Shown here in pieces: positions 1-60,658 of a stretch of DNA of 60,658 bases; within the stretch, counting starts at the first letter, position 1; each line of letters starts with the position of its first letter. The stretch is from a bacterium (GTDB taxonomy: Bacteria; Patescibacteriota; Patescibacteriia; 2-12-FULL-60-25), in the NCBI GenBank assembly GCA_035906575.1, contig JAMIEW010000040.1, positions 1 through 60,658 on the forward strand. The letters are read 5' to 3'. The notes beneath the pieces were generated by a model that was given only the letters and a program-made list of their open reading frames with translations, ran no database searches and was not told where the DNA came from. The position numbers were made by a program, and so were the translations under genes.

Positions 1-242
1 TGGCTCTGATTTCATGATTCCACTATCAGCGACCGGTACGTGAAAAAAAGTGCAGTAGATGCTGCTTCCGGAGGCTGGGCCAAGTTCCATAGCCATTGAG
101 ATACGATTATGCCACATACTCGATACCCGGAGCCTCGCATAGCCTTCGGAAGTGATCTGTCGATATTCGTAGCATAAATTCACTTATTTCTGCAATGAGT
201 TCACGGCTGTGTTCGAACCACCATTCTTGGCCTCATTAACAA

Positions 243-269
243 CAAAAACAGCCGCCTTACGGCGACTGT
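243..269 (-). terminator. intrinsic terminator downstream of tRNA-Ala
   Basis: 8-bp stem CAGTCGCC/GGCGGCTG on the minus strand. Its single U-G wobble is only valid on that strand. A T-run follows (plus-strand A5 at 244-248). Confidence 0.6.
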
Positions 270-275
270 TCTTAA

Positions 276-352
276 TGGTGGACCGTGTCGGATTCGAACC
301 GACGACCCCCTGCTTGCAAAGCAGGTGCTCTAGCCAACTGAGCTAACAGCCC
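276..352 (-). tRNA. tRNA-Ala (anticodon UGC)
   Basis: The reverse complement folds as a 77-nt cloverleaf: GGGCTGT acceptor with G3:U70, anticodon loop TT-TGC-AA, GTTCGAATC T-loop, encoded CCA. Confidence 0.95.
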
Positions 353-433
353 ATAACCTTACGGCTTTTGGACGTGGCACGTCGCTCGCGAGCGAACGTG
401 TCGTGGGCGCAATTTATCAAAGTTCCCAAAGGA

Positions 434-463
434 TTGCAAGATCCAGGGATAAAGCGCTATAAT
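434..463 (+). promoter_or_regulatory. sigma70-like promoter of doxX
   Basis: TTGCAA (434-439), 18-nt spacer, TATAAT (458-463). The ATG at 473 lies about 3 nt from the expected TSS, so the mRNA may be near-leaderless. Confidence 0.5.
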
Positions 464-472
464 AGTTATACT

Positions 473-958
473 ATGATGCATAAACTTCTTTGCAAGACAG
501 ACTGCCATGGCAAATGCGACCAATGGGGTCTTCTCATTTTGCGCGTTGTCGTTGGTGCGATTTTTGTCTCTCACGGTTACGCTAAGTTGTTCACCGATAT
601 GCCAGGTATCGAAAACTTTACGGGCATGTTGACCGGCATGGGAGTCCCAATGCCAGCATTCTTTGCTTGGGTGGTTGGTTTGACCGAGTTCTTGGGCGGT
701 ATCGCACTCGTTCTTGGCATCTTTGTGAAGCCAGCTTCATATCTTTTGGCTTTTGTCATGCTGGTCGCTTTGAGCCAGGTCAAAGGTTTTGCTATTTTTG
801 GCAAAGGTGAGCTCGACTTTGCCCTTCTAGGCGCCACCCTCGCTCTCGCGATGACCGGCCCTGGCAAATTCAGCCTCGCTAGAACGCTTTGCAACTGCTG
901 CAAAGGCGGTACCTGCTCAGCTGACTGCACTGACGGTAAGTGCGAAATGAAGAAATAA
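473..958 (+). CDS. DoxX-family membrane protein with Cys-rich C-terminal tail
   Basis: In-frame ATG inside ORF 368-958. The WGLLILRVVVGAIFVSHGYAKL ... LTEFLGGIALVLGIF pattern is typical of DoxX. The tail reads CNCCKGGTCSADCTDGKC. Confidence 0.75.
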   Translation: MMHKLLCKTDCHGKCDQWGLLILRVVVGAIFVSHGYAKLFTDMPGIENFTGMLTGMGVPMPAFFAWVVGLTEFLGGIALVLGIFVKPASYLLAFVMLVALSQVKGFAIFGKGELDFALLGATLALAMTGPGKFSLARTLCNCCKGGTCSADCTDGKCEMKK

Positions 959-978
959 TCCAAATCTCAAAATTAAAA

Positions 979-1023
979 ACACCCCGTCCCTCGACTTCGC
1001 TCGGGATGACGGGGTGTTTCTTG
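979..1023 (+). terminator. intrinsic terminator after doxX
   Basis: ACACCCCGTC ... GACGGGGTGT stem followed by TTTCTTGTT. Confidence 0.7.
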
Positions 1024-1075
1024 TTGGTAAATCAATAGCAATAACCTTGTAAAACCATTATACTAACGAGGATCT

Positions 1076-4000
1076 ATGAAACCCGCTCTTCGCTTTTTTC
1101 TTGCGTCCCTTCTCTTTGTTGCAGGCACTTTTGCTTTTACCTCAACAGTCGAGGCAGCGACTATCACAATTTGTGATAGTGGATGTGACTATATTTCGCT
1201 AAATGCTGCCGTTACTGCAGATGTTGCGGGGCCTGATACCTATGTACTACAGACGGGATATAACGCGATAGAACCAGGCTACATTTACTTGCAAGATGAC
1301 ACGACTCTCACATGCGATCCTGGCGTTATATTTGGCAATCTTGGCGCAGAGACCCATCTCGAACCTGGTGAAAATCTTCTTGTACAAGACTGCCAGTTTC
1401 AACGCACTCGATTTCAAAATGTTTCTTATACTCCTAGTAATGTCACATGGCTGAGAAACACCTTTTTAACAAATTCATTAAGCTATATTCGATTGGTAAC
1501 GCTTGATGGTTTTACGATTAGTGACAATGTAGGCTTACAGCATATTGATATCATGGGCAGCCAAAATGGTGTTATTAGCGGCAACGATATGGAGTGCCGT
1601 TCTAGCAATCGCTGCATCGACTTGCGACAAGAGCCTGACAATATTGATATTCATGAGAATACCATCACTCATTATGACTCGGGTCCCTACCCGTGGGTTG
1701 ATATTTTTAATGCCACGAATATCGATTTTACGAGCAATACGCTACGATCCGTCCCGACGCCTGATGGTTCGAGAATGCTGGCCATACAACGCGAATCAGA
1801 CAATATCACTGTCAGAGGCAACCTTTTTATCTTTCCAGAAGACCCTGATGGCGAATATAGTGGAGCATTGGCAATTCACGTACGAGCACGTGAAACAGAC
1901 ATGAACATCGCCATTGAACACAATAGTTTTATAGGCAATCCAGCTCCTATTGATCCTGTGGACATGTACACCTATGCGCAATGCCTTAACGTTGATGATG
2001 ATGGTACTGCAGTAGCACCGACACAAATCAATATCACCTATCGTTATAATCTTTGTTCTTTCACATTTTCAGATTTACGGCATGAAGGGATACGCGTATC
2101 TGAATTCCCCAATCCTAACTATCAATTCAATCTTATTGATGAATATAACGGATTTTTCGGTACAGAAAACCCTATTTATAGCGACGCGCAGACCTATACA
2201 ACTTCGACGTTAAGCCCCACGACGCTTTACTCAGATCCAGTCTTAAGAACAGAGAACGGTGATACACTCGACGACTACCTGCCTGCACCCATGAGTCGTT
2301 ATCTTGATGTGAACGGCACCATTGATATCGGTGCTTTAGATGGTGGCGCTCGCATCAATACCTACACGATCGATGATGATTGCGTTGTCGATTATACAGC
2401 CTGTCACTCTCAGAATATCGGCGTATTAGATCATGTAGCGATGGATGATGATAATGTGACGGTAGCCGCAGGCACCTACCCTGGACTTTCACTATCTGGC
2501 CCCGTTTCAAATCTCACGGTACAAGGCGCAGGCCCAACGACGATTTTTGATGGTAATCTCAATTTTCAAAGCGCATTGTCGCTCATGGATGTTTCAAATT
2601 CGTCTTTTTCTGGACTGAGCTTGGTGAATTCAACTGAAACGCCACCAGTACTCAGCGGTAGCATGGCAATAACATTGCCTATTTTAGCTTTTGGAGGCAA
2701 TGACTATGACGATCTAGGTGGGGTTATTTTTATCGAAGATCTTCTCTTTAACCTCACAAATATTACTGCGGACGGAGACCCGGTGAACGTAAGTGGCGTC
2801 ACAAACATTAACAGTTTTATATTCGACGATGGTGGCTCCTACTATACGATTCTTGCTCCGGAGAATGTCGCCGACTCGATACTCGAGATGCAGACACTTA
2901 TTGGAATTACTCCAACACACTTCATCGAAGACTTCTTTATTGCTAACGGTGATGGTACCTATACGTTCAGCTCAACAAACCTTGATAATCAAGGCATCAC
3001 GCTCGCGGCCGGCATGACCAACCCACCAACGCTTGTAGGCAGCATTAGCAATATCTACAGCTATAACGCAGCCGGTCTCAAGCTCGATAATGCTAATAAC
3101 AATACCTTTGAAAATCTCTTTATTGGGAATAACGATGTCGGTATCTTGTATGTAAACGGTGCAACGGGCAATGTGCTTGAAGATACAATTTTTGATACGA
3201 ATACTGTTCAAGATATCGTGAGTAATACTTCAGGTGGTACTAACGACCTCGTGAATGCGCTGTTCACTCGCACTATGTCCGTCATCGATGATGGTACGGT
3301 ACGTGTCTTCTATGACGCCTCGGTTCGTGTTGTTGATCCGTTATTAACGCCTCTTGAGGGTGTAGGTGTACAGTTCTTGTCCAGCAATGGCCTCACCAAT
3401 ATCAACGCGACAACAAATAATCTTGGGCTCACGCCAGAAGTTGAGACCTTAGCTTATCTCATGACGCCGAGCTCTATCGCACTCACGAGTGGTGACTATA
3501 ATCCCTTCACGATTACGGCATTCAATAATGGAATCTATCCAACTACGTCAACGCCTGCCACGCTCTCTGAAATCAGCGTCTTCGATGTCATGATGAGCCC
3601 GGCGCCTGTGGTAGTGCCCCCTGTCACGATTGGTGGTGGAGGCGGTGGGTTGCCGACGATTGATCCTCGTACCGGTACCTATCCACCGATCGAACCGGTT
3701 GAGCCAACGGCTCCAACGACACCGATCGTAAAAGAGACAAGGATCCACATGCTCGTGAAGCTTGCTGATGACCGCAATCCTGAAACACAAGAAGATAGCA
3801 CGGTGTACTATATTGGCGCTGACAATAAGCGACATATCATCCCAAATGAATCTGTCTTTAACTCGTGGTATTGCGACTTTAGTAAGGTGGTCATTACAGA
3901 CCGAGCTACGCTGTCTAAATACCCAATCGGATCTAACGTGACCTATCGCCCTGGTTTAAACCTCGTGAAGTTCCCAACGAATCCGCGTGTGTATGTTGTG

Positions 4001-4243
4001 CAGGCTGGCAGACTTCTTCGTCCCATTAAAGACGAGGCTTCTGCAACAGCATTATTCAGTATTCAATGGGCAAAGCTCGTTCATGACCTGCCTGACACCT
4101 CTTACGGTGACTATGTCTTCGGTGATGAGATCCCTGAAATGACCGATCTATCATCGCTCAATCTCTCACCGAGTTACCCGAGTGGTGAGATGAGTATCGA
4201 GGGATACTATGAGATTGTGACGGGTGGGCAAGAATGCCGGTAA
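1076..4243 (+). CDS. large secreted/surface protein with right-handed beta-helix-like repeats and a conserved C-terminal domain
   Basis: 1055-aa ORF with an N-terminal hydrophobic signal/anchor (FFLASLLFVAGTFAF). It has repetitive N/T/G/I-rich segments, a Pro-rich linker (PAPVVVPPVTIGGGGGGLPTIDPRTGTYPPIEPVEPTAPTTP), then a C-terminal block VYYIGADNKRHIIPNESVFNSWYCDFSKV. Confidence 0.8.
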   Translation: MKPALRFFLASLLFVAGTFAFTSTVEAATITICDSGCDYISLNAAVTADVAGPDTYVLQTGYNAIEPGYIYLQDDTTLTCDPGVIFGNLGAETHLEPGENLLVQDCQFQRTRFQNVSYTPSNVTWLRNTFLTNSLSYIRLVTLDGFTISDNVGLQHIDIMGSQNGVISGNDMECRSSNRCIDLRQEPDNIDIHENTITHYDSGPYPWVDIFNATNIDFTSNTLRSVPTPDGSRMLAIQRESDNITVRGNLFIFPEDPDGEYSGALAIHVRARETDMNIAIEHNSFIGNPAPIDPVDMYTYAQCLNVDDDGTAVAPTQINITYRYNLCSFTFSDLRHEGIRVSEFPNPNYQFNLIDEYNGFFGTENPIYSDAQTYTTSTLSPTTLYSDPVLRTENGDTLDDYLPAPMSRYLDVNGTIDIGALDGGARINTYTIDDDCVVDYTACHSQNIGVLDHVAMDDDNVTVAAGTYPGLSLSGPVSNLTVQGAGPTTIFDGNLNFQSALSLMDVSNSSFSGLSLVNSTETPPVLSGSMAITLPILAFGGNDYDDLGGVIFIEDLLFNLTNITADGDPVNVSGVTNINSFIFDDGGSYYTILAPENVADSILEMQTLIGITPTHFIEDFFIANGDGTYTFSSTNLDNQGITLAAGMTNPPTLVGSISNIYSYNAAGLKLDNANNNTFENLFIGNNDVGILYVNGATGNVLEDTIFDTNTVQDIVSNTSGGTNDLVNALFTRTMSVIDDGTVRVFYDASVRVVDPLLTPLEGVGVQFLSSNGLTNINATTNNLGLTPEVETLAYLMTPSSIALTSGDYNPFTITAFNNGIYPTTSTPATLSEISVFDVMMSPAPVVVPPVTIGGGGGGLPTIDPRTGTYPPIEPVEPTAPTTPIVKETRIHMLVKLADDRNPETQEDSTVYYIGADNKRHIIPNESVFNSWYCDFSKVVITDRATLSKYPIGSNVTYRPGLNLVKFPTNPRVYVVQAGRLLRPIKDEASATALFSIQWAKLVHDLPDTSYGDYVFGDEIPEMTDLSSLNLSPSYPSGEMSIEGYYEIVTGGQECR

Positions 4244-4257
4244 GAACATTAGAGACG

Positions 4258-4290
4258 AAATATCCCCCACAAGCGTGGGGGATATTTTTC
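4258..4290 (+). terminator. intrinsic terminator
   Basis: AAATATCCCCCA-caagcg-TGGGGGATATTT followed by TTT. It lies between convergent genes. Confidence 0.7.
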
Positions 4291-4307
4291 ATTATCATAC
4301 CCGGGGG

Positions 4308-5315
4308 TTAGATCGAGCGGATTTTTTGGATCCAGCGATAAAGGGTCTCATTCGCGGGCAGATCCCAGGTACCTTCATAGCGTACCAACTCCCCTCCCCA
4401 ACCTGACTTGAAGCGCGTAATACCTTTCCAACCTGGTTTGAAGAAAACATCTTGTTCATCGTCGGGATTGCATCCCCACAAGTCATACCAGTGTTTGCCT
4501 TCGGCCTTTGCCGACAGTATCGCGTTTAGATGGAGGGCAAACGGTGCCATCGCCTCACGTTGCTCAGAAGAAGAGGCGCCGAAAAGATAGGTCGTCGTAT
4601 CAGCACTGACGGCTTCAATTGAAGCGGCGAGTAAGACGCCTTCTTTCTCTGCTAAGCGCAAACGAATAAGGCCTTCTGGAGAGAGCGCTTTGAATAAGCG
4701 CTCGACATAACTCGCAGAGAGAGGTTTAAAGCCATCGCGTTTGGCGGTTTCTTCTTCAAGGGCGATATAGCGAGCGATGTCTTGGTCGGTGCCAAGACGC
4801 ACTATTACACCGTGGCGCTCAGCGAGGCGGGCATTGTAGCGGGTTTTGCTATGCATTTCGGCTAAGAGCGTCTCTTCGGTTTTGTTCAAATCGATAAGCC
4901 TCGTGACAGCCGGCTCATATGAACGGCGGCGCTTGAGTCCGCGTTCAATCAGCCATTTTGAGCTCAGGGCGATCGACGGCATCGGCATGGGTTCTATGCG
5001 CAAAAACGTTGCCGAAGAAAAGGTCTTTTTAAGCGCTATTATCGCTCTACTCCAATCATCGAGTGTTGCGTGTTCGTTAATCTGAAATGGACCATACGGC
5101 ATGAGCCAATAATTCAAAAAAAAGATCTTCGCTTGCTGAATCGCTTGCACAGCAAAAAGGGCTTTGCCTTTATCATTGACAAACGCGAGACGCTTCACGT
5201 TTTTGCCTTGTGCTTGCTGCGCTTCGCCCCAACTCCATGACCACAAAAAAGACTGGTGCTTTTTTGGCAAAAGCGAATCCCATTCTTCATCATTCACAAT
5301 CTCGGTCCAATTCAT
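4308..5315 (-). CDS. FemAB-family peptidoglycan interpeptide-bridge aminoacyltransferase
   Basis: 335 aa. The blocks LMPYGP, RYNARLAERHGV and TTTYLFGASSSEQREAMAPFALHLNAILSAKAEGKHWYDLWG are typical of FemA/FemB/FemX proteins. Confidence 0.7.
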   Translation of the reverse strand: MNWTEIVNDEEWDSLLPKKHQSFLWSWSWGEAQQAQGKNVKRLAFVNDKGKALFAVQAIQQAKIFFLNYWLMPYGPFQINEHATLDDWSRAIIALKKTFSSATFLRIEPMPMPSIALSSKWLIERGLKRRRSYEPAVTRLIDLNKTEETLLAEMHSKTRYNARLAERHGVIVRLGTDQDIARYIALEEETAKRDGFKPLSASYVERLFKALSPEGLIRLRLAEKEGVLLAASIEAVSADTTTYLFGASSSEQREAMAPFALHLNAILSAKAEGKHWYDLWGCNPDDEQDVFFKPGWKGITRFKSGWGGELVRYEGTWDLPANETLYRWIQKIRSI

Positions 5316-5317
5316 AG

Positions 5318-5875
5318 TTATTTGGAGAGCGTCTTTAAGGCAAAGCGTACCTTATCTGAAGGATCCGTAATATCTTCAGGAATGTATTTGCAGGCTTCTT
5401 TGGCTTGCGCGGCAGAGTATCCCAAACCAACCAAAGCTTGAACCACTTCTTGATCGGCAGAAATCTCTTCTTCTTTTGAAACAAGTTGCCCCTTGAGTTC
5501 GAGGATGATTTTTTGCGCCGTCTTTGTCCCCACGCCTGGCACCGACGTTAAGAAGGACAAATTGCCCGCCATGATCGCCGCACGGATTTGGTCAGCTGAG
5601 CCAATTGAGAGAATGGTCATTGCCGCCTTTGGACCAACACCCGAGATACTCAACAGTTTTTCAAACAATTCGAGATCGGCCAAACTCAAGAAACCGAATA
5701 GGTCTCGCGCATCTTCGCGTACATGGTCGTGAATGAAAACAAAGGCCTCCTTTTGCCCTGCGACGCCCGATAGCACCGAAGGACTAACACGCACGCGAAA
5801 GCCTACGCCATTCACTTCAAGCAACATCCAGTCAGCGCCACGCTCGAGTACTGAGCCTCTCAAAGATCCGATCAT
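5318..5875 (-). CDS. ruvA: Holliday junction branch-migration protein RuvA
   Basis: MIGSLRGSV...LLEVNGVGFRVRV N-terminus, tandem HhH motifs (ISGVGPKAA, VPGVGTKTAQKI) and a C-terminal domain III. Confidence 0.9.
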   Translation of the reverse strand: MIGSLRGSVLERGADWMLLEVNGVGFRVRVSPSVLSGVAGQKEAFVFIHDHVREDARDLFGFLSLADLELFEKLLSISGVGPKAAMTILSIGSADQIRAAIMAGNLSFLTSVPGVGTKTAQKIILELKGQLVSKEEEISADQEVVQALVGLGYSAAQAKEACKYIPEDITDPSDKVRFALKTLSK

Positions 5876-6036
5876 ATGGGCTTATACTATAGGCTAATGA
5901 GGCCGTAGGCTAGTAGGACGGTTGGACAGGGGCGAAAGACCCTACTAAACGGATTGACAAGCCTACTAGCCTACGACCTACCAGGCTGGCACACTTACTC
6001 AGGTTCCTTCACACCCGAAGGAGAAAGGCTTTCACC

Positions 6037-6510
6037 ATGTACCCACCAGGCGATCTCGTTGTGGTCCTCGGCCAATATTCGAGCCAAATTTCTGAAGTAT
6101 TAACGCAATTGGCGGTCTCGGTTCATGACCCGCTTCGAAACTACTGGGTTATGGCATCCGCCAAGATGCCCAAGGAAGAACATCGGTTTATCATTGACCC
6201 CATGATCGACGGCAAGATGAGCCTCAAGGGCTATGCCAAGACCATCGAGGGTCTGATCGACAATCACCTCAATGTCGAGGCTAGTAAAAAACGTGTTCGT
6301 CTCATCATTCATGATGCTGAGGCATTTCATAGCCAAGATGATGCCTATGATGTTTTGCTCGCCTTGCGCAAGAAGGGGTATGACATCTATATCGGCGGCA
6401 AAGAGCGCTATCTTCTCATTGAGAAGCTGGCATTAGATGCACAGGCAATAAACCCAGAACATGTGGTACTCGTTCGTACACCAATCCACTGTAAGGAGTG
6501 TTGTCCATGA
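6037..6510 (+). CDS. thymidine-kinase-like paralogue with degenerate P-loop (hypothetical)
   Basis: 157 aa, collinear with the downstream Tdk: LVVVLGQYSSQIS vs LTVIAGPMGAGKS, IIHDAEAF vs AIDEAQF, IYIGGKE vs IACGLD, CKEC vs CAYC. Its stop overlaps the tdk start (ATGA). Confidence 0.55.
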   Translation: MYPPGDLVVVLGQYSSQISEVLTQLAVSVHDPLRNYWVMASAKMPKEEHRFIIDPMIDGKMSLKGYAKTIEGLIDNHLNVEASKKRVRLIIHDAEAFHSQDDAYDVLLALRKKGYDIYIGGKERYLLIEKLALDAQAINPEHVVLVRTPIHCKECCP

Positions 6511-7151
6511 ATTCGATTCGTAAGGCTCCCCTCACGGTCATCGCAGGCCCCATGGGGGCCGGCAAATCACTTAAGCTTATTTGGATGCTCAGCCAGCAGC
6601 AGGTACGCGGACGAACATATGCCATCGTCAAACCCAAGGATGACAGTCGAGATGGCGCCTTCATCAAATCGCGGATGTTCAAAGATCCGATCGAGGCCAT
6701 TTTTGTCGAAGAACGCGGAGACATGGGTCGTGCCGTCAAAGGCTGCCAAGTTTTGGCGATCGATGAAGCGCAGTTTCTTGATCGAATCTTTTTAGACGAA
6801 ATCGTGGAACTCTTAGACGCAGGGATTGCCGTTATCGCCTGCGGGCTTGATACGGATTTCATGGGGAAGTCATTTGGCATCATGCCTTATCTACTTGCCA
6901 TGGCTGACGAGCCGATCAGACTCAAAGCCGTCTGTGCCTATTGCCGGCAAGACAATGCCACACGTACTCAACTCATCATTGAGTCACGTGGCAACCACGA
7001 ACCGCAACGCGCTTATGAAGAACGCATCAAGCCTGTTCGTGACTTTATCGAGGGCAGAACACGCGCCTTGGTCGGCAATCTCGGCATGTACGAAGCCCGG
7101 TGCCATCAACACCACTCCTTGCCCGACCTCCCCTTGCGGCCGTCGGACTGA
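6507..7151 (+). CDS. tdk: thymidine kinase
   Basis: P-loop GPMGAGKS, IDEAQF, GLDTDF, zinc-ribbon cysteines CAYC. AAGGAG SD lies 7 nt upstream of ATG 6507. An alternative in-frame start is at 6498. Confidence 0.9.
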   Translation: MNSIRKAPLTVIAGPMGAGKSLKLIWMLSQQQVRGRTYAIVKPKDDSRDGAFIKSRMFKDPIEAIFVEERGDMGRAVKGCQVLAIDEAQFLDRIFLDEIVELLDAGIAVIACGLDTDFMGKSFGIMPYLLAMADEPIRLKAVCAYCRQDNATRTQLIIESRGNHEPQRAYEERIKPVRDFIEGRTRALVGNLGMYEARCHQHHSLPDLPLRPSD

Positions 7152-7158
7152 ACAGAAT

Positions 7159-7207
7159 AGCGCTAGCAGCATCGCCCATCGGCATTGCTACTAGCGCTCT
7201 TTGATTT
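7159..7207 (+). terminator. putative terminator after tdk
   Basis: AGCGCTAGCAGC ... GCTACTAGCGCT stem (one mismatch) followed by CTTTGATTT. Confidence 0.45.
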
Positions 7208-7217
7208 CAGGCGTGAC

Positions 7218-7502
7218 TCAGGTTGAGTCGCGTTCAGGTTTGCGGCCAAAAACTTGGATATCGGGCAGCTTGTCTCGCTTACCCGAACCATTGTCGATGA
7301 TCACGAGAGGCAGATGACGTTTTTTTATCTCATCTTCGAATTCCGTCTCGTCCAAACGGAAATATTCACTTTTTTCTTCTGGCACAAATAACTCCAGGTT
7401 GAAATTGGTGGTTGAATGGTAACACAAAAGCAGCACATGACGTGCTGCTTTTGTTGAAAAACTATTCTTCACTTTCTCCACCTGGTTCACCGTGCTCAAC
7501 AA
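7218..7502 (-). CDS. hypothetical protein (start uncertain)
   Basis: 94-aa ORF. Its 5' 41 nt overlap the gyrA 3' end. No recognisable motif. Confidence 0.3.
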
Positions 7503-9969
7503 AGGTTACTGAGCTCACGAGATCACCGTCTTCTTTGAAGCGCATGAGACGAACACCTTGTGTATCACGACTCAATTCTGGGACAGATTTGAATGGCGTG
7601 CGTACCACGATGCCTTTTTTGGAGATCATCACAAGATCACGTTCGTCATCTTTGCTTGAGATATAAGCATTGACGACACCGCCCGTCTTATCACCTACCT
7701 TGGCGGTGCGGATACCTGAGCCACCGCGGCCTTGGGCGCGATATTCGCTCACGTCGGTGCGCTTACCCATGCCATTTTGTGTGATGACAAAGAGTGCGAG
7801 CGCGCCCTTGTCGGCAAGTTTTGGATTGATGACGTCCATGGCTACGACATAGTCTTTGCCTTTGAGCGTGATGCCGCGAACACCTGCCGCCGTGCGGCCC
7901 ATCGAGCGCACGTCTTCTTCGCTAAAGCGGATGCTTTGACCTTCGCGTGTCACGAGTGAGATATCATCTTTGCCACTCGAAGGTTTTACCCAGACGAGTT
8001 CGTCAGATTCGTTTAACGTGATCGCGATCAAACCCGAGCGACGGACGTTTGCGAATTCTTCGATCCCAGATTTTTTGATCGTACCCTTATTCGTCACCAT
8101 GACGAGATGCTTCATGCCATCGATCTCGTCCATTGGCAAGGTCACTGAGACTTTTTCACCCGGAGCGAGTTGCAAGAAGTTCACAATCGCCTGGCCTTTA
8201 GACGTACGCGTTGCCTGTGGCAATTCGTAGGCTTTGAGTCTGAAGACGCGGCCACGACTGGTGAAGAACATAATCTCGGTATGCGTGTTCGTGGTGAACA
8301 TGGTGCGTACCGCGTCTTCTTCTTTGGTCGCTACGCCGACGATGCCTTTGCCACCGCGATGCTGCGATTTAAAGGTGTCTGGCGGTAAGCGCTTGATATA
8401 ACCATCATCCGTAAGCATGACGAGACACTCTTCTTGAGGGACAAGGTCCTCCATAGAGAATTCACCGACCGGGCCTGGGATAATGAGAGTGCGGCGGGCA
8501 TCACCGAATTTCTCGCGCAATTCTTCAACTTCTTTTTTAACAATCGCCAACATCTTTTTGACCGAGGCGAGAATCGATTCGAGTTCGTCGATAATTTTCT
8601 TTTTCTCTTCCCATTCTTGTTCGACTTTGAGGCGTTCAAGGTTGGCGAGCTGTTGCAAGCGCATGTCGAGAATCGCTTGCGACTGGATTTCTGAAAGTTT
8701 GAACTTCGACATCAAGTTGCCTTTTGCCTCATCTTTGTCTTTGGACTTTTTGATCACGGCGATGATTTCATCGATGTGCAAAAGCGCGATACGCAAACCT
8801 TCTAAAATATGAATGCGTTCTTTTGCGCGATCGAGGTCATATTGGGTACGGCGACGAACCACTTCTTTGCGATGCGAGATGTATTCTTCAAGCAAATGCT
8901 TGATGGTCAAAATACGCGGCTGAATGCCGTCCACCAAACAAAGCGAATTAACGTGAAAGGCTTCTTGCAATTGCGTGAACTTGAAAAGCTGGTTGAGAAC
9001 TTTTTTTGGATACGAGTCTTTCTTCAACTCGATCACCATGCGAATACCTTCTTTATTGGACTCATCACGTAAATCACGAATGCCTTCGATGCGTTTTTCG
9101 GTCACGAGCTCAGCCATCTTTTCAAGCAAGGTGGCTTTGTTTACCTGGTAGGGCAATTCACTGACGATAATTTGAAAAGATCCGGCTTTTTCTTCAACGA
9201 TTTCGGTTTTAGCACGCATCACGATACCGCCGCGACCTGTCGCGTATGCCTGCATGATGGCATTCTTGTCATAAATAATACCGCCCGTTGGAAAATCCGG
9301 GCCAGGGATGATTTTAACGAGGTCTTCGATTGAGATGTCCCCGTCCTCAATCAATGCCACGATGCCGTTACAGACTTCGGTGAGATTATGTGGCGGGATA
9401 TTGGTCGCCATACCAACGGCGATACCGAGGGTACCGTTCAAAATCAAGTTTGGGAGCTTGCCTGGCAAGACGCGAGGCTCATCATGTGAACCGTCATAGT
9501 TTGGTCTAAAGTCCACCGTCTCTTTGTCGATATCAAAAAGCATTTCTTCGGCGATCGGCGAGAGCTTGGCTTCGGTATAACGATAGGCAGCGGCCGAATC
9601 ACCATCAACCGAACCAAAGTTACCTTGACCACGCACCAACGGATAACGCAACGAAAATTCTTGCACCATGCGTACCATGGCTTCATACACCGAAAAGTCA
9701 CCATGCGGATGGTATTTACCAAGCACGTCACCAACAACCGTTGCCGATTTGCGAAACTTCGCATTGGCACGTAAACCTGAATTCCACATCGAGTAGAGAA
9801 TGCGGCGATGAACCGGCTTTAAGCCGTCACGTACGTCTGGCAAGGCGCGGTCGACGATAACCGACATGGCATAGTCCAAAAAGGCCGTCTGAACTTCGTC
9901 GATCAGTGGGACGGATTTGATACCGTGCGGCAGCTCTGCTGGCTGCGGAGGGATGATTGCTTCTTCCAT
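7462..9969 (-). CDS. gyrA: DNA gyrase subunit A
   Basis: 835 aa. [28 protein letters not shown], active-site region AAYRYTEA, and C-terminal beta-pinwheel repeats. Confidence 0.97.
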
Positions 9970-9973
9970 AGGA

Positions 9974-10360
9974 TTATTGCTCGGTTGAGGTTGCTTGCTC
10001 TAAATTCTTACGTTCAATGACCTGATCTCTAAATAATGTCACATCTGCGCGCACTGATTCTGCTGTTTCTTTAATCGTCTCGACCGCCGCATCAGGCACG
10101 GGCGGCTTGGTCAACCATATACCGCGACCAAAAGACATCATCCAACCAGTCCCGATCATCAAGGTTGAGGCGGCAATCGCGATCACATAGCCGATCGAGA
10201 AACCGCGATCTTGTCCGACGCGTGCTTCGGCGTGGGCCTTAATCAATTCGCGTTTTTCTTCTGGTGAAAGGATTCTTGGCTCAAGCGCCTCAAACACATT
10301 GCCTCGCGCTTTTGGCGCTTTGGCTCGACGAGTTGGGGCGGGTTTCAAGGTGCGTGGCAT
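9974..10360 (-). CDS. hypothetical single-pass membrane protein
   Basis: 128 aa. Basic N-terminus, one hydrophobic span ([20 protein letters not shown]). Directly upstream of gyrA. Confidence 0.55.
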
Positions 10361-10368
10361 AGTGAGTA

Positions 10369-11010
10369 TTAAGCGCGTTCGAGAACCGTGACGACGAGAT
10401 CTTCTGACGGCAAATCTTTGCGCGAGATCTTGAGTTTGTTTGCGTCATTGCGTTGGCAGACGAGTTCTTTGCAGAAAGCGTCGGCTGAACCGAGCTCTTC
10501 TTTGAGACCGTCCACGTGATAGGCCAAAGGCACCACCATGCGAGGCTCAACGCGAGCAATCGTATCAACAGCTTGCTTAGCGCTCATGCGATCACCGCCG
10601 CCAACAGGCAACAACAAGATATCGATATTACCGAGTGATGAAACTTCGTCATCGGTGAGGGCGCGATTTAATTGGCCGATAAAACCAATCGACATGCCTT
10701 CAACTTCAAAGCGATACATTAAGTGATAAGGGTATTCGTCTCCTTCTTTTTTGAGAGGCATTGCATACGCGAAAAAACCATTCACTTCGTACTCGCCTGG
10801 AGTCTTGATCGTGAACGGCGTGTTTTGAAACGCGTCCTGCGGAAAACGCTCGTCGTCTTGATGCGTAAGCGCGACGATATCTGGAGAAAGCGTTCGCGGA
10901 AAACGCAAACCGCTGTCATTCGAATAAGGATCCGTCACAAGAACAGCATCGCGATCGCCGAAGGATGCCTCGATGCGGACACAAGAGAGTCCATGCCAAT
11001 AAATCTGCAT
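10369..11010 (-). CDS. MBL-fold hydrolase-like protein (metal motif degenerate)
   Basis: MQIYWHGLSCVRIE...VLVTDPY...IVALTHQDDE resembles UPF0173/UlaG-like metallo-beta-lactamase-fold proteins, but HxHxDH is replaced by THQDDE. Start taken at the internal Met. Confidence 0.6.
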   Translation of the reverse strand: MQIYWHGLSCVRIEASFGDRDAVLVTDPYSNDSGLRFPRTLSPDIVALTHQDDERFPQDAFQNTPFTIKTPGEYEVNGFFAYAMPLKKEGDEYPYHLMYRFEVEGMSIGFIGQLNRALTDDEVSSLGNIDILLLPVGGGDRMSAKQAVDTIARVEPRMVVPLAYHVDGLKEELGSADAFCKELVCQRNDANKLKISRKDLPSEDLVVTVLERA

Positions 11011-11117
11011 AAGTAAGCAAGTATTCAACCTTAGAGGTTGGCCCTATTCTACCCGTTTTTCACGCCAAAATCGAGTCTTGCGTCAAGGGTTTCACCGTCG
11101 TGATATACTGGTGATCT

Positions 11118-11591
11118 ATGCCTTTTGAAAATCCGTTCGCGGCGGCTCTCAGCCTCCCCAAAGCACAAGCTGAAAGCTGGCAGCCACCGGTGATTTCACG
11201 CGACGAATTTGAGCTCGAATACGTTCGTTCTTCGGGCCCGGGCGGACAAAAAGTCAATAAGACCTCGAGCGCCGTCTTATTGCGCTGGCCAATTTTAACC
11301 TCAAAAGCCCTTAGAGAGGACCAAAAAGACCAATTACTCGAGAATTTGAAGAATCGCATTAACGATGAAGGTGAATTGGTATTAAAAGTTCAAGAATTAC
11401 GCTCGCAGAAGCAAAATCTTGAACGCGCCGTCGAAATCGTCCATGAACTCGTTGAAAAAGCCCTAAAACCCCAGATTGAACGCAAACCCACCAAACCGAC
11501 CCGAGGGGCCAAAGAACGCCGCATGGATGAGAAGAGCCGTCGTGGCACCCTCAAAGAGGGCCGTTTGTACAGAGCAGGGTTGGATGATTAG
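11118..11591 (+). CDS. arfB: alternative ribosome-rescue factor ArfB (peptidyl-tRNA hydrolase, RF-1 domain)
   Basis: GGQ motif in SSGPGGQKVNKTSSAV and a basic C-terminal tail. Confidence 0.85.
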   Translation: MPFENPFAAALSLPKAQAESWQPPVISRDEFELEYVRSSGPGGQKVNKTSSAVLLRWPILTSKALREDQKDQLLENLKNRINDEGELVLKVQELRSQKQNLERAVEIVHELVEKALKPQIERKPTKPTRGAKERRMDEKSRRGTLKEGRLYRAGLDD

Positions 11592-11611
11592 GTGATGGAG
11601 GTATTTAAATA

Positions 11612-11639
11612 TTGACAAATACCAAAATTACTGTAGGGT
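11612..11639 (+). promoter_or_regulatory. putative promoter
   Basis: TTGACA (11612-11617), 16-nt spacer, TAGGGT. Confidence 0.4.
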
Positions 11640-11678
11640 AGGCCTGGTTCAATACTCTCTGATTAGGTGAGATAAGAC

Positions 11679-12017
11679 ATGCGAAGTGAATTGACCGACC
11701 GTCCGAGTGCTCTTTCTGATGGGATTACCCTGCTCCTTGCACAGACCTATCCGCGTCTGCGCTTCGTAAGAAAAATTGCCGTGCTTGAAACAAGCCCTGG
11801 CCACAGCATTCCGCTTTGTAAGGATGAAGGCGACGGTAAAGCCTACCTCATCTACGGACTTCTTCAGTATATCGAGGACCGCGAAATCCTTTTTTGCCTC
11901 GTAATAGCACATGCGAAGCGACTGCAAGGCGCAACACCATCTCGTTGGCTCATCGATGCCATCGAAGATAACTATCACGAGCAGTACCAACGTCATCTCG
12001 CTGCCATCAATCCCTGA
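11679..12017 (+). CDS. hypothetical protein
   Basis: 112-aa ORF bracketed by its own promoter-like element and a strong terminator. No motif recognised. Confidence 0.5.
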   Translation: MRSELTDRPSALSDGITLLLAQTYPRLRFVRKIAVLETSPGHSIPLCKDEGDGKAYLIYGLLQYIEDREILFCLVIAHAKRLQGATPSRWLIDAIEDNYHEQYQRHLAAINP

Positions 12018-12048
12018 CCCGCACATGAACGAGTGCGGGTTATTTTTA
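12017..12048 (+). terminator. intrinsic terminator
   Basis: ACCCGCAC-atgaacga-GTGCGGGT followed by TATTTTTAT. The T-run is on the plus strand only. Confidence 0.75.
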
Positions 12049-12056
12049 TCCTTTTC

Positions 12057-13136
12057 TTAACCTCTGAGCCTCGCAACGCGCTGGGATGATTCTAAACTCT
12101 CGGCTATACGTTTACCTTGAGCATCCAGAATAGGGTGTTTTTCTTCTGCCTCCCATGCAACCGGTAACGTGATTTTAAGGATTCTTGCAACTTCTGCCTT
12201 TAGAGAGTTTTCTGCCGTGTCACTCAATCTTTGCAATTCATTTAACAAATCTCCTCGCTTCATACCGACAACATGCTCTTTCATAAATTGCGCACCACGA
12301 TCAAGTGTTAACGACTTGGTTAACAGACGTGCGTGCAATTCTAACTCCCAAGACTGTTGGTGAGCGATGATTGCTGCCATGCGTTTAAGTAATTGATCAC
12401 CCTCTGCCGCCGTTGTCCTGCTATCTACATAACGCTCCATAAGCTCTCCTGGCATATACACCGAAGTATTTATCACAGGTATCTTGCCTTCTTTTGGTAA
12501 ATCGTAGGTAGAACCTGGCTCGTCGGATTCAACATCATACCAGTAGGCATTTGCGATATCACCTGATGCCGTTCTCTGAAGGCCGCGCGCAAGCTTATAG
12601 GCGTGTTCGACCGGATCAAGCGTTCCATCCACCACCACTAATGCGCCTTCACGTTCATTCTCTTGATCAAGATAGAGTAATAAACTATCGGCACCAATGG
12701 TTTTATCGTCGATATCACAGGGATCGAATGGTACGACGTCCCCATTTGCCACGTCATAGCGCCCCTTTAAGGCACCGTCCGTTGCATACGCTTCAAGAAT
12801 GACATATTCAAGATAGCCAGACGCTTCGTGCTTATTACCAGCCGAATGCTCGATTTTTTTTCTATGATAGAGCTGGCGATCATCTTCACTGATCGTTATA
12901 CGGCCACCATTCTCTGAAGGCTTCCAGGCAATTGAACGGTTTTCTCTCCACCAACGAACGATATCCAACTGTTGTTCGCGAGTTGGGATAGGTCGTTCAT
13001 TTTTTGTTTTTGCACCCAAAGTCGTTTGCGGCAATCGCGCAGGCATCTGGGCTGGCCTTCGTTTGATGACTCCTCCCATTGCTGTAGGCATCCCTTCTGG
13101 AGCCATGAGTGGACCTTTTTCGGATGGGTTTTTCAT
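12057..13136 (-). CDS. hypothetical protein
   Basis: 359-aa ORF. No recognisable motif. Confidence 0.65.
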   Translation of the reverse strand: MKNPSEKGPLMAPEGMPTAMGGVIKRRPAQMPARLPQTTLGAKTKNERPIPTREQQLDIVRWWRENRSIAWKPSENGGRITISEDDRQLYHRKKIEHSAGNKHEASGYLEYVILEAYATDGALKGRYDVANGDVVPFDPCDIDDKTIGADSLLLYLDQENEREGALVVVDGTLDPVEHAYKLARGLQRTASGDIANAYWYDVESDEPGSTYDLPKEGKIPVINTSVYMPGELMERYVDSRTTAAEGDQLLKRMAAIIAHQQSWELELHARLLTKSLTLDRGAQFMKEHVVGMKRGDLLNELQRLSDTAENSLKAEVARILKITLPVAWEAEEKHPILDAQGKRIAESLESSQRVARLRG

Positions 13137-13171
13137 ACGTTGTTAAGCGAAATAGTACCACATTCATATTA

Positions 13172-13214
13172 TGTCAACAATAGACTTGACATAATTGACA
13201 TATTCTGCTAGCGT
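13172..13214. promoter_or_regulatory. divergent promoter region with three TTGACA hexamers
   Basis: TGTCAA (13172-13177, minus-strand -35), TTGACA (13186-13191) and TTGACA (13195-13200). Plus-strand -10 is TAGCGT at 13209-13214 after a 17-nt spacer. Confidence 0.4.
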
Positions 13215-13325
13215 TCTGCTGCCGTGATAGCCAAACCCTTGATGAGCCTTTCTTCTTTCATTCTGACCATGCCTGAGAATGAATGATGAGAGGCCCACCA
13301 ACCACCGGGTCTCCAGGAGTTACAC

Positions 13326-13808
13326 ATGGAAAAGCTCATCAGTGAGAGTGTTTCGTCCCTCAAGACCCTTCTGACCGGCTTCGGCCGCAACGAAGAAGCG
13401 CGCAAGCGCTATCTGAAAGAGCGGCAGCGGTTCATCCGCGAGCTCAATCAGAGTGGGATCTTTCCTCCCCGCGAACTGCTCGAGCGCGGCACGCTGCACG
13501 AGATCCAGGCATGGGCCACGGCCCGGTTGGATGACGCGAAGTTCGTGGCCCGCCTCAAGCGGTGGCACGACAACGCGGAGGCGTGGAAGGAGCTCGTCGC
13601 TCTTCTGCGCAAGGTGAACGCCCTCGAGGACGAGAATGGCCAACCGCGCACAACGCTGCGGTGTGGACGTGACTCGGAGGCTCAGCACCTGGCACGAGCG
13701 AAGGAGTTCTTGACCGACCGCGAGCGAACCCTCATGGGAGCTCACGGATTTCGCACCAAGCTCGGCAGCTTGCTGAACAAGCAAGAAGTCGCGCCCACGT
13801 GGGAATAG
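13326..13808 (+). CDS. hypothetical protein (GC-rich island B, gene 1)
   Basis: 160 aa. AGGAG SD 6 nt upstream of the ATG. G/C at most third codon positions in this frame. The overlapping antisense ORF 13320-13979 is judged spurious. Confidence 0.7.
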   Translation: MEKLISESVSSLKTLLTGFGRNEEARKRYLKERQRFIRELNQSGIFPPRELLERGTLHEIQAWATARLDDAKFVARLKRWHDNAEAWKELVALLRKVNALEDENGQPRTTLRCGRDSEAQHLARAKEFLTDRERTLMGAHGFRTKLGSLLNKQEVAPTWE

Positions 13809-13878
13809 CGTAACGGGTTGTGGGTCCCCGAAATGACTCACGCATCGTTTAACAACCTCAACCTTAGGAGAGCCTTCA

Positions 13879-14253
13879 ATGGAATCGCACGTTCGTTCTT
13901 TGGCAAAGTTTCTGGTGGAGTCCGAGCGCACCGAGGCGATCGTCACCTTGTCGGTGGCGCTGACTCTGAGCGCCGTCATCTTTGGAGCCTATGCTCTCAC
14001 GGGTGACCATTCGTTCGCTGGACTCTCACTGGTATTGGCTGGCCTCGGTACGTACAGCTTTGGGTATAAAAACCTGAAGACGGCTTATCAAGAGGAACGC
14101 GCAGGTATGAAATCGCCTCGCTACAGCTGGTGCCTGCTCGTCTGCATCGTCGGTGTTGCTGTGGCCTACACGGGGGTCTCCCTGCTCAGCCATCTTGGCA
14201 CCGATCATCTTCTCACAACCTTTACCAAGCTGGCGACTCGCCGGCTTTTTTGA
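13879..14253 (+). CDS. hypothetical multi-pass membrane protein (island B, gene 2)
   Basis: 124 aa. TAGGAG SD 8 nt upstream. Three to four hydrophobic spans. Confidence 0.7.
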   Translation: MESHVRSLAKFLVESERTEAIVTLSVALTLSAVIFGAYALTGDHSFAGLSLVLAGLGTYSFGYKNLKTAYQEERAGMKSPRYSWCLLVCIVGVAVAYTGVSLLSHLGTDHLLTTFTKLATRRLF

Positions 14254-14266
14254 TTCTTCGTTTTTT

Positions 14267-14740
14267 CTATTTTGTCTTTATGGTCGAACCAGCAATCGCA
14301 ATCGCTAACGCATCAGCCGCATCATCTGGCTCTGGGATCTCTTTCAATTTCAATAAACGTTTTACCATTTCTTGGATCTGTTCTTTTTTTGCTGCACCGT
14401 AACCTGTTGTTGCCTGCTTTACTTGGTTTGGCGTGAGTTCAACGAGCGGGATACCTGCATCCGCGATGGCGAGCAAGATCACTCCCCTCCCCATCCCGAC
14501 ATTGATTGCGGTCTTTGCATTATTTGAAAAAAAGAGATGCTCAACAACCACGACATCAGGCTTCGCTTTTTTGATAATGCGTTCAACGCCGTCACGCGTC
14601 TCTTGAAGGCGTTTTGTAAAAACATCTTTTGATGATGTTTGGATGCAGCCGTGACCCATCCAACGAAACTCATTTTTCACGACTTCAATCACACCCCAGC
14701 CCGTGCGGTCAAAACCTGGATCGATGCCGAGAATGCGCAT
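14267..14740 (-). CDS. ruvC: crossover junction endodeoxyribonuclease RuvC
   Basis: MRILGIDPGFDRTGWGVIE N-terminus. Start taken at the internal Met of ORF 14267-14779. Confidence 0.9.
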   Translation of the reverse strand: MRILGIDPGFDRTGWGVIEVVKNEFRWMGHGCIQTSSKDVFTKRLQETRDGVERIIKKAKPDVVVVEHLFFSNNAKTAINVGMGRGVILLAIADAGIPLVELTPNQVKQATTGYGAAKKEQIQEMVKRLLKLKEIPEPDDAADALAIAIAGSTIKTK

Positions 14741-15091
14741 AACTCGCTTAAGGCTAGTGGATGCAAGAACCTTGGTCAATTCGCTAGCGCTTGGCAGAGC
14801 AGGATATTTACCCTAAGGTGGCCGAGCCAAACCACCGGCAGAAAGGAGGAGGTATAAAAACTCAACGGTTCTCTGGGCATAATCCATGCCAGAAACGATG
14901 GTTTCTACGCCCTGTCGCGCATTGCGTGGCTGGAGCGTAGCGATCTATCATGCGTCAGAGCGCGTACCGATGAGCAGGATGAACCTTATCCAGCACCAAT
15001 CGATGTCTCGCCCTTACCAAGTGAGACTCGTCATAAAACGCTAAGGAGCATGTCCTCCTTCTGGCCATTGCAGAGATCTTGCTGCACTGGC

Positions 15092-15607
15092 CTATTTAAT
15101 TTCATCCGTTTTAAATCCAATCTCATTGGTTTTTTCTTTAACCGTAATAACTTCGCGTAAGGCATCAAAAACAATTTTGAAATTTTCATCGAAGCGCTTT
15201 TCTAGATCTTCGAGTTTGTAGTGAAGTTCTTGTTGGCTTAACAAGAATTCACGCGCCCGCACAAAGGCGCGCATAATTTCGATATTCACCTTTACAGCCC
15301 GCTCGCTGCGTAAGACCGATGAGAGCATGGCGATACCTTGTTCGGTGAACAGAATAGTGGCATATCTCCTTCCTCCGTATTGCTTTAAACTTGAGGTCAC
15401 AATTTGTGACCTCAAGTTTTGACGCTCAACTAAGCAAATAAAATCATCTGGGAATCGGTCTTTGTTGCGTTTAACAGCTTGATTGAGCTGTTTTGTTGTA
15501 ACTCCATAAAGATGAGCTAAATCAGCGTCTAACATGACTTTTTTGCCATTGAATTCGTAGATCTTTGAAAGGATTTCCGCCGTAATTGGAGTTAGCTCGT
15601 AATGCAT
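15092..15607 (-). CDS. ORF6N-domain (KilA-N-like) DNA-binding protein
   Basis: LAHLYGVTTKQLNQAVKRNKDRFPDDFICLV is characteristic of ORF6N domains. Contains a 33-nt perfect palindrome at 15387-15419. Confidence 0.8.
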   Translation of the reverse strand: MHYELTPITAEILSKIYEFNGKKVMLDADLAHLYGVTTKQLNQAVKRNKDRFPDDFICLVERQNLRSQIVTSSLKQYGGRRYATILFTEQGIAMLSSVLRSERAVKVNIEIMRAFVRAREFLLSQQELHYKLEDLEKRFDENFKIVFDALREVITVKEKTNEIGFKTDEIK

Positions 15608-15658
15608 ATCTCTACCCCGTTCCATAATTTAAGCCACGATGTCAAGATATTTGTCGTT

Positions 15659-15679
15659 GAAGTCACAAATTGTGACTTC
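15659..15679. promoter_or_regulatory. palindromic operator-like site upstream of the ORF6N gene
   Basis: GAAGTCACAA-A-TTGTGACTTC has perfect 10-bp arms. It shares the core GTCACAA-n-TTGTGAC with the intragenic palindrome. Confidence 0.4.
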
Positions 15680-15680
15680 A

Positions 15681-15716
15681 AAAAACACCCCGACGTTACG
15701 TCGGGGTGTTTTTTGT
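15681..15716. terminator. bidirectional intrinsic terminator (ends rpoC)
   Basis: AACACCCCGACG-ttac-GTCGGGGTGTT flanked by A5 and T6. Confidence 0.8.
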
Positions 15717-15724
15717 GATTTGGC

Positions 15725-18700
15725 CTAAGCCTCGTCTTTTACTTCTTCTTTTTCTTTTTCAACCTTGGTCATTGGGTCAGCGACATCTTCTGCAGGCGTG
15801 GCTGGGTTTGGAGCTGGTTCATCACCAGAGAGATCCGCACCGAAACCGGTACCAGCAGGAGTGAGGCGACCGATGATGACGTTTTCTTTGAGACCCTCGA
15901 GACGATCGATCTTACCATTAACGGCAGCGTCGATAAGCACACGAGCGGTTTCCATAAACGAAGCAGCAGACAAGAAGGATTCGGTCGAGAGAGCCACCTT
16001 AGTGATACCCATAAACAATGGGCGGAAGGTAGCAACCTCACCTTTACCGAGTTCAAGAATACGCTTGTTTTCTGTCTCAACGCGATAACGGTCAACGATT
16101 TGTCCCGGCAAGAGTTCGGTATCACCGGCGTCTTTAACGAGAACACGCAAGAACATTTGGCGAATGATCACCTCGATGTGTTTTGCGTTCAACTTCTGAC
16201 CTTGCGATGCATAGATAGCGAGAACCTCTTTGAGAAGGTAACGCATAACGGCGTCTTGGTCGCGAAGTCTGAAAAGCTCTTGAAGTTCATATTGACCTTC
16301 GGTGAGCACGTGACCGACTTCAACTTCTTGGCCGTCTTTGACGAAGATCGAGTAGCCAGAAGGCACTTCTGCCTCCCAAGCACTGGTCGCGTCATAGACA
16401 TAGCGCAATTTGTTTTTGACGATCGTGACATGACCCTTGTGAGGAGCGACGATTTCTTCGCCGCTAGCCTTCACGATCAACATCGCGCCTTCTTTCACCT
16501 TTTGACCATCCTCAACTTTGACGATGTCTTTTTTAGTGAAGGTGAACGTCTGTTCGTTTTCGGCTTTGTAGTCGATGACGAGCGTACGTGTTGCTGAAGC
16601 GTTGTCGACAAGTTTTTCGCCCTTTGCCGTACGAAGCTCGCGCTTCTCGCCTTCAACGATACGCACCTTACCGGCAACTTCAGCGAAGATCGCTTTGCGC
16701 TTTGGGATACGTGCTTCGAACAATTCTTCAACACGAGGCAAACCCTGGGTAATATCCGCTGCTGCGACACCACCAGAGTGGAAGGTACGCATGGTGAGCT
16801 GAGTACCAGGTTCACCAATCGATTGTGCAGCGACGATACCAACGGCGGTACCGAGTTTGACCATTTGGTTGTACGCGAGGTCATAACCATAACAGTTCTG
16901 ACACAAACCGCGCTTCAACTTACACGTCATAACCGAGCGCACGTTCGCTTCGAGAATCTCTTTACCAACGAGGGTTTTGACGTGATCTTCGAGAATAAGC
17001 GTGCCCTTTTTCAAGAGGGTGTTCTTCTCAGCGTCTTTCAAGTCTTTGACGAGAACGCGGCCGAGCAAACGCGTAAGCATTGGTTCACCGATTTCTTCAC
17101 ATTCTTCATGCGTTATGATTACGCCTTCAGTGTCACCACATTCTTCGGCGTTAATAATGACATCTTGTGCCACATCAACGAGACGGCGAGTGAGATAACC
17201 AGCGTTCGCGGTACGAAGAGCGGTATCGGTTAAACCTTTACGTGTACCGTGAGACGAGATGAAGTACTCAAGAACGTCGAGACCTTCACGGAAGGATGAA
17301 CGAATAGGAAGCTCGATAATGTCACCGGATGGACTTGAAACGAGACCCTTCATACCTACCACGTTGGTAAGCTGAGAGACCGAACCACGAGCACCCGAAT
17401 CCATCATGGCGAACACCGCACCTTCTTTGTCGAGCGAGTCTCGCGACATGCGCTGCAACTGGTCACGAACGTCTGACCAAATACGAATGATCTGGTTATA
17501 ACGTTCTTTTTTGGTGAGAAGACCTTCTTTGTACTGGTCTTCGATTTCTTCGACCTTATCATCACCACGCTGAAGAATTTCATCTTTAGGAAGTGCAGGA
17601 AGGTCACCCATGCCGTACGAGAAACCGGACTTGGTGATGTACAAGAAGCCCATGGCTTTTACTTCATCCAAGAAACGGGCCGTACGTTCAAAGCCGCGAA
17701 GCTCGATGGTTTGGCGCACGATTTCACCAAGTTGCTTGGTACCGATTACTTCGTTCTTGAAGCCAATTTCTTTTGGAAAGAGTTCATTCAAGAGCACGCG
17801 ACCGATATTGGTTTCGATTACAGGCTCACCTTGCTTCACGCGCACCTTGATGGTCTCGCGGATATAGAGCTTACCGGTATTGAAGAGATATTTTGCTTCT
17901 TCTACCGAACCAAAGGTTTTCATCTTGCCATCTACTGGAGGCAACGAAGTTGTCATGTAGTAGGCACCCCAAGCGATATCCTTATCAGGTTTTGCCACTG
18001 GCTGACCGGTAGCAGGCTTGAGAAGGTTCTTGGTCGAAAGCATGAGGTTCTTTGCCTCCCAACGCGCTTCTTCGGTAAGTGGGATGTGAACAGCCATTTG
18101 GTCACCATCAAAGTCGGCGTTAAAGGCCGGACAGACCATTGGATGGATCTGAATCGCTTTACCTTCAATGAGCTTTGGTTGGAAACCCTGGATACCGAGA
18201 CGGTGAAGGGTTGGTGCGCGGTTCAAGAGAACGACGGCGTCTTCAGCGATGCGCTCAAGAATGTCCCAAACTTCGGCGTGATCGGCTTCGATATAACGGT
18301 TGGCCGAGCGGATATTGTGAACAAGCTCGCGCTTAATAAGTTCAGCAATAATGAATGGCTTGAAGAGCTCAAGCGCCATGGTCTTTGGAAGACCGCACTG
18401 GTGCAATTCAAGATTTGGACCAACGACGATAACCGAACGACCAGAGTAGTCGATACGCTTACCAAGTAAGTTCTGACGGAAGCGACCCTGCTTACCCTTG
18501 AGAATATCCGCAAGAGATTTGAGTTGGCGCTTTTTGCCGGTTGGCGCCGTTACGGCTTTTGCCGAGCGAGCACTATTGTCGATGAGCGAATCAACGGCTT
18601 CTTGCAACATGCGCTTTTCGTTGCGCACGATGACTTCTGGCGCATTGAGTTCGAGCAAACGCTTTAAGCGGTTATTGCGATTGATTACGCGGCGATAGAG

Positions 18701-19714
18701 ATCATTAAGATCTGATGTCGCGAAGCGTCCACCATCGAGAGCCACCATCGGACGAAGGTCTGGTGGGATGACAGGAAGCACTTTGAGCACCATCCAAGAT
18801 GGGTCGATTTCGTTTTGGACGAGAGAGCGCAAGAGCTTTAAGCGGCGCGTGAGTTTGTCATGCTTTGCTTCAGAAGCGTCTTTCAAGCTTTCGCTCAAAT
18901 TGTTGACCGTTGCCTGAAGATCGATCGAGCGCAAAAGCTGGTCAACAGCTTCAGAACCGATTTTTGCTTCAAAGACGTGACCGTATTTGAGCGAGAGTTC
19001 GTGGTATTCGGTTTCAGAGAGAATCTTGAGAGGCTTGAGATCTTTGAGTTCTTTATCTGCAACTTCAAAGTCTGCATCAAGCTCTTCGAGACGGCGCGTT
19101 TTTTCTTCTTCGGCCTTGTCCATCTCTTTATTGAGTTTGCCGGCATCCCAATTTTGTTCGGTTGCCTGCTTCTGAAGACGTTCGCGGTTGCGGTCGCCTT
19201 CAGATTCAATACCTTTGCGTTTACCCTTATATTCGGTGCGAACCATCTCGACGGTTTGCTCGCGAAGTTGTTCATCGACCGCGGTGATGATGAAAACCGT
19301 GAAGTAAATCACTTTTTCAAGCGACTGAATGGACATGTCGAGCACCATGCCGATTTTGGATGGCACGGAGCGCAAGAACCAAATATGTGTCACAGGAGCA
19401 GCAAGCTCGATGTGGCCCATGCGCTCACGGCGAACAAGTGAGTGCGTCACTTCGACGCCACACTTGTCACAGATAATGCCTTTGTAACGGATCTTCTTAT
19501 ATTTGCCGCAATAACACTCCCAGTCTTTTGACGGACCAAAAATTTCTTCGGCAAACAAACCGCTCTTTTCAGGTTTTTGGGTACGGTAGTTAATGGTCTC
19601 CGGCTTGGTGACTTCACCATAAGACCAGCCGCGGATCACCTCAGGAGAGGCGACGCGCAAGCGGATAGAATCAAAGTCCGTGGACTTGATATGTTCCGTG
19701 TGGAAATAGGCCAT
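15725..19714 (-). CDS. rpoC: DNA-directed RNA polymerase subunit beta'
   Basis: 1329 aa. NADFDGDQMAVH catalytic motif and zinc-finger cysteines CYCGKYKKIRYKGIICDKCG. Confidence 0.98.
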   Translation of the reverse strand: MAYFHTEHIKSTDFDSIRLRVASPEVIRGWSYGEVTKPETINYRTQKPEKSGLFAEEIFGPSKDWECYCGKYKKIRYKGIICDKCGVEVTHSLVRRERMGHIELAAPVTHIWFLRSVPSKIGMVLDMSIQSLEKVIYFTVFIITAVDEQLREQTVEMVRTEYKGKRKGIESEGDRNRERLQKQATEQNWDAGKLNKEMDKAEEEKTRRLEELDADFEVADKELKDLKPLKILSETEYHELSLKYGHVFEAKIGSEAVDQLLRSIDLQATVNNLSESLKDASEAKHDKLTRRLKLLRSLVQNEIDPSWMVLKVLPVIPPDLRPMVALDGGRFATSDLNDLYRRVINRNNRLKRLLELNAPEVIVRNEKRMLQEAVDSLIDNSARSAKAVTAPTGKKRQLKSLADILKGKQGRFRQNLLGKRIDYSGRSVIVVGPNLELHQCGLPKTMALELFKPFIIAELIKRELVHNIRSANRYIEADHAEVWDILERIAEDAVVLLNRAPTLHRLGIQGFQPKLIEGKAIQIHPMVCPAFNADFDGDQMAVHIPLTEEARWEAKNLMLSTKNLLKPATGQPVAKPDKDIAWGAYYMTTSLPPVDGKMKTFGSVEEAKYLFNTGKLYIRETIKVRVKQGEPVIETNIGRVLLNELFPKEIGFKNEVIGTKQLGEIVRQTIELRGFERTARFLDEVKAMGFLYITKSGFSYGMGDLPALPKDEILQRGDDKVEEIEDQYKEGLLTKKERYNQIIRIWSDVRDQLQRMSRDSLDKEGAVFAMMDSGARGSVSQLTNVVGMKGLVSSPSGDIIELPIRSSFREGLDVLEYFISSHGTRKGLTDTALRTANAGYLTRRLVDVAQDVIINAEECGDTEGVIITHEECEEIGEPMLTRLLGRVLVKDLKDAEKNTLLKKGTLILEDHVKTLVGKEILEANVRSVMTCKLKRGLCQNCYGYDLAYNQMVKLGTAVGIVAAQSIGEPGTQLTMRTFHSGGVAAADITQGLPRVEELFEARIPKRKAIFAEVAGKVRIVEGEKRELRTAKGEKLVDNASATRTLVIDYKAENEQTFTFTKKDIVKVEDGQKVKEGAMLIVKASGEEIVAPHKGHVTIVKNKLRYVYDATSAWEAEVPSGYSIFVKDGQEVEVGHVLTEGQYELQELFRLRDQDAVMRYLLKEVLAIYASQGQKLNAKHIEVIIRQMFLRVLVKDAGDTELLPGQIVDRYRVETENKRILELGKGEVATFRPLFMGITKVALSTESFLSAASFMETARVLIDAAVNGKIDRLEGLKENVIIGRLTPAGTGFGADLSGDEPAPNPATPAEDVADPMTKVEKEKEEVKDEA

Positions 19715-19737
19715 ACGTTGTGGTCGGTAATGGTGAG

Positions 19738-22700
19738 TTAGAATTCAGCAGGAGGTGCTGCGTCCCAATTATCTTCTTCGGTAGCGGTTGGCGTAGGACG
19801 TGAGCGGAAGTGCTCAGGTTTTGGCGAGCTGTCTTCAAGGCGTTTGCCGTTTTTCAACAACTCAACGTCGAGACCCAAGCCTTTTAATTCGCGAACCAAG
19901 ACATTGAAGGATTCTGGTACGTTCACTTTTTTAATCGGTTCGCCTTTGATAATGGCCTCGTACGCTTTTGAGCGGCCAGGAACGTCATCCGATTTAATCG
20001 TGAGAATTTCTTGAAGAGTATGAGCGGCACCGTAAGCTTCGAGCGCCCATACTTCCATTTCACCGAAGCGCTGACCACCGAACTGGGCTTTACCGCCGAG
20101 AGGTTGCTGCGTGATGAGCGAGTATGGACCAATGGAGCGTTGGTGAATCTTGTCTTCAACCATATGGTTGAGCTTCAACATATAGACCAAACCAACGGTC
20201 GGATCATGGTCATATTTTTCACCGGTACGACCGTCGTAGAGAGGGATCTGGCCGTCTTCTGGGAAGCCAGCGCGCTTTAACTCTTCGCGGATCGTCTCTT
20301 CAGGAACACCGTCAAACACCGGCGTCGCCACCATATAACCGAGAGCGTTCGCTGCAAGACCCAGATGGGTTTCAAGCACCTGGCCCAAGTTCATACGAGA
20401 AACAACACCAAGAGGTGAAAGAATAATGTCGACGGGAGTACCGTCCTCTAAGAACGGCATGTCTTCGACTTTTACGATGCGCGAGATAACACCTTTGTTA
20501 CCATGGCGACCAGCAAGCTTATCACCTACCTGAATCTTACGAAGATCAGCGACCGAAACAACGATCTGACGTAATACGCCAGGCTGCAATTTGTCGCCAT
20601 TGTCGCGTGAGAAGACTTTTACATCAACGACTTTGCCTTTTTCGCCGTGCTCAAGATACATCGAAGAATCGCGAACATCGCGAGCCTTCTCGCCGAAAAT
20701 CGCACGGAGAAGTTTTTCTTCAGCCGAGAGATCAGTCTCGCCTTTTGGCGTGATCTTACCGACAAGAATGTCACCGGATTTTACTTCAGCACCGATGCGC
20801 ACGATGCCATGCTCATCAAGATGACGGAATTTTTCTTCAGAAACATTTGGGATATCTGATGTGACGACTTCAGCACCAAGCTTGGTATCACGCACATCGA
20901 GTACGTGGTGCTCGATATGAATCGATGTGAAACGATCTTCGTGTACGAGACGCTCAGACAAAATAATGGCATCTTCGTAGTTATAACCGTCCCATGACAA
21001 GAACGAGACAAGAAGGTTTTGACCGAGAGCAAGTTCACCATGTTGAACGGATGTACCGTCAGCAAGCACTTCACCGGCATAAATCTTTTGACCCTTGTTC
21101 ACGGTTGGACGGAAGTTCAAACACGTCGAGTGGTTAGAGCGTTGGAACTTGGAGAGTTCGTAACGGCGAATCGCGCCGTCCTCACCTTGCAATTCAACGA
21201 GATTACCAGAGACCGCAACCACAACACCATCAACCGGAGCGATAATTGCATGACCAGCGTCGATCGCTACACGGCGTTCTACACCCGTACCAACAATTGG
21301 CGCATCTGGCTTAATACAAGGCACAGCCTGACGTTGCATGTTGGTACCCATGAGAGCGCGGTGACCGTCATCGTGTTCAACGAACGGGATCAAGGACGTA
21401 CCGACCGAGAGAATCTGCTTGGACGAAACGTCGACATAGTCAATCTCATGCACATCGACAATGGTAGGCTCGCCGTTTTTACGGGCAGGCGTACGGTCGT
21501 GCATGAATTTGCCGTTCTTATCGATGGCCGTCGTTGCAGGTGCCGTGGTACCACGTTCTTCAGTGAACGCATTCAAATAAACGATTTCACTGGTGACCGT
21601 TGGGTCTACAGGCAATTTATCGATTGAGATTTTTGCTAATTTTTCAGCAAGTTTCTTATCGACTTCTTCCCCTGCCTTACCGACCGTTTTGCCTTCGCCG
21701 TCATTGACGTCTACGCGCAAAACTTCGCCAATGGCGTCTTGACCATCGTTCTTCGCCCAGTTCTTCACGAGACGATACGGAGCTTCGATGAAGCCGTATT
21801 CGTTGATACGCGAATAACTTGCCATGTGACCTACGAGACCGATGTTTGGACCTTCAGGTGAAGCAATCGGACAAATACGACCATAGTGTGTGCGGTGCAC
21901 ATCGCGAACATCAAAGCCCGCGCGTTCACGTGTAAGACCACCAGGACCCATCGCCGACAAACGGCGCTTATGTTCAAGCTCAGCCAATGGATTGGTTTGC
22001 TCCATGAACTGCGAAAGCTGCGAACTCATGAAGAACTCACGAATTGCACCAATAACAGGACGAGCATTAATCAACTTCGCTGGATTGATATCGTTCATGT
22101 CCATCGTGGACATACGATCCTTCACGATACGCTCCATACGAGCGAGACCAATGCGGAAGCGGCTCTGAACGAGCTCACCAACAGCACGTACGCGACGGTT
22201 ACCCAAGTGATCGATATCGTCTGCTTCGTCTTGCGAGACATTGAGTTGAATCAATTCGCGCAAAAGAGCAATCACGTCTTCTTTTGAAAGAATGCGGTTT
22301 TCTTCTTGTGAAACAAAACCGTGTTCGGAGTTCAGGTTGAAACGCTTATTGTACTTATAGCGACCTACAGCCGACAAGTCATAGCGATCAAAGTTAAAGA
22401 ACATCGAGTGGATGAGCTGCTTGGCATTTTCTGCCGTTGCAAGATCACCTGGGCGAATGCGCTTATAGACTTCGATATAGCCTTCGTCTTCGTTCGATGA
22501 AACATCTTTTGCAAGCGTTGCTTCAACGTACTTATTAAGAGGATGAATATCGACATCTTCGAGCACCTTGCGGATCTCGTCGTCTGAACCCAAACCGAAA
22601 GCACGCAAGAGAGCCGTTGCGGCAACTTTGCGTTTGCGATCAATTTTTACCCAAAGCACGTTGTTTGCGTCGGTCTCGAATTCGAGCCAAGCACCACGTG

Positions 22701-23202
22701 AAGGGATAATTTTTGCCCCGTAATAACGGCGGCCATGCATGGCTTCAGCGGTAAAGAAAACACCGGCTGAGCGCACGAGCTGGGTAATGACCACACGCTC
22801 AATACCGTTCACGATAAAGGTACCGCGATCGGTCATGAGTGGGAGGTCACCAAGATACACCTCGGATTCTTTTTCGAAGTTCGAACGCTTGTTCGTGAGG
22901 CGAAGCTTTACGCGAATCGGAGCTTCGTAGTTAACGTGCTTTTCTTTGGACGTCTTCTCATCAAACTTTGGCTCGTCGAAATAATAATCGACGAACGACA
23001 ACTCAAGATCACGGCCGATAAAATCTTTGATCGGCGAGATCTCTTTGAACAAGTCGCGGATACCTTCTTCAAGGAACCAACGATAAGAGGTTTTTTGCAC
23101 CTCAATCAAATCTGGCAAGGCCATGGCGTCGCGGGCGGCCGTAAAATAACGGCGGTCGCGGTCCTTTGGCTCTTGTCGCTTAAACGACATCGCATGAGAC
23201 AT
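19738..23202 (-). CDS. rpoB: DNA-directed RNA polymerase subunit beta
   Basis: Conserved blocks GRYKYNKRF, GPGGLTRERAG, SRMNLGQVLETHLG. Start set at Met34 of the ORF (23202), with 23190 also possible. Confidence 0.96.
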   Translation of the reverse strand: MSHAMSFKRQEPKDRDRRYFTAARDAMALPDLIEVQKTSYRWFLEEGIRDLFKEISPIKDFIGRDLELSFVDYYFDEPKFDEKTSKEKHVNYEAPIRVKLRLTNKRSNFEKESEVYLGDLPLMTDRGTFIVNGIERVVITQLVRSAGVFFTAEAMHGRRYYGAKIIPSRGAWLEFETDANNVLWVKIDRKRKVAATALLRAFGLGSDDEIRKVLEDVDIHPLNKYVEATLAKDVSSNEDEGYIEVYKRIRPGDLATAENAKQLIHSMFFNFDRYDLSAVGRYKYNKRFNLNSEHGFVSQEENRILSKEDVIALLRELIQLNVSQDEADDIDHLGNRRVRAVGELVQSRFRIGLARMERIVKDRMSTMDMNDINPAKLINARPVIGAIREFFMSSQLSQFMEQTNPLAELEHKRRLSAMGPGGLTRERAGFDVRDVHRTHYGRICPIASPEGPNIGLVGHMASYSRINEYGFIEAPYRLVKNWAKNDGQDAIGEVLRVDVNDGEGKTVGKAGEEVDKKLAEKLAKISIDKLPVDPTVTSEIVYLNAFTEERGTTAPATTAIDKNGKFMHDRTPARKNGEPTIVDVHEIDYVDVSSKQILSVGTSLIPFVEHDDGHRALMGTNMQRQAVPCIKPDAPIVGTGVERRVAIDAGHAIIAPVDGVVVAVSGNLVELQGEDGAIRRYELSKFQRSNHSTCLNFRPTVNKGQKIYAGEVLADGTSVQHGELALGQNLLVSFLSWDGYNYEDAIILSERLVHEDRFTSIHIEHHVLDVRDTKLGAEVVTSDIPNVSEEKFRHLDEHGIVRIGAEVKSGDILVGKITPKGETDLSAEEKLLRAIFGEKARDVRDSSMYLEHGEKGKVVDVKVFSRDNGDKLQPGVLRQIVVSVADLRKIQVGDKLAGRHGNKGVISRIVKVEDMPFLEDGTPVDIILSPLGVVSRMNLGQVLETHLGLAANALGYMVATPVFDGVPEETIREELKRAGFPEDGQIPLYDGRTGEKYDHDPTVGLVYMLKLNHMVEDKIHQRSIGPYSLITQQPLGGKAQFGGQRFGEMEVWALEAYGAAHTLQEILTIKSDDVPGRSKAYEAIIKGEPIKKVNVPESFNVLVRELKGLGLDVELLKNGKRLEDSSPKPEHFRSRPTPTATEEDNWDAAPPAEF

Positions 23203-23343
23203 GGGAGCGATGAAAATAATGAACGTTGTTATGCTTTGCCGCGGGGCCGTCAAAAAAAGACAGAGCCGCCAGGGGTGACGGGCGTCGCCGCAAAAACACA
23301 AAACGCTTGTTTTGATTAGGTGAAATCACACCGGAAAGCGACC

Positions 23344-23385
23344 AAAATATCAAAACGCCTCCCAACGGGGAAAAGTTGGGAGGAG
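23344..23385 (-). terminator. terminator/attenuator-like hairpin upstream of rpoB
   Basis: On the minus strand, CCTCCCAAC-ttttcccc-GTTGGGAGG is followed by CGTTTTGATATTTT. No minus-strand gene ends here. Confidence 0.45.
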
Positions 23386-23540
23386 ACTCGATTAAGAATG
23401 GGTGTATCGCATTTGCAGTGAAAGGGGATCAATCTTTCACGAAAGCCATGACAAGTATCTGTACAAACACCTGTCAAGCCGCGTGGTTTCGTGCGGATTC
23501 TACCAAGGTCACTATAAAAGGTCAAGCGTCCAACATATGA

Positions 23541-23569
23541 TTGACAAAATGACCATTATAAGATATATT
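23541..23569 (+). promoter_or_regulatory. near-consensus sigma70-like promoter (island C, gene 1)
   Basis: TTGACA, 17-nt spacer, TATATT. Confidence 0.6.
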
Positions 23570-23583
23570 GTGTCGGCACATTT

Positions 23584-24243
23584 GTGGCCATTGGCCAGAA
23601 AGCAGGTAGAGTGAATCACTATATCTCGGATGTCTCCTTCAACCGGGTTCTGGAGATGATGAGGAGCTACCCGGCGACCTTCGGAAACCTCATGCAGGAG
23701 ATCAACTGGCTTCGCGAAGACGCCATCATCTTCTGGGTGAATGCTCGCGAGCTCCCCAAGCTGTCGACCCTCGACTTGCTCAAGGGCATCAGCGACGTGG
23801 AGAACTCCCTGGGACAGGCCCAGAGTCTCACCGCGGTCGCCAACGAGGTTCTGACGAGCCCGGTCTGGGAGGACCATCCCTACTACTTCGAGGAGCGCAA
23901 CGAGCTCAGCGAGATGCAGGAAGCGCTCGAGGTGCAGCAGACGCGTCTGCAGTCGACCCTCCGCCGCCTGCTCGACGCCCTCTCGTGGGCCGAGCGATTC
24001 GAGGAGCTCGACCCCACCCACGACCCGCGCATCTGGCGGGCCAAGTGGATCGCCCCGCGGAACCCGCGCAACTGCGACTACAAGGGCTGGCACCGGTTCA
24101 TCCCGGGCAACCACAAGCACAGTCGCGTCGACCGCCTCTACAACGAAGCGAACCACGGCCCCAAGAAGAGCCCGCGGTTCAGCTCGGCGCGCAAGGCCCG
24201 CGAGAACGAGCGCCAGTCGCTCATCGACCAGCTCGCCGCCTAG
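23584..24243 (+). CDS. hypothetical protein (GC-rich island C, gene 1; start uncertain)
   Basis: 219-aa ORF with strong G/C third-position bias in this frame. Alternative starts are GTG 23611 and ATG 23656/23659. The antisense ORF 23512-24156 is judged spurious. Confidence 0.65.
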   Translation: MAIGQKAGRVNHYISDVSFNRVLEMMRSYPATFGNLMQEINWLREDAIIFWVNARELPKLSTLDLLKGISDVENSLGQAQSLTAVANEVLTSPVWEDHPYYFEERNELSEMQEALEVQQTRLQSTLRRLLDALSWAERFEELDPTHDPRIWRAKWIAPRNPRNCDYKGWHRFIPGNHKHSRVDRLYNEANHGPKKSPRFSSARKARENERQSLIDQLAA

Positions 24244-24265
24244 GCAACATCAAGACCACAACTGC

Positions 24266-24302
24266 TGAATCCCCTAACTCGTACTGAGTTGGGGGATTTT
24301 GC
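24266..24302 (+). terminator. intrinsic terminator
   Basis: AATCCCC..AACTC-gtact-GAGTT..GGGGATT followed by TTTT. Confidence 0.6.
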
Positions 24303-24332
24303 GTTGGCCTCATTTTTATGTAAAGCATACTG

Positions 24333-24361
24333 TTGACATATTTTGCATACTATGTTAAGAA
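24333..24361 (+). promoter_or_regulatory. putative promoter (island C, gene 2)
   Basis: TTGACA, 17-nt spacer, TAAGAA. The GTG at 24368 would make the mRNA about leaderless. Confidence 0.35.
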
Positions 24362-24367
24362 CTCCCC

Positions 24368-24931
24368 GTGTTTACGACGATCGCCACTGGCGAAACGGTC
24401 GGTCAGGTTTCGCGCCTGGCTCAATACAAGAACCTTCAGCTCCGTGGTGAAATCACGGACGATCCGAAACTTCGGATGTTGGGCGAGCTCGCGCTCGTGA
24501 CCGACATCACGAAGAAACTGTTCGCGGCAGGTGGTGCCAGACCACCCCTGGGATTGCTCTACAGCCTCCAGTCCTTCACATCCGAGATGTGTGAGGAGTA
24601 TGAGAACTACGAGCTACCCTGGAAAAACTGGGACGAACTCCGCGAAGATGAGCGCCTGGCTCGAGAGATCCGTTGGGACCTCGAGGCCCTGGAGCCCAAC
24701 TCGTGCAACTGCGCGCGTTGCTGTGGCGTCGACGAGGAGGCGACCCCGCCGCTCAAGGTCTTCACTCCCTCGCAGGAGATGAGGGCCGAAGCGAAGCGGG
24801 AGGCAACGCTCCGCGAAGAGGGCCGCCGGGTGCGTCGCCGAGCAAGTGAGGACGAGGCCGAAGAGCCGACTCCGAAACGAAGCTTGCGCAACCACCGGCG
24901 TGCCAACGCCGAGCTCGAGGCGCTGATCTGA
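24368..24931 (+). CDS. hypothetical protein (island C, gene 2)
   Basis: 187 aa with G/C-rich third positions and a charged Arg/Glu-rich C-terminus. No motif recognised. Confidence 0.6.
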   Translation: MFTTIATGETVGQVSRLAQYKNLQLRGEITDDPKLRMLGELALVTDITKKLFAAGGARPPLGLLYSLQSFTSEMCEEYENYELPWKNWDELREDERLAREIRWDLEALEPNSCNCARCCGVDEEATPPLKVFTPSQEMRAEAKREATLREEGRRVRRRASEDEAEEPTPKRSLRNHRRANAELEALI

Positions 24932-25057
24932 GACTGACCCCGTCCAAACCGTAGAAATGCGGCGAGGGCGGGGTCTTCAATTACATCCGATTTTGCCTCT
25001 CAAAGCCCCCTACCCCCGGTAGCCACATTTATTGTGCGTTAGATATATGTCTACCGA

Positions 25058-25087
25058 CCCCTTCCCACATTTGTGGAAGGGGTTTTT
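25058..25087 (+). terminator. intrinsic terminator (also the left inner IR)
   Basis: CCCCTTCC ... GGAAGGGG stem followed by TTTTT. Confidence 0.6.
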
Positions 25088-25132
25088 GGTTATTGACAGC
25101 AACAACGTAAAAAGTGAACGGAGTTAAGTACT

Positions 25133-25492
25133 ATGACATTTACACGTATCTATAACCGTCCTGAATACAAGGACCGAAGAAGAGAGCTCAGAGCAACTAT
25201 GACTGCCGCTGAACGTATGATCTGGGAACGAGTCCGAGGGTCTCAGCTTGGTTGCCGTTTTCGCCGGCAGCATAGCATTGGTGATTATATCGTTGACTTT
25301 TATTGCCCTACCGCAAGACTGGTAGTCGAAATAGACGGCTCAATCCACGAAAGCGAGGGCCAGCAAAATCACGACACGCTTAGAACGCTTTACCTCAAAA
25401 GCGTTGGTCATCATGTTCTGCGTTTCACAAACAAAGAAGTACAAGAAAACGTCGATCGTGTCATACACATCATCAGCAGCTACTGCCCCTAA
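25133..25492 (+). CDS. DUF559 (Vsr/restriction-endonuclease-like fold) domain protein
   Basis: 119 aa. ERMIWERVRGSQLGCRFRRQHSIGDYIVDFYCPTARLVVEIDGSIH...VLRFTNKEV matches the pattern of endonuclease-domain DUF559 proteins. Confidence 0.85.
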   Translation: MTFTRIYNRPEYKDRRRELRATMTAAERMIWERVRGSQLGCRFRRQHSIGDYIVDFYCPTARLVVEIDGSIHESEGQQNHDTLRTLYLKSVGHHVLRFTNKEVQENVDRVIHIISSYCP

Positions 25493-25585
25493 CCCCTTCC
25501 ACAAACGTGGGAAGGGGTCGCCCGACGAAGGCTCTGCGTAGTCGGGCGGGGGTAGGGGGCTTCGATGGGTCGATGTAGCCCATTC

Positions 25586-25733
25586 TTAGCCAATTTGGCT
25601 AAGATTAGTACTTGCTATTATGTCAAAAACGTGCTATACTTGTATGGTAATGAGATGAGCGAAGGAGGCTTATCTCGGGCGTATATTCCATAAATATCGC
25701 TAATGTTAGCCACGTTGGTTAAATAATGGCTAA
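25586..25733. promoter_or_regulatory. cluster of TTAGCC/GGCTAA half-sites (operator- or iteron-like)
   Basis: Perfect palindrome TTAGCCAA-T-TTGGCTAA (25586-25602), GCTAA-TG-TTAGC (25699-25710), TTAGCCACGTTGGTTAA (25706-25722), and TGGCTAA (25727-25733). Confidence 0.4.
25612..25640 (+). promoter_or_regulatory. sigma70-like promoter P1 of island E
   Basis: TTGCTA, 17-nt spacer, TATACT. Confidence 0.5.
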
Positions 25734-25756
25734 GGTTAGAAAAGAAAAGCAATCAC

Positions 25757-25785
25757 TTGACAGTTTAGGTGATTCATGGTAGAGT
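25757..25785 (+). promoter_or_regulatory. sigma70-like promoter P2 of island E
   Basis: TTGACA, 17-nt spacer, TAGAGT. Confidence 0.55.
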
Positions 25786-25791
25786 AATACG

Positions 25792-25938
25792 TCGAGGATG
25801 TAACAACCTTACAACTTAAGAGCTTGTCACGGAGGAGAGCCAAGACAAGCAATGAACGAACTTACCGGCCTTTATGGCTAGGTGTAGCGCTTATTGCTTT
25901 GCTCGGTATCCCGTGACGCTTCATGCGTCATTTTTTGT
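25792..25938 (+). ncRNA. candidate ~145-nt sRNA/leader transcript
   Basis: Bounded by promoter P2 and an intrinsic terminator (TGACGC-ttcat-GCGTCA + T6 at 25914-25936). Internal hairpin CTTGTC..GACAAG. It contains only a 9-codon ORF (25852-25881). Confidence 0.35.
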
Positions 25939-25944
25939 TGTAAT

Positions 25945-26099
25945 GATCGTTTTGGAGGAGGCAAACAGGTGGACGCTGTAGGAATCCGGTTTCGACTGGA
26001 ATCCTTCATCTGAACCCTGTACGGATTCAACCGCTTCGGCGGCCTTGAACCACTTCTCGTTGGATTTTTATCCGATGAGTCGCCGCCTCCGAAACGATC
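25945..26099 (+). promoter_or_regulatory. structured 5' leader domain closed by an 18-bp long-range helix
   Basis: GATCGTTTTGGAGGAGGC (25945-25962) pairs with GCCGCCTCCGAAACGATC (26082-26099), with one U-G wobble and one mismatch. Inside are UUCG-capped hairpins at 25986-25999 and 26031-26042. Confidence 0.45.
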
Positions 26100-26339
26100 G
26101 TTATAGACAAAGACGGGTGGAGAAGAACCTCGCAGGTAGCCGAACACGGTGCGTCTGCGAGCGGTGCGCAAAATCAGCCACGGCGGTTTCGACTGCCAAC
26201 TCTGAAAGTAGCAAGCCACACGCAGGCAATGCCCTCGGGTATTCGCCAGCCTCTTCTTCAACCGTCTTTCTCTATTCGGTGCTACTACCGACACGGCGAA
26301 AGAGCCGAACCTTCAATCTTCAGCAAGCAAGAGGTACAG

Positions 26340-26681
26340 ATGGAAAACATCGTCATCAGCAGTGTTCTCGCGTTCATCATCATCACGATGCTCGCCTGCG
26401 GACCCTCGATTTCCTTCGTATGGCTCGCCTACCGCTTCATGCGATCATTGGCGCTGGTCACACCTGAAGCACTTCCCGAGGCTCGCTCAACGTTGAGGAA
26501 GATAAGGATCGCTAGCTACGGCGGTTTCAGCTGGCTTTTCTTCGCTGCACTCCCACACTTCTACTGGAAGAGCGGCGAGCTCACGCTCACCTTAGCCTAC
26601 TATAGCGTAGGTATTATCACTGCCGCGCTGAACTACGAATATCACCAGCGATCAGAACGCAAGCTGATCACCATCAACTGA
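26340..26681 (+). CDS. small 3-TM membrane protein M1 (paralogue of 28728-29198)
   Basis: 113 aa. AAGAGG SD 5 nt upstream of ATG 26340. Shares LACGP in TM1 and the RSTLRKIRIASYGGFSWLFF and VGIIT blocks with M2. Confidence 0.7.
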   Translation: MENIVISSVLAFIIITMLACGPSISFVWLAYRFMRSLALVTPEALPEARSTLRKIRIASYGGFSWLFFAALPHFYWKSGELTLTLAYYSVGIITAALNYEYHQRSERKLITIN

Positions 26682-26764
26682 ACTCCCTGCGAAGTTGAGA
26701 AGTTCACTCTTCTCCTTCGCTCTCAGAACTCATTCATCAACATTGTTGGTGAATGATGAAGAGA

Positions 26765-26893
26765 TCTCGCTTTCATTCTTTTTCCCGATTTCCTCTCCCC
26801 TTTGATGCGTTGAAGCCGGAGGGTTGAGATCAGGAGAAAAAACGAGAGCGGGATGTGCGATTTTGCACTTTGCAGTCCGCTCACAAAGGTTCA
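26765..26893 (+). promoter_or_regulatory. conserved leader L1 (three-segment switch-like RNA)
   Basis: 5' arm TCTCGCTTTCATTCTTTTT, 3' arm AAAAAACGAGAGCGGGA, small hairpin GTGC-gatttt-GCAC, then TCCGCTC just before the SD. Confidence 0.5.
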
Positions 26894-27262
26894 ATGAAAA
26901 TTAGAAACTTAACGAGTTTCAAGGTGTCCGTAACAGCAGCGGAGCAAGCCCATAACGGGTTTACTCTCTGGCCTGAATGGCCAGTGGTAATCAAACCCAA
27001 GACAAACGGAGACGAGCGTCCACAGAATATTCAACTCAAAGGAGTCGGTATTCATGTGTATGAGCGACCCACCGAATACGAAGTACTGGGACTCCCCGAA
27101 CCTGTGGAAGGTGTCTACTTCCTCGTTGAGGAAGCGGTAGGCGCTTTTCTCAAGGGCACACGAAGTGACGTTTTGATGCCCATAATCGGCCCAGAAACTG
27201 AGGTGCACTGTGACGACGAGGGACTGAAAACCTTCTACGTCAACGCATTTAGGCAAGCCTAG
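26894..27262 (+). CDS. small soluble protein S1, NLT(P)H-motif family (paralogue of 28060-28407)
   Basis: 122 aa. MKIRNLTSFKV N-terminus and the GLPEPVEGVYFLVEEAVGAFLKGTRSDVLMP block are shared with S2. Mid-G+C composition. Confidence 0.75.
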   Translation: MKIRNLTSFKVSVTAAEQAHNGFTLWPEWPVVIKPKTNGDERPQNIQLKGVGIHVYERPTEYEVLGLPEPVEGVYFLVEEAVGAFLKGTRSDVLMPIIGPETEVHCDDEGLKTFYVNAFRQA

Positions 27263-27272
27263 AGACGCCCCT

Positions 27273-27351
27273 GAATCCGACATCGCGAACACTCGTGCTC
27301 TGTCGGACTCCCCTTCTGCTCATGACTTCAAGTCGTGGCCAGATAGGAGTT
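27273..27351 (+). repeat. two-hairpin element R1
   Basis: GAATCCGACATCGCGAACACTCGTGCTCTGTCGGACTCCCCTTCTGCTCATGACTTCAAGTCGTGGCCAGATAGGAG. Stems are CCGACA/TGTCGG, CACGA or GCGAA/TCGTG, and CATGAC/GTCGTG. Confidence 0.7.
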
Positions 27352-27418
27352 CACTCCGAATTCACCTAGTGCGCAACGACGTCTCGCAATTCGCTTGATC
27401 CGTTCGCGCGCTACGGGC

Positions 27419-27870
27419 CGCCGTGACTCTTTCACGGTAACCATCCAACAACGCCAAGAAAGAGGGTATCAACCTTGCCCTATTTCGGCGGGTAACTCCG
27501 CCTCTAGATCGAAAGCGATCGCGTCTCCGTAGCCCGATCTTCAAACCTTCGCATTGGGGCCCGACAGCGCCCTGCACGATCTGAAGATCCACTACGACAA
27601 AGAAAGAGGTAATACGTGCCATGAAGATCTCCCGCGGGTAATGCCCGCGCGCCGAAACAGAGAGCGTAACGCAGCGCTACAGCCACCGACTTGATCGGTT
27701 GTGCCAAGAAGTAGCCGCAGGCAAACGCGTCTCAAATCGCCGTGACTCTATTCACGGTAACCCCGATTGCGAACACATCGCCGACGCTAGCGCGATGTAA
27801 GTAGAATCACCACCTACAAGAAAGAGGTTATACGTATCATGCACTTTTCCCGCAGGTAGCGCCTGCGCAA
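27419..27870 (+). repeat. tandem units of hairpin + SD + 6-codon mini-ORF + stop-in-loop hairpin (Y1-Y3)
   Basis: AAGAAAGAGG SD occurs three times. Mini-ORFs are 27475-27495 (TTG; LPYFGG), 27621-27641 (MKISRG) and 27838-27858 (MHFSRR). Each stop codon sits in the loop of a hairpin whose stem covaries: GGCGG/CCGCC, CGCGGG/CCCGCG, CGCAGG/CCTGCG. Confidence 0.6.
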
Positions 27871-27883
27871 CTTCACACCGACT

Positions 27884-27962
27884 GGATCCGACATCACGAA
27901 CACTCGTGCTCTGTCGGACTCCCCTTCTGCTCATGACCTCGCGTCGTGGCCAGATAGGAGTT
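27884..27962 (+). repeat. two-hairpin element R2
   Basis: Near-identical to R1 and R3. Confidence 0.7.
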
Positions 27963-28059
27963 CTCCCGCTCTCATTTCTCATCCTAACGACAACGTTAGA
28001 AAAAGAAACGAGAGCGGGAATGCACATTGCACAACCACCTGCTCCGAAGGAGATTTCAA
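27963..28059 (+). promoter_or_regulatory. conserved leader L2
   Basis: CTCCCGCTCTCATTTCT...CTAACG-acaa-CGTTAG...AGAAACGAGAGCGGGA, then CCTGCTCC followed by GAAGGAG SD. Confidence 0.55.
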
Positions 28060-28407
28060 GTGACCAAGATCGTTAACCTCACTCCCCACAGCATCACCCT
28101 TCGTGACGTCGACGGCGCGGACCACACGTTCGCCTCCGCCGGTGTCGCTCGTGTCACGAGCACCCCCGGTCAGCGAGAGCTGATCGACGGTGTGCCCGTC
28201 CCCGTCTTCGGGCGGGACACCTTCGGTGAGGTCATCGACCTCCCGGCCCCGGCCGACGGGGTCTTCTACGTCGTGTCCGGCATGGTCGGCGCAGCCCTGA
28301 ACGGCTCGCGCAACGACGTGCTGGTGCCCGGCACCGGTCCGAAGGACAACGCGATCCGCAACGAGGCTGGCCACATCGTGGCCGTGACCTGCCTCAAGCG
28401 GGCCTAA
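28060..28407 (+). CDS. small soluble protein S2, NLTPH-motif family (GC-rich paralogue of S1)
   Basis: 115 aa from GTG 28060, with GAAGGAG SD 7 nt upstream. VTKIVNLTPHSITL, DLPAPADGVFYVVSGMVGAALNGSRNDVLVP. Very G/C-rich third positions. Confidence 0.8.
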   Translation: MTKIVNLTPHSITLRDVDGADHTFASAGVARVTSTPGQRELIDGVPVPVFGRDTFGEVIDLPAPADGVFYVVSGMVGAALNGSRNDVLVPGTGPKDNAIRNEAGHIVAVTCLKRA

Positions 28408-28630
28408 AGCGTCTTCGGACGCAATCACGCTCTACCGGTGTATAGCGTGCACTCTGAATAAATCCACATGCTTCATCGGTAAAACCGGTTGAAGTAAGAA
28501 AGCGTTCTATCGTTCATTAACACTGCGCCACAAGGCGCTCGGGGAAACCCAACTCGAGATGATGTCCTTTCATTCTCGAGTTTCAATTCAGACACCGAAT
28601 CGAAAGATTGGGTAGCTGAAGCGAAATAGT

Positions 28631-28727
28631 TCTCGCTCTCATTTCTCATCCTAACGACAACGTTAGAACAAGAAACGAGAGCGGGACGTGCGATTTTGCA
28701 CCTTACAGCCCGCTCCATGGAGTTCCC
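28631..28727 (+). promoter_or_regulatory. conserved leader L3
   Basis: Nearly identical to L2 in the hairpin and to L1 in GTGCGATTTTGCAC. CCCGCTCC abuts the ATGGAG SD. Confidence 0.55.
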
Positions 28728-29198
28728 ATGGAAGTATACCTATCCAGTCACCCCCTGCTCGCGATCATCTTCTTCGCCGTACTGACCTGCGGACCCATGA
28801 TCGTGCTCGCAATGGTCGCAACCTCTTTCATGAAAGGGGTGCGGGGATCCTTCAAGCGATTGAAGGATATGGCCAACACCCAGAGCCAGATCCTCGTGAA
28901 TATGCGCAAGAACGAAGCAGATGAGATGGACATCGCCAACCAAGAGTTCTACTTCGAAAATGCGGTGTACCAGCGTCACGCAGCGGCTCAGTCGACGCTC
29001 ACGAAGGTGAGGTATCTCAGCTACAGCGCATTCGCTGGCTACTTCTTCGTGACGATGCCGAAGATCTACTTCGACGATGAAGTCGTCGCCGTGATCACGC
29101 GCATGCCCATCTTCGTCTTTTTCATCGTAGGTGTGATCACTAGCGTGATCACGGTCAAACGACTGAACGAGACGTCAGATGCCCTAGCATCCGAATAA
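28728..29198 (+). CDS. small 3-TM membrane protein M2 (paralogue of M1)
   Basis: 156 aa. LTCGP in TM1, QSTLTKVRYLSYSAFAGYFF, VGVITSVI. Confidence 0.75.
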   Translation: MEVYLSSHPLLAIIFFAVLTCGPMIVLAMVATSFMKGVRGSFKRLKDMANTQSQILVNMRKNEADEMDIANQEFYFENAVYQRHAAAQSTLTKVRYLSYSAFAGYFFVTMPKIYFDDEVVAVITRMPIFVFFIVGVITSVITVKRLNETSDALASE

Positions 29199-29209
29199 CG
29201 TGACCAACT

Positions 29210-29287
29210 GGATCCGACATCACGTACCTCGTGCTCTGTCGGACTCCCATTCTGATCATGACTTCAAGTCGTGGCCAGATAGGAGAT
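29210..29287 (+). repeat. two-hairpin element R3
   Basis: GGATCCGACATCACGTACCTCGTGCTCTGTCGGACTCCCATTCTGATCATGACTTCAAGTCGTGGCCAGATAGGAG. Confidence 0.7.
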
Positions 29288-29376
29288 CTCGCTCTCATTT
29301 CTTCTACCGAACATCGGTGCAAGAAACGAGAGCGGGATAAGCAGTTTTTGCCCAACCACCCGCTCCGGAGCTGACA
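29287..29376 (+). promoter_or_regulatory. conserved leader L4
   Basis: TCTCGCTCTCATTTCT...ACCGA-acat-TCGGT...AGAAACGAGAGCGGGA, GCA-gtttt-TGC, and CCCGCTCC directly fused to the GGAG SD. Confidence 0.55.
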
Positions 29377-29586
29377 ATGGAAACATCCATGACACGGTCC
29401 GAGGCACGCAATGTGCTCGCGGCCTACATGAACGCGGGTGCCCGGCACCCCCTCTTCGCAGAAGCGTGTGGCATGTGCCGCACGACTCCTGAGGCGGTCG
29501 AATCCGCGCGCAATAGCGTGCGAGGTATCGAGCGCAAGTTCAAGGGAGTGATCCTCACCCCCTCGGGCGGGCGTCGTCGCGGCTAG
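29377..29586 (+). CDS. hypothetical 69-aa protein
   Basis: GGAG SD 6 nt upstream. Preceded by L4 and followed by R4. Confidence 0.6.
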   Translation: METSMTRSEARNVLAAYMNAGARHPLFAEACGMCRTTPEAVESARNSVRGIERKFKGVILTPSGGRRRG

Positions 29587-29609
29587 CGACTTCGCACACA
29601 ATATCAATC

Positions 29610-29688
29610 TGGACCCGACACCACGAATGCTCGTGCTCTCTCGGGATCCTACTCTTGGCCATGACGTGTTGTCGTAGCCAAGACCAGG
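29610..29688 (+). repeat. two-hairpin element R4 (diverged, compensatory changes)
   Basis: GGACCCGACACCACGAATGCTCGTGCTCTCTCGGGATCCTACTCTTGGCCATGACGTGTTGTCGTAGCCAAGACCAGG. Stems are now CCCGA/TCGGG and TCTTGGC/GCCAAGA. Confidence 0.6.
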
Positions 29689-29716
29689 AAACGTTTTTCA
29701 AAAAAAGAGGTGTGCT

Positions 29717-29797
29717 CATGGGTGAAATTATCATCGCCATCATCATTTTCTATCTCCTTTCGGAGTAGATTTGAACGCAACAAAGAGGACAAAGTGA
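29717..29797 (+). CDS. 26-aa hydrophobic micro-protein (MGEIIIAIIIFYLLSGVDLNATKRTK)
   Basis: AAAGAGG SD 7 nt upstream. Its stop TGA overlaps the GTG start of the next ORF (GTGA). Too short to be on the supplied ORF track. Confidence 0.4.
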
Positions 29798-30057
29798 ACA
29801 CTTCAAAGAATAGCATCCAGCGCGGTCGCGAACTCGTCCTCGACGCTGGTCGTCTGGTCGGGCTCGTAGAAAGCGGATTTCCTCAATCGAGGAGTCTTGC
29901 TGACAAGCTGCGTCGAATCGCTATCAAAAGCGATGACGTACACAACTGTGTGCTCGCCTACGCTCATGCGCAAGGTGAACTCACCAAGACCGAACGGTGC
30001 GGTCTGCAGATTCTTCTCACTCACGAGGAGTATGCGCAAATCACCGGTTCAAACTAA
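29794..30057 (+). CDS. hypothetical 87-aa protein
   Basis: GTG start preceded by AAGAGGA SD. Translationally coupled to the micro-ORF. Confidence 0.55.
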   Translation: MNTSKNSIQRGRELVLDAGRLVGLVESGFPQSRSLADKLRRIAIKSDDVHNCVLAYAHAQGELTKTERCGLQILLTHEEYAQITGSN

Positions 30058-30240
30058 TGAACACCTGAGTCGAGGCGAAACAGTCACTCTGATTTCGCTC
30101 CCTCAATTCACTCATGAACACTGTTCGTGAGTGGATAAGGGATGAACATCCACGCAGCTACCAACAAGGAGGTTGGTGGCGCCGCGGGTGTTCAATGCCC
30201 GCAAAAAAACAGGCGAGAGCCTGAGAAAGGGTGGTAGATC

Positions 30241-30969
30241 ATGAGTATCGCCATCGCAATCGTCGTCAGTCTCATGGAACACTACGCGGTGATGATCAGT
30301 CAGAAGCTGATCATCCAACAGATCATCGAGCGCATCGACAAGGTGCGCCGACACGCGCAGGCGCATATCAGTGAGGACCTGTTCGCCCTTCGGGTCGAGC
30401 AGCAGATCCCCGAGACCGAGCTCATCAACGTGCTCGGTCTCGAGAGAAGCCTCGACGAGATCCCGGATTCCAAAATCCGAGGTATCGCAAAGGCGCTCTG
30501 TGGGATCAATCCCTACAAGGTGCGATCGTTGGAAGCTGGTTGTCGCCTGCTCATCGCAGAGCTGCAGCCCGCAAGTAACGAAGAACGAGAAGCGGATGAA
30601 GCCGCCTTTCGAAACAACCTCATGCGCCTCACGACGCGCTACTTGGCTCTGTCACAGAGCGAGCGCACTCAACTATTCGTGACCCTCGAAGGGACGCGAA
30701 CACGCGAGCAAAGTGAGACGCAGATGATCACGGAGCTCGTGAAGCTTCGTGTCGACGCTGAGATCGAGTACGAACGTGTGCTCGACGATCTACGCACTCT
30801 TCAAGCAGAGTGCCGCGTCCCGCAGGAACCCCTGTGTGACCCGCGTCGCCTCTCAGAAGGTGACCTCAAGCTGCACGCCCATCTCTACAGGGATGTCGTG
30901 CGACAACTCAAGAGCCAACTCACCCGTGCTGACAATCGTCGTCACGAACAACTTCAGGAGGCATCATGA
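30241..30969 (+). CDS. hypothetical protein with N-terminal hydrophobic segment and long predicted coiled coil
   Basis: 242 aa, GC-rich. MSIAIAIVVSLMEHYAVMI, then heptad-like charged sequence. Confidence 0.65.
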   Translation: MSIAIAIVVSLMEHYAVMISQKLIIQQIIERIDKVRRHAQAHISEDLFALRVEQQIPETELINVLGLERSLDEIPDSKIRGIAKALCGINPYKVRSLEAGCRLLIAELQPASNEEREADEAAFRNNLMRLTTRYLALSQSERTQLFVTLEGTRTREQSETQMITELVKLRVDAEIEYERVLDDLRTLQAECRVPQEPLCDPRRLSEGDLKLHAHLYRDVVRQLKSQLTRADNRRHEQLQEAS

Positions 30970-31145
30970 CCCTTGCTAGCGCCGCGTTCACTGCGGCATT
31001 CAACAAACAAACGAACGAAGACTCGGCCGAAGACACGGTCGAGGTCGACGTCCAAGCACTGGCTCGCGAGCTCGAAAAGAGCGGCGAGTACGACATGGCC
31101 ATCCGGCTGCGTCGTAGTTCACGGCCCCCTCGGCCGGCGAACTAG
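30966..31145 (+). CDS. hypothetical 59-aa protein
   Basis: ATGA start/stop overlap with the preceding gene. G/C-rich third positions. Below the 60-aa cut-off of the ORF track. Confidence 0.45.
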   Translation: MTLASAAFTAAFNKQTNEDSAEDTVEVDVQALARELEKSGEYDMAIRLRRSSRPPRPAN

Positions 31146-31214
31146 TCTGAATCTCTCGGAGGTGTACCATGGCATTCGCCTGGTACACCTCCGGAGATCC
31201 ACCACCTCATTGCA

Positions 31215-31323
31215 CTAAGCGATATGGAGGAGGCCTCCCGACGTAACGTCGGGATAGCAAGTTATCCCTCGGCTGCGGCTGAGCGATTCTCTCCCTTGCT
31301 CCCATCACCTCCATATCGCTTAG
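31215..31323 (+). promoter_or_regulatory. 109-nt structured RNA element in the leader of the 400-aa gene
   Basis: Perfect 16-bp closing helix CTAAGCGATATGGAGG / CCTCCATATCGCTTAG. It encloses CCCGACG-taa-CGTCGGG and the overlapping GGGATA..TATCCC hairpin. A 15-bp hairpin at 31155-31196 precedes it. Confidence 0.45.
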
Positions 31324-31362
31324 CGGAATACCGCGAAGCGCCCTCTCCGGGTTAGGAGAAAA

Positions 31363-32565
31363 ATGTTCGATGACTATCCGCCACAAGCGGATAAACAGGA
31401 GGTTAGAATGTTCATCAGTTTTTCCAAGAAGCGGCCGTATACCGACGGTCTTTCGCTCAGCAGCGCAAGCGAGTACTGCGGTGAGCGTACCGAATTCGAC
31501 GACGTGTCGGCGAGCAATATCGTCGGCAACATCGCGAGGTGCGCGCAGGTGCAGAACGAGGTTCACCTCGAGGGCAAGGTCTACAAGGCCTATGCCACCC
31601 TGGTCCTCGCGCTCGCCAAGGCGATGACCATCCCGGTCGCCGCCTGGGACGAATTCGTCATTCGTGTGCTCAAGCACATGAGCGACGCGGCGTACTCGGG
31701 CCACGGCTCGGTGCATGTCGACATCGTCAGGGCGATGAAGTCCATCGCATTGGTCAAAGACCGAGAGGGCAAGGTGATCTCCGCCCCGCTCGTGCGTGAG
31801 CGCAAGGGTGAGGGCGGTGCTCCCAGCACTTTCGAGGGGTACCGCGTTCGCCACTACGTGGTGAACGTTGATCAGGAGCTCTCGAACCCCGATCAAAACG
31901 GGATCGAGCTCCGCATCGCCGTCAACCAGTACCGAAAGGTCGTCGCCACGGGCAAGTTTGACCGCAATGGCGATCGACGGTACCAGTACCTCGTGCTCGG
32001 TGGGTTGCCGGTGTTGATCATCTGCTACCCGCCGAGTCACCGCGTAGTAACACAGGACGGTCAGAACTACGCCGTCATCAAGAGCTGGGCCGACCCCTTC
32101 GTAGCGATCGTGTGCGGCAAGAACTTGCCGCTGCTCATGGGACTCACCGAGTTCATGGGAGACGCCGAGGCCGCCTGCTACGAGAACCTCTACCCCAACA
32201 TCCATGCCTTCATGATGGATGATCGGGTCAAGGCGGTTCTCGCGGCGACGGCGGGTCAAGCGCCCCGGCTCACGTCGGGTCGCGACAGTGCGCCGACCAA
32301 GACGCCGGTGCTGACCGAAAAGCAGCGGCGAATGTTCGAGGAAGCCGAGGCCAAGAAGGCTGCAGAAGCCAAGGCCAAGGAGACTTCGGCAGCTGAAGCC
32401 ACGGTCACCCCGACCGATGAGCCGCCCAAGCCCGAGAAGAAGAAGCGTGTCCGCAAGTCCGACAAGACGAGCGACATCGCGCCTTCGACGGCCACCGAGA
32501 CCAACAACGCTACCCCCACCGAATCGGAAACGGCCTCTGCCGACACCGAGAAGGCTGCGGAGTAG
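31363..32565 (+). CDS. hypothetical protein with Lys/Glu/Ala/Thr-rich low-complexity C-terminus
   Basis: 400-aa GC-rich ORF. An alternative start is ATG 31408, with AGGAGG 5 nt upstream. The antisense ORF 31207-32568 is judged spurious. Confidence 0.7.
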   Translation: MFDDYPPQADKQEVRMFISFSKKRPYTDGLSLSSASEYCGERTEFDDVSASNIVGNIARCAQVQNEVHLEGKVYKAYATLVLALAKAMTIPVAAWDEFVIRVLKHMSDAAYSGHGSVHVDIVRAMKSIALVKDREGKVISAPLVRERKGEGGAPSTFEGYRVRHYVVNVDQELSNPDQNGIELRIAVNQYRKVVATGKFDRNGDRRYQYLVLGGLPVLIICYPPSHRVVTQDGQNYAVIKSWADPFVAIVCGKNLPLLMGLTEFMGDAEAACYENLYPNIHAFMMDDRVKAVLAATAGQAPRLTSGRDSAPTKTPVLTEKQRRMFEEAEAKKAAEAKAKETSAAEATVTPTDEPPKPEKKKRVRKSDKTSDIAPSTATETNNATPTESETASADTEKAAE

Positions 32566-32574
32566 CACTGATGC

Positions 32575-32620
32575 GCCCGAGGACGATCCAATCTGGATTG
32601 TCCTCGGGTTTTGCGTTTTA
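32575..32620 (+). terminator. intrinsic terminator closing island E
   Basis: CCCGAGGAC...GTCCTCGGG followed by TTTTGCGTTTT. Confidence 0.75.
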
Positions 32621-32633
32621 CGCTTTTTTCTTT

Positions 32634-33335
32634 TTATTCACTTGTCGTTGTTGCCGCTGTGGCCCGTTCATACATCACACGTCTTACTTCGACCGTTTCA
32701 GCGCCACGTCGGCGTTTGGCCGTAATCACAAACATGGTTGTGCCCTGAGGGATACGAATCGTCTGTTCAAAATCTCCGCTTGGCGATACGGCTGAAGCTG
32801 CACCATTTACCATCACTAATGCCCCCGGATCGGTTTTACCTTTAATCACCACTTCTGGTTGATTCACTTTTAACCCGTCTTCTGGCGTCGACACAATAAG
32901 TGACGGCGCATTCGTAATCGTTCGCGCTTGATAGACGACATAGCCGCCGAGCGCCAAGATAAACAACAAAAAACCTGCAGCAGCAAATAATCGCGGCGTC
33001 ACTAAAAATGCACTCGCCGAAACTTTGACCGGACGTGGCAAAAATTGTGATGCATCTTTTTCGATTTTGCGCAGACGAAGGCCTTCGCGGTACTTATGCA
33101 AATAATAACTGTCGTTCACGCCAAAACGCGTCACGTACATTTTTAATAAACGCTCAACATATGCCGGGTCAGGTAATTCTGACCAGCGCTCGCCTTCAAG
33201 GGCGCGGATGAATCCGGGAGTGAGCTTTGAGAGCTTGGCGGCTTCTTCGATACTAAGTCCTGCACGTTCGCGCAACTCAATAAGATCTGGACCAAGCGCG
33301 GCTGTCCCGTTTACTTTTTTAAGGATGAAGGCCAT
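32634..33335 (-). CDS. RodZ-like helix-turn-helix membrane protein
   Basis: N-terminal HTH (LRERAGLSIEEAAKLSKLTPGFIRALE), a single TM, and a C-terminal beta-rich domain. Confidence 0.7.
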   Translation of the reverse strand: MAFILKKVNGTAALGPDLIELRERAGLSIEEAAKLSKLTPGFIRALEGERWSELPDPAYVERLLKMYVTRFGVNDSYYLHKYREGLRLRKIEKDASQFLPRPVKVSASAFLVTPRLFAAAGFLLFILALGGYVVYQARTITNAPSLIVSTPEDGLKVNQPEVVIKGKTDPGALVMVNGAASAVSPSGDFEQTIRIPQGTTMFVITAKRRRGAETVEVRRVMYERATAATTTSE

Positions 33336-33338
33336 AGG

Positions 33339-35645
33339 CTAAAAACCGGATTCTTCGTCTTCGTCGGTATTCATGTCCATGATATCGGCGGTAGCGGCTA
33401 CGGCGGCACTGAGAGCGGCGTTTTCACTTGATCGGGTGAATTCTGTTTTGAGAATCTCGCGAGGCTTGGCGCCATCTGATGGACCGATGAATCCTTGCTG
33501 CTCAAGCACATCAAGAATACGTGCAGCGCGGGCGTACCCTACTTTCAAACGGCGCTGCAATAATGACGCAGACGCTTTGCCAGCACGAACGATTTCTTCT
33601 TTTGCCATCTCTGCGAGCGGATCATTGTCCATGTCATCACCGCCACCCCCGCCAAAAGCGGTATCATTTGCTGATGGGCGTTCGGTGACCGAATAATCAT
33701 AGTCGGCCGGTTCATATTGTGATTTAACGAATTCAACAACACGCCCAATTTCTGCTTCAGAAACAAAGGCGCCCTGAATACGCTTTGGCATGGTGAGCTC
33801 AGCGGTCGACAGCAACATATCACCACGACCAAGAAGTTTTTCAGCACCCTGCTGATCAAGAATGGTGCGAGAGTCAGTTGCCGATGCGACAGCAAACGCG
33901 ATGCGCCCTGGGATATTCGCCTTGATCAAACCCGTAATAACATCTACCGAAGGACGCTGCGTAGCGAGAATCAAGTGAATACCAACGGCACGCGACATCT
34001 GTGCCAAGCGCACGATTGGACCTTCAACTTCAGCCGCTGATGTCACCATCAAATCTGCCAACTCATCAATCATGATGACGATATAGGGCATTTTTTCTGT
34101 CGCGAAGCGCTGGTTAAAGGTGGCGAGATCACGCACGCCGCGTTGTGCTAACAAGTCATAGCGGCGATCCATCTCACGCAAGGCCCACTTAAGGGCATTG
34201 ACCGTTTCAGGGACCTTGGTAATCACCGGCGTTAGCAAGTGTGGGATCCCATTATAGTTTTGCAACTCAACACGCTTCGGATCAACCATGATCAACTTCA
34301 CGTCATCTGGGCTAAGCCCATAGAGATACGACATGATGATGGTGTTCAAACAAACCGACTTACCCGAGCCCGTCGCACCAGCGACTAACATATGCGGCAT
34401 GCGAATCAAATCAGCGACCCAAGGTTTACCGGCGACATCTTTACCTAAGACAAAGGTGAGTGGGCTTTTGCGTTCTTTAAACTCTTTGGAGTCGATGAGT
34501 TCGCGAAGGCCAACCGTGGCGATCGTTTGATTTGGCACCTCAACACCGACCATAGATTTGCCAGGGATAGGAGCTTCGATACGAATTGGGTGAGCAGCGA
34601 GCGCGAGCGCCAAATCGTTGTGAAGAGCGGTGATACGTGAAAGCTTAATACCTTCGGATGGTTTGAACGCGAATTGCGTCACGGTTGGGCCAACAGCAAC
34701 CTCATTCATCTCAACCGGAATACCAAAATTCTCAAGGGTGCGGCGAATCACTTCGCGATTATGCACAATATCACCTGCCTGTGGACGAGAATCGCGACGT
34801 TCAAGCAAGTCTACCGAAACATCGATGCGTGGTTGGCGGCGTCTCTTAGCGATGGGTTTTTGGATCACGTCTTCGCTGTCTTCTTCATCTTCAGACTCCT
34901 CTTCGTCTACCTCCTCATCACCTTCTACTTCTTCATCTTCTTCGATTACTTCGTCTTCTTCTAAATCGGTACTTGGCTCTTCTTCGAGAACATCCTCATT
35001 ATCTTGCAAACTGTAGACGGTTTTATCGGCTTGTTCTTTTGCTTGGGATTTTTGTTGCATCCAGCGCATGATTGGCACAATCAGGGCACGGCAAAAGGCT
35101 GCTACCGATTTCCAAACGATATCAATGACAAAAAGAATCTGTCGCAGTGACGCATTGAACCCAAGCAAGCCCGCGAGGACGAGGAGAGCAATAAAGACGG
35201 TCACGGCACCTGCAAAGCCCAACATCGCGATAAACGGTTCAGCGAGCATCATGCCAAGCTTGCCGCCTGCCTTCATGAGAGCGCTGTCTGCGATCGGTAA
35301 GGCACCTTGGTCAGCAAAGGTGAATGCATGAACCAACGGATTAACCGACAAGAACAAAAAAAGAAATCCGATCACGTTACGAAAACGTAAAACCAAGCGA
35401 TCAGGCGCTAAAACATGGTAGGCCCAAGCAAAGAGCAAAAACGGCACAACGAGACGGTCCCAGCCAAAGACATAGGCAAGCGCCTCATCAAGAGCGCGGC
35501 CAAAAGCGCCAGCTAAGTCAAAAAGCCCCAGCAACATCAAGGCGCCAAACACAAACAAAAACACGATCCCGACGGCTTTGCGGGTATCGGGGTCGAGCGA
35601 CAAATCAAGCGCCGGCTTTCTTCTTCTGGCCATGGTTGGGGGCAT
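33339..35645 (-). CDS. ftsK: DNA translocase FtsK/SpoIIIE
   Basis: N-terminal TM segments, an acidic linker, Walker A GATGSGKS, and a C-terminal gamma (winged-helix) domain LLQRRLKVGYARAARILD. Confidence 0.95.
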   Translation of the reverse strand: MPPTMARRRKPALDLSLDPDTRKAVGIVFLFVFGALMLLGLFDLAGAFGRALDEALAYVFGWDRLVVPFLLFAWAYHVLAPDRLVLRFRNVIGFLFLFLSVNPLVHAFTFADQGALPIADSALMKAGGKLGMMLAEPFIAMLGFAGAVTVFIALLVLAGLLGFNASLRQILFVIDIVWKSVAAFCRALIVPIMRWMQQKSQAKEQADKTVYSLQDNEDVLEEEPSTDLEEDEVIEEDEEVEGDEEVDEEESEDEEDSEDVIQKPIAKRRRQPRIDVSVDLLERRDSRPQAGDIVHNREVIRRTLENFGIPVEMNEVAVGPTVTQFAFKPSEGIKLSRITALHNDLALALAAHPIRIEAPIPGKSMVGVEVPNQTIATVGLRELIDSKEFKERKSPLTFVLGKDVAGKPWVADLIRMPHMLVAGATGSGKSVCLNTIIMSYLYGLSPDDVKLIMVDPKRVELQNYNGIPHLLTPVITKVPETVNALKWALREMDRRYDLLAQRGVRDLATFNQRFATEKMPYIVIMIDELADLMVTSAAEVEGPIVRLAQMSRAVGIHLILATQRPSVDVITGLIKANIPGRIAFAVASATDSRTILDQQGAEKLLGRGDMLLSTAELTMPKRIQGAFVSEAEIGRVVEFVKSQYEPADYDYSVTERPSANDTAFGGGGGDDMDNDPLAEMAKEEIVRAGKASASLLQRRLKVGYARAARILDVLEQQGFIGPSDGAKPREILKTEFTRSSENAALSAAVAATADIMDMNTDEDEESGF

Positions 35646-35722
35646 CTTAACACAAAAGGTGTTCAGTGAAAAAGCGCTCGTTTACTTGTCTTTTATGCGT
35701 ATAAACGGCAAGATACAACCCT

Positions 35723-37006
35723 ATGAGAATTGCCGTCATTGGTACTGGATATGTGGGGTTGGTCTCTGGCACCTGCTTTGCCGAGATTGGTCACGATGTT
35801 GTTTGTGTCGATGTCCATCCAGAAAAAATTAAGAACCTTAAAAAAGGCATCATACCCATTCATGAGGATGGATTAGAAGACATGGTCAAACGCCACCACT
35901 CCCATGGCTCGCTCAGATTTACCACCGACTATGCAGACGCAATCCCTGGCGCTGAAGTCGTATTGATCGCGGTTGGGACGCCATCATCAGCTGATGGCGC
36001 GGCAGATCTTCGTTTTGTTTTTCAAGCCGCCGAAGAGATTGGTAAACATCTCACCGACTATACCGTTATCGTCAACAAATCGACGGTACCCATTGGCACC
36101 GCTGACCAAGTGACGAATTTTGTATCAAAACACGCGAACCACGCATTTGACGTTGTCTCGAATCCAGAAATATTGCGCGAAGGGATTGCGGTGAATGATT
36201 TTATGAATCCGTCACGCATTATCATCGGATCAGCGTCCTCCAAAGCAACAGAAAGAATGCTTGAACTCTATGCGCCTCTTGCCTGCCAAAAACTTATCAT
36301 GTCGACACGCTCAGCAGAACTGACAAAATACGCAGCAAACTCATTTATCGCCACAAAAATCAGCTATATTAACGAGCTCGCGCGCTTTGCTGAAAAAATT
36401 GGCGCCTCGATCGAAGATGTCGCGCTCGGTATCGGCACCGATCCACGTATCGGGATGGGTTCATTGCGCCCAGGCCCAGGTTGGGGCGGATCCTGCTTTC
36501 CGAAAGATGTGAAGGCAATGATGCATATGGCACATGAACAAGACATGGACATGTCGATCATTGAAGCCGCGCACCATTCAAATATCGCTATGCGAGAGCA
36601 TGTGGTGAAGCGTCTTGAAAACGCCCTAGGTGATTTATCGGGCAAAACCATTGGCGTTCTTGGTATCGCCTTTAAAAACAATACCGACGACATTCGTGAA
36701 TCGCCGGCGATTGATATCATGAAACATCTCGCCTTTCGCGGCGCATCAATACAAGCCTATGACCCTTTGGCAGCACGCGGTGAAGATGAGCATATCGGTA
36801 CGTTTAAGCGCGTAGCCTCATCCTTGGAGGCGGCAAACGATGCTGACGCCCTACTCATCGCTACTGAATGGGAAGAGTTCAAGCATATTGATCTCGCATC
36901 AATTTCAACCACTATGCGAGGCAATATCTTATTTGATGCGCGCAATATGCTGCAGGCTAGCGATAAACGTTTAGGGGCCTTCACCTATTTAAGAATCGGA
37001 AATTAG
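35723..37006 (+). CDS. ugd: UDP-glucose 6-dehydrogenase
   Basis: MRIAVIGTGYVGLVSG Rossmann start and GGSCFPKD catalytic-Cys motif. Confidence 0.92.
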   Translation: MRIAVIGTGYVGLVSGTCFAEIGHDVVCVDVHPEKIKNLKKGIIPIHEDGLEDMVKRHHSHGSLRFTTDYADAIPGAEVVLIAVGTPSSADGAADLRFVFQAAEEIGKHLTDYTVIVNKSTVPIGTADQVTNFVSKHANHAFDVVSNPEILREGIAVNDFMNPSRIIIGSASSKATERMLELYAPLACQKLIMSTRSAELTKYAANSFIATKISYINELARFAEKIGASIEDVALGIGTDPRIGMGSLRPGPGWGGSCFPKDVKAMMHMAHEQDMDMSIIEAAHHSNIAMREHVVKRLENALGDLSGKTIGVLGIAFKNNTDDIRESPAIDIMKHLAFRGASIQAYDPLAARGEDEHIGTFKRVASSLEAANDADALLIATEWEEFKHIDLASISTTMRGNILFDARNMLQASDKRLGAFTYLRIGN

Positions 37007-37914
37007 AGCTTCCAAAGATTCATCAACTCTTTTAACCCCAATTCAAAAGCAATGCTCGGCTCCCAGCCGAGTTTTTGTTTTGTTTCTGAAATATCTGCAA
37101 GCGAATCTGCTGGGTCGCCTTTTCCGCGCGGATTTTCAAGATAAGCGCGTTCGCCTCCCATAATATCGGCGACGTCATTTACTGAATACGACAATCCGGA
37201 ACCAACATTCAACACATCTCCCCCATCGACGGCTGGCGAAAGCATTGCTTCAAGATTTGCTCGCGCAATATCTTTTACATGCACAAAATCACGCGTTTGT
37301 TTGCCATCGCCAAAAATCGTCATCGGCAAACCTTTGCGTTTTTGTTGAGCAAAAATTGAAATCACATTTACATATGCACCGACATCCGCCATACGTGGAC
37401 CATAGGCATTAAAATAACGCAGAGAGACGGTCTCGAGACCAAACAACAAAGAGAACTGTTTGCAGTACAATTCACCAACAAACTTTTGCAATGCGTACGG
37501 ATTCAATGGATCCGCCTTCATATTCGTTGTCGCCGGCAAAATCGTCGGATTACCATAAGCTGCTGCTGACGCACTGTAGACGAGACGCTTCACCTTCGCG
37601 TCGCGTGCCGCCATCAAAACATTAAGCGTGCCATCAATATTCACGAGATGCGTTTTCATCGGGTCTTCAATAGACATCGTCACGCTCGGCATCGCCGCTA
37701 AATGAAAGACGCCATCAATATTTGTGAACGCAGGGCGGATTGCTTCAAGATCACAAATATCCGCCTCAAAAAGCTCGACACCTTCAGCGAGATTTTCGCT
37801 AATGCCGGTCGAAAGATTGTCCAAAACACGCACGCGATGACCTTGCGCCAAAAGTAGCTCGCAGACATGCGAACCAATGAAGCCGGCGCCGCCGGTGACG
37901 AGGTAGAAGGACAT
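37003..37914 (-). CDS. NAD-dependent epimerase/dehydratase (UDP-sugar epimerase-like)
   Basis: VTGGAGFIGSH and the YxxxK motif (YALQKFVGE). Start taken at the internal Met. Confidence 0.85.
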   Translation of the reverse strand: MSFYLVTGGAGFIGSHVCELLLAQGHRVRVLDNLSTGISENLAEGVELFEADICDLEAIRPAFTNIDGVFHLAAMPSVTMSIEDPMKTHLVNIDGTLNVLMAARDAKVKRLVYSASAAAYGNPTILPATTNMKADPLNPYALQKFVGELYCKQFSLLFGLETVSLRYFNAYGPRMADVGAYVNVISIFAQQKRKGLPMTIFGDGKQTRDFVHVKDIARANLEAMLSPAVDGGDVLNVGSGLSYSVNDVADIMGGERAYLENPRGKGDPADSLADISETKQKLGWEPSIAFELGLKELMNLWKL

Positions 37915-37918
37915 AATT

Positions 37919-39127
37919 CTAATGCCTATTGGTAGCAATCTCCTCCATCAAGGCATGATAACGGGCTTGGCCTTCTTCAATATCTGGCACAAGACGTCGC
38001 ACAAAACGCGCATGCTCAAGCGCATCAAGATAGGCTTCATCGTCGGTACGCCAATTTGCCGCAATACGATTATAACGCGAAGGCTGGATCAATTGACGTG
38101 CGACACGCTCTTCCCAGGTGGATTTATCGCCTTCGACCGGCTCTACGTTTGGGAGGGTTAAAATCACCCCGGCTGTTTCTGCAAAATATTCTTGATAGCG
38201 TCGAGCGAGCTCAACCCGCTCGTTATCAAATTCAATCGATCGAGGATATTCAAATGGAAGCGCGCCTTCACCCGGGGCGGGCATAGCCTGTTCATCCCCC
38301 AAGAAACCGACAATGTTATTACGCAAACTCTGAAGAAAGATATCCGATGAAACTTCACTTGTTGCACCAAGCGTTCTAGACCGATCTGTCATCCAATCCA
38401 TTGCCCAGAGACGTATTTCGGGTTTCAGTGTAGACGAAGTCATTGGTTCGTTCGCATGCGCTATTTCATGAACCAGAACTCGCATCAGGTAGGCCAATCG
38501 TTGGTCTCTTGGCCTGTCACTGATCGCTCTGCCTGAAAGCTCAATGCGCGCACCAACTCCAACTGTGCGAGACGATATACACCTGCCAGCAGCTCTCGAT
38601 AATACACCTTCTCGAATGCCGTATGACCCAGGCAGCTCGCCTTCAGAGACAACGATATTCTCAACATTTCTAATAGAAAGCCATTCTTCTGGCAAAAGCT
38701 CAGTTGTTAGTTGTTGAATTTGCTCAGTGGAGTATCCAAGCTGTTCGAATCCCTCAAATACCGTGCGAGGATGCTCTCTATTTCGCAACTCTTCTCGATA
38801 CTTTTGCAGATCTGTTTCGGCATCAATATACCGATCGATACGACCCAATGTACCAGAGCCTAATGCTTGCCTGATCCTTTCTCTGGACTCTTCCGTATCC
38901 GAGACGGGTGACTCAATAACAGGCGCTTCGGGCGAATGCGTGGCGGATTCTGCCGCAATACCCATGGCGCCTGCCAAAGCCACTTGCAACCATTTAGATT
39001 TGAATGATTTTGCACGCGAGACAAGAGACTGTTCTAAGACAGACTTCTTCTCCTTTGCATTCACCGGAGCTTTTTCTGGGGTAGGCGTGGGTATTTGTTC
39101 GCCCTGTATTTGTGTCTTCTCGTTCAT
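37919..39127 (-). CDS. putative secreted zinc metallopeptidase-like protein (HExxH)
   Basis: 402 aa. N-terminal hydrophobic segment (WLQVALAGAMGIAA) and VLVHEIAHANEP motif. Confidence 0.55.
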   Translation of the reverse strand: MNEKTQIQGEQIPTPTPEKAPVNAKEKKSVLEQSLVSRAKSFKSKWLQVALAGAMGIAAESATHSPEAPVIESPVSDTEESRERIRQALGSGTLGRIDRYIDAETDLQKYREELRNREHPRTVFEGFEQLGYSTEQIQQLTTELLPEEWLSIRNVENIVVSEGELPGSYGIREGVLSRAAGRCISSRTVGVGARIELSGRAISDRPRDQRLAYLMRVLVHEIAHANEPMTSSTLKPEIRLWAMDWMTDRSRTLGATSEVSSDIFLQSLRNNIVGFLGDEQAMPAPGEGALPFEYPRSIEFDNERVELARRYQEYFAETAGVILTLPNVEPVEGDKSTWEERVARQLIQPSRYNRIAANWRTDDEAYLDALEHARFVRRLVPDIEEGQARYHALMEEIATNRH

Positions 39128-39131
39128 AGTA

Positions 39132-39605
39132 TTAAGTGAGTGACTTGGTGAAGGCGTCGAGCTCAGTCTCGGGCCAGAGACTCAATATCTTTGCGTATCG
39201 GTAGATTTCGGCATCATTCTCTGTTATTTGAAGCAGATTCTCCCAAACCCTGATCTTTTCACCGTCCATAGCAAGTATTTCACATCCAGAAAGTTCAGCA
39301 TGACTCGTGAACGCTTTTATAAAGTCAGTGTCATTTAACGCAATGAATACTGACACCATAGCAAGCCCTTCTTCAAATCCCATCGGTCTCAAAAGCGGGG
39401 TGCCTACGTTCAGGCAATTACCCCAATCTAATCGTACTTTTGCGCTCTCGCTAAGTTGTTCTGCGTGAAACCTTCCGCCAACCGTCTTCACGGTGCCTTG
39501 ATACAAGCCATCTTTTGTAAACACGCAGAGCATCATATAGAAGGAGCATAAGGTACGTGAGTCGATAAATCCAGCGCCGTCCGTTGACGCCTTTATCGGT
39601 TTCAT
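39132..39605 (-). CDS. hypothetical protein
   Basis: 157-aa ORF lying 4 nt upstream of the HExxH gene. No motif recognised. Confidence 0.5.
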   Translation of the reverse strand: MKPIKASTDGAGFIDSRTLCSFYMMLCVFTKDGLYQGTVKTVGGRFHAEQLSESAKVRLDWGNCLNVGTPLLRPMGFEEGLAMVSVFIALNDTDFIKAFTSHAELSGCEILAMDGEKIRVWENLLQITENDAEIYRYAKILSLWPETELDAFTKSLT

Positions 39606-39619
39606 GGAACGGGGTAGTT

Positions 39620-40822
39620 ATGACCTTTGCCCGCTTCAGCGGCCATTTATTATTGGCCTTCATTCTTGGCGTCGCGCTCGCGAGCTTTAGTTGGTTTATT
39701 TGCGTATTAGGCGCCTGTCTTTGCTTGGCGCTTTATCTCAGTGTCTTTCATCTTGAACCTACGCATATCGCTGGTTTGCTTTTGTGTTTTTGTTTTGGTG
39801 TGTGGCGATTTGATGCAGCGTCAGTTGGCGCAAAAAATCTCGTCCCATTAAAAAATACTTCGCTCTCGACAAGTGCATGCCTCAAACCGGTAAGTGATAT
39901 CCCCTTTCTTACAACAATACGTACCGGGCTCAGTGAACGCATCAAGCAACGATTGCCCGGCGACGAAGGCGCGTTGTTGGCGGGCACACTTTATGGCGAA
40001 CGTGGTTTGAGTTCTGAAATGAAGCTGGCTTTTCGCAATTCAGGCATGACGCATCTTGTTGCCGTAAGCGGCTCAAACCTCTCGATCATTGCAACGGCGC
40101 TCTTTTCGCTTTTAGGTGGACTGCTGCTGCGCAAGCGCACCATGGTTAGCGTTTTACTTTTATCAATCGCTCTCTTTATTTTGTTTGTTGGTTTACAAGC
40201 ACCCGTCGTGCGAGCTGGCATTATGGCCGTCTTGGCCGCATCCGCTCCGCTCGCGGGACGTATCCCTAATGGACCGCGCCTATTACTTGTTTCCTGCGCG
40301 CTCTTCACTTTCTTTCGTCCATGCGCATTGTTATTTGATCCGTCTTTTGCGCTGTCGTTTTTTGCGACGTGGGGATTGATGTCGTATGGATCCGCACTGA
40401 ATGAAGCGCTGAAGAAATACATTAAACCCGATCTTATCCGCTCACTTTTAGCTGAGACTTGTGGCGCATCCCTCATGACCATGCCTTATGCCGCGTGGGC
40501 GTTTGGACAAGTGAGCTTGCTAGGTCTTGTGAGCAATCTTTTTGCTGTGCCGATTGTGCCGTGGGCGATGAGTCTTGGGAGTTTGTGTTTACTTTTGCCC
40601 GAGTGGACGCAGAGCTGCAAAGCCGCCGAAGGCACGTTAAGTGCGATGCTTTGGATCGCGAAGCTCGCGAATGCATTACCGTATGGCGTTTGGCAAAAAG
40701 TTCTGTTTACGTGGCCGAGCCTGCTCATCGCGATGAGTGTTTTGATCTATTACGCGCTTCAATTGCAGTATCGACATGTGGATAAGAGTGATGAAAAAAC
40801 CTTTTTGTCACCACTCGCGTGA
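39620..40822 (+). CDS. comEC: ComEC/Rec2-family competence membrane protein
   Basis: Polytopic. GMTHLVAVSGSNLSII core motif. Start set at ATG 39620. The ORF extends to TTG 39584. Confidence 0.8.
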   Translation: MTFARFSGHLLLAFILGVALASFSWFICVLGACLCLALYLSVFHLEPTHIAGLLLCFCFGVWRFDAASVGAKNLVPLKNTSLSTSACLKPVSDIPFLTTIRTGLSERIKQRLPGDEGALLAGTLYGERGLSSEMKLAFRNSGMTHLVAVSGSNLSIIATALFSLLGGLLLRKRTMVSVLLLSIALFILFVGLQAPVVRAGIMAVLAASAPLAGRIPNGPRLLLVSCALFTFFRPCALLFDPSFALSFFATWGLMSYGSALNEALKKYIKPDLIRSLLAETCGASLMTMPYAAWAFGQVSLLGLVSNLFAVPIVPWAMSLGSLCLLLPEWTQSCKAAEGTLSAMLWIAKLANALPYGVWQKVLFTWPSLLIAMSVLIYYALQLQYRHVDKSDEKTFLSPLA

Positions 40823-40843
40823 CGGATTCTTTTCGCGCATAAA

Positions 40844-41095
40844 ATGATTCTATGTAGCGATTGTCATTCGTCTATCGCGCCAGCTTTGTTGCAAAGAATG
40901 ACTTCACTTATCGTTAATAGCGGTCGTGAGACCACGGTTCACACAACGGTTACTACTGTTTTTTTACTCGTTGTCGGTTGGGTGCAGACCGGGACATCAC
41001 CGGACCGGTCATGCACGGCGCTCTGGAATTTTTCTGGAACGCATGTCGTTGCACAACGCGTAAAAACAAATGATGGAGTTCGCTTCTTTTCATAA
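40844..41095 (+). CDS. hypothetical protein (weak)
   Basis: 83-aa ORF only. No SD and no recognised motif. Confidence 0.2.
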   Translation: MILCSDCHSSIAPALLQRMTSLIVNSGRETTVHTTVTTVFLLVVGWVQTGTSPDRSCTALWNFSGTHVVAQRVKTNDGVRFFS

Positions 41096-41152
41096 ACCAC
41101 TCGATTGCTGATATCGCATTAGCAACGAAGCTTCTGAAACGTTTCTAACTGA

Positions 41153-41304
41153 CTCACGTCTCTTCATTTGGTGTCCTGGTGCCAAAATCCGTGATAGAGG
41201 GTGGCGATCCTGACCCCGCCGCCCTCTGACACGTGAGGCGTTGGTGCCGAATTATTCGCCGCGATAGCGAATAGCTCGGCACTAATGCCCTAAGGAGAAT
41301 ACTC
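41153..41304 (+). promoter_or_regulatory. structured leader of the GC-rich lipoprotein gene
   Basis: CTCACGT (41153-41159) / ACGTGAG (41230-41236) encloses the 11-bp hairpin AGAGGGTGGCG/CGCCGCCCTCT. A second nested hairpin is GTGCCGA..ATTCGC..GCGAAT..TCGGCAC. The duplicated GTGCC could compete for GGCAC. TAAGGAG SD. Confidence 0.35.
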
Positions 41305-41910
41305 ATGTCACGCTGTACCTCGATGGCTCTGCTCATTTGTCTCGGGTTCTTGTTTGGATGTGAAACCACATCCGACCCATCCTTTCGCACACCTTCACTC
41401 GGAGGCGACGCGGGCACAGATGAGCCTGCTTCGTGGGAAGGTGACTGGACCTGGGAAGAACCGGTCGAAACACCCGACGCTTCATGCGGATCGGTTGTCG
41501 AAACCGATGCCGGATCTCATGCAGAATGTCCCAACGGACAAAAACTGCAGGGGGATCTACGCATCAGCGTCTCGTATGGGTTGATCCCTGGCTGCGTTGC
41601 TGGCCATGTCATCCACCTCTGGGGCGGAGACGGCGAAGAATACACATCTTCACCCGACCAAGATTTGGTCGTACCGCTCGCTACTGCGTGGCGTGGGTGG
41701 CTCGCCTTCAATGTCACTTGCGGCAATAACTGGGACGAGCGCGTTGTGTGGTCGGCGACAACGCTTGATGATCTCGTCGAACACGGACGCATCACCGTAA
41801 CAGGTAATGGATTCGATCTAAGTGAATCCATCAAGGCCTGCGCCTCAGTAACGGGCAGCACGACGTTGTTGCCATTTATCCCGCTCACGTGCGGCGATAA
41901 TCCGTGCTAG
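41305..41910 (+). CDS. putative lipoprotein (GC-rich island D)
   Basis: Signal peptide with lipobox LFGC (MSRCTSMALLICLGFLFGCETT). 201 aa, Cys-rich. No other motif. Confidence 0.7.
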   Translation: MSRCTSMALLICLGFLFGCETTSDPSFRTPSLGGDAGTDEPASWEGDWTWEEPVETPDASCGSVVETDAGSHAECPNGQKLQGDLRISVSYGLIPGCVAGHVIHLWGGDGEEYTSSPDQDLVVPLATAWRGWLAFNVTCGNNWDERVVWSATTLDDLVEHGRITVTGNGFDLSESIKACASVTGSTTLLPFIPLTCGDNPC

Positions 41911-41927
41911 GCGCCGTCACAACAACT

Positions 41928-41966
41928 GAATCCCCGCCGTTTACGCCTGTAACGGCGGGGATTTTC
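41928..41966 (+). terminator. intrinsic terminator
   Basis: AATCCCCGCCGTT-tacgcctgt-AACGGCGGGGATT followed by TTTCTT. Confidence 0.8.
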
Positions 41967-42045
41967 TTCATCCATCCACAGGCATTGCTTTACACTCCCT
42001 TTCATTCGTCCTATCGTATAGAACATAAACAGAACACTTAACCTT

Positions 42046-43131
42046 ATGGCCAAAAAAACAACGGACGAAAACTCCGGCAAAAAAGCAGCGATCTCAGGAG
42101 CAATCGATCAAATTCGTGAAAAGTTTGGTGATGGGTCCATCATGAAAATGGGCGATGCCCGTAAAATGCAGATCGAGGCCATCCCAACCGGCTGTCTCTC
42201 AATTGATATGGCGCTTGGCGTCCTCGGTGTGCCTCGCGGCCGTATTATCGAAATTTACGGTCCAGAGTCGTCTGGTAAAACGACGCTCGCCCAACACATC
42301 ATTGCCGAAGCACAAAAACGCGGAGGTGTTGCTGCCTTCGTTGATGCCGAGCATGCGCTCGACCCAGACTATGCGCGCAAGATCGGTGTTGATGTCGACA
42401 ATCTTCTTATCTCTCAACCAGATAATGGTGAACAAGCGCTCGACATTGTTGAAACGCTCGTTCGCTCAAATGCGATTGATGTCATCGTGATCGATTCGGT
42501 AGCCGCTCTTACGCCAAAAGCTGAAATCGATGGTGAGATGGGTGACTCCCATATGGGCTTGCACGCTCGCTTGATGAGCCAAGCCCTTCGCAAACTCACC
42601 GCCATTATCTCGCGCTCAAATACGACGGTTATCTTCATTAACCAAATTCGTATGAAGATCGGTGTGATGTTTGGCAATCCAGAAACAACCACGGGTGGTA
42701 ATGCGCTTAAGTTTTACTCATCGTTGCGTATCGAGATTCGCCGCGCTGCCCAGATCAAGCTTGGTGAAAAAATCATTGGTAACCACGTAAAAGTAAAGGT
42801 CGTAAAAAACAAAGTTGCCGCTCCGTTTAGAACGTGTGAATTCGACATTATGTACAATGAGGGTATCTCACTCGCTGGCGATATTCTTGATGTCGGTACT
42901 GAGCTAGGCGTCATTCAAAAATCAGGTCACTCCTACTCCTTCAATGGGGAAAAGTTGGGGATGGGACGTGAAAACGCTAAAGCCGGTCTCAAAGAACGCC
43001 CAACCATGATCGCCGAAATTCGCGAAAAAGCGATTGCCGCCTGGCAAGCCGCCGAAAACGCAGGCAATGTCGCAAAGCCTGATCCTGAAGGTGATTCTGA
43101 TGAAGACGGCGAAGAACCGACTGAAGAATAG
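42046..43131 (+). CDS. recA: recombinase RecA
   Basis: [16 protein letters not shown] Walker A, and the [14 protein letters not shown] and [22 protein letters not shown] blocks. Confidence 0.98.
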
Positions 43132-43141
43132 ATCCACCCTG

Positions 43142-43166
43142 CCCTCCTTTCGCAAGGAGGGTTTTG
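43142..43166 (+). terminator. intrinsic terminator of recA
   Basis: CCCTCCTT-tcgc-AAGGAGGG followed by TTTTGG. Confidence 0.7.
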
Positions 43167-43169
43167 GTT

Positions 43170-43200
43170 ATAAAAGCCCCTTCCTTGCGAAAGGAAGGGG
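43170..43200 (-). terminator. intrinsic terminator of ychF
   Basis: On the minus strand, CCCCTTCCTT-tcgc-AAGGAAGGGG is followed by CTTTTAT. Confidence 0.65.
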
Positions 43201-43212
43201 TTGGGGATGGAT

Positions 43213-44295
43213 CTAGGCACCAACTCTGAAGTAACACACATCACCATCTTGCATCACATAGTCTTTGCCTTCGACACGCGTGAGGCCTTTAGCGCGACAC
43301 GCCGCTTCACCACCTTCACGGACATAGTCTTCATAAGACGTAACTTCTACACGAATGAAATTCTTTTCAAAATCCGTGTGAATGACGCCGGCCGCTTGTG
43401 GAGCTTTGGTACCAACTTTTACCGTCCATGCACGCGTTTCAACTTCACCCGTTGTGAGATAGGTGATCAGACCAAGCAAGCGATAAGATTCTTTGATTAA
43501 GAGATCGAGACCTGACTGTGTTTGGCCGGCCATCTCTAGTAATTCTTTCTTCTCATCGCCTTCAACATTCATCAATTCGGATTCAAGCTTTACGCAAACA
43601 GGTACAAGTAAGCCTTTTAGATCTGTTGTGCGATCCTTCCAGCTACCGTCTTGCAACTGCTCTTCGCTCACGTTCACCACATAGAGCATGGGCTTTAAGG
43701 TGAGCAGATGAAGATGCTTCATGATGGCACGTTCTTCGTCGGACCATTCAAGATCGCGAAGCATGGTGCCGCCGTTCAATTCAACGATGGCTTTTTTCAC
43801 GAGCGCGAGCTCAAGCTCCATGTCTTTAGTCTTGCCGCTCTTCATTTGCTTCTCAAGTGTTTGATCACGTTTGATGAGCTGCTCAAGATCAGCAAGAGCA
43901 AGTTCGGTATTAATCGTGTCTGCATCACGTGCAGGATTAATTGAGCCGTCGACGTGCAAAATATCGTTATTATCAAAAGCGCGTACCACCTGCGCGATCG
44001 CGTCCGTCTCACGGATATTCGCCAAAAACTTATTACCAAGGCCTTGGCCTTCGGCCGCACCTTTAACAAGACCGGCGATATCAACGAATTCGATAATGGT
44101 CGGGACAAGTTTTTTGCTGCCGCTCATTTTTGAAAGCACCGCGAGACGTTCGTCTGGTACCTCAACAACACCGACATTCGGGTCGATCGTACAGAATGGG
44201 TAGTTGGCGCAATCGACCTGCTTTTTGGTGATTGCACTAAACATGGTGGATTTGCCGACATTCGGGAGACCGACGATACCGATTTGGAGAGCCAT
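43213..44295 (-). CDS. ychF: ribosome-binding ATPase YchF
   Basis: MALQIGIVGLPNVGKST G1 motif, a coiled-coil insert, and a C-terminal TGS-like domain. Start taken at the internal Met. Confidence 0.93.
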   Translation of the reverse strand: MALQIGIVGLPNVGKSTMFSAITKKQVDCANYPFCTIDPNVGVVEVPDERLAVLSKMSGSKKLVPTIIEFVDIAGLVKGAAEGQGLGNKFLANIRETDAIAQVVRAFDNNDILHVDGSINPARDADTINTELALADLEQLIKRDQTLEKQMKSGKTKDMELELALVKKAIVELNGGTMLRDLEWSDEERAIMKHLHLLTLKPMLYVVNVSEEQLQDGSWKDRTTDLKGLLVPVCVKLESELMNVEGDEKKELLEMAGQTQSGLDLLIKESYRLLGLITYLTTGEVETRAWTVKVGTKAPQAAGVIHTDFEKNFIRVEVTSYEDYVREGGEAACRAKGLTRVEGKDYVMQDGDVCYFRVGA

Positions 44296-44388
44296 AGATG
44301 GCGCGAGCGTAGCGGTTTTTTGGTGATAATACAAGCCTTTCGCTTTACATTGAGCTTTTATTATGCTGAGGTGTGGCCGGAGGTCTAG

Positions 44389-44808
44389 ATGCCGTTTACA
44401 TTTAGCACAGGAATGCCCTATAAGTGCCCAAGCGACGGACGCCTGGTGGTTATCATCCTCAACGATGAAAGCGTTATCAGGGTGAGATTTCTCTCGTACG
44501 CACCACCCGGCACTGATGAGTACCGCGGGCTCAAAAAGCTCTGCTATCTAACGGATTCTAAGGGATCCTATGCGGACAAAGGCCTGTCATTCGGTAGACA
44601 ACCCCTCAATACCGCACCTTACGCTGAAGTTACGGATGGGATCTTGATGCTCATCATCAATGCAGGACGCTACGCCATCGATGAAGACTTCAAGCTCAGT
44701 CCCAACGACCCCGCCTTCGATGCGCTTTCAAAAGAGGCTCGAAAGAAGGATCGAGTTGTTACCATCCTCAAGCCCCTTGGCCCGCCGGCGAACTTCGCCC
44801 CACACTGA
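44389..44808 (+). CDS. hypothetical protein
   Basis: 139-aa ORF. No motif recognised. Confidence 0.5.
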   Translation: MPFTFSTGMPYKCPSDGRLVVIILNDESVIRVRFLSYAPPGTDEYRGLKKLCYLTDSKGSYADKGLSFGRQPLNTAPYAEVTDGILMLIINAGRYAIDEDFKLSPNDPAFDALSKEARKKDRVVTILKPLGPPANFAPH

Positions 44809-44903
44809 CCCAGAACCCCCTACTTGCTGCCATATTCTCTAGGCTCGAGTACGGGGTTTTCTGATTGACGAAATACGCCATTTCGCCTAGTATCCGGCCA
44901 TCT

Positions 44904-46193
44904 ATGCCTACGTCCAAGACCACCCTCCTGCCAAAAGCGCAGGTCCAAATCACCTTTGAAGTTACTTGGGATGAAGCTCTTCCTTATCTCGAAGAGGCTG
45001 CTAAAGACATTTCGAAGGCAAAACCTTTGCCGGGCTTTCGTCCAGGCCATGCTACCTATGAAGATATTAAGCGCGCACATGGCGAAATGGCCATTCTTGA
45101 AACCGGTATCGAGCGCATCGTTCGTGCTGCCTATGTTAAAACCGTTCTTGCTGAAAAATTGAATACGGTCGGTTCACCAACGATTGCCGTTGACGCTTTA
45201 ACACCTGGTCAAACGATTAAATTCACCACGACGGTCTCGATCGTCCCAACGATCAATAAGCTCGCTGACTATAAGGACGGCAAGGTTAAAAAGACTGCAA
45301 GCGAAGTAAACGAAGCGCAGGTAGAAGAAGCGATTGATCAGATGCGTAAAATGCGTGCCGAAGATATCAAGGTTGAACGCGCTGCCACACTCGAAGATAT
45401 GGTGATGATCGATATGGAAATGTTGCACAACAACGTCACACTCGAAGGCGGCAAGGGTGCGGACTATCGCGTCTACTTGAACGAGCCTCACTATATCCCT
45501 GGCATGGCAGAACAGTTGGTTGGCCTCAAAGAAGGCGAAGAAAAAACCTTCGAATTGCCGTTTCCTGAAAACCACTATCAAAAGCACTTGGCTGGCAAAG
45601 AGATTAAATTCATTACCAAAACCAAGGGCGTCTTTGAACGCAAAATGCCAACGGCAAATGACGAATTTGCCAAAGCCTATGGCCTTGAGAGCATTACCGA
45701 GCTTCGCTCGAAGTTGAAAGAAAATCTCGTAAAAGAAACTGAATCGCGCGCTGCTGAAACCGCCGAGATCGCCATGTTAGAAAAACTCGTTGACGCATCT
45801 TCGTTTGGCGAAGTGCCTGATGTTCTCATCAATGAAGAAGTGAACCGCATGATGAAAGAACTCGAGCACGGTATCGAAGAACAGGGTATGACCATGGAGA
45901 ACTATCTCTCGTCCATTAAGAAATCCAAAGACGATCTTAAGATGGATTTCATCCAGCAAGCCATTCGCCGCATTAACACCGCGATCTTGATCAAAGAAGT
46001 TTCGTTGAAAGAAGGTGTCGATGTTACCGAAGAAGAAATCGACGCTGAAGTTGATACCATTCTTGAATCTGTGCCTGCTGATGATGCTGCTACTCGTGAG
46101 CGTGTTATCTCTCCAGAGTACCGTGAATATGTTTCGATTCAAATGCGCAATCGCAAGACCATCGAAATTTTGAAAGCAAAGTGTATTGAGTAA
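44904..46193 (+). CDS. tig: trigger factor
   Basis: N-terminal ribosome-binding domain with the GFRPGH signature (PLPGFRPGHATYEDIKR), a central PPIase-like domain, and a C-terminal helical domain. Confidence 0.9.
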   Translation: MPTSKTTLLPKAQVQITFEVTWDEALPYLEEAAKDISKAKPLPGFRPGHATYEDIKRAHGEMAILETGIERIVRAAYVKTVLAEKLNTVGSPTIAVDALTPGQTIKFTTTVSIVPTINKLADYKDGKVKKTASEVNEAQVEEAIDQMRKMRAEDIKVERAATLEDMVMIDMEMLHNNVTLEGGKGADYRVYLNEPHYIPGMAEQLVGLKEGEEKTFELPFPENHYQKHLAGKEIKFITKTKGVFERKMPTANDEFAKAYGLESITELRSKLKENLVKETESRAAETAEIAMLEKLVDASSFGEVPDVLINEEVNRMMKELEHGIEEQGMTMENYLSSIKKSKDDLKMDFIQQAIRRINTAILIKEVSLKEGVDVTEEEIDAEVDTILESVPADDAATRERVISPEYREYVSIQMRNRKTIEILKAKCIE

Positions 46194-46198
46194 CAAAA

Positions 46199-46233
46199 CA
46201 CCCCCGAAGATGAGTTCATCTCGGGGGTTTTTG
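46199..46233 (+). terminator. intrinsic terminator of tig
   Basis: ACCCCCGAAGATGA ... TCATCTCGGGGGT followed by TTTTTG. Confidence 0.75.
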
Positions 46234-46235
46234 AT

Positions 46236-47387
46236 TCAGGCTTCACCGATCTTTACGATGGCGCATGCTGCTTGCTCGATCTCATCGAGGTAGCGAGGCA
46301 TGTCAATCGCTTCGATCTTTGGATTCGGGAGGAGCTTGTGACCGATCACGACCGATGCCACTGCCATGAGTTGGCGAGAGATCTTTTCATGCGCCTGCGT
46401 TTGCAGAAGTTGCGCGTGATCAATCGCGTCTTCACTCGCGTCCATTGAAGCATCGGCCTCTTTGATGAGCTCGATATCATGATAGATATCACCGACACTA
46501 TCAACAAACACATGAAGCTTATTCAGCTCGGTCTGCGTCTTTTCGATGAGGTCGCTGATGGACTTAATCGCTGTATTTAAGCTGCGCTCCGTTGAGACGA
46601 GTCGCACCCTTGAGTTCTCTAACGCATCAAAGCGATCGTCATCACCGGCATTTTTTGCGTGCTGAATACGAGCAGTTATTCGTTCTTTGAGTTGCTTTGT
46701 CTTTTCGAGACGGGTTTTCAAATCAACAAGTGACCTGCTCCAGTCAGAGCCGGGGCCGATGAGTTCGGCTTCGACGCGTTTTAGACCATCGAGATAGTAG
46801 CCACGCAAATTCTTTATTGTGTTTTGAGCATTCTCTTCTTCGGCTTCTCTTCCGAAGATCAGAAGCCTGTGAACACGATCGTCCTTAATCCAGATGCGCC
46901 GCTTCTCCTCATCATCCCATCGCGTAGCCCCTCCGAGCCATGGGATAAGAAATATATCGAACGGCGAAAGAACGAGATTTCGAACATAAAACGCGGCATG
47001 ACTCAGAAGAGACATCGAGTCTTTTTTTCGATTACGCTCTACAATAATCAATACATAGAAGAAGGTCACTATCATCGGCAGACCGACAAAACCATCTATT
47101 GAGAGTGTTGTAATGACCAGGCCAAGAATAAGACTTATCAGCCCCATGACAGTCGTTAACTTGGTTGCGAATAGGTCTCCGTCCAAAGCAAGGTTTTTTA
47201 ACCGCATATGCGCGTAATGCTTCACACTACCATCCAACCACCGCCGAAGGCGCTTGATTGGGCCAGGTTGCTGCAAAGCAATGACCTCGCTCGGACTCTT
47301 ATCGAGACCCGAAAGAACAATGAGCTGATCAGCTGTAAGCGTCTTCTGTTCGGACATACTGCCTCCGTTGTGAAAGACCGAAACCAA
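46236..47387 (-). CDS. hypothetical membrane protein with C-terminal coiled coil
   Basis: 383 aa. Two hydrophobic spans around residues 80-115, then a long charged helical region. Confidence 0.6.
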   Translation of the reverse strand: MVSVFHNGGSMSEQKTLTADQLIVLSGLDKSPSEVIALQQPGPIKRLRRWLDGSVKHYAHMRLKNLALDGDLFATKLTTVMGLISLILGLVITTLSIDGFVGLPMIVTFFYVLIIVERNRKKDSMSLLSHAAFYVRNLVLSPFDIFLIPWLGGATRWDDEEKRRIWIKDDRVHRLLIFGREAEEENAQNTIKNLRGYYLDGLKRVEAELIGPGSDWSRSLVDLKTRLEKTKQLKERITARIQHAKNAGDDDRFDALENSRVRLVSTERSLNTAIKSISDLIEKTQTELNKLHVFVDSVGDIYHDIELIKEADASMDASEDAIDHAQLLQTQAHEKISRQLMAVASVVIGHKLLPNPKIEAIDMPRYLDEIEQAACAIVKIGEA

Positions 47388-47409
47388 CGGAGTTGTTATA
47401 ACGAAATAC

Positions 47410-48363
47410 CTATTTTGTCAACGAGTCCCACTGCTTTTTGATCCCCTCCTTCAAACTTGTCGTTGGTTTATAACCAAGCTCTTTTTCAGAACGTGTAAGA
47501 TCAGCGAAGGTGCGTTCTACGTCGCCTGGTTGCATGGGTTTTTTATCTAGGATGGGTTCTTTGCCAACGACTTCGCCGATAGTTGTGACCATTTCTGAAA
47601 GCGAAACAGGCGATGAGCCGCCGAGATTCCAAATACGATATCCATGTTCTTCGATACGGTCTGCGGCAGATAAAATACCTGCGACAATATCATCGATAAA
47701 TGTGTAGTCACGGCTTGTCGATCCGTCGCCAAAAAATGGAATAGGTTTTTCTTCTGAGACAAGTTTTAAAAATTTCTGAATCGCAAGATCAGGGCGCTGG
47801 CGTGGGCCAAAGACCGTAAAGAAACGCAAGTTCGCAATCGGTAGCTTTGTGAGGTGGTGATGTGCGTACGCGATAAGCTCACCTGCGCGCTTTGTCGCCG
47901 CATATGGAGAAATTTGCTGATTTACATCATGCGTTTCAGAAAAAGGAACCACCGGTGAATTGCCGTAGACCGAACTACTCGAAGCCATCACAAAACGCTT
48001 TACACGAGACTTCGTCGCTTGGTTCAAAAGAATTTGCGATGCCAAAATATTTGCTCTCACATACCCAGCAGGATCTTCAATACTCGGACGAACACCTGCT
48101 TTTGCTGCAAGATGGATCACCGTCTCTGGACGCTCTTTTTCAAAAAGTATTTTGACGAATTCAGCATCAGCGAGATCACCTTCGTAAAAGGTAAACTCAT
48201 CCCCTGCATTACGAATAGCAGCAAGATTTGCTTCTTTTAGTTCACGCGAATAGTAGGGGTCAAAATTATCGACCCCAACTACACGATGACCTTTTTTCAA
48301 TAGTGCTTCGCAGGTATGTGAAGCGATGAAGCCAGCGGCGCCGGTGACGAAGTAGATGCTCAT
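47410..48363 (-). CDS. NAD-dependent epimerase/dehydratase (UDP-glucuronate 4-epimerase-like)
   Basis: VTGAAGFIASH and YxxxK (YAATKRAGE). Confidence 0.87.
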   Translation of the reverse strand: MSIYFVTGAAGFIASHTCEALLKKGHRVVGVDNFDPYYSRELKEANLAAIRNAGDEFTFYEGDLADAEFVKILFEKERPETVIHLAAKAGVRPSIEDPAGYVRANILASQILLNQATKSRVKRFVMASSSSVYGNSPVVPFSETHDVNQQISPYAATKRAGELIAYAHHHLTKLPIANLRFFTVFGPRQRPDLAIQKFLKLVSEEKPIPFFGDGSTSRDYTFIDDIVAGILSAADRIEEHGYRIWNLGGSSPVSLSEMVTTIGEVVGKEPILDKKPMQPGDVERTFADLTRSEKELGYKPTTSLKEGIKKQWDSLTK

Positions 48364-48788
48364 ATAATCAACAAAAGACGTTCTTTGTTTTCGTTAAAAT
48401 AGTCCTTGAGATTCTGGTAGCTCAAGCGTTCAACCACCTGGTCAAAATCTACCCATTCAGGAAATTCTTTTGCTTCTGTCTTTTCTGAAAAGTCTCCGCC
48501 ATTTGCGAAACCAGCAAACATGACGATATTCGCCCAAGTCTCTTCTTTAACCCAATCACCCTTTACTTCGTACACCATATCAGGAAGTTTGGTTTTGATT
48601 TCGAAATCAATCCCCGTTTCTTCTTTACACTCTCGAATGGTTGCTTGTTCACCCGTTTCTCCAGGTTCGATATGACCCTTTGGAAAACTCCAATCATTAA
48701 ACTTTTGGCGAAAAATCAATAAAACCTGGAGTTTGTTATTCTGTTTCTGCAACACGATGCAACCGGCTTTCTGAATGGGTGCCTTCAT
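48360..48788 (-). CDS. NUDIX hydrolase
   Basis: Nudix box GHIEPGETGEQATIRECKEETGI. Start set at the internal Met, because the longer ORF would cover a plus-strand promoter. Confidence 0.8.
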   Translation of the reverse strand: MKAPIQKAGCIVLQKQNNKLQVLLIFRQKFNDWSFPKGHIEPGETGEQATIRECKEETGIDFEIKTKLPDMVYEVKGDWVKEETWANIVMFAGFANGGDFSEKTEAKEFPEWVDFDQVVERLSYQNLKDYFNENKERLLLII

Positions 48789-48869
48789 AAATCTATCTGA
48801 TTTCACCAGAGAAACAACCAGCCGTCGAGCTTCGTCGAACAACGCGAGGCAATTACGTATAGTCAACGC

Positions 48870-48898
48870 TTGACAAATCCAGCTCTTTTTGTTAGCGT
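48870..48898 (+). promoter_or_regulatory. putative promoter of an intergenic plus-strand transcript
   Basis: TTGACA, 17-nt spacer, TAGCGT. This is the same -10 hexamer as at 13209. Confidence 0.4.
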
Positions 48899-48904
48899 AA
48901 CTCA

Positions 48905-49078
48905 GCACTTTCGTCGACTTTGTCGACGGCAACTCAAGTCCCAGGCCGGCCGCCTAACCTCACCCACAGGGTCAGGAAGGTTTGGATCCGTGCGCTTGGT
49001 TCACACCAGCGCATATCCACTGAACACAGGGCACAGCAGCGACGATTCGATGATTTTATCGAACGTCGCTGTTTTTAT
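48905..49078 (+). ncRNA. candidate ~170-nt sRNA antisense to the local gene direction
   Basis: Runs from the promoter above to a strand-specific terminator (CAGCGACG...CGTCGCTG + TTTTTATTT at about 49044-49078). Internal hairpins include CGTCGAC/GTCGACG and TGCGCTTGG/CCAGCGCA. Confidence 0.35.
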
Positions 49079-49300
49079 TTAGCGAGAAATGATAACCGTC
49101 TTCAATCTTCCACTCATCCCTTTTTTGATCTCAATCTGTGACTTCGCGCAATCAAAAAACTCCGCCAGCACTCGAATGAGTTCAGTATTCGCTTCACCAT
49201 CTACTGGTGCAGATTTTAACTTCACAATCAGTATTCCATCTTTTTCACCCATCACTTCTGACTTGCTGCTGCGCGGGGTGACTTTTACTTTTATCTGCAT
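49079..49300 (-). CDS. DUF167 (YggU-like) protein
   Basis: 73 aa. The IKVKVTPRSSKSEV...LIVKLKSAPVDGEANTELIRVLA pattern. Confidence 0.75.
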   Translation of the reverse strand: MQIKVKVTPRSSKSEVMGEKDGILIVKLKSAPVDGEANTELIRVLAEFFDCAKSQIEIKKGMSGRLKTVIISR

Positions 49301-49303
49301 AAC

Positions 49304-49546
49304 TTATGGTACTGGGTCGTATCCCCCATCATTCCATGGATGGCATCGGCTGATGCGTTTTGCGCCGAGCCATACGCCTTTGAAGAATCCGTATTTGCGA
49401 ATGGCTTGTTCAGTATATTCTGAGCACGTTGGATGAAAGCGGCAGACACGATTTCTTACGATATAACGAAGAGGACCGTGGTCTGGCGACAACGTCATCT
49501 GATAAACGCGGATCAATCCAATACCTAACCAAGCGAGCGGGCTCAT
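49304..49546 (-). CDS. yidD: membrane protein insertion efficiency factor YidD
   Basis: [11 protein letters not shown]...[19 protein letters not shown] signature. Confidence 0.9.
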
Positions 49547-49950
49547 GCGTCTTTTTTAAATACGACCGAGGTTTTGCGTTTTGCTTTGAGATTTTTACGC
49601 GGTGCCGGAGGCAATAAAAGCGTTGCCGGAATTTTTTCAAACGCGTGCAAGATCGATTCTTTGAGCACGGCAAAATCGACATCAAGAACATTTGCCTTGA
49701 TCATAAACATCAGATCGAGTTTTTCTGGCCACTGTGTTTTGATCTCACGTAATGCAGCACGCATGCGGCGTTTTACGAGATTGCGTTTATTGGCGCGCTT
49801 AAACACTTTTGTTGAAGCGACAAAACCAATCTTTGTTTCTTCAGATGGGCGAAGACGCAAAGTGAATTCTTGCGCATAGATAACACGGCCCTTTTGTGAC
49901 AAGAGGGCAAAATCGCGTTTGCGGCGCAAGCGGTCTGGTTTAGCCAACAT
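49543..49950 (-). CDS. rnpA: ribonuclease P protein component
   Basis: Basic 135-aa protein containing [14 protein letters not shown]. Lies downstream of rpmH. Confidence 0.9.
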
Positions 49951-49965
49951 ACCTAGAGAATATCA

Positions 49966-50004
49966 GATTTTACGAAAACCGCCCCGACGATTGTCGGGGC
50001 GGTT
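49966..50004 (-). terminator. terminator/attenuator between rpmH and rnpA
   Basis: On the minus strand, AACCGCCCCGAC-aatc-GTCGGGGCGGTT is followed by TTTCGTAAAAT. Confidence 0.6.
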
Positions 50005-50010
50005 TAGCGA

Positions 50011-50181
50011 TTAGCGGCGCGAGCGGACAACCTGTGAGGTTTTAATCGCGATCGTTTTGCGGCCCTTGGCGCGGCGGCGGCTCAAGACAGCAACACCATC
50101 TTTGGTGCTCATGCGGGCAAGAAAGCCGTGGACGCGGGCGCGACGTTTGGTGCGCGGCTGATAGGTTCGTTTTGTAGCCAT
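50011..50181 (-). CDS. rpmH: 50S ribosomal protein L34 (with C-terminal extension)
   Basis: Hand translation gives [56 protein letters not shown] (56 aa). Below the ORF-track cut-off. Confidence 0.9.
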
Positions 50182-50201
50182 AGGGTTAATGTATGGACGG
50201 G

Positions 50202-50230
50202 ATCATAGGTCAAAATGATTTTTTTGGCAA
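50202..50230 (-). promoter_or_regulatory. promoter of rpmH
   Basis: On the minus strand: TTGCCA, 17-nt spacer, TATGAT. Confidence 0.55.
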
Positions 50231-50242
50231 TAGTTAGGGATG

Positions 50243-50289
50243 AAAAAAGCCCAGTGGTAACAAAATAGTCATTTGTTGGTCCACTGGGC
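50243..50289 (-). terminator. intrinsic terminator of the CYTH/P-loop gene
   Basis: GCCCAGTGG / CCACTGGGC stem followed by T6 on the minus strand. Confidence 0.7.
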
Positions 50290-50295
50290 CTCATT

Positions 50296-51405
50296 TCAGA
50301 GGGTTTTGACGAGCTGGCGGATGCCGGCGTCGACCGCGGCAGAGACTTCGGGCCAAGTACCGCTCTCACCGATGACGAGACACCTGGGGTGACCACCCCA
50401 CGAACCCTTGATCCGGTGCGAGAGGGCGCAGGCAGCGTCATAATCTTCTGAGCGAGCGACATTGTTGCCCCGTATCTGCTCATAAATCTCGCGACTGGGC
50501 TGCGAGAGGCAGATCACGCCTTGGTAGCGCGCATACTCTGCATCGACCGTCGTTAGGAGAACTTGAGAAAGTGCCGCCACACCTCCTTCGAGGTAGGCGG
50601 CATTGTCCATGGTGCCTCGATCGAGGATGATAGCCTTTTTGCCTTCGCGGATCGCCTGATCTTGAGCCGCATGTTCGAAGGCTCTTTGGATGCTGTAGAT
50701 AAGGCGTTGAAACTTCACCATCCCAACCGTATCGTCGTGAGGCGGCGGCTTGATACCCACGTGAGCGATGACGAGGGTTGCCACCTCAGGAACAAAGGCG
50801 AGTTCAGGATATCGATCTCGAAGCTCACCTATAGAAGTGCTTTTACCCGAACCAGGACCTCCCGTTATCACGATCATCTGCAGCGGAGCTGCCGACATCA
50901 TACTTAGTAGTTGAGTAGGGTCAGCTCCTTCGGTGAGCAAGGTGCTCGCCTCGGCAAGCGCAAGATTATTGAGCGACTCCGTCACTTCACGATCGACCCT
51001 GAGAAAGGCCGGAAACGGTGGTAGAGCCTCGTCTTCGTGTGCTAGCTCACGTTCGAGCAGGACCAACCCCTTGAGCGGGCCCTCGAAGATATCGAGCTCC
51101 CAGCCTTCGAAAGTGTAGCGGGTCTTTTGAAGTATGAAGGTGCAGGCATCGAGTGCTGCCATACCCATCTCGAGATCGACGGCGTCGGTCTCGTACTCTT
51201 TGCGGCAAATACCCGAACCGTTTTTGACGGTGAGAATCGCTTGTTCGTTGTTTTTGATACGTACACGCATGGTTTTACCAGGCGTGGTACCGAGATATCC
51301 TTGCACGATGGTGTCTTTGCGCAATCCTGAGAGTGTCTCAGGACTGGTGATTTTCTCGACGAGAAAACGCCGTTCGATTTCGAGTCCGGGTGTAGCTTTG
51401 GTCAC
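50296..51405 (-). CDS. CYTH (triphosphate tunnel metalloenzyme)-like domain fused to a P-loop NTPase/kinase-like domain
   Basis: N-terminal LEIERRFLV (ExExK-type CYTH signature with K replaced by R). Walker A IVITGGPGSGKST lies mid-protein. 369 aa. Visibly more G+C-rich than rnpA/dnaA. Confidence 0.7.
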   Translation of the reverse strand: MTKATPGLEIERRFLVEKITSPETLSGLRKDTIVQGYLGTTPGKTMRVRIKNNEQAILTVKNGSGICRKEYETDAVDLEMGMAALDACTFILQKTRYTFEGWELDIFEGPLKGLVLLERELAHEDEALPPFPAFLRVDREVTESLNNLALAEASTLLTEGADPTQLLSMMSAAPLQMIVITGGPGSGKSTSIGELRDRYPELAFVPEVATLVIAHVGIKPPPHDDTVGMVKFQRLIYSIQRAFEHAAQDQAIREGKKAIILDRGTMDNAAYLEGGVAALSQVLLTTVDAEYARYQGVICLSQPSREIYEQIRGNNVARSEDYDAACALSHRIKGSWGGHPRCLVIGESGTWPEVSAAVDAGIRQLVKTL

Positions 51406-51494
51406 GATCTGCCTCTTTGTGAAAGAACGATTTCATCGTATCCGCACAATTCACGAACGTCAAAAAGCTTAAGGAAAATCATTTTTGTCTTTTG

Positions 51495-51562
51495 TTATGC
51501 ACATTCCTTCCACATCAAAGTGTAAAAGTTGACATGGTTATACACAGGTGAAATTATCCACA
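51495..51562 (+). promoter_or_regulatory. dnaA promoter overlapped by DnaA boxes
   Basis: TTATGCACA (51495), TTGACA (51529-51534), TTATACACA (51538), and perfect TTATCCACA (51554-51562). Confidence 0.6.
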
Positions 51563-51568
51563 ACATCT

Positions 51569-52975
51569 ATGGATCTCCAAGCGTTGTGGCAAGCCTCTTT
51601 AGGCGAGCTTGAGCTCTCGCTCACCAAAGCCAACTTCACGACGTGGTTTAAAAGCACGTACCTTGCACAAGCCGAAGGCACAAAAGCGATTGTCTGCGTC
51701 CCGAACACGTTTACACAGGCGTGGTTACAAAAAAAATATAATGATCAGATCATCCGCGCGCTACGCAATGCTTCAAATCTACCGATTCGCGAGATCGCTT
51801 ATCGCGTTGAGGTAAAGAACACCACACAAATCGCTATTGATGCGGCCAACGCACCTTCTTCTAGCGGGATGTATAGCGAATCCTCGCAGGCTTTTGCTGC
51901 AGAACAACCTACGTCAGCTGCCACAAACACCCATTCAAATAGCGATATCGGATTGAATCCTCGCTATGTCTTTAATTCGTTTATTGTCGGCAAAGGCAAT
52001 GAGCTTGCACACGCAGCCTGTCAGGCGGTAGCCGGCAAAGCAGGCGAGGTCTATAACCCACTTTTTATTCATGGGGACGCGGGTATGGGCAAGACCCATC
52101 TCGTTCAGGCGATTGGTCACCATGTTTTACAGACCAATCCGAATGCGAAGGTGCGCTATGTCTCTTGTGAGCGTTTTGCGAATGAATTCATTCAATCGGT
52201 ACGCAGCGGGCGCATGAATGAGTTTAAAGACCGTTATCGTTTGGTCGACGTGCTCTTAATCGACGATATTCAGTTCTTGCAGGGCAAAGAAGGTACCCAA
52301 GAAGAATTCTTTCATACGTTTAATGCGCTACACCAAGCCAATAAACAGATCGTTATTACGTCGGATCGTCCGCCAAAAGACATTCAAACCCTCGAGAGTC
52401 GTCTTCAGTCTCGTTTTGAGTGGGGCATGATGGCCGATATCTCCAAACCGGACTTTGAAACACGTGTCGCGATCTTGCAGGCCAAGACGCGCGAAAAGAA
52501 TTATCCGCTCTCGATTGATCTTTTACATACGATTGCTGGCTCGATTCAATCCAATATCCGCGAACTTGAGGGGGCTTTGAACAAAATCATTGCCTATCAT
52601 CAGTTCAAAAATATCCCACCAACGCTTGAATCTATTCAGCCGCTCTTGCAAAGCTTTACGCCGACGATCACGAAGCGATCGATTACACCAAAGCTTTTAC
52701 TTGAGACAGTGAATACCTATTTTGACATCACCATGGACGAGATGGTCGGCAAGAGTCGCGAAAAACGCCTCGCCCATCCGCGCCAGATTGCGATGTATAT
52801 GTTGCGCGAAGAGATTAAGTGTTCGTATCCCGCCATTGGCGACCAGGTTGGTGGACGCGATCACACCACCGCGATGCATGCCTGTGAAAAAATCACGAAC
52901 CTCATCAAAACCGACGAACAGCTCAAACAGGACATCACCCTCTTGAGAGAAAAGATCTATAACCAGAGTCATTAA
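51569..52975 (+). CDS. dnaA: chromosomal replication initiator DnaA
   Basis: AAA+ Walker A GDAGMGKTHL, LLIDDIQFL box, and C-terminal DNA-binding domain (HTTAMHACEKI). Start set at ATG 51569. The ORF extends to GTG 51548. Confidence 0.97.
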   Translation: MDLQALWQASLGELELSLTKANFTTWFKSTYLAQAEGTKAIVCVPNTFTQAWLQKKYNDQIIRALRNASNLPIREIAYRVEVKNTTQIAIDAANAPSSSGMYSESSQAFAAEQPTSAATNTHSNSDIGLNPRYVFNSFIVGKGNELAHAACQAVAGKAGEVYNPLFIHGDAGMGKTHLVQAIGHHVLQTNPNAKVRYVSCERFANEFIQSVRSGRMNEFKDRYRLVDVLLIDDIQFLQGKEGTQEEFFHTFNALHQANKQIVITSDRPPKDIQTLESRLQSRFEWGMMADISKPDFETRVAILQAKTREKNYPLSIDLLHTIAGSIQSNIRELEGALNKIIAYHQFKNIPPTLESIQPLLQSFTPTITKRSITPKLLLETVNTYFDITMDEMVGKSREKRLAHPRQIAMYMLREEIKCSYPAIGDQVGGRDHTTAMHACEKITNLIKTDEQLKQDITLLREKIYNQSH

Positions 52976-52994
52976 CAGGTTGATCAGAAGATGA

Positions 52995-53330
52995 ACCCAG
53001 GTTATCCCCAATTACTGTGGATAACCTGGGTTCTTTTCATTCTTTTTGAGGATATCTCACTCGCTTCACCCTATGAGGATAAAGCTGTGTGTTTAGGTGT
53101 TTTTACCTGTGTACGAATAGCGCGTAAGTCTGGGCGCTATAGAAGCTGTAGCGAGGTGTACACAGCGAACCTGCATTGAACGCACAGAGCATGTGGACAG
53201 AACAAGGTCATTACTTCGCTCTCTATAGCGAAATCCTCGGGTATCCACACTGTCCACACCCCTTACTATTACTATTAGCTTTTATCTTTACTTGATTCTT
53301 ATAACCCGGGATGAAAAGATCCACTTATCG
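52995..53330. other. candidate oriC (dnaA-dnaN intergenic region)
   Basis: DnaA boxes: TTATCCCCA (53002), TGTGGATAA (53016), TGTGGACAG (53192), GTATCCACA (53241), CTGTCCACA (53250), AGATCCACT (53318). An AT-rich tract at 53263-53303 is a possible unwinding element. Confidence 0.6.
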
Positions 53331-53332
53331 AT

Positions 53333-54466
53333 ATGCATATAGCCTGTACCCAAGAGAATCTTTTACAAGGTCTCTCACTCGTGAGTCATATCACGGCCAA
53401 GCAAACCAACCTCCCTATTCTTGGAAATGTCTTATTGAAGACCGAAGGGGGCGGACTCAAGCTCTTCTCAACGAATCTTGAGATGGCTATCAGCGCCCAG
53501 GTTCGTGGCGTTGTAGAAGCGCCAGGAGAGTTCACGGTGCCAGCAAAACTTTTACAGGACTATATTTCCCTTCTCCCTTCAGGAAAGGTTGAATTGATTT
53601 TAAAGGATGACGTTCTTGAAGTGCGTGCTCATGGTTCGTCGACGACCATGCGTGGAATGCCGAGTTCAGAGTTTCCTCTTATCCCGAAACTCGCATTAGA
53701 GGCTGGCTACCAGATCAAGGCCGAAGCGCTGAAGCTCGCGATCGCTCAAACGGTTTTTGCGGTGTCTGCGTCCGAGGCTCGCCCAGAGCTTGGTGGTGTC
53801 GCGTGCTTCTTTCATAATCCAGACGAAGAAGGAAAACTCGTCTTTGCCGCAACGGATTCATATCGTCTCTCAGAACGTGTTCTCGAGATTGATGGTGGAA
53901 GCAAGGTCTCGCAACACTGCATTGTCCCATCGCGAGCGATGCAAGAGATGGGTCGTATTATCTCGTCCTACAAAGATGATGTGGACATGCCTGAGACGAT
54001 CGAGTGGTCGGTGACCGAGAGTCAGATGGTGATGACCTATGGCAAGGTTGAATTAATCTCACGCCTCATCGAAGGGAGTTTTCCTCCGTATCGTCAGATT
54101 ATGCCGTCTGAAAGCAAGACAAAGTGCATTGTAGCAAAGTCTGAGCTTCAAAAAGCGATTAAAGCGGCTTCATTGTTTGCTCGCCAAGGTGTCTTTGATA
54201 TTCATGTTGAGATCGATGCGACCAAAGGGATGACGGTGTCATCGTCTGATACAGGCACGGGTGCCCATAGCTCGACCCTCAAGGCCGATATAAGCGGTGA
54301 ATCAGTGAACAAGGTCATCCTGAACTATAAGTACTTCTCGGATGGTCTGAGCGCCCTCTCAGGGGACCAGGTTGAATTTCAGTGTATTGATGGGATGAAC
54401 CCCGTCACGCTCTCAAGTAAAGGCACCGAAGGATTCAAATACATCATCATGCCTATTCGTTCATAA
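53333..54466 (+). CDS. dnaN: DNA polymerase III beta sliding clamp
   Basis: 377 aa with three-domain clamp architecture (LLKTEGGGLKLFSTNLEMAI..., ATDSYRLSER). Lies downstream of dnaA. Confidence 0.97.
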   Translation: MHIACTQENLLQGLSLVSHITAKQTNLPILGNVLLKTEGGGLKLFSTNLEMAISAQVRGVVEAPGEFTVPAKLLQDYISLLPSGKVELILKDDVLEVRAHGSSTTMRGMPSSEFPLIPKLALEAGYQIKAEALKLAIAQTVFAVSASEARPELGGVACFFHNPDEEGKLVFAATDSYRLSERVLEIDGGSKVSQHCIVPSRAMQEMGRIISSYKDDVDMPETIEWSVTESQMVMTYGKVELISRLIEGSFPPYRQIMPSESKTKCIVAKSELQKAIKAASLFARQGVFDIHVEIDATKGMTVSSSDTGTGAHSSTLKADISGESVNKVILNYKYFSDGLSALSGDQVEFQCIDGMNPVTLSSKGTEGFKYIIMPIRS

Positions 54467-54485
54467 GTTATCCACTTATACACAA

Positions 54486-54527
54486 AACGATCCACAGCCT
54501 GTGAAAAGGTGTGGATCGTTTTTATTT
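54486..54527 (+). terminator. intrinsic terminator of dnaN built from inverted DnaA-box-like sequences
   Basis: AACGATCCACA ... TGTGGATCGTT followed by TTTTATTT. TTATCCACT (54468) and TTATACACA (54476) lie just upstream. Confidence 0.7.
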
Positions 54528-54530
54528 AAA

Positions 54531-57371
54531 CTAGTCTGTAATTCTAAGGTTTTCTGTCACTTTATCGATAGTAACGTCGTCTTTCTGTGTTGCTTCTGCT
54601 TCAACGATATAGTTACCAGCGCTTGGACCCGCCGAGAGCGAGAATCCGGTTTGTTCTTCGGTTGGTAGTTGGATAGATCCGACAAGAATCCGTTCACTTG
54701 TTTCTTTATTCACGAGGGTTACGGTAATGCGTAGATATCTCGTTGGTTCATCCGTATGAACGATAAAGGTTCGTGGAAAGGTTGATCGCGACCAAGATTC
54801 ATTCTTTTGCGGAGAAAGGAGGTTGAATCCAGAAAGCGATTGATCTTGGCTAGCGGTGATATTGATTTGAACGGTTTGTTCGGCGATAGCACCTAGTTCA
54901 TCCACAGCTCTTACCTTAAGCGTTCGGTAACCTGGTTCAATACTGTTTGGGATAGTGGCAAAGATCGTCCAAGGATAATTATTTGCCGTACCAACCAAGG
55001 TCTCGTCGATATAGGCCGAAACGGTTTTAATCGCGCGCTGTGATTCAACGCTAGGCTGGATATTGAGTGATCTTGAGCTGATCGATTCATTCGTGGTTGG
55101 GGATTGAATGGTGACGGTAGCTTTGTTTTCTGGAGTGACGAGATCATCTAATTCGGTTGGCATGGTCGACGTTGCCATCCACTGGGTGCGTTGAATATAG
55201 GATTGAACGCCCGACTCCCAATTCACAAATTGCGGATCTGCGGCCGGATTCACCGGTACTGCGCCCGTTGGGTCGTCTTTGTCTACGTAGTAAAGAATAG
55301 TATGTCCCTCGTGGACGACACGTTCTTCAACGAGATCTGGTGGCGTTAGATCGGTGGCGAGTTTGCCATTCAGCTTATTTACTTTTACTTTTTTCTCAAT
55401 GACCTGACCGAGAATCGCAGGCTTGGTGACCGAAGTTCCTTCAGGTTTGGTAAAGGATTCTTTCTCCATGCCTTGTGTGGCACGGCGCATATAGTTTTGC
55501 CAGATAGGAGCGGCGATGATTGAGCCATCAGCACCGCGCTTCATTTCTTTCCCATCCGTATTACCTACCCAGACAACACTGACGAGATTCGGCGTGAAGC
55601 CAGCCGTCCATGCATCTTTATTGTTGTTTGTTGTACCGGTTTTTGCGGCGACTTGGCGATCAGGTAAGGTGAGATAATTTTTACTGCCGAAGATAAAGCT
55701 GCGGGCATTATTATCAGACATGACATCGGTAAGAAGTCTGGCCGTTTGAGGTTCGATGACTTGCTTTGCATCCTCACTCTTCCATTCTTCAAGGATAGAG
55801 CCATCTGGTTTTTCGACTTTCAAGATGGCTGCAACCGGCATCTGTTTACCATCCTGGGCAAAGGCGCTAAAGGCATTTGCGTGCTCGAGTGCGGTAACCG
55901 TACCTCCACCAAGACCAATAGAGAGGCCAAAGTTGGCGCGATTTTCAAAGGTTGTATAACCAAGGCGTTCGGCAAAATCGATCACACCACCAACGCCTAC
56001 GAGGTAAGTGGCTTTAACCGCCGGGATGTTTAATGAGCCCGCCAATGCTGAGCGCATACTAACCGGACCATGCTCACGAAAATCGTAGTTCTTCGGCTCA
56101 TAGTTACCGATATCCGTTTTGAAGGTTGTTAACACATCCCAAAGTTGGGTTTGCGGTAAATATCCTTTATCAAAAGCCGCTGCATAAATGATTGGCTTGA
56201 AGCTTGAGCCAGGTTGGCGATTACGACTAACCGTAACATTAACTTCTCCCTGAATCGTTTTATCGAAATAGTCTTTTGAACCAATCATGCTCAAAATTTG
56301 ACCTGTCTTAGGATCAAGAGCGATAAGAGCAGCATTATTAAAGGTATATTTAGAACCGCGGTCAGCAACGCCTTTTTTCACTTCTTCATCAGCGATTTTT
56401 TGTTTGTCATAATCAAGGGTCGTGATGACCTTGAGGCCACCGCGTTCGACCGTACTTTGGCCATAGCGTTCGACGAGTTCACCTTTTACATACATTACGA
56501 AGTGCGGAGCATCGATATTGCCGACATTACGTGGTTTGATTTTTGCCAAGGTATCTACCGCAAGACTTTGATCACGCTCTTCTTCAGTGATGTACCCCTG
56601 ATCGTGCATATTATTCAGCACGATGTGTTGGCGGTTTTTTAATTTATCGCGTTGGTCGCCAAAGTAGCCGTTGCCGTACGGGTTGAAATATTCAGGACGC
56701 TGGATGATTGCCGCCATCAAAGCCGACTCATCAAGGGTAAGGTCTTTTGCGGATTTACCAAAGTATGACTGTGCGGCAGATTCAATACCATAAAGGTTTG
56801 AACCAAACGGAATTTCGTTCAAGTAGAGCTGAATGATTTGTTCTTTGCTGAGTTTACGTTCGATTTGCAAAGAGATGATGACTTCTTTGATTTTGCGAAT
56901 CCATGAACGTTCGGTTGTTAAGATCGCGTTGCGAACGAGTTGTTGGGTGAGAGTTGAGGTACCAGAAATGCGCTGGCCTTTGAGAGTGTTCACAACAACC
57001 GCGCGAACCATGCCATACCAATAGATACCACCGTGTTCATAGAAGCCACGATCTTCAATCGCGATCACGGCCTGGTACATCGACTTCGGGATATCTTCAT
57101 ATTTGATCAAGGTGCGCTTTTCGTCACCATGAATCTCGTAAAGAAGGTGGGTACCGGTGCGATCATAGATCTGAGTGGACTGCGCAACCTCGCGAGTAAT
57201 CAACGAATTCGGGTCCGGGAGGTCACGACTGACCCAAGCGGCAAAAACCGTGAAAACAAAGAGGATAAGGGCAAAAAGACCTAGGGCTAAAAGGCTTAAA
57301 GGTCGGGCAATACGCCAAAACCGCGCCCAAGGGCGTTCTGAGGGTCTTTTGGTGGTCGTCTCATTTGGCAT
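54531..57371 (-). CDS. class A penicillin-binding protein (PBP1A-type) with extended C-terminal domains
   Basis: N-terminal TM, glycosyltransferase motif EDRGFYEHGGI, transpeptidase motifs SSFKP and KTGTT, and a C-terminal extension of about 250 aa. Confidence 0.93.
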   Translation of the reverse strand: MPNETTTKRPSERPWARFWRIARPLSLLALGLFALILFVFTVFAAWVSRDLPDPNSLITREVAQSTQIYDRTGTHLLYEIHGDEKRTLIKYEDIPKSMYQAVIAIEDRGFYEHGGIYWYGMVRAVVVNTLKGQRISGTSTLTQQLVRNAILTTERSWIRKIKEVIISLQIERKLSKEQIIQLYLNEIPFGSNLYGIESAAQSYFGKSAKDLTLDESALMAAIIQRPEYFNPYGNGYFGDQRDKLKNRQHIVLNNMHDQGYITEEERDQSLAVDTLAKIKPRNVGNIDAPHFVMYVKGELVERYGQSTVERGGLKVITTLDYDKQKIADEEVKKGVADRGSKYTFNNAALIALDPKTGQILSMIGSKDYFDKTIQGEVNVTVSRNRQPGSSFKPIIYAAAFDKGYLPQTQLWDVLTTFKTDIGNYEPKNYDFREHGPVSMRSALAGSLNIPAVKATYLVGVGGVIDFAERLGYTTFENRANFGLSIGLGGGTVTALEHANAFSAFAQDGKQMPVAAILKVEKPDGSILEEWKSEDAKQVIEPQTARLLTDVMSDNNARSFIFGSKNYLTLPDRQVAAKTGTTNNNKDAWTAGFTPNLVSVVWVGNTDGKEMKRGADGSIIAAPIWQNYMRRATQGMEKESFTKPEGTSVTKPAILGQVIEKKVKVNKLNGKLATDLTPPDLVEERVVHEGHTILYYVDKDDPTGAVPVNPAADPQFVNWESGVQSYIQRTQWMATSTMPTELDDLVTPENKATVTIQSPTTNESISSRSLNIQPSVESQRAIKTVSAYIDETLVGTANNYPWTIFATIPNSIEPGYRTLKVRAVDELGAIAEQTVQINITASQDQSLSGFNLLSPQKNESWSRSTFPRTFIVHTDEPTRYLRITVTLVNKETSERILVGSIQLPTEEQTGFSLSAGPSAGNYIVEAEATQKDDVTIDKVTENLRITD

Positions 57372-57408
57372 ATTTGGCTAATATTAGCTAAAAAATAGTG
57401 TTTTAACC

Positions 57409-57437
57409 TTGACTTTTTCTGTCAAAAATAGTATAAT
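57409..57437 (+). promoter_or_regulatory. consensus-like sigma70 promoter
   Basis: TTGACT, 17-nt spacer, TATAAT. Confidence 0.65.
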
Positions 57438-57461
57438 GATTGTCCCAAATTGGGAAACCCT

Positions 57462-58148
57462 ATGTTTAAGCCTACAAACCAAGTGTATCAAACTCCTGTG
57501 AAAAAAGCGCTCGTTACCGTTGTTTTGACCGCGCTTTTCGCTACTGAAGTCCGCATTCCGGTTGCTCAGGCGGCTTCCCCACTCCCTAACACTCAAGTTG
57601 CAACGCAGAAGCAAGCTTCAAATGACACGGTTGATAAACCGATTCTTCTTCCGAGCCAAATGAAGGCTCTTGAGAATGAAGCTTCGTTGTACCACGCAAC
57701 CTCGACTCACGGTACTACCGATGAGCAGACAGATGAGTCACAAGAAGTCCTCAAAACCATGTATATGGATATGACGGCTTATACGTCGGCCGTTAATGAA
57801 ACGGATGGTTCGCCATTTATCACGGCTGATGGTTCAGTTGTGCGTGACGGTATCGTTGCGACCAATGCCTTGCCGTTTGGTTCTAAAATTCGTATTCCTT
57901 CATTGTTTGGTGATAAGGTGTTTACCGTTCATGACCGCATGAATCAACGCTATTATTACCGTACCGATGTTTGGATGACGACCAAAAAAGAAGCGTTCGC
58001 CTTTGGTGTAAAACGCAAAATCCCTATCGAAGTCATCGAAATCGGTGATGGTAAAAAGAATTGGGAACAATGGAAAGGCAAATCTGCCGAATTGAATCGT
58101 GTTGGTAAGTACGGCCCTAAACCAGAAGAAGCTGGTAAGTGGCTTTAA
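57462..58148 (+). CDS. 3D-domain (MltA/RlpA-like double-psi beta-barrel) secreted protein
   Basis: Signal-like N-terminus. The block MDMTAYTSAVNETDGSPFITADGSVVRDGIVATNALPFGSKIRIP...FTVHDRMN is typical of 3D domains. Confidence 0.85.
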   Translation: MFKPTNQVYQTPVKKALVTVVLTALFATEVRIPVAQAASPLPNTQVATQKQASNDTVDKPILLPSQMKALENEASLYHATSTHGTTDEQTDESQEVLKTMYMDMTAYTSAVNETDGSPFITADGSVVRDGIVATNALPFGSKIRIPSLFGDKVFTVHDRMNQRYYYRTDVWMTTKKEAFAFGVKRKIPIEVIEIGDGKKNWEQWKGKSAELNRVGKYGPKPEEAGKWL

Positions 58149-58150
58149 AC

Positions 58151-58181
58151 AAAACATCCTCCATTTGGAGGATGTTTTGTT
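58151..58181. terminator. bidirectional terminator
   Basis: AAACATCCTCCA-tt-TGGAGGATGTTT flanked by A- and T-runs. Lies between the 3D-domain gene and tRNA-Cys. Confidence 0.75.
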
Positions 58182-58256
<75 letters not shown>

Positions 58257-58535
58257 ACGTCGCTCGCGAGCGACGTGGCACGCCCGCGCTCTAAGCTCGC
58301 TCTTTATAACGGTTTTTCGACCGGCTCGCAAGATACAAAAACGGCGCAACTGGGTTTAACCCCGGGTGCGCCGTTTAAGGCTCGATTCCACAAGCGAAGT
58401 AAGTATATCAAAATCCCTTAGAAGCATGCAAGTCTTTGGGTCTGTAATGTGGATAACTAAATATAAACATTGGTTTTTATTATTATCGATGGTTTGCCCG
58501 TTTCTTTTTTTCTCCCGAAACGGCACACTACCACT

Positions 58536-60658
58536 ATGAGACCAAAGCTGTTTTTATTGGATGCAAACGCCCTTTTACACCGTTCCTGGCATGCGATCCG
58601 CCCACTCACGAGCCCGGATGGCCGTGTAGTGAACTGCGTTTACGGTATGACGATGAGTGTGATGAAGCTCGTCGAGCAGTATAAGCCGGATGCCTTTGCT
58701 GCTTGTTGGGATACCGAGGCGCCAACCTTTCGCCACGAAGCTTATAAAGAATACAAAGGCCATCGCAAAGAAAAAGAACAAGACCTCTATGACCAAATCC
58801 CTTGGGTTCAAGAGGGTTTTGAAGCTTTGGGTATCCCGTCATTGTTTTTAGATGGGTATGAAGCAGATGATTTGCTCGGCACGATCGGTACCCGCGCTGT
58901 CAAAGAAGGTTGGGATGTCACGATTATCACCGGCGACCGCGATGCCCTTCAGCTTGTTCGTCCTCACCTTGAGGTGATGCTCTTTGTAAAAGGAGTCACC
59001 GAAGTAAAGATCGTGGACGAAAAGGTCTTGCTCGAAGAGTATGGTTTTACCCCAGAACAATTTATCGACTTCAAAGCAATCCAGGGCGACACGTCAGATA
59101 ATATTCCGGGTATTCGTGGTATCGGTGAAGTCGGTGCAAAATCGCTTTTGAAACATTTCGGATCATTAAAGGGCATCATGAAAGCCGCTCACGATCCTAA
59201 ATCTGAAATGCGTGCAAAGATGCGCGAGACATTGCTCGCGTCAGAAGATATTGTTCCGGCGCAATTAGATTTGGTTACGATTCGTCTTGATGTTCCGTTG
59301 AAATGGAAAATTGAAAAACTTCCGGTGCCGGCGAATGAAGAAGAAGCGAGAATGTTTTTATTGAACATGGGTTTTGTTTCATTGTTAAAACGTTTAGACA
59401 CGATCATGGGAAAAAAATCTTCGCCATCAACAGGTGAAGAAAAAGATCCAAAGAAAAAAACGTCAAAATCCGTCGCGAAATACGATGCGATGAATAGCGA
59501 AGAATCCCAAGGAGATTTATTTAAAGCTACAACGAAAGGTGGACTCTCGATTGAAGAAATTAAATCACGCTTAGAGATGGCTGACCGTGTGGCTTTAGGG
59601 ATTATTTGGGAGGATCCAAAACAGCCACCCGTGAAGGCAAAAGCCATGGCTCTTGTTTGTACGGATGGTGAAGGTGTCTATCTTGTTCAGGCGGCGGAGT
59701 TGAAGAAAGATCCAGAAATTGTGGCATTTTTGGGCAAGAAGGTGGTTGCTCATGATGTTAAAGCGGTTATGCACGGGTTGCATCAGTTCGGTGTTCAAGA
59801 CCCAACTTGGGACTTTGACACCATGCTCGCTGCCTACGTGCTGAACGCCGGAGAGCGCTCGCATGACTTACGCACGGTCGCCCTTATGTATGCTGATATC
59901 ACACTCGCAACCGAACCAACGGTTCCTGAACAAGTTCTCGCAAGCTGGAACTGTATCGAGCCACTAAAGAAAGCGCTAAAAGAAGAAAAACTCACCGAGG
60001 TTTTCGAACGCTTCGAATTACCGCTCGCCGCTGTACTTGGTCGTATGGAAAGTGCCGGTATCGAAATCGATACAGATTATTTGCACGAGCTCGCAAAAGA
60101 ATTAAAAAAAGAACAAGAACGTTTATTGCGCGTGATGCAAAAAACCGCCGGCGCAGATTTAAACCCGGCGTCTCCTGCACAGCTCTCGTATGTTCTTTTT
60201 GAAAAACTCCAACTTCCGACCAAAGGCATTAAAAAAGGTAAGACCGGTTTCTCAACAGCGGCGAGTGAATTAGAAAAACTCCGTGGCTCACATGAGATCA
60301 TCGAGCAGATCGAAGATTATCGCGAAGTCTCAAAACTTCTCTCGACCTATGTAGAGGTTATCCCCTCTCTTGTTGATAAAAACCGCCGTTTACACACAAC
60401 GTTTCAACAGGCTGTGGCTGCCACCGGTCGTCTTTCATCGGCTGATCCAAACGTCCAAAATATCCCAATCCGTACTGAACTCGGTCGTCGTGTGCGCACG
60501 GCTTTTGTGGCGAAGCGCGGTTATGAACTTGTCTCGTGTGATTATTCTCAAATCGAATTGCGTTTGATTGCCGCGCTCGCACAAGACGCGCGGATGATCG
60601 AAGCGTTTGAAAAAGGTTTAGACATTCACCAAGCAACCGCTTCGCGTATTTGGAATAT
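58536..60658 (+). CDS. polA: DNA polymerase I (3'-truncated by the window end)
   Basis: Hand translation from ATG 58536 gives MRPKLFLLDANALLHRSWHA... (5'-nuclease domain), GDTSDNIPGIRGIGEVGAKSLL, a 3'-5' exo-like middle region, and polymerase motif A (LVSCDYSQIELRLIA). The frame stays open to the window end. Confidence 0.95.
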   Translation, partial: MRPKLFLLDANALLHRSWHAIRPLTSPDGRVVNCVYGMTMSVMKLVEQYKPDAFAACWDTEAPTFRHEAYKEYKGHRKEKEQDLYDQIPWVQEGFEALGIPSLFLDGYEADDLLGTIGTRAVKEGWDVTIITGDRDALQLVRPHLEVMLFVKGVTEVKIVDEKVLLEEYGFTPEQFIDFKAIQGDTSDNIPGIRGIGEVGAKSLLKHFGSLKGIMKAAHDPKSEMRAKMRETLLASEDIVPAQLDLVTIRLDVPLKWKIEKLPVPANEEEARMFLLNMGFVSLLKRLDTIMGKKSSPSTGEEKDPKKKTSKSVAKYDAMNSEESQGDLFKATTKGGLSIEEIKSRLEMADRVALGIIWEDPKQPPVKAKAMALVCTDGEGVYLVQAAELKKDPEIVAFLGKKVVAHDVKAVMHGLHQFGVQDPTWDFDTMLAAYVLNAGERSHDLRTVALMYADITLATEPTVPEQVLASWNCIEPLKKALKEEKLTEVFERFELPLAAVLGRMESAGIEIDTDYLHELAKELKKEQERLLRVMQKTAGADLNPASPAQLSYVLFEKLQLPTKGIKKGKTGFSTAASELEKLRGSHEIIEQIEDYREVSKLLSTYVEVIPSLVDKNRRLHTTFQQAVAATGRLSSADPNVQNIPIRTELGRRVRTAFVAKRGYELVSCDYSQIELRLIAALAQDARMIEAFEKGLDIHQATASRIWN

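Follow-up and report, generated by a model that had tools for sequence, protein, structure and literature searches.

In T4-type phages, PeSL cassettes are reportedly shuffled by homologous recombination between modules (PMC2839356, PMC4122927), and these are the closest analogue of the intergenic modules described here. Two other systems resemble them in part. The attC sites of integrons have a variable terminal structure, which is like the variable tip of the leader hairpin shown below, but our leader is located 5' of the open reading frame (ORF) and contains its Shine-Dalgarno (SD) sequence. Mycobacteriophage stoperators, for their part, are the model for reading one of our modules as a DNA operator.

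The locus studied here lies in a small-genome bacterium, in a window (the whole stretch of DNA analysed) of 60.7 kb. An earlier note had described a cassette-like layout of small genes with reiterated structured modules, namely a leader (L) and a two-hairpin element (R), each in four copies. Covariance-model (CM) searches recovered every one of these copies in its place and supported the layout; the boundaries of these searches define the L and R coordinates in Table 1. What had been missed was a fifth R (R5), the Crn4b homology of two genes (S1 and S2), the foreign composition of the ORFs and the exchange of genes between modules. Because related strains hold different genes between the same modules, L and R look like portable adaptors for expression and recombination in a hairpin-framed array of swappable small-gene cassettes, and this places the emphasis on mobile regulatory cassettes and less on RNA regulation alone. 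The reading we prefer, with a probability of about 0.5, is that L and R are intercistronic RNA expression modules which also supply homology for cassette shuffling in one hypervariable operon. In it they are lineage-specific and probably act in two roles, as RNA and as DNA.

Layout and transcription signals of the array

Within the window, the four L and the first four R copies occur only between 26.7 and 29.7 kb. All copies share one orientation, are intergenic and hold fixed positions with regard to SD and stop codon, and these modules of 80-130 bp are the sole homology common to otherwise unrelated cassettes. A 16-mer of the L 3' arm, counted with at most three mismatches and with both arms included, has 7 matches in the window vs 0.71 in shuffles (0 of 100 shuffles reach 7), and an R 20-mer has 4 matches vs 0.02 expected. 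When a metagenome collection was searched with the R pattern, eight of the nine stretches found map to the array locus, the ninth (L039) being a chance match. In line with the earlier note, which could match the organisation to no described system, neither L nor R matches any family in Rfam.

Table 1. Features of the array and its surroundings
Feature	Position	Strand	Basis or remark
Conserved non-coding leader upstream of array	25600..26277	+	promoter/terminator scan; alignment to L032
M1, small membrane ORFan, 113 aa	26340..26681	+	ORF with SD; no L of its own
F module, alternative 3' module after M1	26682..26764	+	hairpin GAGAAG/CTTCTC and partial L 5' arm
L1 leader	26763..26896	+	CM match 88.2 bits; fold -47 kcal/mol
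S1, diverged Crn4b-family paralogue	26894..27262	+	family alignment A5; PADLOC Unk_01 E 3.6e-5
R1	27269..27358	+	CM match 99.8 bits; fold z = -4.8; CM boundary starts ~7 nt 3' of S1 stop
Non-coding block, third module in three copies	27359..27879	+	read from sequence; repeat families D4, D11
R2	27880..27969	+	CM match 100 bits; adjoins L2
L2 leader	27962..28062	+	CM match 86.2 bits; fold z = -5.2
S2, Crn4b-type ring nuclease homologue	28060..28407	+	PADLOC Unk_01 E 1.9e-17; NLTPH intact
Structured spacer after S2	28408..28628	+	UUCG-loop hairpin directly 3' of stop, several more hairpins
L3 leader	28629..28730	+	CM match 105.2 bits; fold z = -6.0
M2, membrane ORFan, 156 aa	28728..29198	+	homologue searches
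R3	29206..29294	+	CM match 105.3 bits; adjoins L4
L4 leader	29285..29379	+	CM match 87.8 bits
69-aa ORF	29377..29586	+	GC 0.65; two population alleles, ~75% identity
R4, diverged	29607..29697	+	CM match 86.1 bits; stems rebuilt by compensatory changes
87-aa ORF, conserved across lineages	29794..30057	+	first gene past variable cassettes
R5, strongly diverged	30067..30150	+	CM match 27.6 bits, E 1.7e-6; after 87-aa ORF
Canonical strong intrinsic terminator	32575..32609	+	16 pairs and T-run

The upstream leader carries two sigma-70-like promoters (25612-25640, 25757-25785), an intrinsic terminator (25913-25941) and a 14-codon ORF (25969-26013). It is conserved in the relative L032 with ~87% column identity (blastn 82.5% over 25621-26273) while the flanking genes differ, and its terminator stem changes from GCTTCATGC to GTTATCAAC with pairing kept. 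The first L comes directly 3' of it in both L032 and L036. Our scan detected plus-strand sigma-70-like promoters only at 23541, 25612 and 25757 and T-run terminators at 25913 and 32575, with neither signal within L or R and no terminator following any of them. Near o187, a promoter-like site (~24334) and a T-run hairpin (~24271) can be read from sequence only. Since L and R have no recognisable promoter or terminator while the island has both elsewhere, the array is probably one transcript, and the strong terminator of Table 1 probably ends this plus-strand unit.

Three other non-coding parts accompany L and R. The F module, whose partial L-arm repeat (26712-26740) is repeat family D9, recurs at 11986-12090 of contig L041, where it follows another gene (T1) and is 92% identical. 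Copies of the third module have an SD (AAGAAAGAGG) and a 6-codon mini-ORF (27475-27495, 27622-27642, 27839-27859) with the stop codon in a GC-hairpin loop; in L041 the third unit keeps the 6-codon frame and its hairpin is altered by compensatory substitutions. The spacer following S2 occupies the place of R and is retained in L041; among strains it varies more than any other non-coding part (10% of columns variable).

Exchange of genes between modules

Across the ~25 related contigs from metagenomes that were compared, the scaffold of L and R stays and the genes between modules are replaced, inserted or deleted, with breakpoints within L or R or at a module edge. The L1-R1 slot holds a membrane gene, M3, instead of S1 in L034 and L036, accompanied by a 3' part resembling that of L3 and an R resembling R3. 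In L036 the segment with M1 (26278-26764) is replaced by 11 nt, and this deletion is flush with the 5' end of L1. Divergence of L003 and L005 begins exactly after the L4 3' arm GAGAGCGGGA, which is the allele boundary of the 69-aa ORF. In L041 an unrelated gene of 134 aa stands in place of M2, and the left breakpoint falls within the 5' arm of L3; in L033 the gene that replaces M2 codes for at least 248 aa. Between R4 and the 87-aa gene, L041 has an additional L5-S3-R cassette, and L003 shares at least its L5 leader. In the relatives L032 and L033, L and R are retained with other genes. Metagenome assemblers can mis-join at repeats of 80-130 bp, a concern lessened by the recurrence of three variant arrangements in independent assemblies (L034 with L036; L003 with L005; L003 with L041, for the L5 leader only).

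Such turnover could also come from an integron-like platform, where L and/or R are recombination sites, a putative recombinase recognises the folded hairpin, and SD-ORF units are inserted or excised 3' of a fixed promoter and leader. No promoter is recognisable in the cassettes, they lie in one orientation behind a conserved promoter-bearing leader, their content varies among strains while the repeats persist, and their composition is foreign (GC3 0.70-0.90 in island ORFs vs ~0.5 in housekeeping genes), with L and R at native GC. The array repeats are species-specific and homogeneous, as in sedentary chromosomal integrons, and in L027 the same S2 gene is flanked by quite different repeats; in the L hairpin itself, the lower stem is conserved, 11 of 14 copies have an A.C mismatch, and the tip varies in length. 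However, the breakpoints are dispersed over the L 5' arm, the end of the L 3' arm, the third segment of L and the R 5' edge, with no single crossover point; the ORFs of at least 150 aa in the 60-kb window yielded no domain of an integrase, transposase or other recombinase; and L, unlike attC, stands before its ORF. This kind of capture is unlikely in our estimate. Identity with integrons proper, which the earlier note had already denied, is rejected, as no integrase was found among those ORFs and the core pair RYYYAAC...GTTRRRY of attC is absent from both strands over 25.5-30.3 kb.

Folds of L and R

Each L adjoins an SD and start codon, and the functional SD of each gene is inside L. L1, for example, runs from a long hairpin with a ~55-nt apical insert through TCCGCTC and the SD to the start codon; a CCCGCTC-type third segment is located just 5' of the SD in L copies generally. 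The long hairpin (P1) measures 21-38 bp. Its apical stem reads CTAACG/CGTTAG in L2 and L3 and ACCGA/TCGGT in L4 with pairing kept, 90% of cells are paired vs 41-52% with slid partners, and seven pairs have changes on both sides. Folding z is -4.7 to -6.0 for L2-L4 and -2.5 for L1. The insert, apical pairs, third segment and rebuilt R4 stems hold as first described, but the short second hairpin once assigned to L varies both in register and in sequence.

The third segment can pair with GAGCGGG in the 3' arm of L, and the earlier note took this complementarity for a three-segment switch. As a cis-acting thermodynamic or ligand-sensing element, L would alternate in the intact transcript between P1 and GAGCGGG/CCCGCUC and so gate ribosomes. 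The complementarity is real (97% of cells in 14 copies), and the partners vary mainly C/U against an arm invariant in these 14 aligned copies, which makes covariation of this pairing impossible; the diverged L5 of L041 does alter the supposedly invariant arm. The switch found only partial support: P1 is ~20-30 kcal/mol more stable in each copy, and full-length minimum-energy folds always leave the third segment unpaired. With P1 so much more stable and the SD outside both pairings, on/off switching on thermodynamic grounds is unlikely. Nor is there a candidate ligand pocket, since all conserved nucleotides are in stems while loops and second hairpin are free to vary, and we consider a switch of either kind quite unlikely. 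When both conformers were folded, the second was the minimum-energy fold only without the 5' arm: with 5' arm and apex removed, GAGCGGG/CCCGCUC closes around the short hairpin in 4/4 leaders, exactly as the earlier note had drawn it, and this fold ends just 5' of the SD.

R starts 7-23 nt 3' of the stop codon. Its two-hairpin shape was recovered in 18/18 folded variants, including R5, which has equivalents in L038 and L041 and folds at -35 kcal/mol with almost entirely different sequence; R1-R4 have z = -3.3 to -4.8. Structure is therefore kept through sequence change in both modules, as had been claimed. The argument from wobbles valid only in plus-strand RNA proved weak: R prefers the plus strand in 14/18 variants by only ~1 kcal/mol, and the minus strand of L2 and L3 folds better by ~10 kcal/mol. 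Strand specificity of the L hairpin is hence not clear, and the hairpin itself may have a role at the DNA level.

Between lineages, R is 79-81% identical vs 52-73% at third codon positions and 15-56% in other spacers. Its invariant core, CCGACAYCRCG..CTCGTGCTCT.TCGG, is conserved beyond the needs of a stabiliser hairpin, which hints at a specific binding partner. R, perhaps with L, might be a double-stranded DNA operator, at which a locus-encoded repressor blocks read-through between cassettes. The palindrome CACGA-N4-5-TCGTG, nested within CCGACA...TGTCGG, stays invariant where structure alone would permit change, the copies are intergenic in one orientation, and the array has small conserved ORFs of unknown function (69 and 87 aa). 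However, none of the small ORFs showed a DNA-binding domain, and outside the core the R stems change by compensatory substitutions and matched insertions, drawn from few independent lineages (one species cluster and one relative at ~80% identity). This compensation and the retained R5 fold favour a single-strand fold over a duplex site, and an operator seems no more probable to us than a switch. That L and R are selfish miniature elements (MITE, REP or BIME type) without a role for the flanked genes is very improbable: they are palindromic, repeated and intergenic, and the partial L arm after M1 could be a footprint, but copies in the window and R-pattern stretches in metagenomes keep to this locus, positions and orientation are fixed, each functional SD is within L, terminal inverted repeats and target duplications are absent, and the window contains no RAYT, TnpA or transposase.

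A proposed operon and its cargo

Under the preferred reading of L and R as expression modules with shared homology, promoters of the upstream leader would drive the array from M1 onward, and R would cap the 3' end of the upstream cistron on a polycistronic RNA. The L hairpin would be a likely site for double-strand-specific processing of RNase III type (RNase III was not identified within the 60-kb window). With the 5' arm cleaved off, the 3' arm GAGAGCGGG could refold onto the downstream CCCGCUC segment; the stem-loop thus formed at the 5' terminus would stop just short of the SD and would give each small foreign ORF a defined, protected and translatable mRNA. General homologous recombination, L with L and R with R, may swap, delete or insert SD-ORF units. 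Recombination of this kind accounts for shuffling, not for the first precise placing of foreign ORFs between native modules.

As for the cargo, the paralogy first proposed for M1 and M2 holds, if weakly, with 31% identity over 55 aa and a pairwise E of 4e-8. Of the three transmembrane segments assigned to each, only one or two pass a strict hydropathy cut. Both are lineage-specific membrane ORFans. M1 has a hydrophobic N-terminus and GC3 of 0.70, and neither 1.84 billion representative proteins nor 5.8 billion clusters include a homologue of M2 from outside its species. Compared with L033, codon-position identities are 0.90, 0.90 and 0.73 for the 69-aa ORF and 0.86, 0.86 and 0.52 for the 87-aa ORF.

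S1 and S2 are paralogues, as suspected (33% identity within one family alignment), and by homology they are members of the Crn4b ring-nuclease family. The S2 family profile matches Crn4b of PDB 9r7b with E 3.3e-12; S2 itself (GC 0.68, GC3 0.87) has 258 homologues, and those nearest to it lie on phage-like contigs with a GC content of 60-64%. The S1 motif reads NLTSF, so its catalytic His is lost, and PGTGP is lost too. Both are candidate anti-CRISPR enzymes. They are related to enzymes that turn off antiviral alarm signals, and a cargo of Crn4b paralogues and small membrane ORFans fits a fast-evolving locus of defence or counter-defence.

The island and its structured modules

The window is a segment of a bacterial chromosome that carries rpoC, rpoB, ftsK, gyrA, recA, dnaA, dnaN, ruvA, ruvC, tig and two tRNAs, and the finding of the recA product on a 1.10-Mb contig points to a small genome. 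The contigs bearing the locus seem, by their sample labels only, to come from sewage and wastewater. A 9-kb island separates rpoB from a RodZ-like gene; all of its genes are read from the plus strand, contrary to the genes on either side, and family assignments are nearly absent among them. The GC3 of the island ORFs is 0.70-0.90 against 0.45-0.51 in the housekeeping genes, and the GC content of the spacers, including the leader modules (L) 5' of genes and the two-hairpin modules (R) 3' of genes, is 0.42-0.55. The window showed no genes of type III CRISPR or of CBASS. A gene for an ORF6N/Rha-type phage regulatory protein directly adjoins rpoC in the otherwise housekeeping stretch.

Features of the island and its surroundings, in window positions
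Feature	Position	Strand	Remark
ORF6N/Rha-type gene	15092-15625	minus	adjoins rpoC
rpoC and rpoB	15.7-23.3 kb	minus	
Island	23.5-32.6 kb	plus	
Promoter	23541	plus	sigma-70-like; consensus scan
ORF	23584-24243	plus	GC3 0.90
Terminator	near 24271		T-run; read in sequence
Promoter	near 24334	plus	sigma-70-like; read in sequence
ORF	24368-24931	plus	GC3 0.74
Hairpin copies at DUF559 gene	25058-25085, 25491-25518		
Upstream leader	25600-26277		non-coding, ~650 nt
Promoters	25612, 25757	plus	sigma-70-like; consensus scan
Terminator	25913		T-run; scan
14-codon ORF	25969-26013		in upstream leader
M1	26340-26681	plus	
F module	26682-26764		alternative 3' module
S1	26894-27262	plus	NLTSF
Mini-ORF block	27359-27879		three units
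Mini-ORF 1	27475-27495		PYFGG after TTG start
Mini-ORF 2	27622-27642		MKISRG
Mini-ORF 3	27839-27859		MHFSRR
S2	28060-28407	plus	NLTPH
M2	28728-29198	plus	
69-aa ORF	29377-29586	plus	
16-codon mini-ORF	29718-29768		between R4 and 87-aa gene; SD AAAGAGG
87-aa ORF	29794-30057	plus	
R5	30067-30150		directly after 87-aa gene; strongly diverged; R covariance model, E 1.7e-6
Terminator	32575		T-run; scan
ftsK	33.3-35.6 kb		

The earlier note had described four copies of L, each composed of a long hairpin, a short hairpin, a CCCGCTC-type segment and a Shine-Dalgarno (SD) sequence, together with four copies of R, and all of them were recovered in place by repeat finding, alignments, pattern counts against shuffles, folding and two covariance models. 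A fifth copy, R5, has the same two-hairpin fold as the others and equivalents in two related contigs; elsewhere in the window there are no copies of either module. Neither L nor R matches an Rfam family: the gathering-score scan of the window gave two tRNAs only, and a scan of 25400-30300 at E up to 1 gave only sub-threshold miRNA-precursor hairpin noise. Regarding the wider occurrence, nine stretches of the metagenome collection matched the R pattern, and eight of them belong to the L/R locus. The ninth (L039) is a chance match in high-GC DNA; the seven stretches found with the L pattern in 185,579 representative genomes, four of which are one same conserved sequence, and its two matches in IMG/VR are likewise chance, and the R pattern has no match in IMG/VR. 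The many dispersed copies in both orientations that mark MITE or REP elements are not what is found, since in 60 kb of genome and the metagenome contigs searched L and R occupy one locus in one orientation.

The folds were studied on 14 distinct L and 16 distinct R sequences (14 R aligned), which the window, strains of 94-99% identity and a ~80%-identical relative supplied. In the long hairpin of L, 90.3% of cells are paired, against 41-52% with the partners slid; both sides have changed at seven pairs, examples in the relative's lower stem being U-A to C-G and C-G to U-A, and the apical stem exists in at least five different versions, all paired. The hairpin is predicted to have 19-38 pairs in 13 variants (21-38 in the four window copies), without central spacer or bulged bases; its tip varies in length and sequence, and one A.C mismatch is present in 11 of 14 copies. 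For R, which has an invariant core, the RNAalifold consensus contains 19 pairs with both-side changes in four, and the two-hairpin shape is adopted by 18 of 18 folded variants. Between lineages R keeps 79-81% identity, compared with 52-73% at third codon positions of neighbouring genes and 15-56% in other spacers. These compensatory changes bear out the proposal that structure is kept while sequence changes, at a suggestive rather than statistically decisive level because the independent lineages are few. The further argument that the wobble pairs are valid in plus-strand RNA only proved weak: L is mixed, with L2 and L3 folding better on the minus strand, and R favours the plus strand by only ~1 kcal/mol.

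The scan found neither promoter nor T-run terminator in or after any L or R, and intrinsic termination is therefore a poor account of these hairpins, the T-run that stands at 25913 and 32575 being absent after every one of them. For the same reason the array looks like one transcription unit, which from its sequence signals would start in the ~650-nt conserved non-coding leader and end at the strong terminator at 32575, and its cassettes would depend on the upstream promoter. This leader, with ~87% column identity to the relative, whose neighbour genes are different, is more conserved than the surrounding genes and has no Rfam match. It contains two sigma-70-like promoters, a terminator with a covarying stem, by which a small RNA or attenuator of ~145 nt is possible, and a 14-codon ORF that has kept its length and RFRL core with many bases changed. 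The leader runs straight into the first L both in the relative (L032) and in strain L036.

Variation of cassettes and the nature of the cargo

The content of the array differs among strains cassette by cassette. In two contigs (L034 and L036) a membrane gene, M3, replaces S1 between L1 and R1, with a leader whose 3' part is L3-like and an R 98.6% identical to R3; L036 is also without M1, by a deletion flush with the 5' arm of L1. In L003 and L005 the 69-aa ORF is an allele of ~75% identity, and the divergence starts exactly after the 3' arm of L4 and fades at the stop codon, before R4. In L041 the place of M2 is taken by an unrelated 134-aa gene, with its left breakpoint inside the 5' arm of L3, and after this gene comes the same F module as after M1 in the window; the interval from R4 to the 87-aa gene holds an extra cassette there, made up of L5, S3 and R, whose L5 leader has a match in L003. 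In the relative at ~80% identity L and R are retained, but the first slot holds a 77-aa gene, and the M2 position is occupied by one of at least 248 aa (65% GC). That three variant arrangements recur in independent assemblies argues against pure mis-assembly.

Another lineage (L027) has an 85%-identical S2 gene whose homology to the window runs from start codon to stop codon. There a different repeated structured spacer (525-700 and 1143-1300), whose inner stem is rebuilt between copies, separates S2, a 70-aa gene and a helicase-like gene, all of them high-GC, and the leader before S2 has TTTTGCAC...CTCC..GGAG in common with the 3' part of L. The different spacer may simply reflect fast spacer evolution, and it also matches a pattern of shared cargo with lineage-specific modules around it.

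Regarding the cargo, the family of S2 has at least 258 members, of which many lie in phage replication-module contexts, with a contig GC of 60-64%. S2 matches PADLOC Unk_01 (E 1.9e-17) and is the only island ORF with a PHROG match. Its family profile matches solved structures of Crn4b and Crn4a, the PDB entries being 9r7b (Crn4b; E 3.3e-12), 9sma (E 6e-7) and 9qs9 (E 1.6e-5), and S1 and S2 are by sequence full-length homologues of these ring nucleases. Crn4 degrades cyclic oligoadenylate, its catalytic Thr and His being T13 and H15 in Crn4a numbering, and phage and plasmid Crn4b have been proposed as candidate anti-CRISPRs (Nat Commun 2025, PMC12830947). S2 aligns with Crn4b end to end and keeps the T..H catalytic motif, whereas the catalytic histidine is lost in two of the three Crn4b-family paralogues, S1 and S3 (NLTKR; L041 12570-12899), which may be binding-only variants such as sponges or may have a new function; the setting of these genes in a hairpin-framed array is a further difference from known Crn4. 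Only one relative of S1 was found, and it is near-identical.

The paralogy of M1 and M2 asserted by the earlier note is real but weak. Both are true ORFans, and two exhaustive searches gave no M2 homologue outside its own species. Neither these two nor the 69-aa, 87-aa, o242 and o400 ORFs have any match in PHROGs, PADLOC or Pfam; o242 and o400, the two largest island ORFs tested, match no phage record, and o400 has no PDB relative. In the high-GC phage homologues of S2 the upstream flanks are ~47% GC too, and only the 3' flanks are GC-rich, which makes the ORF-precise low-GC flanks of the array less unusual on the 5' side.

Further small features were observed in the island. Each of the three units in the mini-ORF block has a strong SD, AAGAAAGAGG, and a 6-codon ORF whose stop codon lies in a GC-hairpin loop; the block also has two copies of a hairpin CCGTGACTCT(A)TTCACGG. 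In the third unit of L041 the 6-codon frame is retained (MNRSRG), with the hairpin altered by compensatory substitutions. At L041 10253-10367 a truncated S1 is joined by deletion to the first unit, with a 19-nt piece of the R inner hairpin within the junction, which is either illegitimate recombination or an assembly artefact. The 16-codon hydrophobic mini-ORF MGEIIIAIIIFYLLSE lies on an 83-nt segment that is missing in the relative L033 and strongly different among strains.

Upstream of the array, the two ORFs between 23584 and 24931 have 62-64% GC and are each equipped with a native-looking promoter and a T-run terminator of their own. In L032 the gene behind the same promoter and 5' UTR (SD and hairpin GGCCA..GGCC) is a different one or a very distant relative, which indicates ORF turnover on a conserved regulatory scaffold outside the L/R array too. 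The DUF559 (Vsr-like endonuclease) gene is, together with its promoter, flanked by two copies of one hairpin, CCCCTTCC...GGAAGGGG; in L032 this hairpin occurs only once and the DUF559 gene is missing, and the gene is another hairpin-bounded insertion in the island.

Possible alternative pairing in the L leader

The earlier note had suggested a mutually exclusive three-segment switch, in which the 3' arm of the long hairpin pairs either with the 5' arm or with the segment before the SD. The complementarity is present: the 3' arm GAGAGCGGGA is invariant in 14 aligned copies, and both of its possible partners vary mainly between C and U, preserving G-C or G.U pairs. When the 5' arm and apex are removed, GAGCGGG and CCCGCUC form a helix that encloses the short hairpin and stops just short of the SD on its 5' side in the minimum free energy structure of 4/4 leaders. 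In the intact leader, however, the long hairpin beats the alternative by ~20-30 kcal/mol, and the SD is covered by neither pairing. The folding models thus fit better with processing-dependent refolding than with a thermodynamic switch.

The near-continuous helix of at least about two turns expected of an RNase III site is found in the predicted L hairpin. RNase III sites in the early genes of phage T7, as Dunn and Studier are said to have described them, are reiterated related hairpins between the cistrons of one long transcript that includes anti-defence genes, and their cleavage reportedly leaves terminal hairpins that stabilise the individual mRNAs. L, whose cleavage is putative, differs from them in being longer (21-38 pairs) and in the segment downstream of it, with which the 3' arm, once freed, can pair again. 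A riboswitch, with a conserved unpaired ligand pocket and competing helices of comparable strength, is a poor description of L, whose conserved positions are all in stems while the loops vary. A trans-acting small RNA from the upstream leader was also considered for L and R, and the longest complementarity, 8 nt, was judged to be at chance level.

Likeness to known systems and significance

The earlier note had taken phage start-associated sequences as the closest analogue, a place that belongs rather to the promoter-early stem-loop (PeSL) mobile regulatory cassettes of T4-type phages (Arbiol et al. 2010, PMC2839356; Comeau et al. 2014, PMC4122927). Both systems have a conserved intergenic motif of ~100 bp with a stable stem-loop, whose end comprises the SD and start codon of the gene that follows. 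In both the motif flanks small ORFans in a hyperplastic region, and the flanked genes are inserted, deleted or replaced between close genomes by crossovers in the motif (here in or at L/R), without a dedicated recombinase. Nevertheless, PeSL carries its own promoter, of a strong sigma-70-like early type, and its own terminator while L and R carry neither; two module types are used here, 5' L and 3' R, with the alternatives F and N; compensatory change preserves the folds, and a three-segment refolding feature is present; and the location is a bacterial chromosome, with rpoB and ftsK on either side, rather than the hyperplastic region of a T4-type phage.

The likeness to integron arrays, including sedentary chromosomal ones and CALINs, lies in small, often foreign, promoterless cassettes of one orientation behind a common upstream promoter region, and the cassette content indeed varies here (changes in L003, L034, L036, L041, L032 and L033). 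The cassettes are separated by folded imperfect palindromes, homogeneous per lineage, and L, with its variable tip and A.C mismatch but no central spacer or bulged bases, may partly resemble the attC palindrome, which has extrahelical bases, an unpaired central spacer and a variable terminal structure. Membership among the integrons fails on core motifs and integrase, the logic being similar: as the earlier note had held, there are no attC sites, for pairs of the attC core sites R'' (RYYYAAC) and R' (GTTRRRY) 40-150 nt apart gave 0 matches (regex, both strands, 25500-30300), and Pfam revealed no integrase or recombinase domain in any window ORF of at least 150 aa or in the island ORFs. Unlike in integrons, the breakpoints are not at one position, and the downstream gene has its ribosome-binding site in L. 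The stoperators and start-associated sequences of mycobacteriophages are short conserved intergenic motifs, reiterated in one orientation by gene starts or stops; being 13-17-bp duplex or ribosome-contact motifs without secondary structure, they differ from the 80-130-nt folded modules with compensatory changes. A literature search found no useful description of a Saccharibacteria island of this kind.

The array is real and unusual, on the theme of mobile regulatory cassettes and gene arrays. The reading with the best support takes L and R as RNA expression modules between cistrons, which at the same time provide portable homology for the shuffling of cassettes; in the RNA mechanism that we infer, L would serve as processing site, 5' cap structure and ribosome-binding site, and R as 3' cap structure. 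Homologous recombination does not explain the first neat framing of foreign ORFs, and this and the invariant core of R leave room for a more novel capture mechanism. We consider it unlikely, at roughly one chance in seven, that the locus is an undescribed integrase-less gene-capture platform of a small-genome bacterium, suspected to be of the candidate phyla radiation (CPR) and perhaps from a lineage such as Saccharibacteria, in which a ~650-nt promoter-bearing leader is followed by slots bounded by L (5') and R (3'), where foreign ORFs, much of this cargo being counter-defence (Crn4b), are installed nearly start-to-stop precisely and exchanged between strains, and the modules are recognised by a capture mechanism at the RNA or ssDNA level and not just as passive homology.

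If correct, this would extend mobile regulatory cassettes, hitherto of T4-type phages, to a bacterial chromosome and would provide a second, integrase-independent route to an integron-like array of exchangeable genes, with structured RNA modules supplying foreign ORFs with ready-made translation and stability signals. What is more, the cargo, with several Crn4b paralogues of which two are without the catalytic histidine, ties the array to the cyclic-oligoadenylate arms race, and these paralogues form a natural series of diversified anti-signalling proteins to test. The three-segment design of L, in turn, offers a concrete testable case of processing-dependent mRNA refolding.
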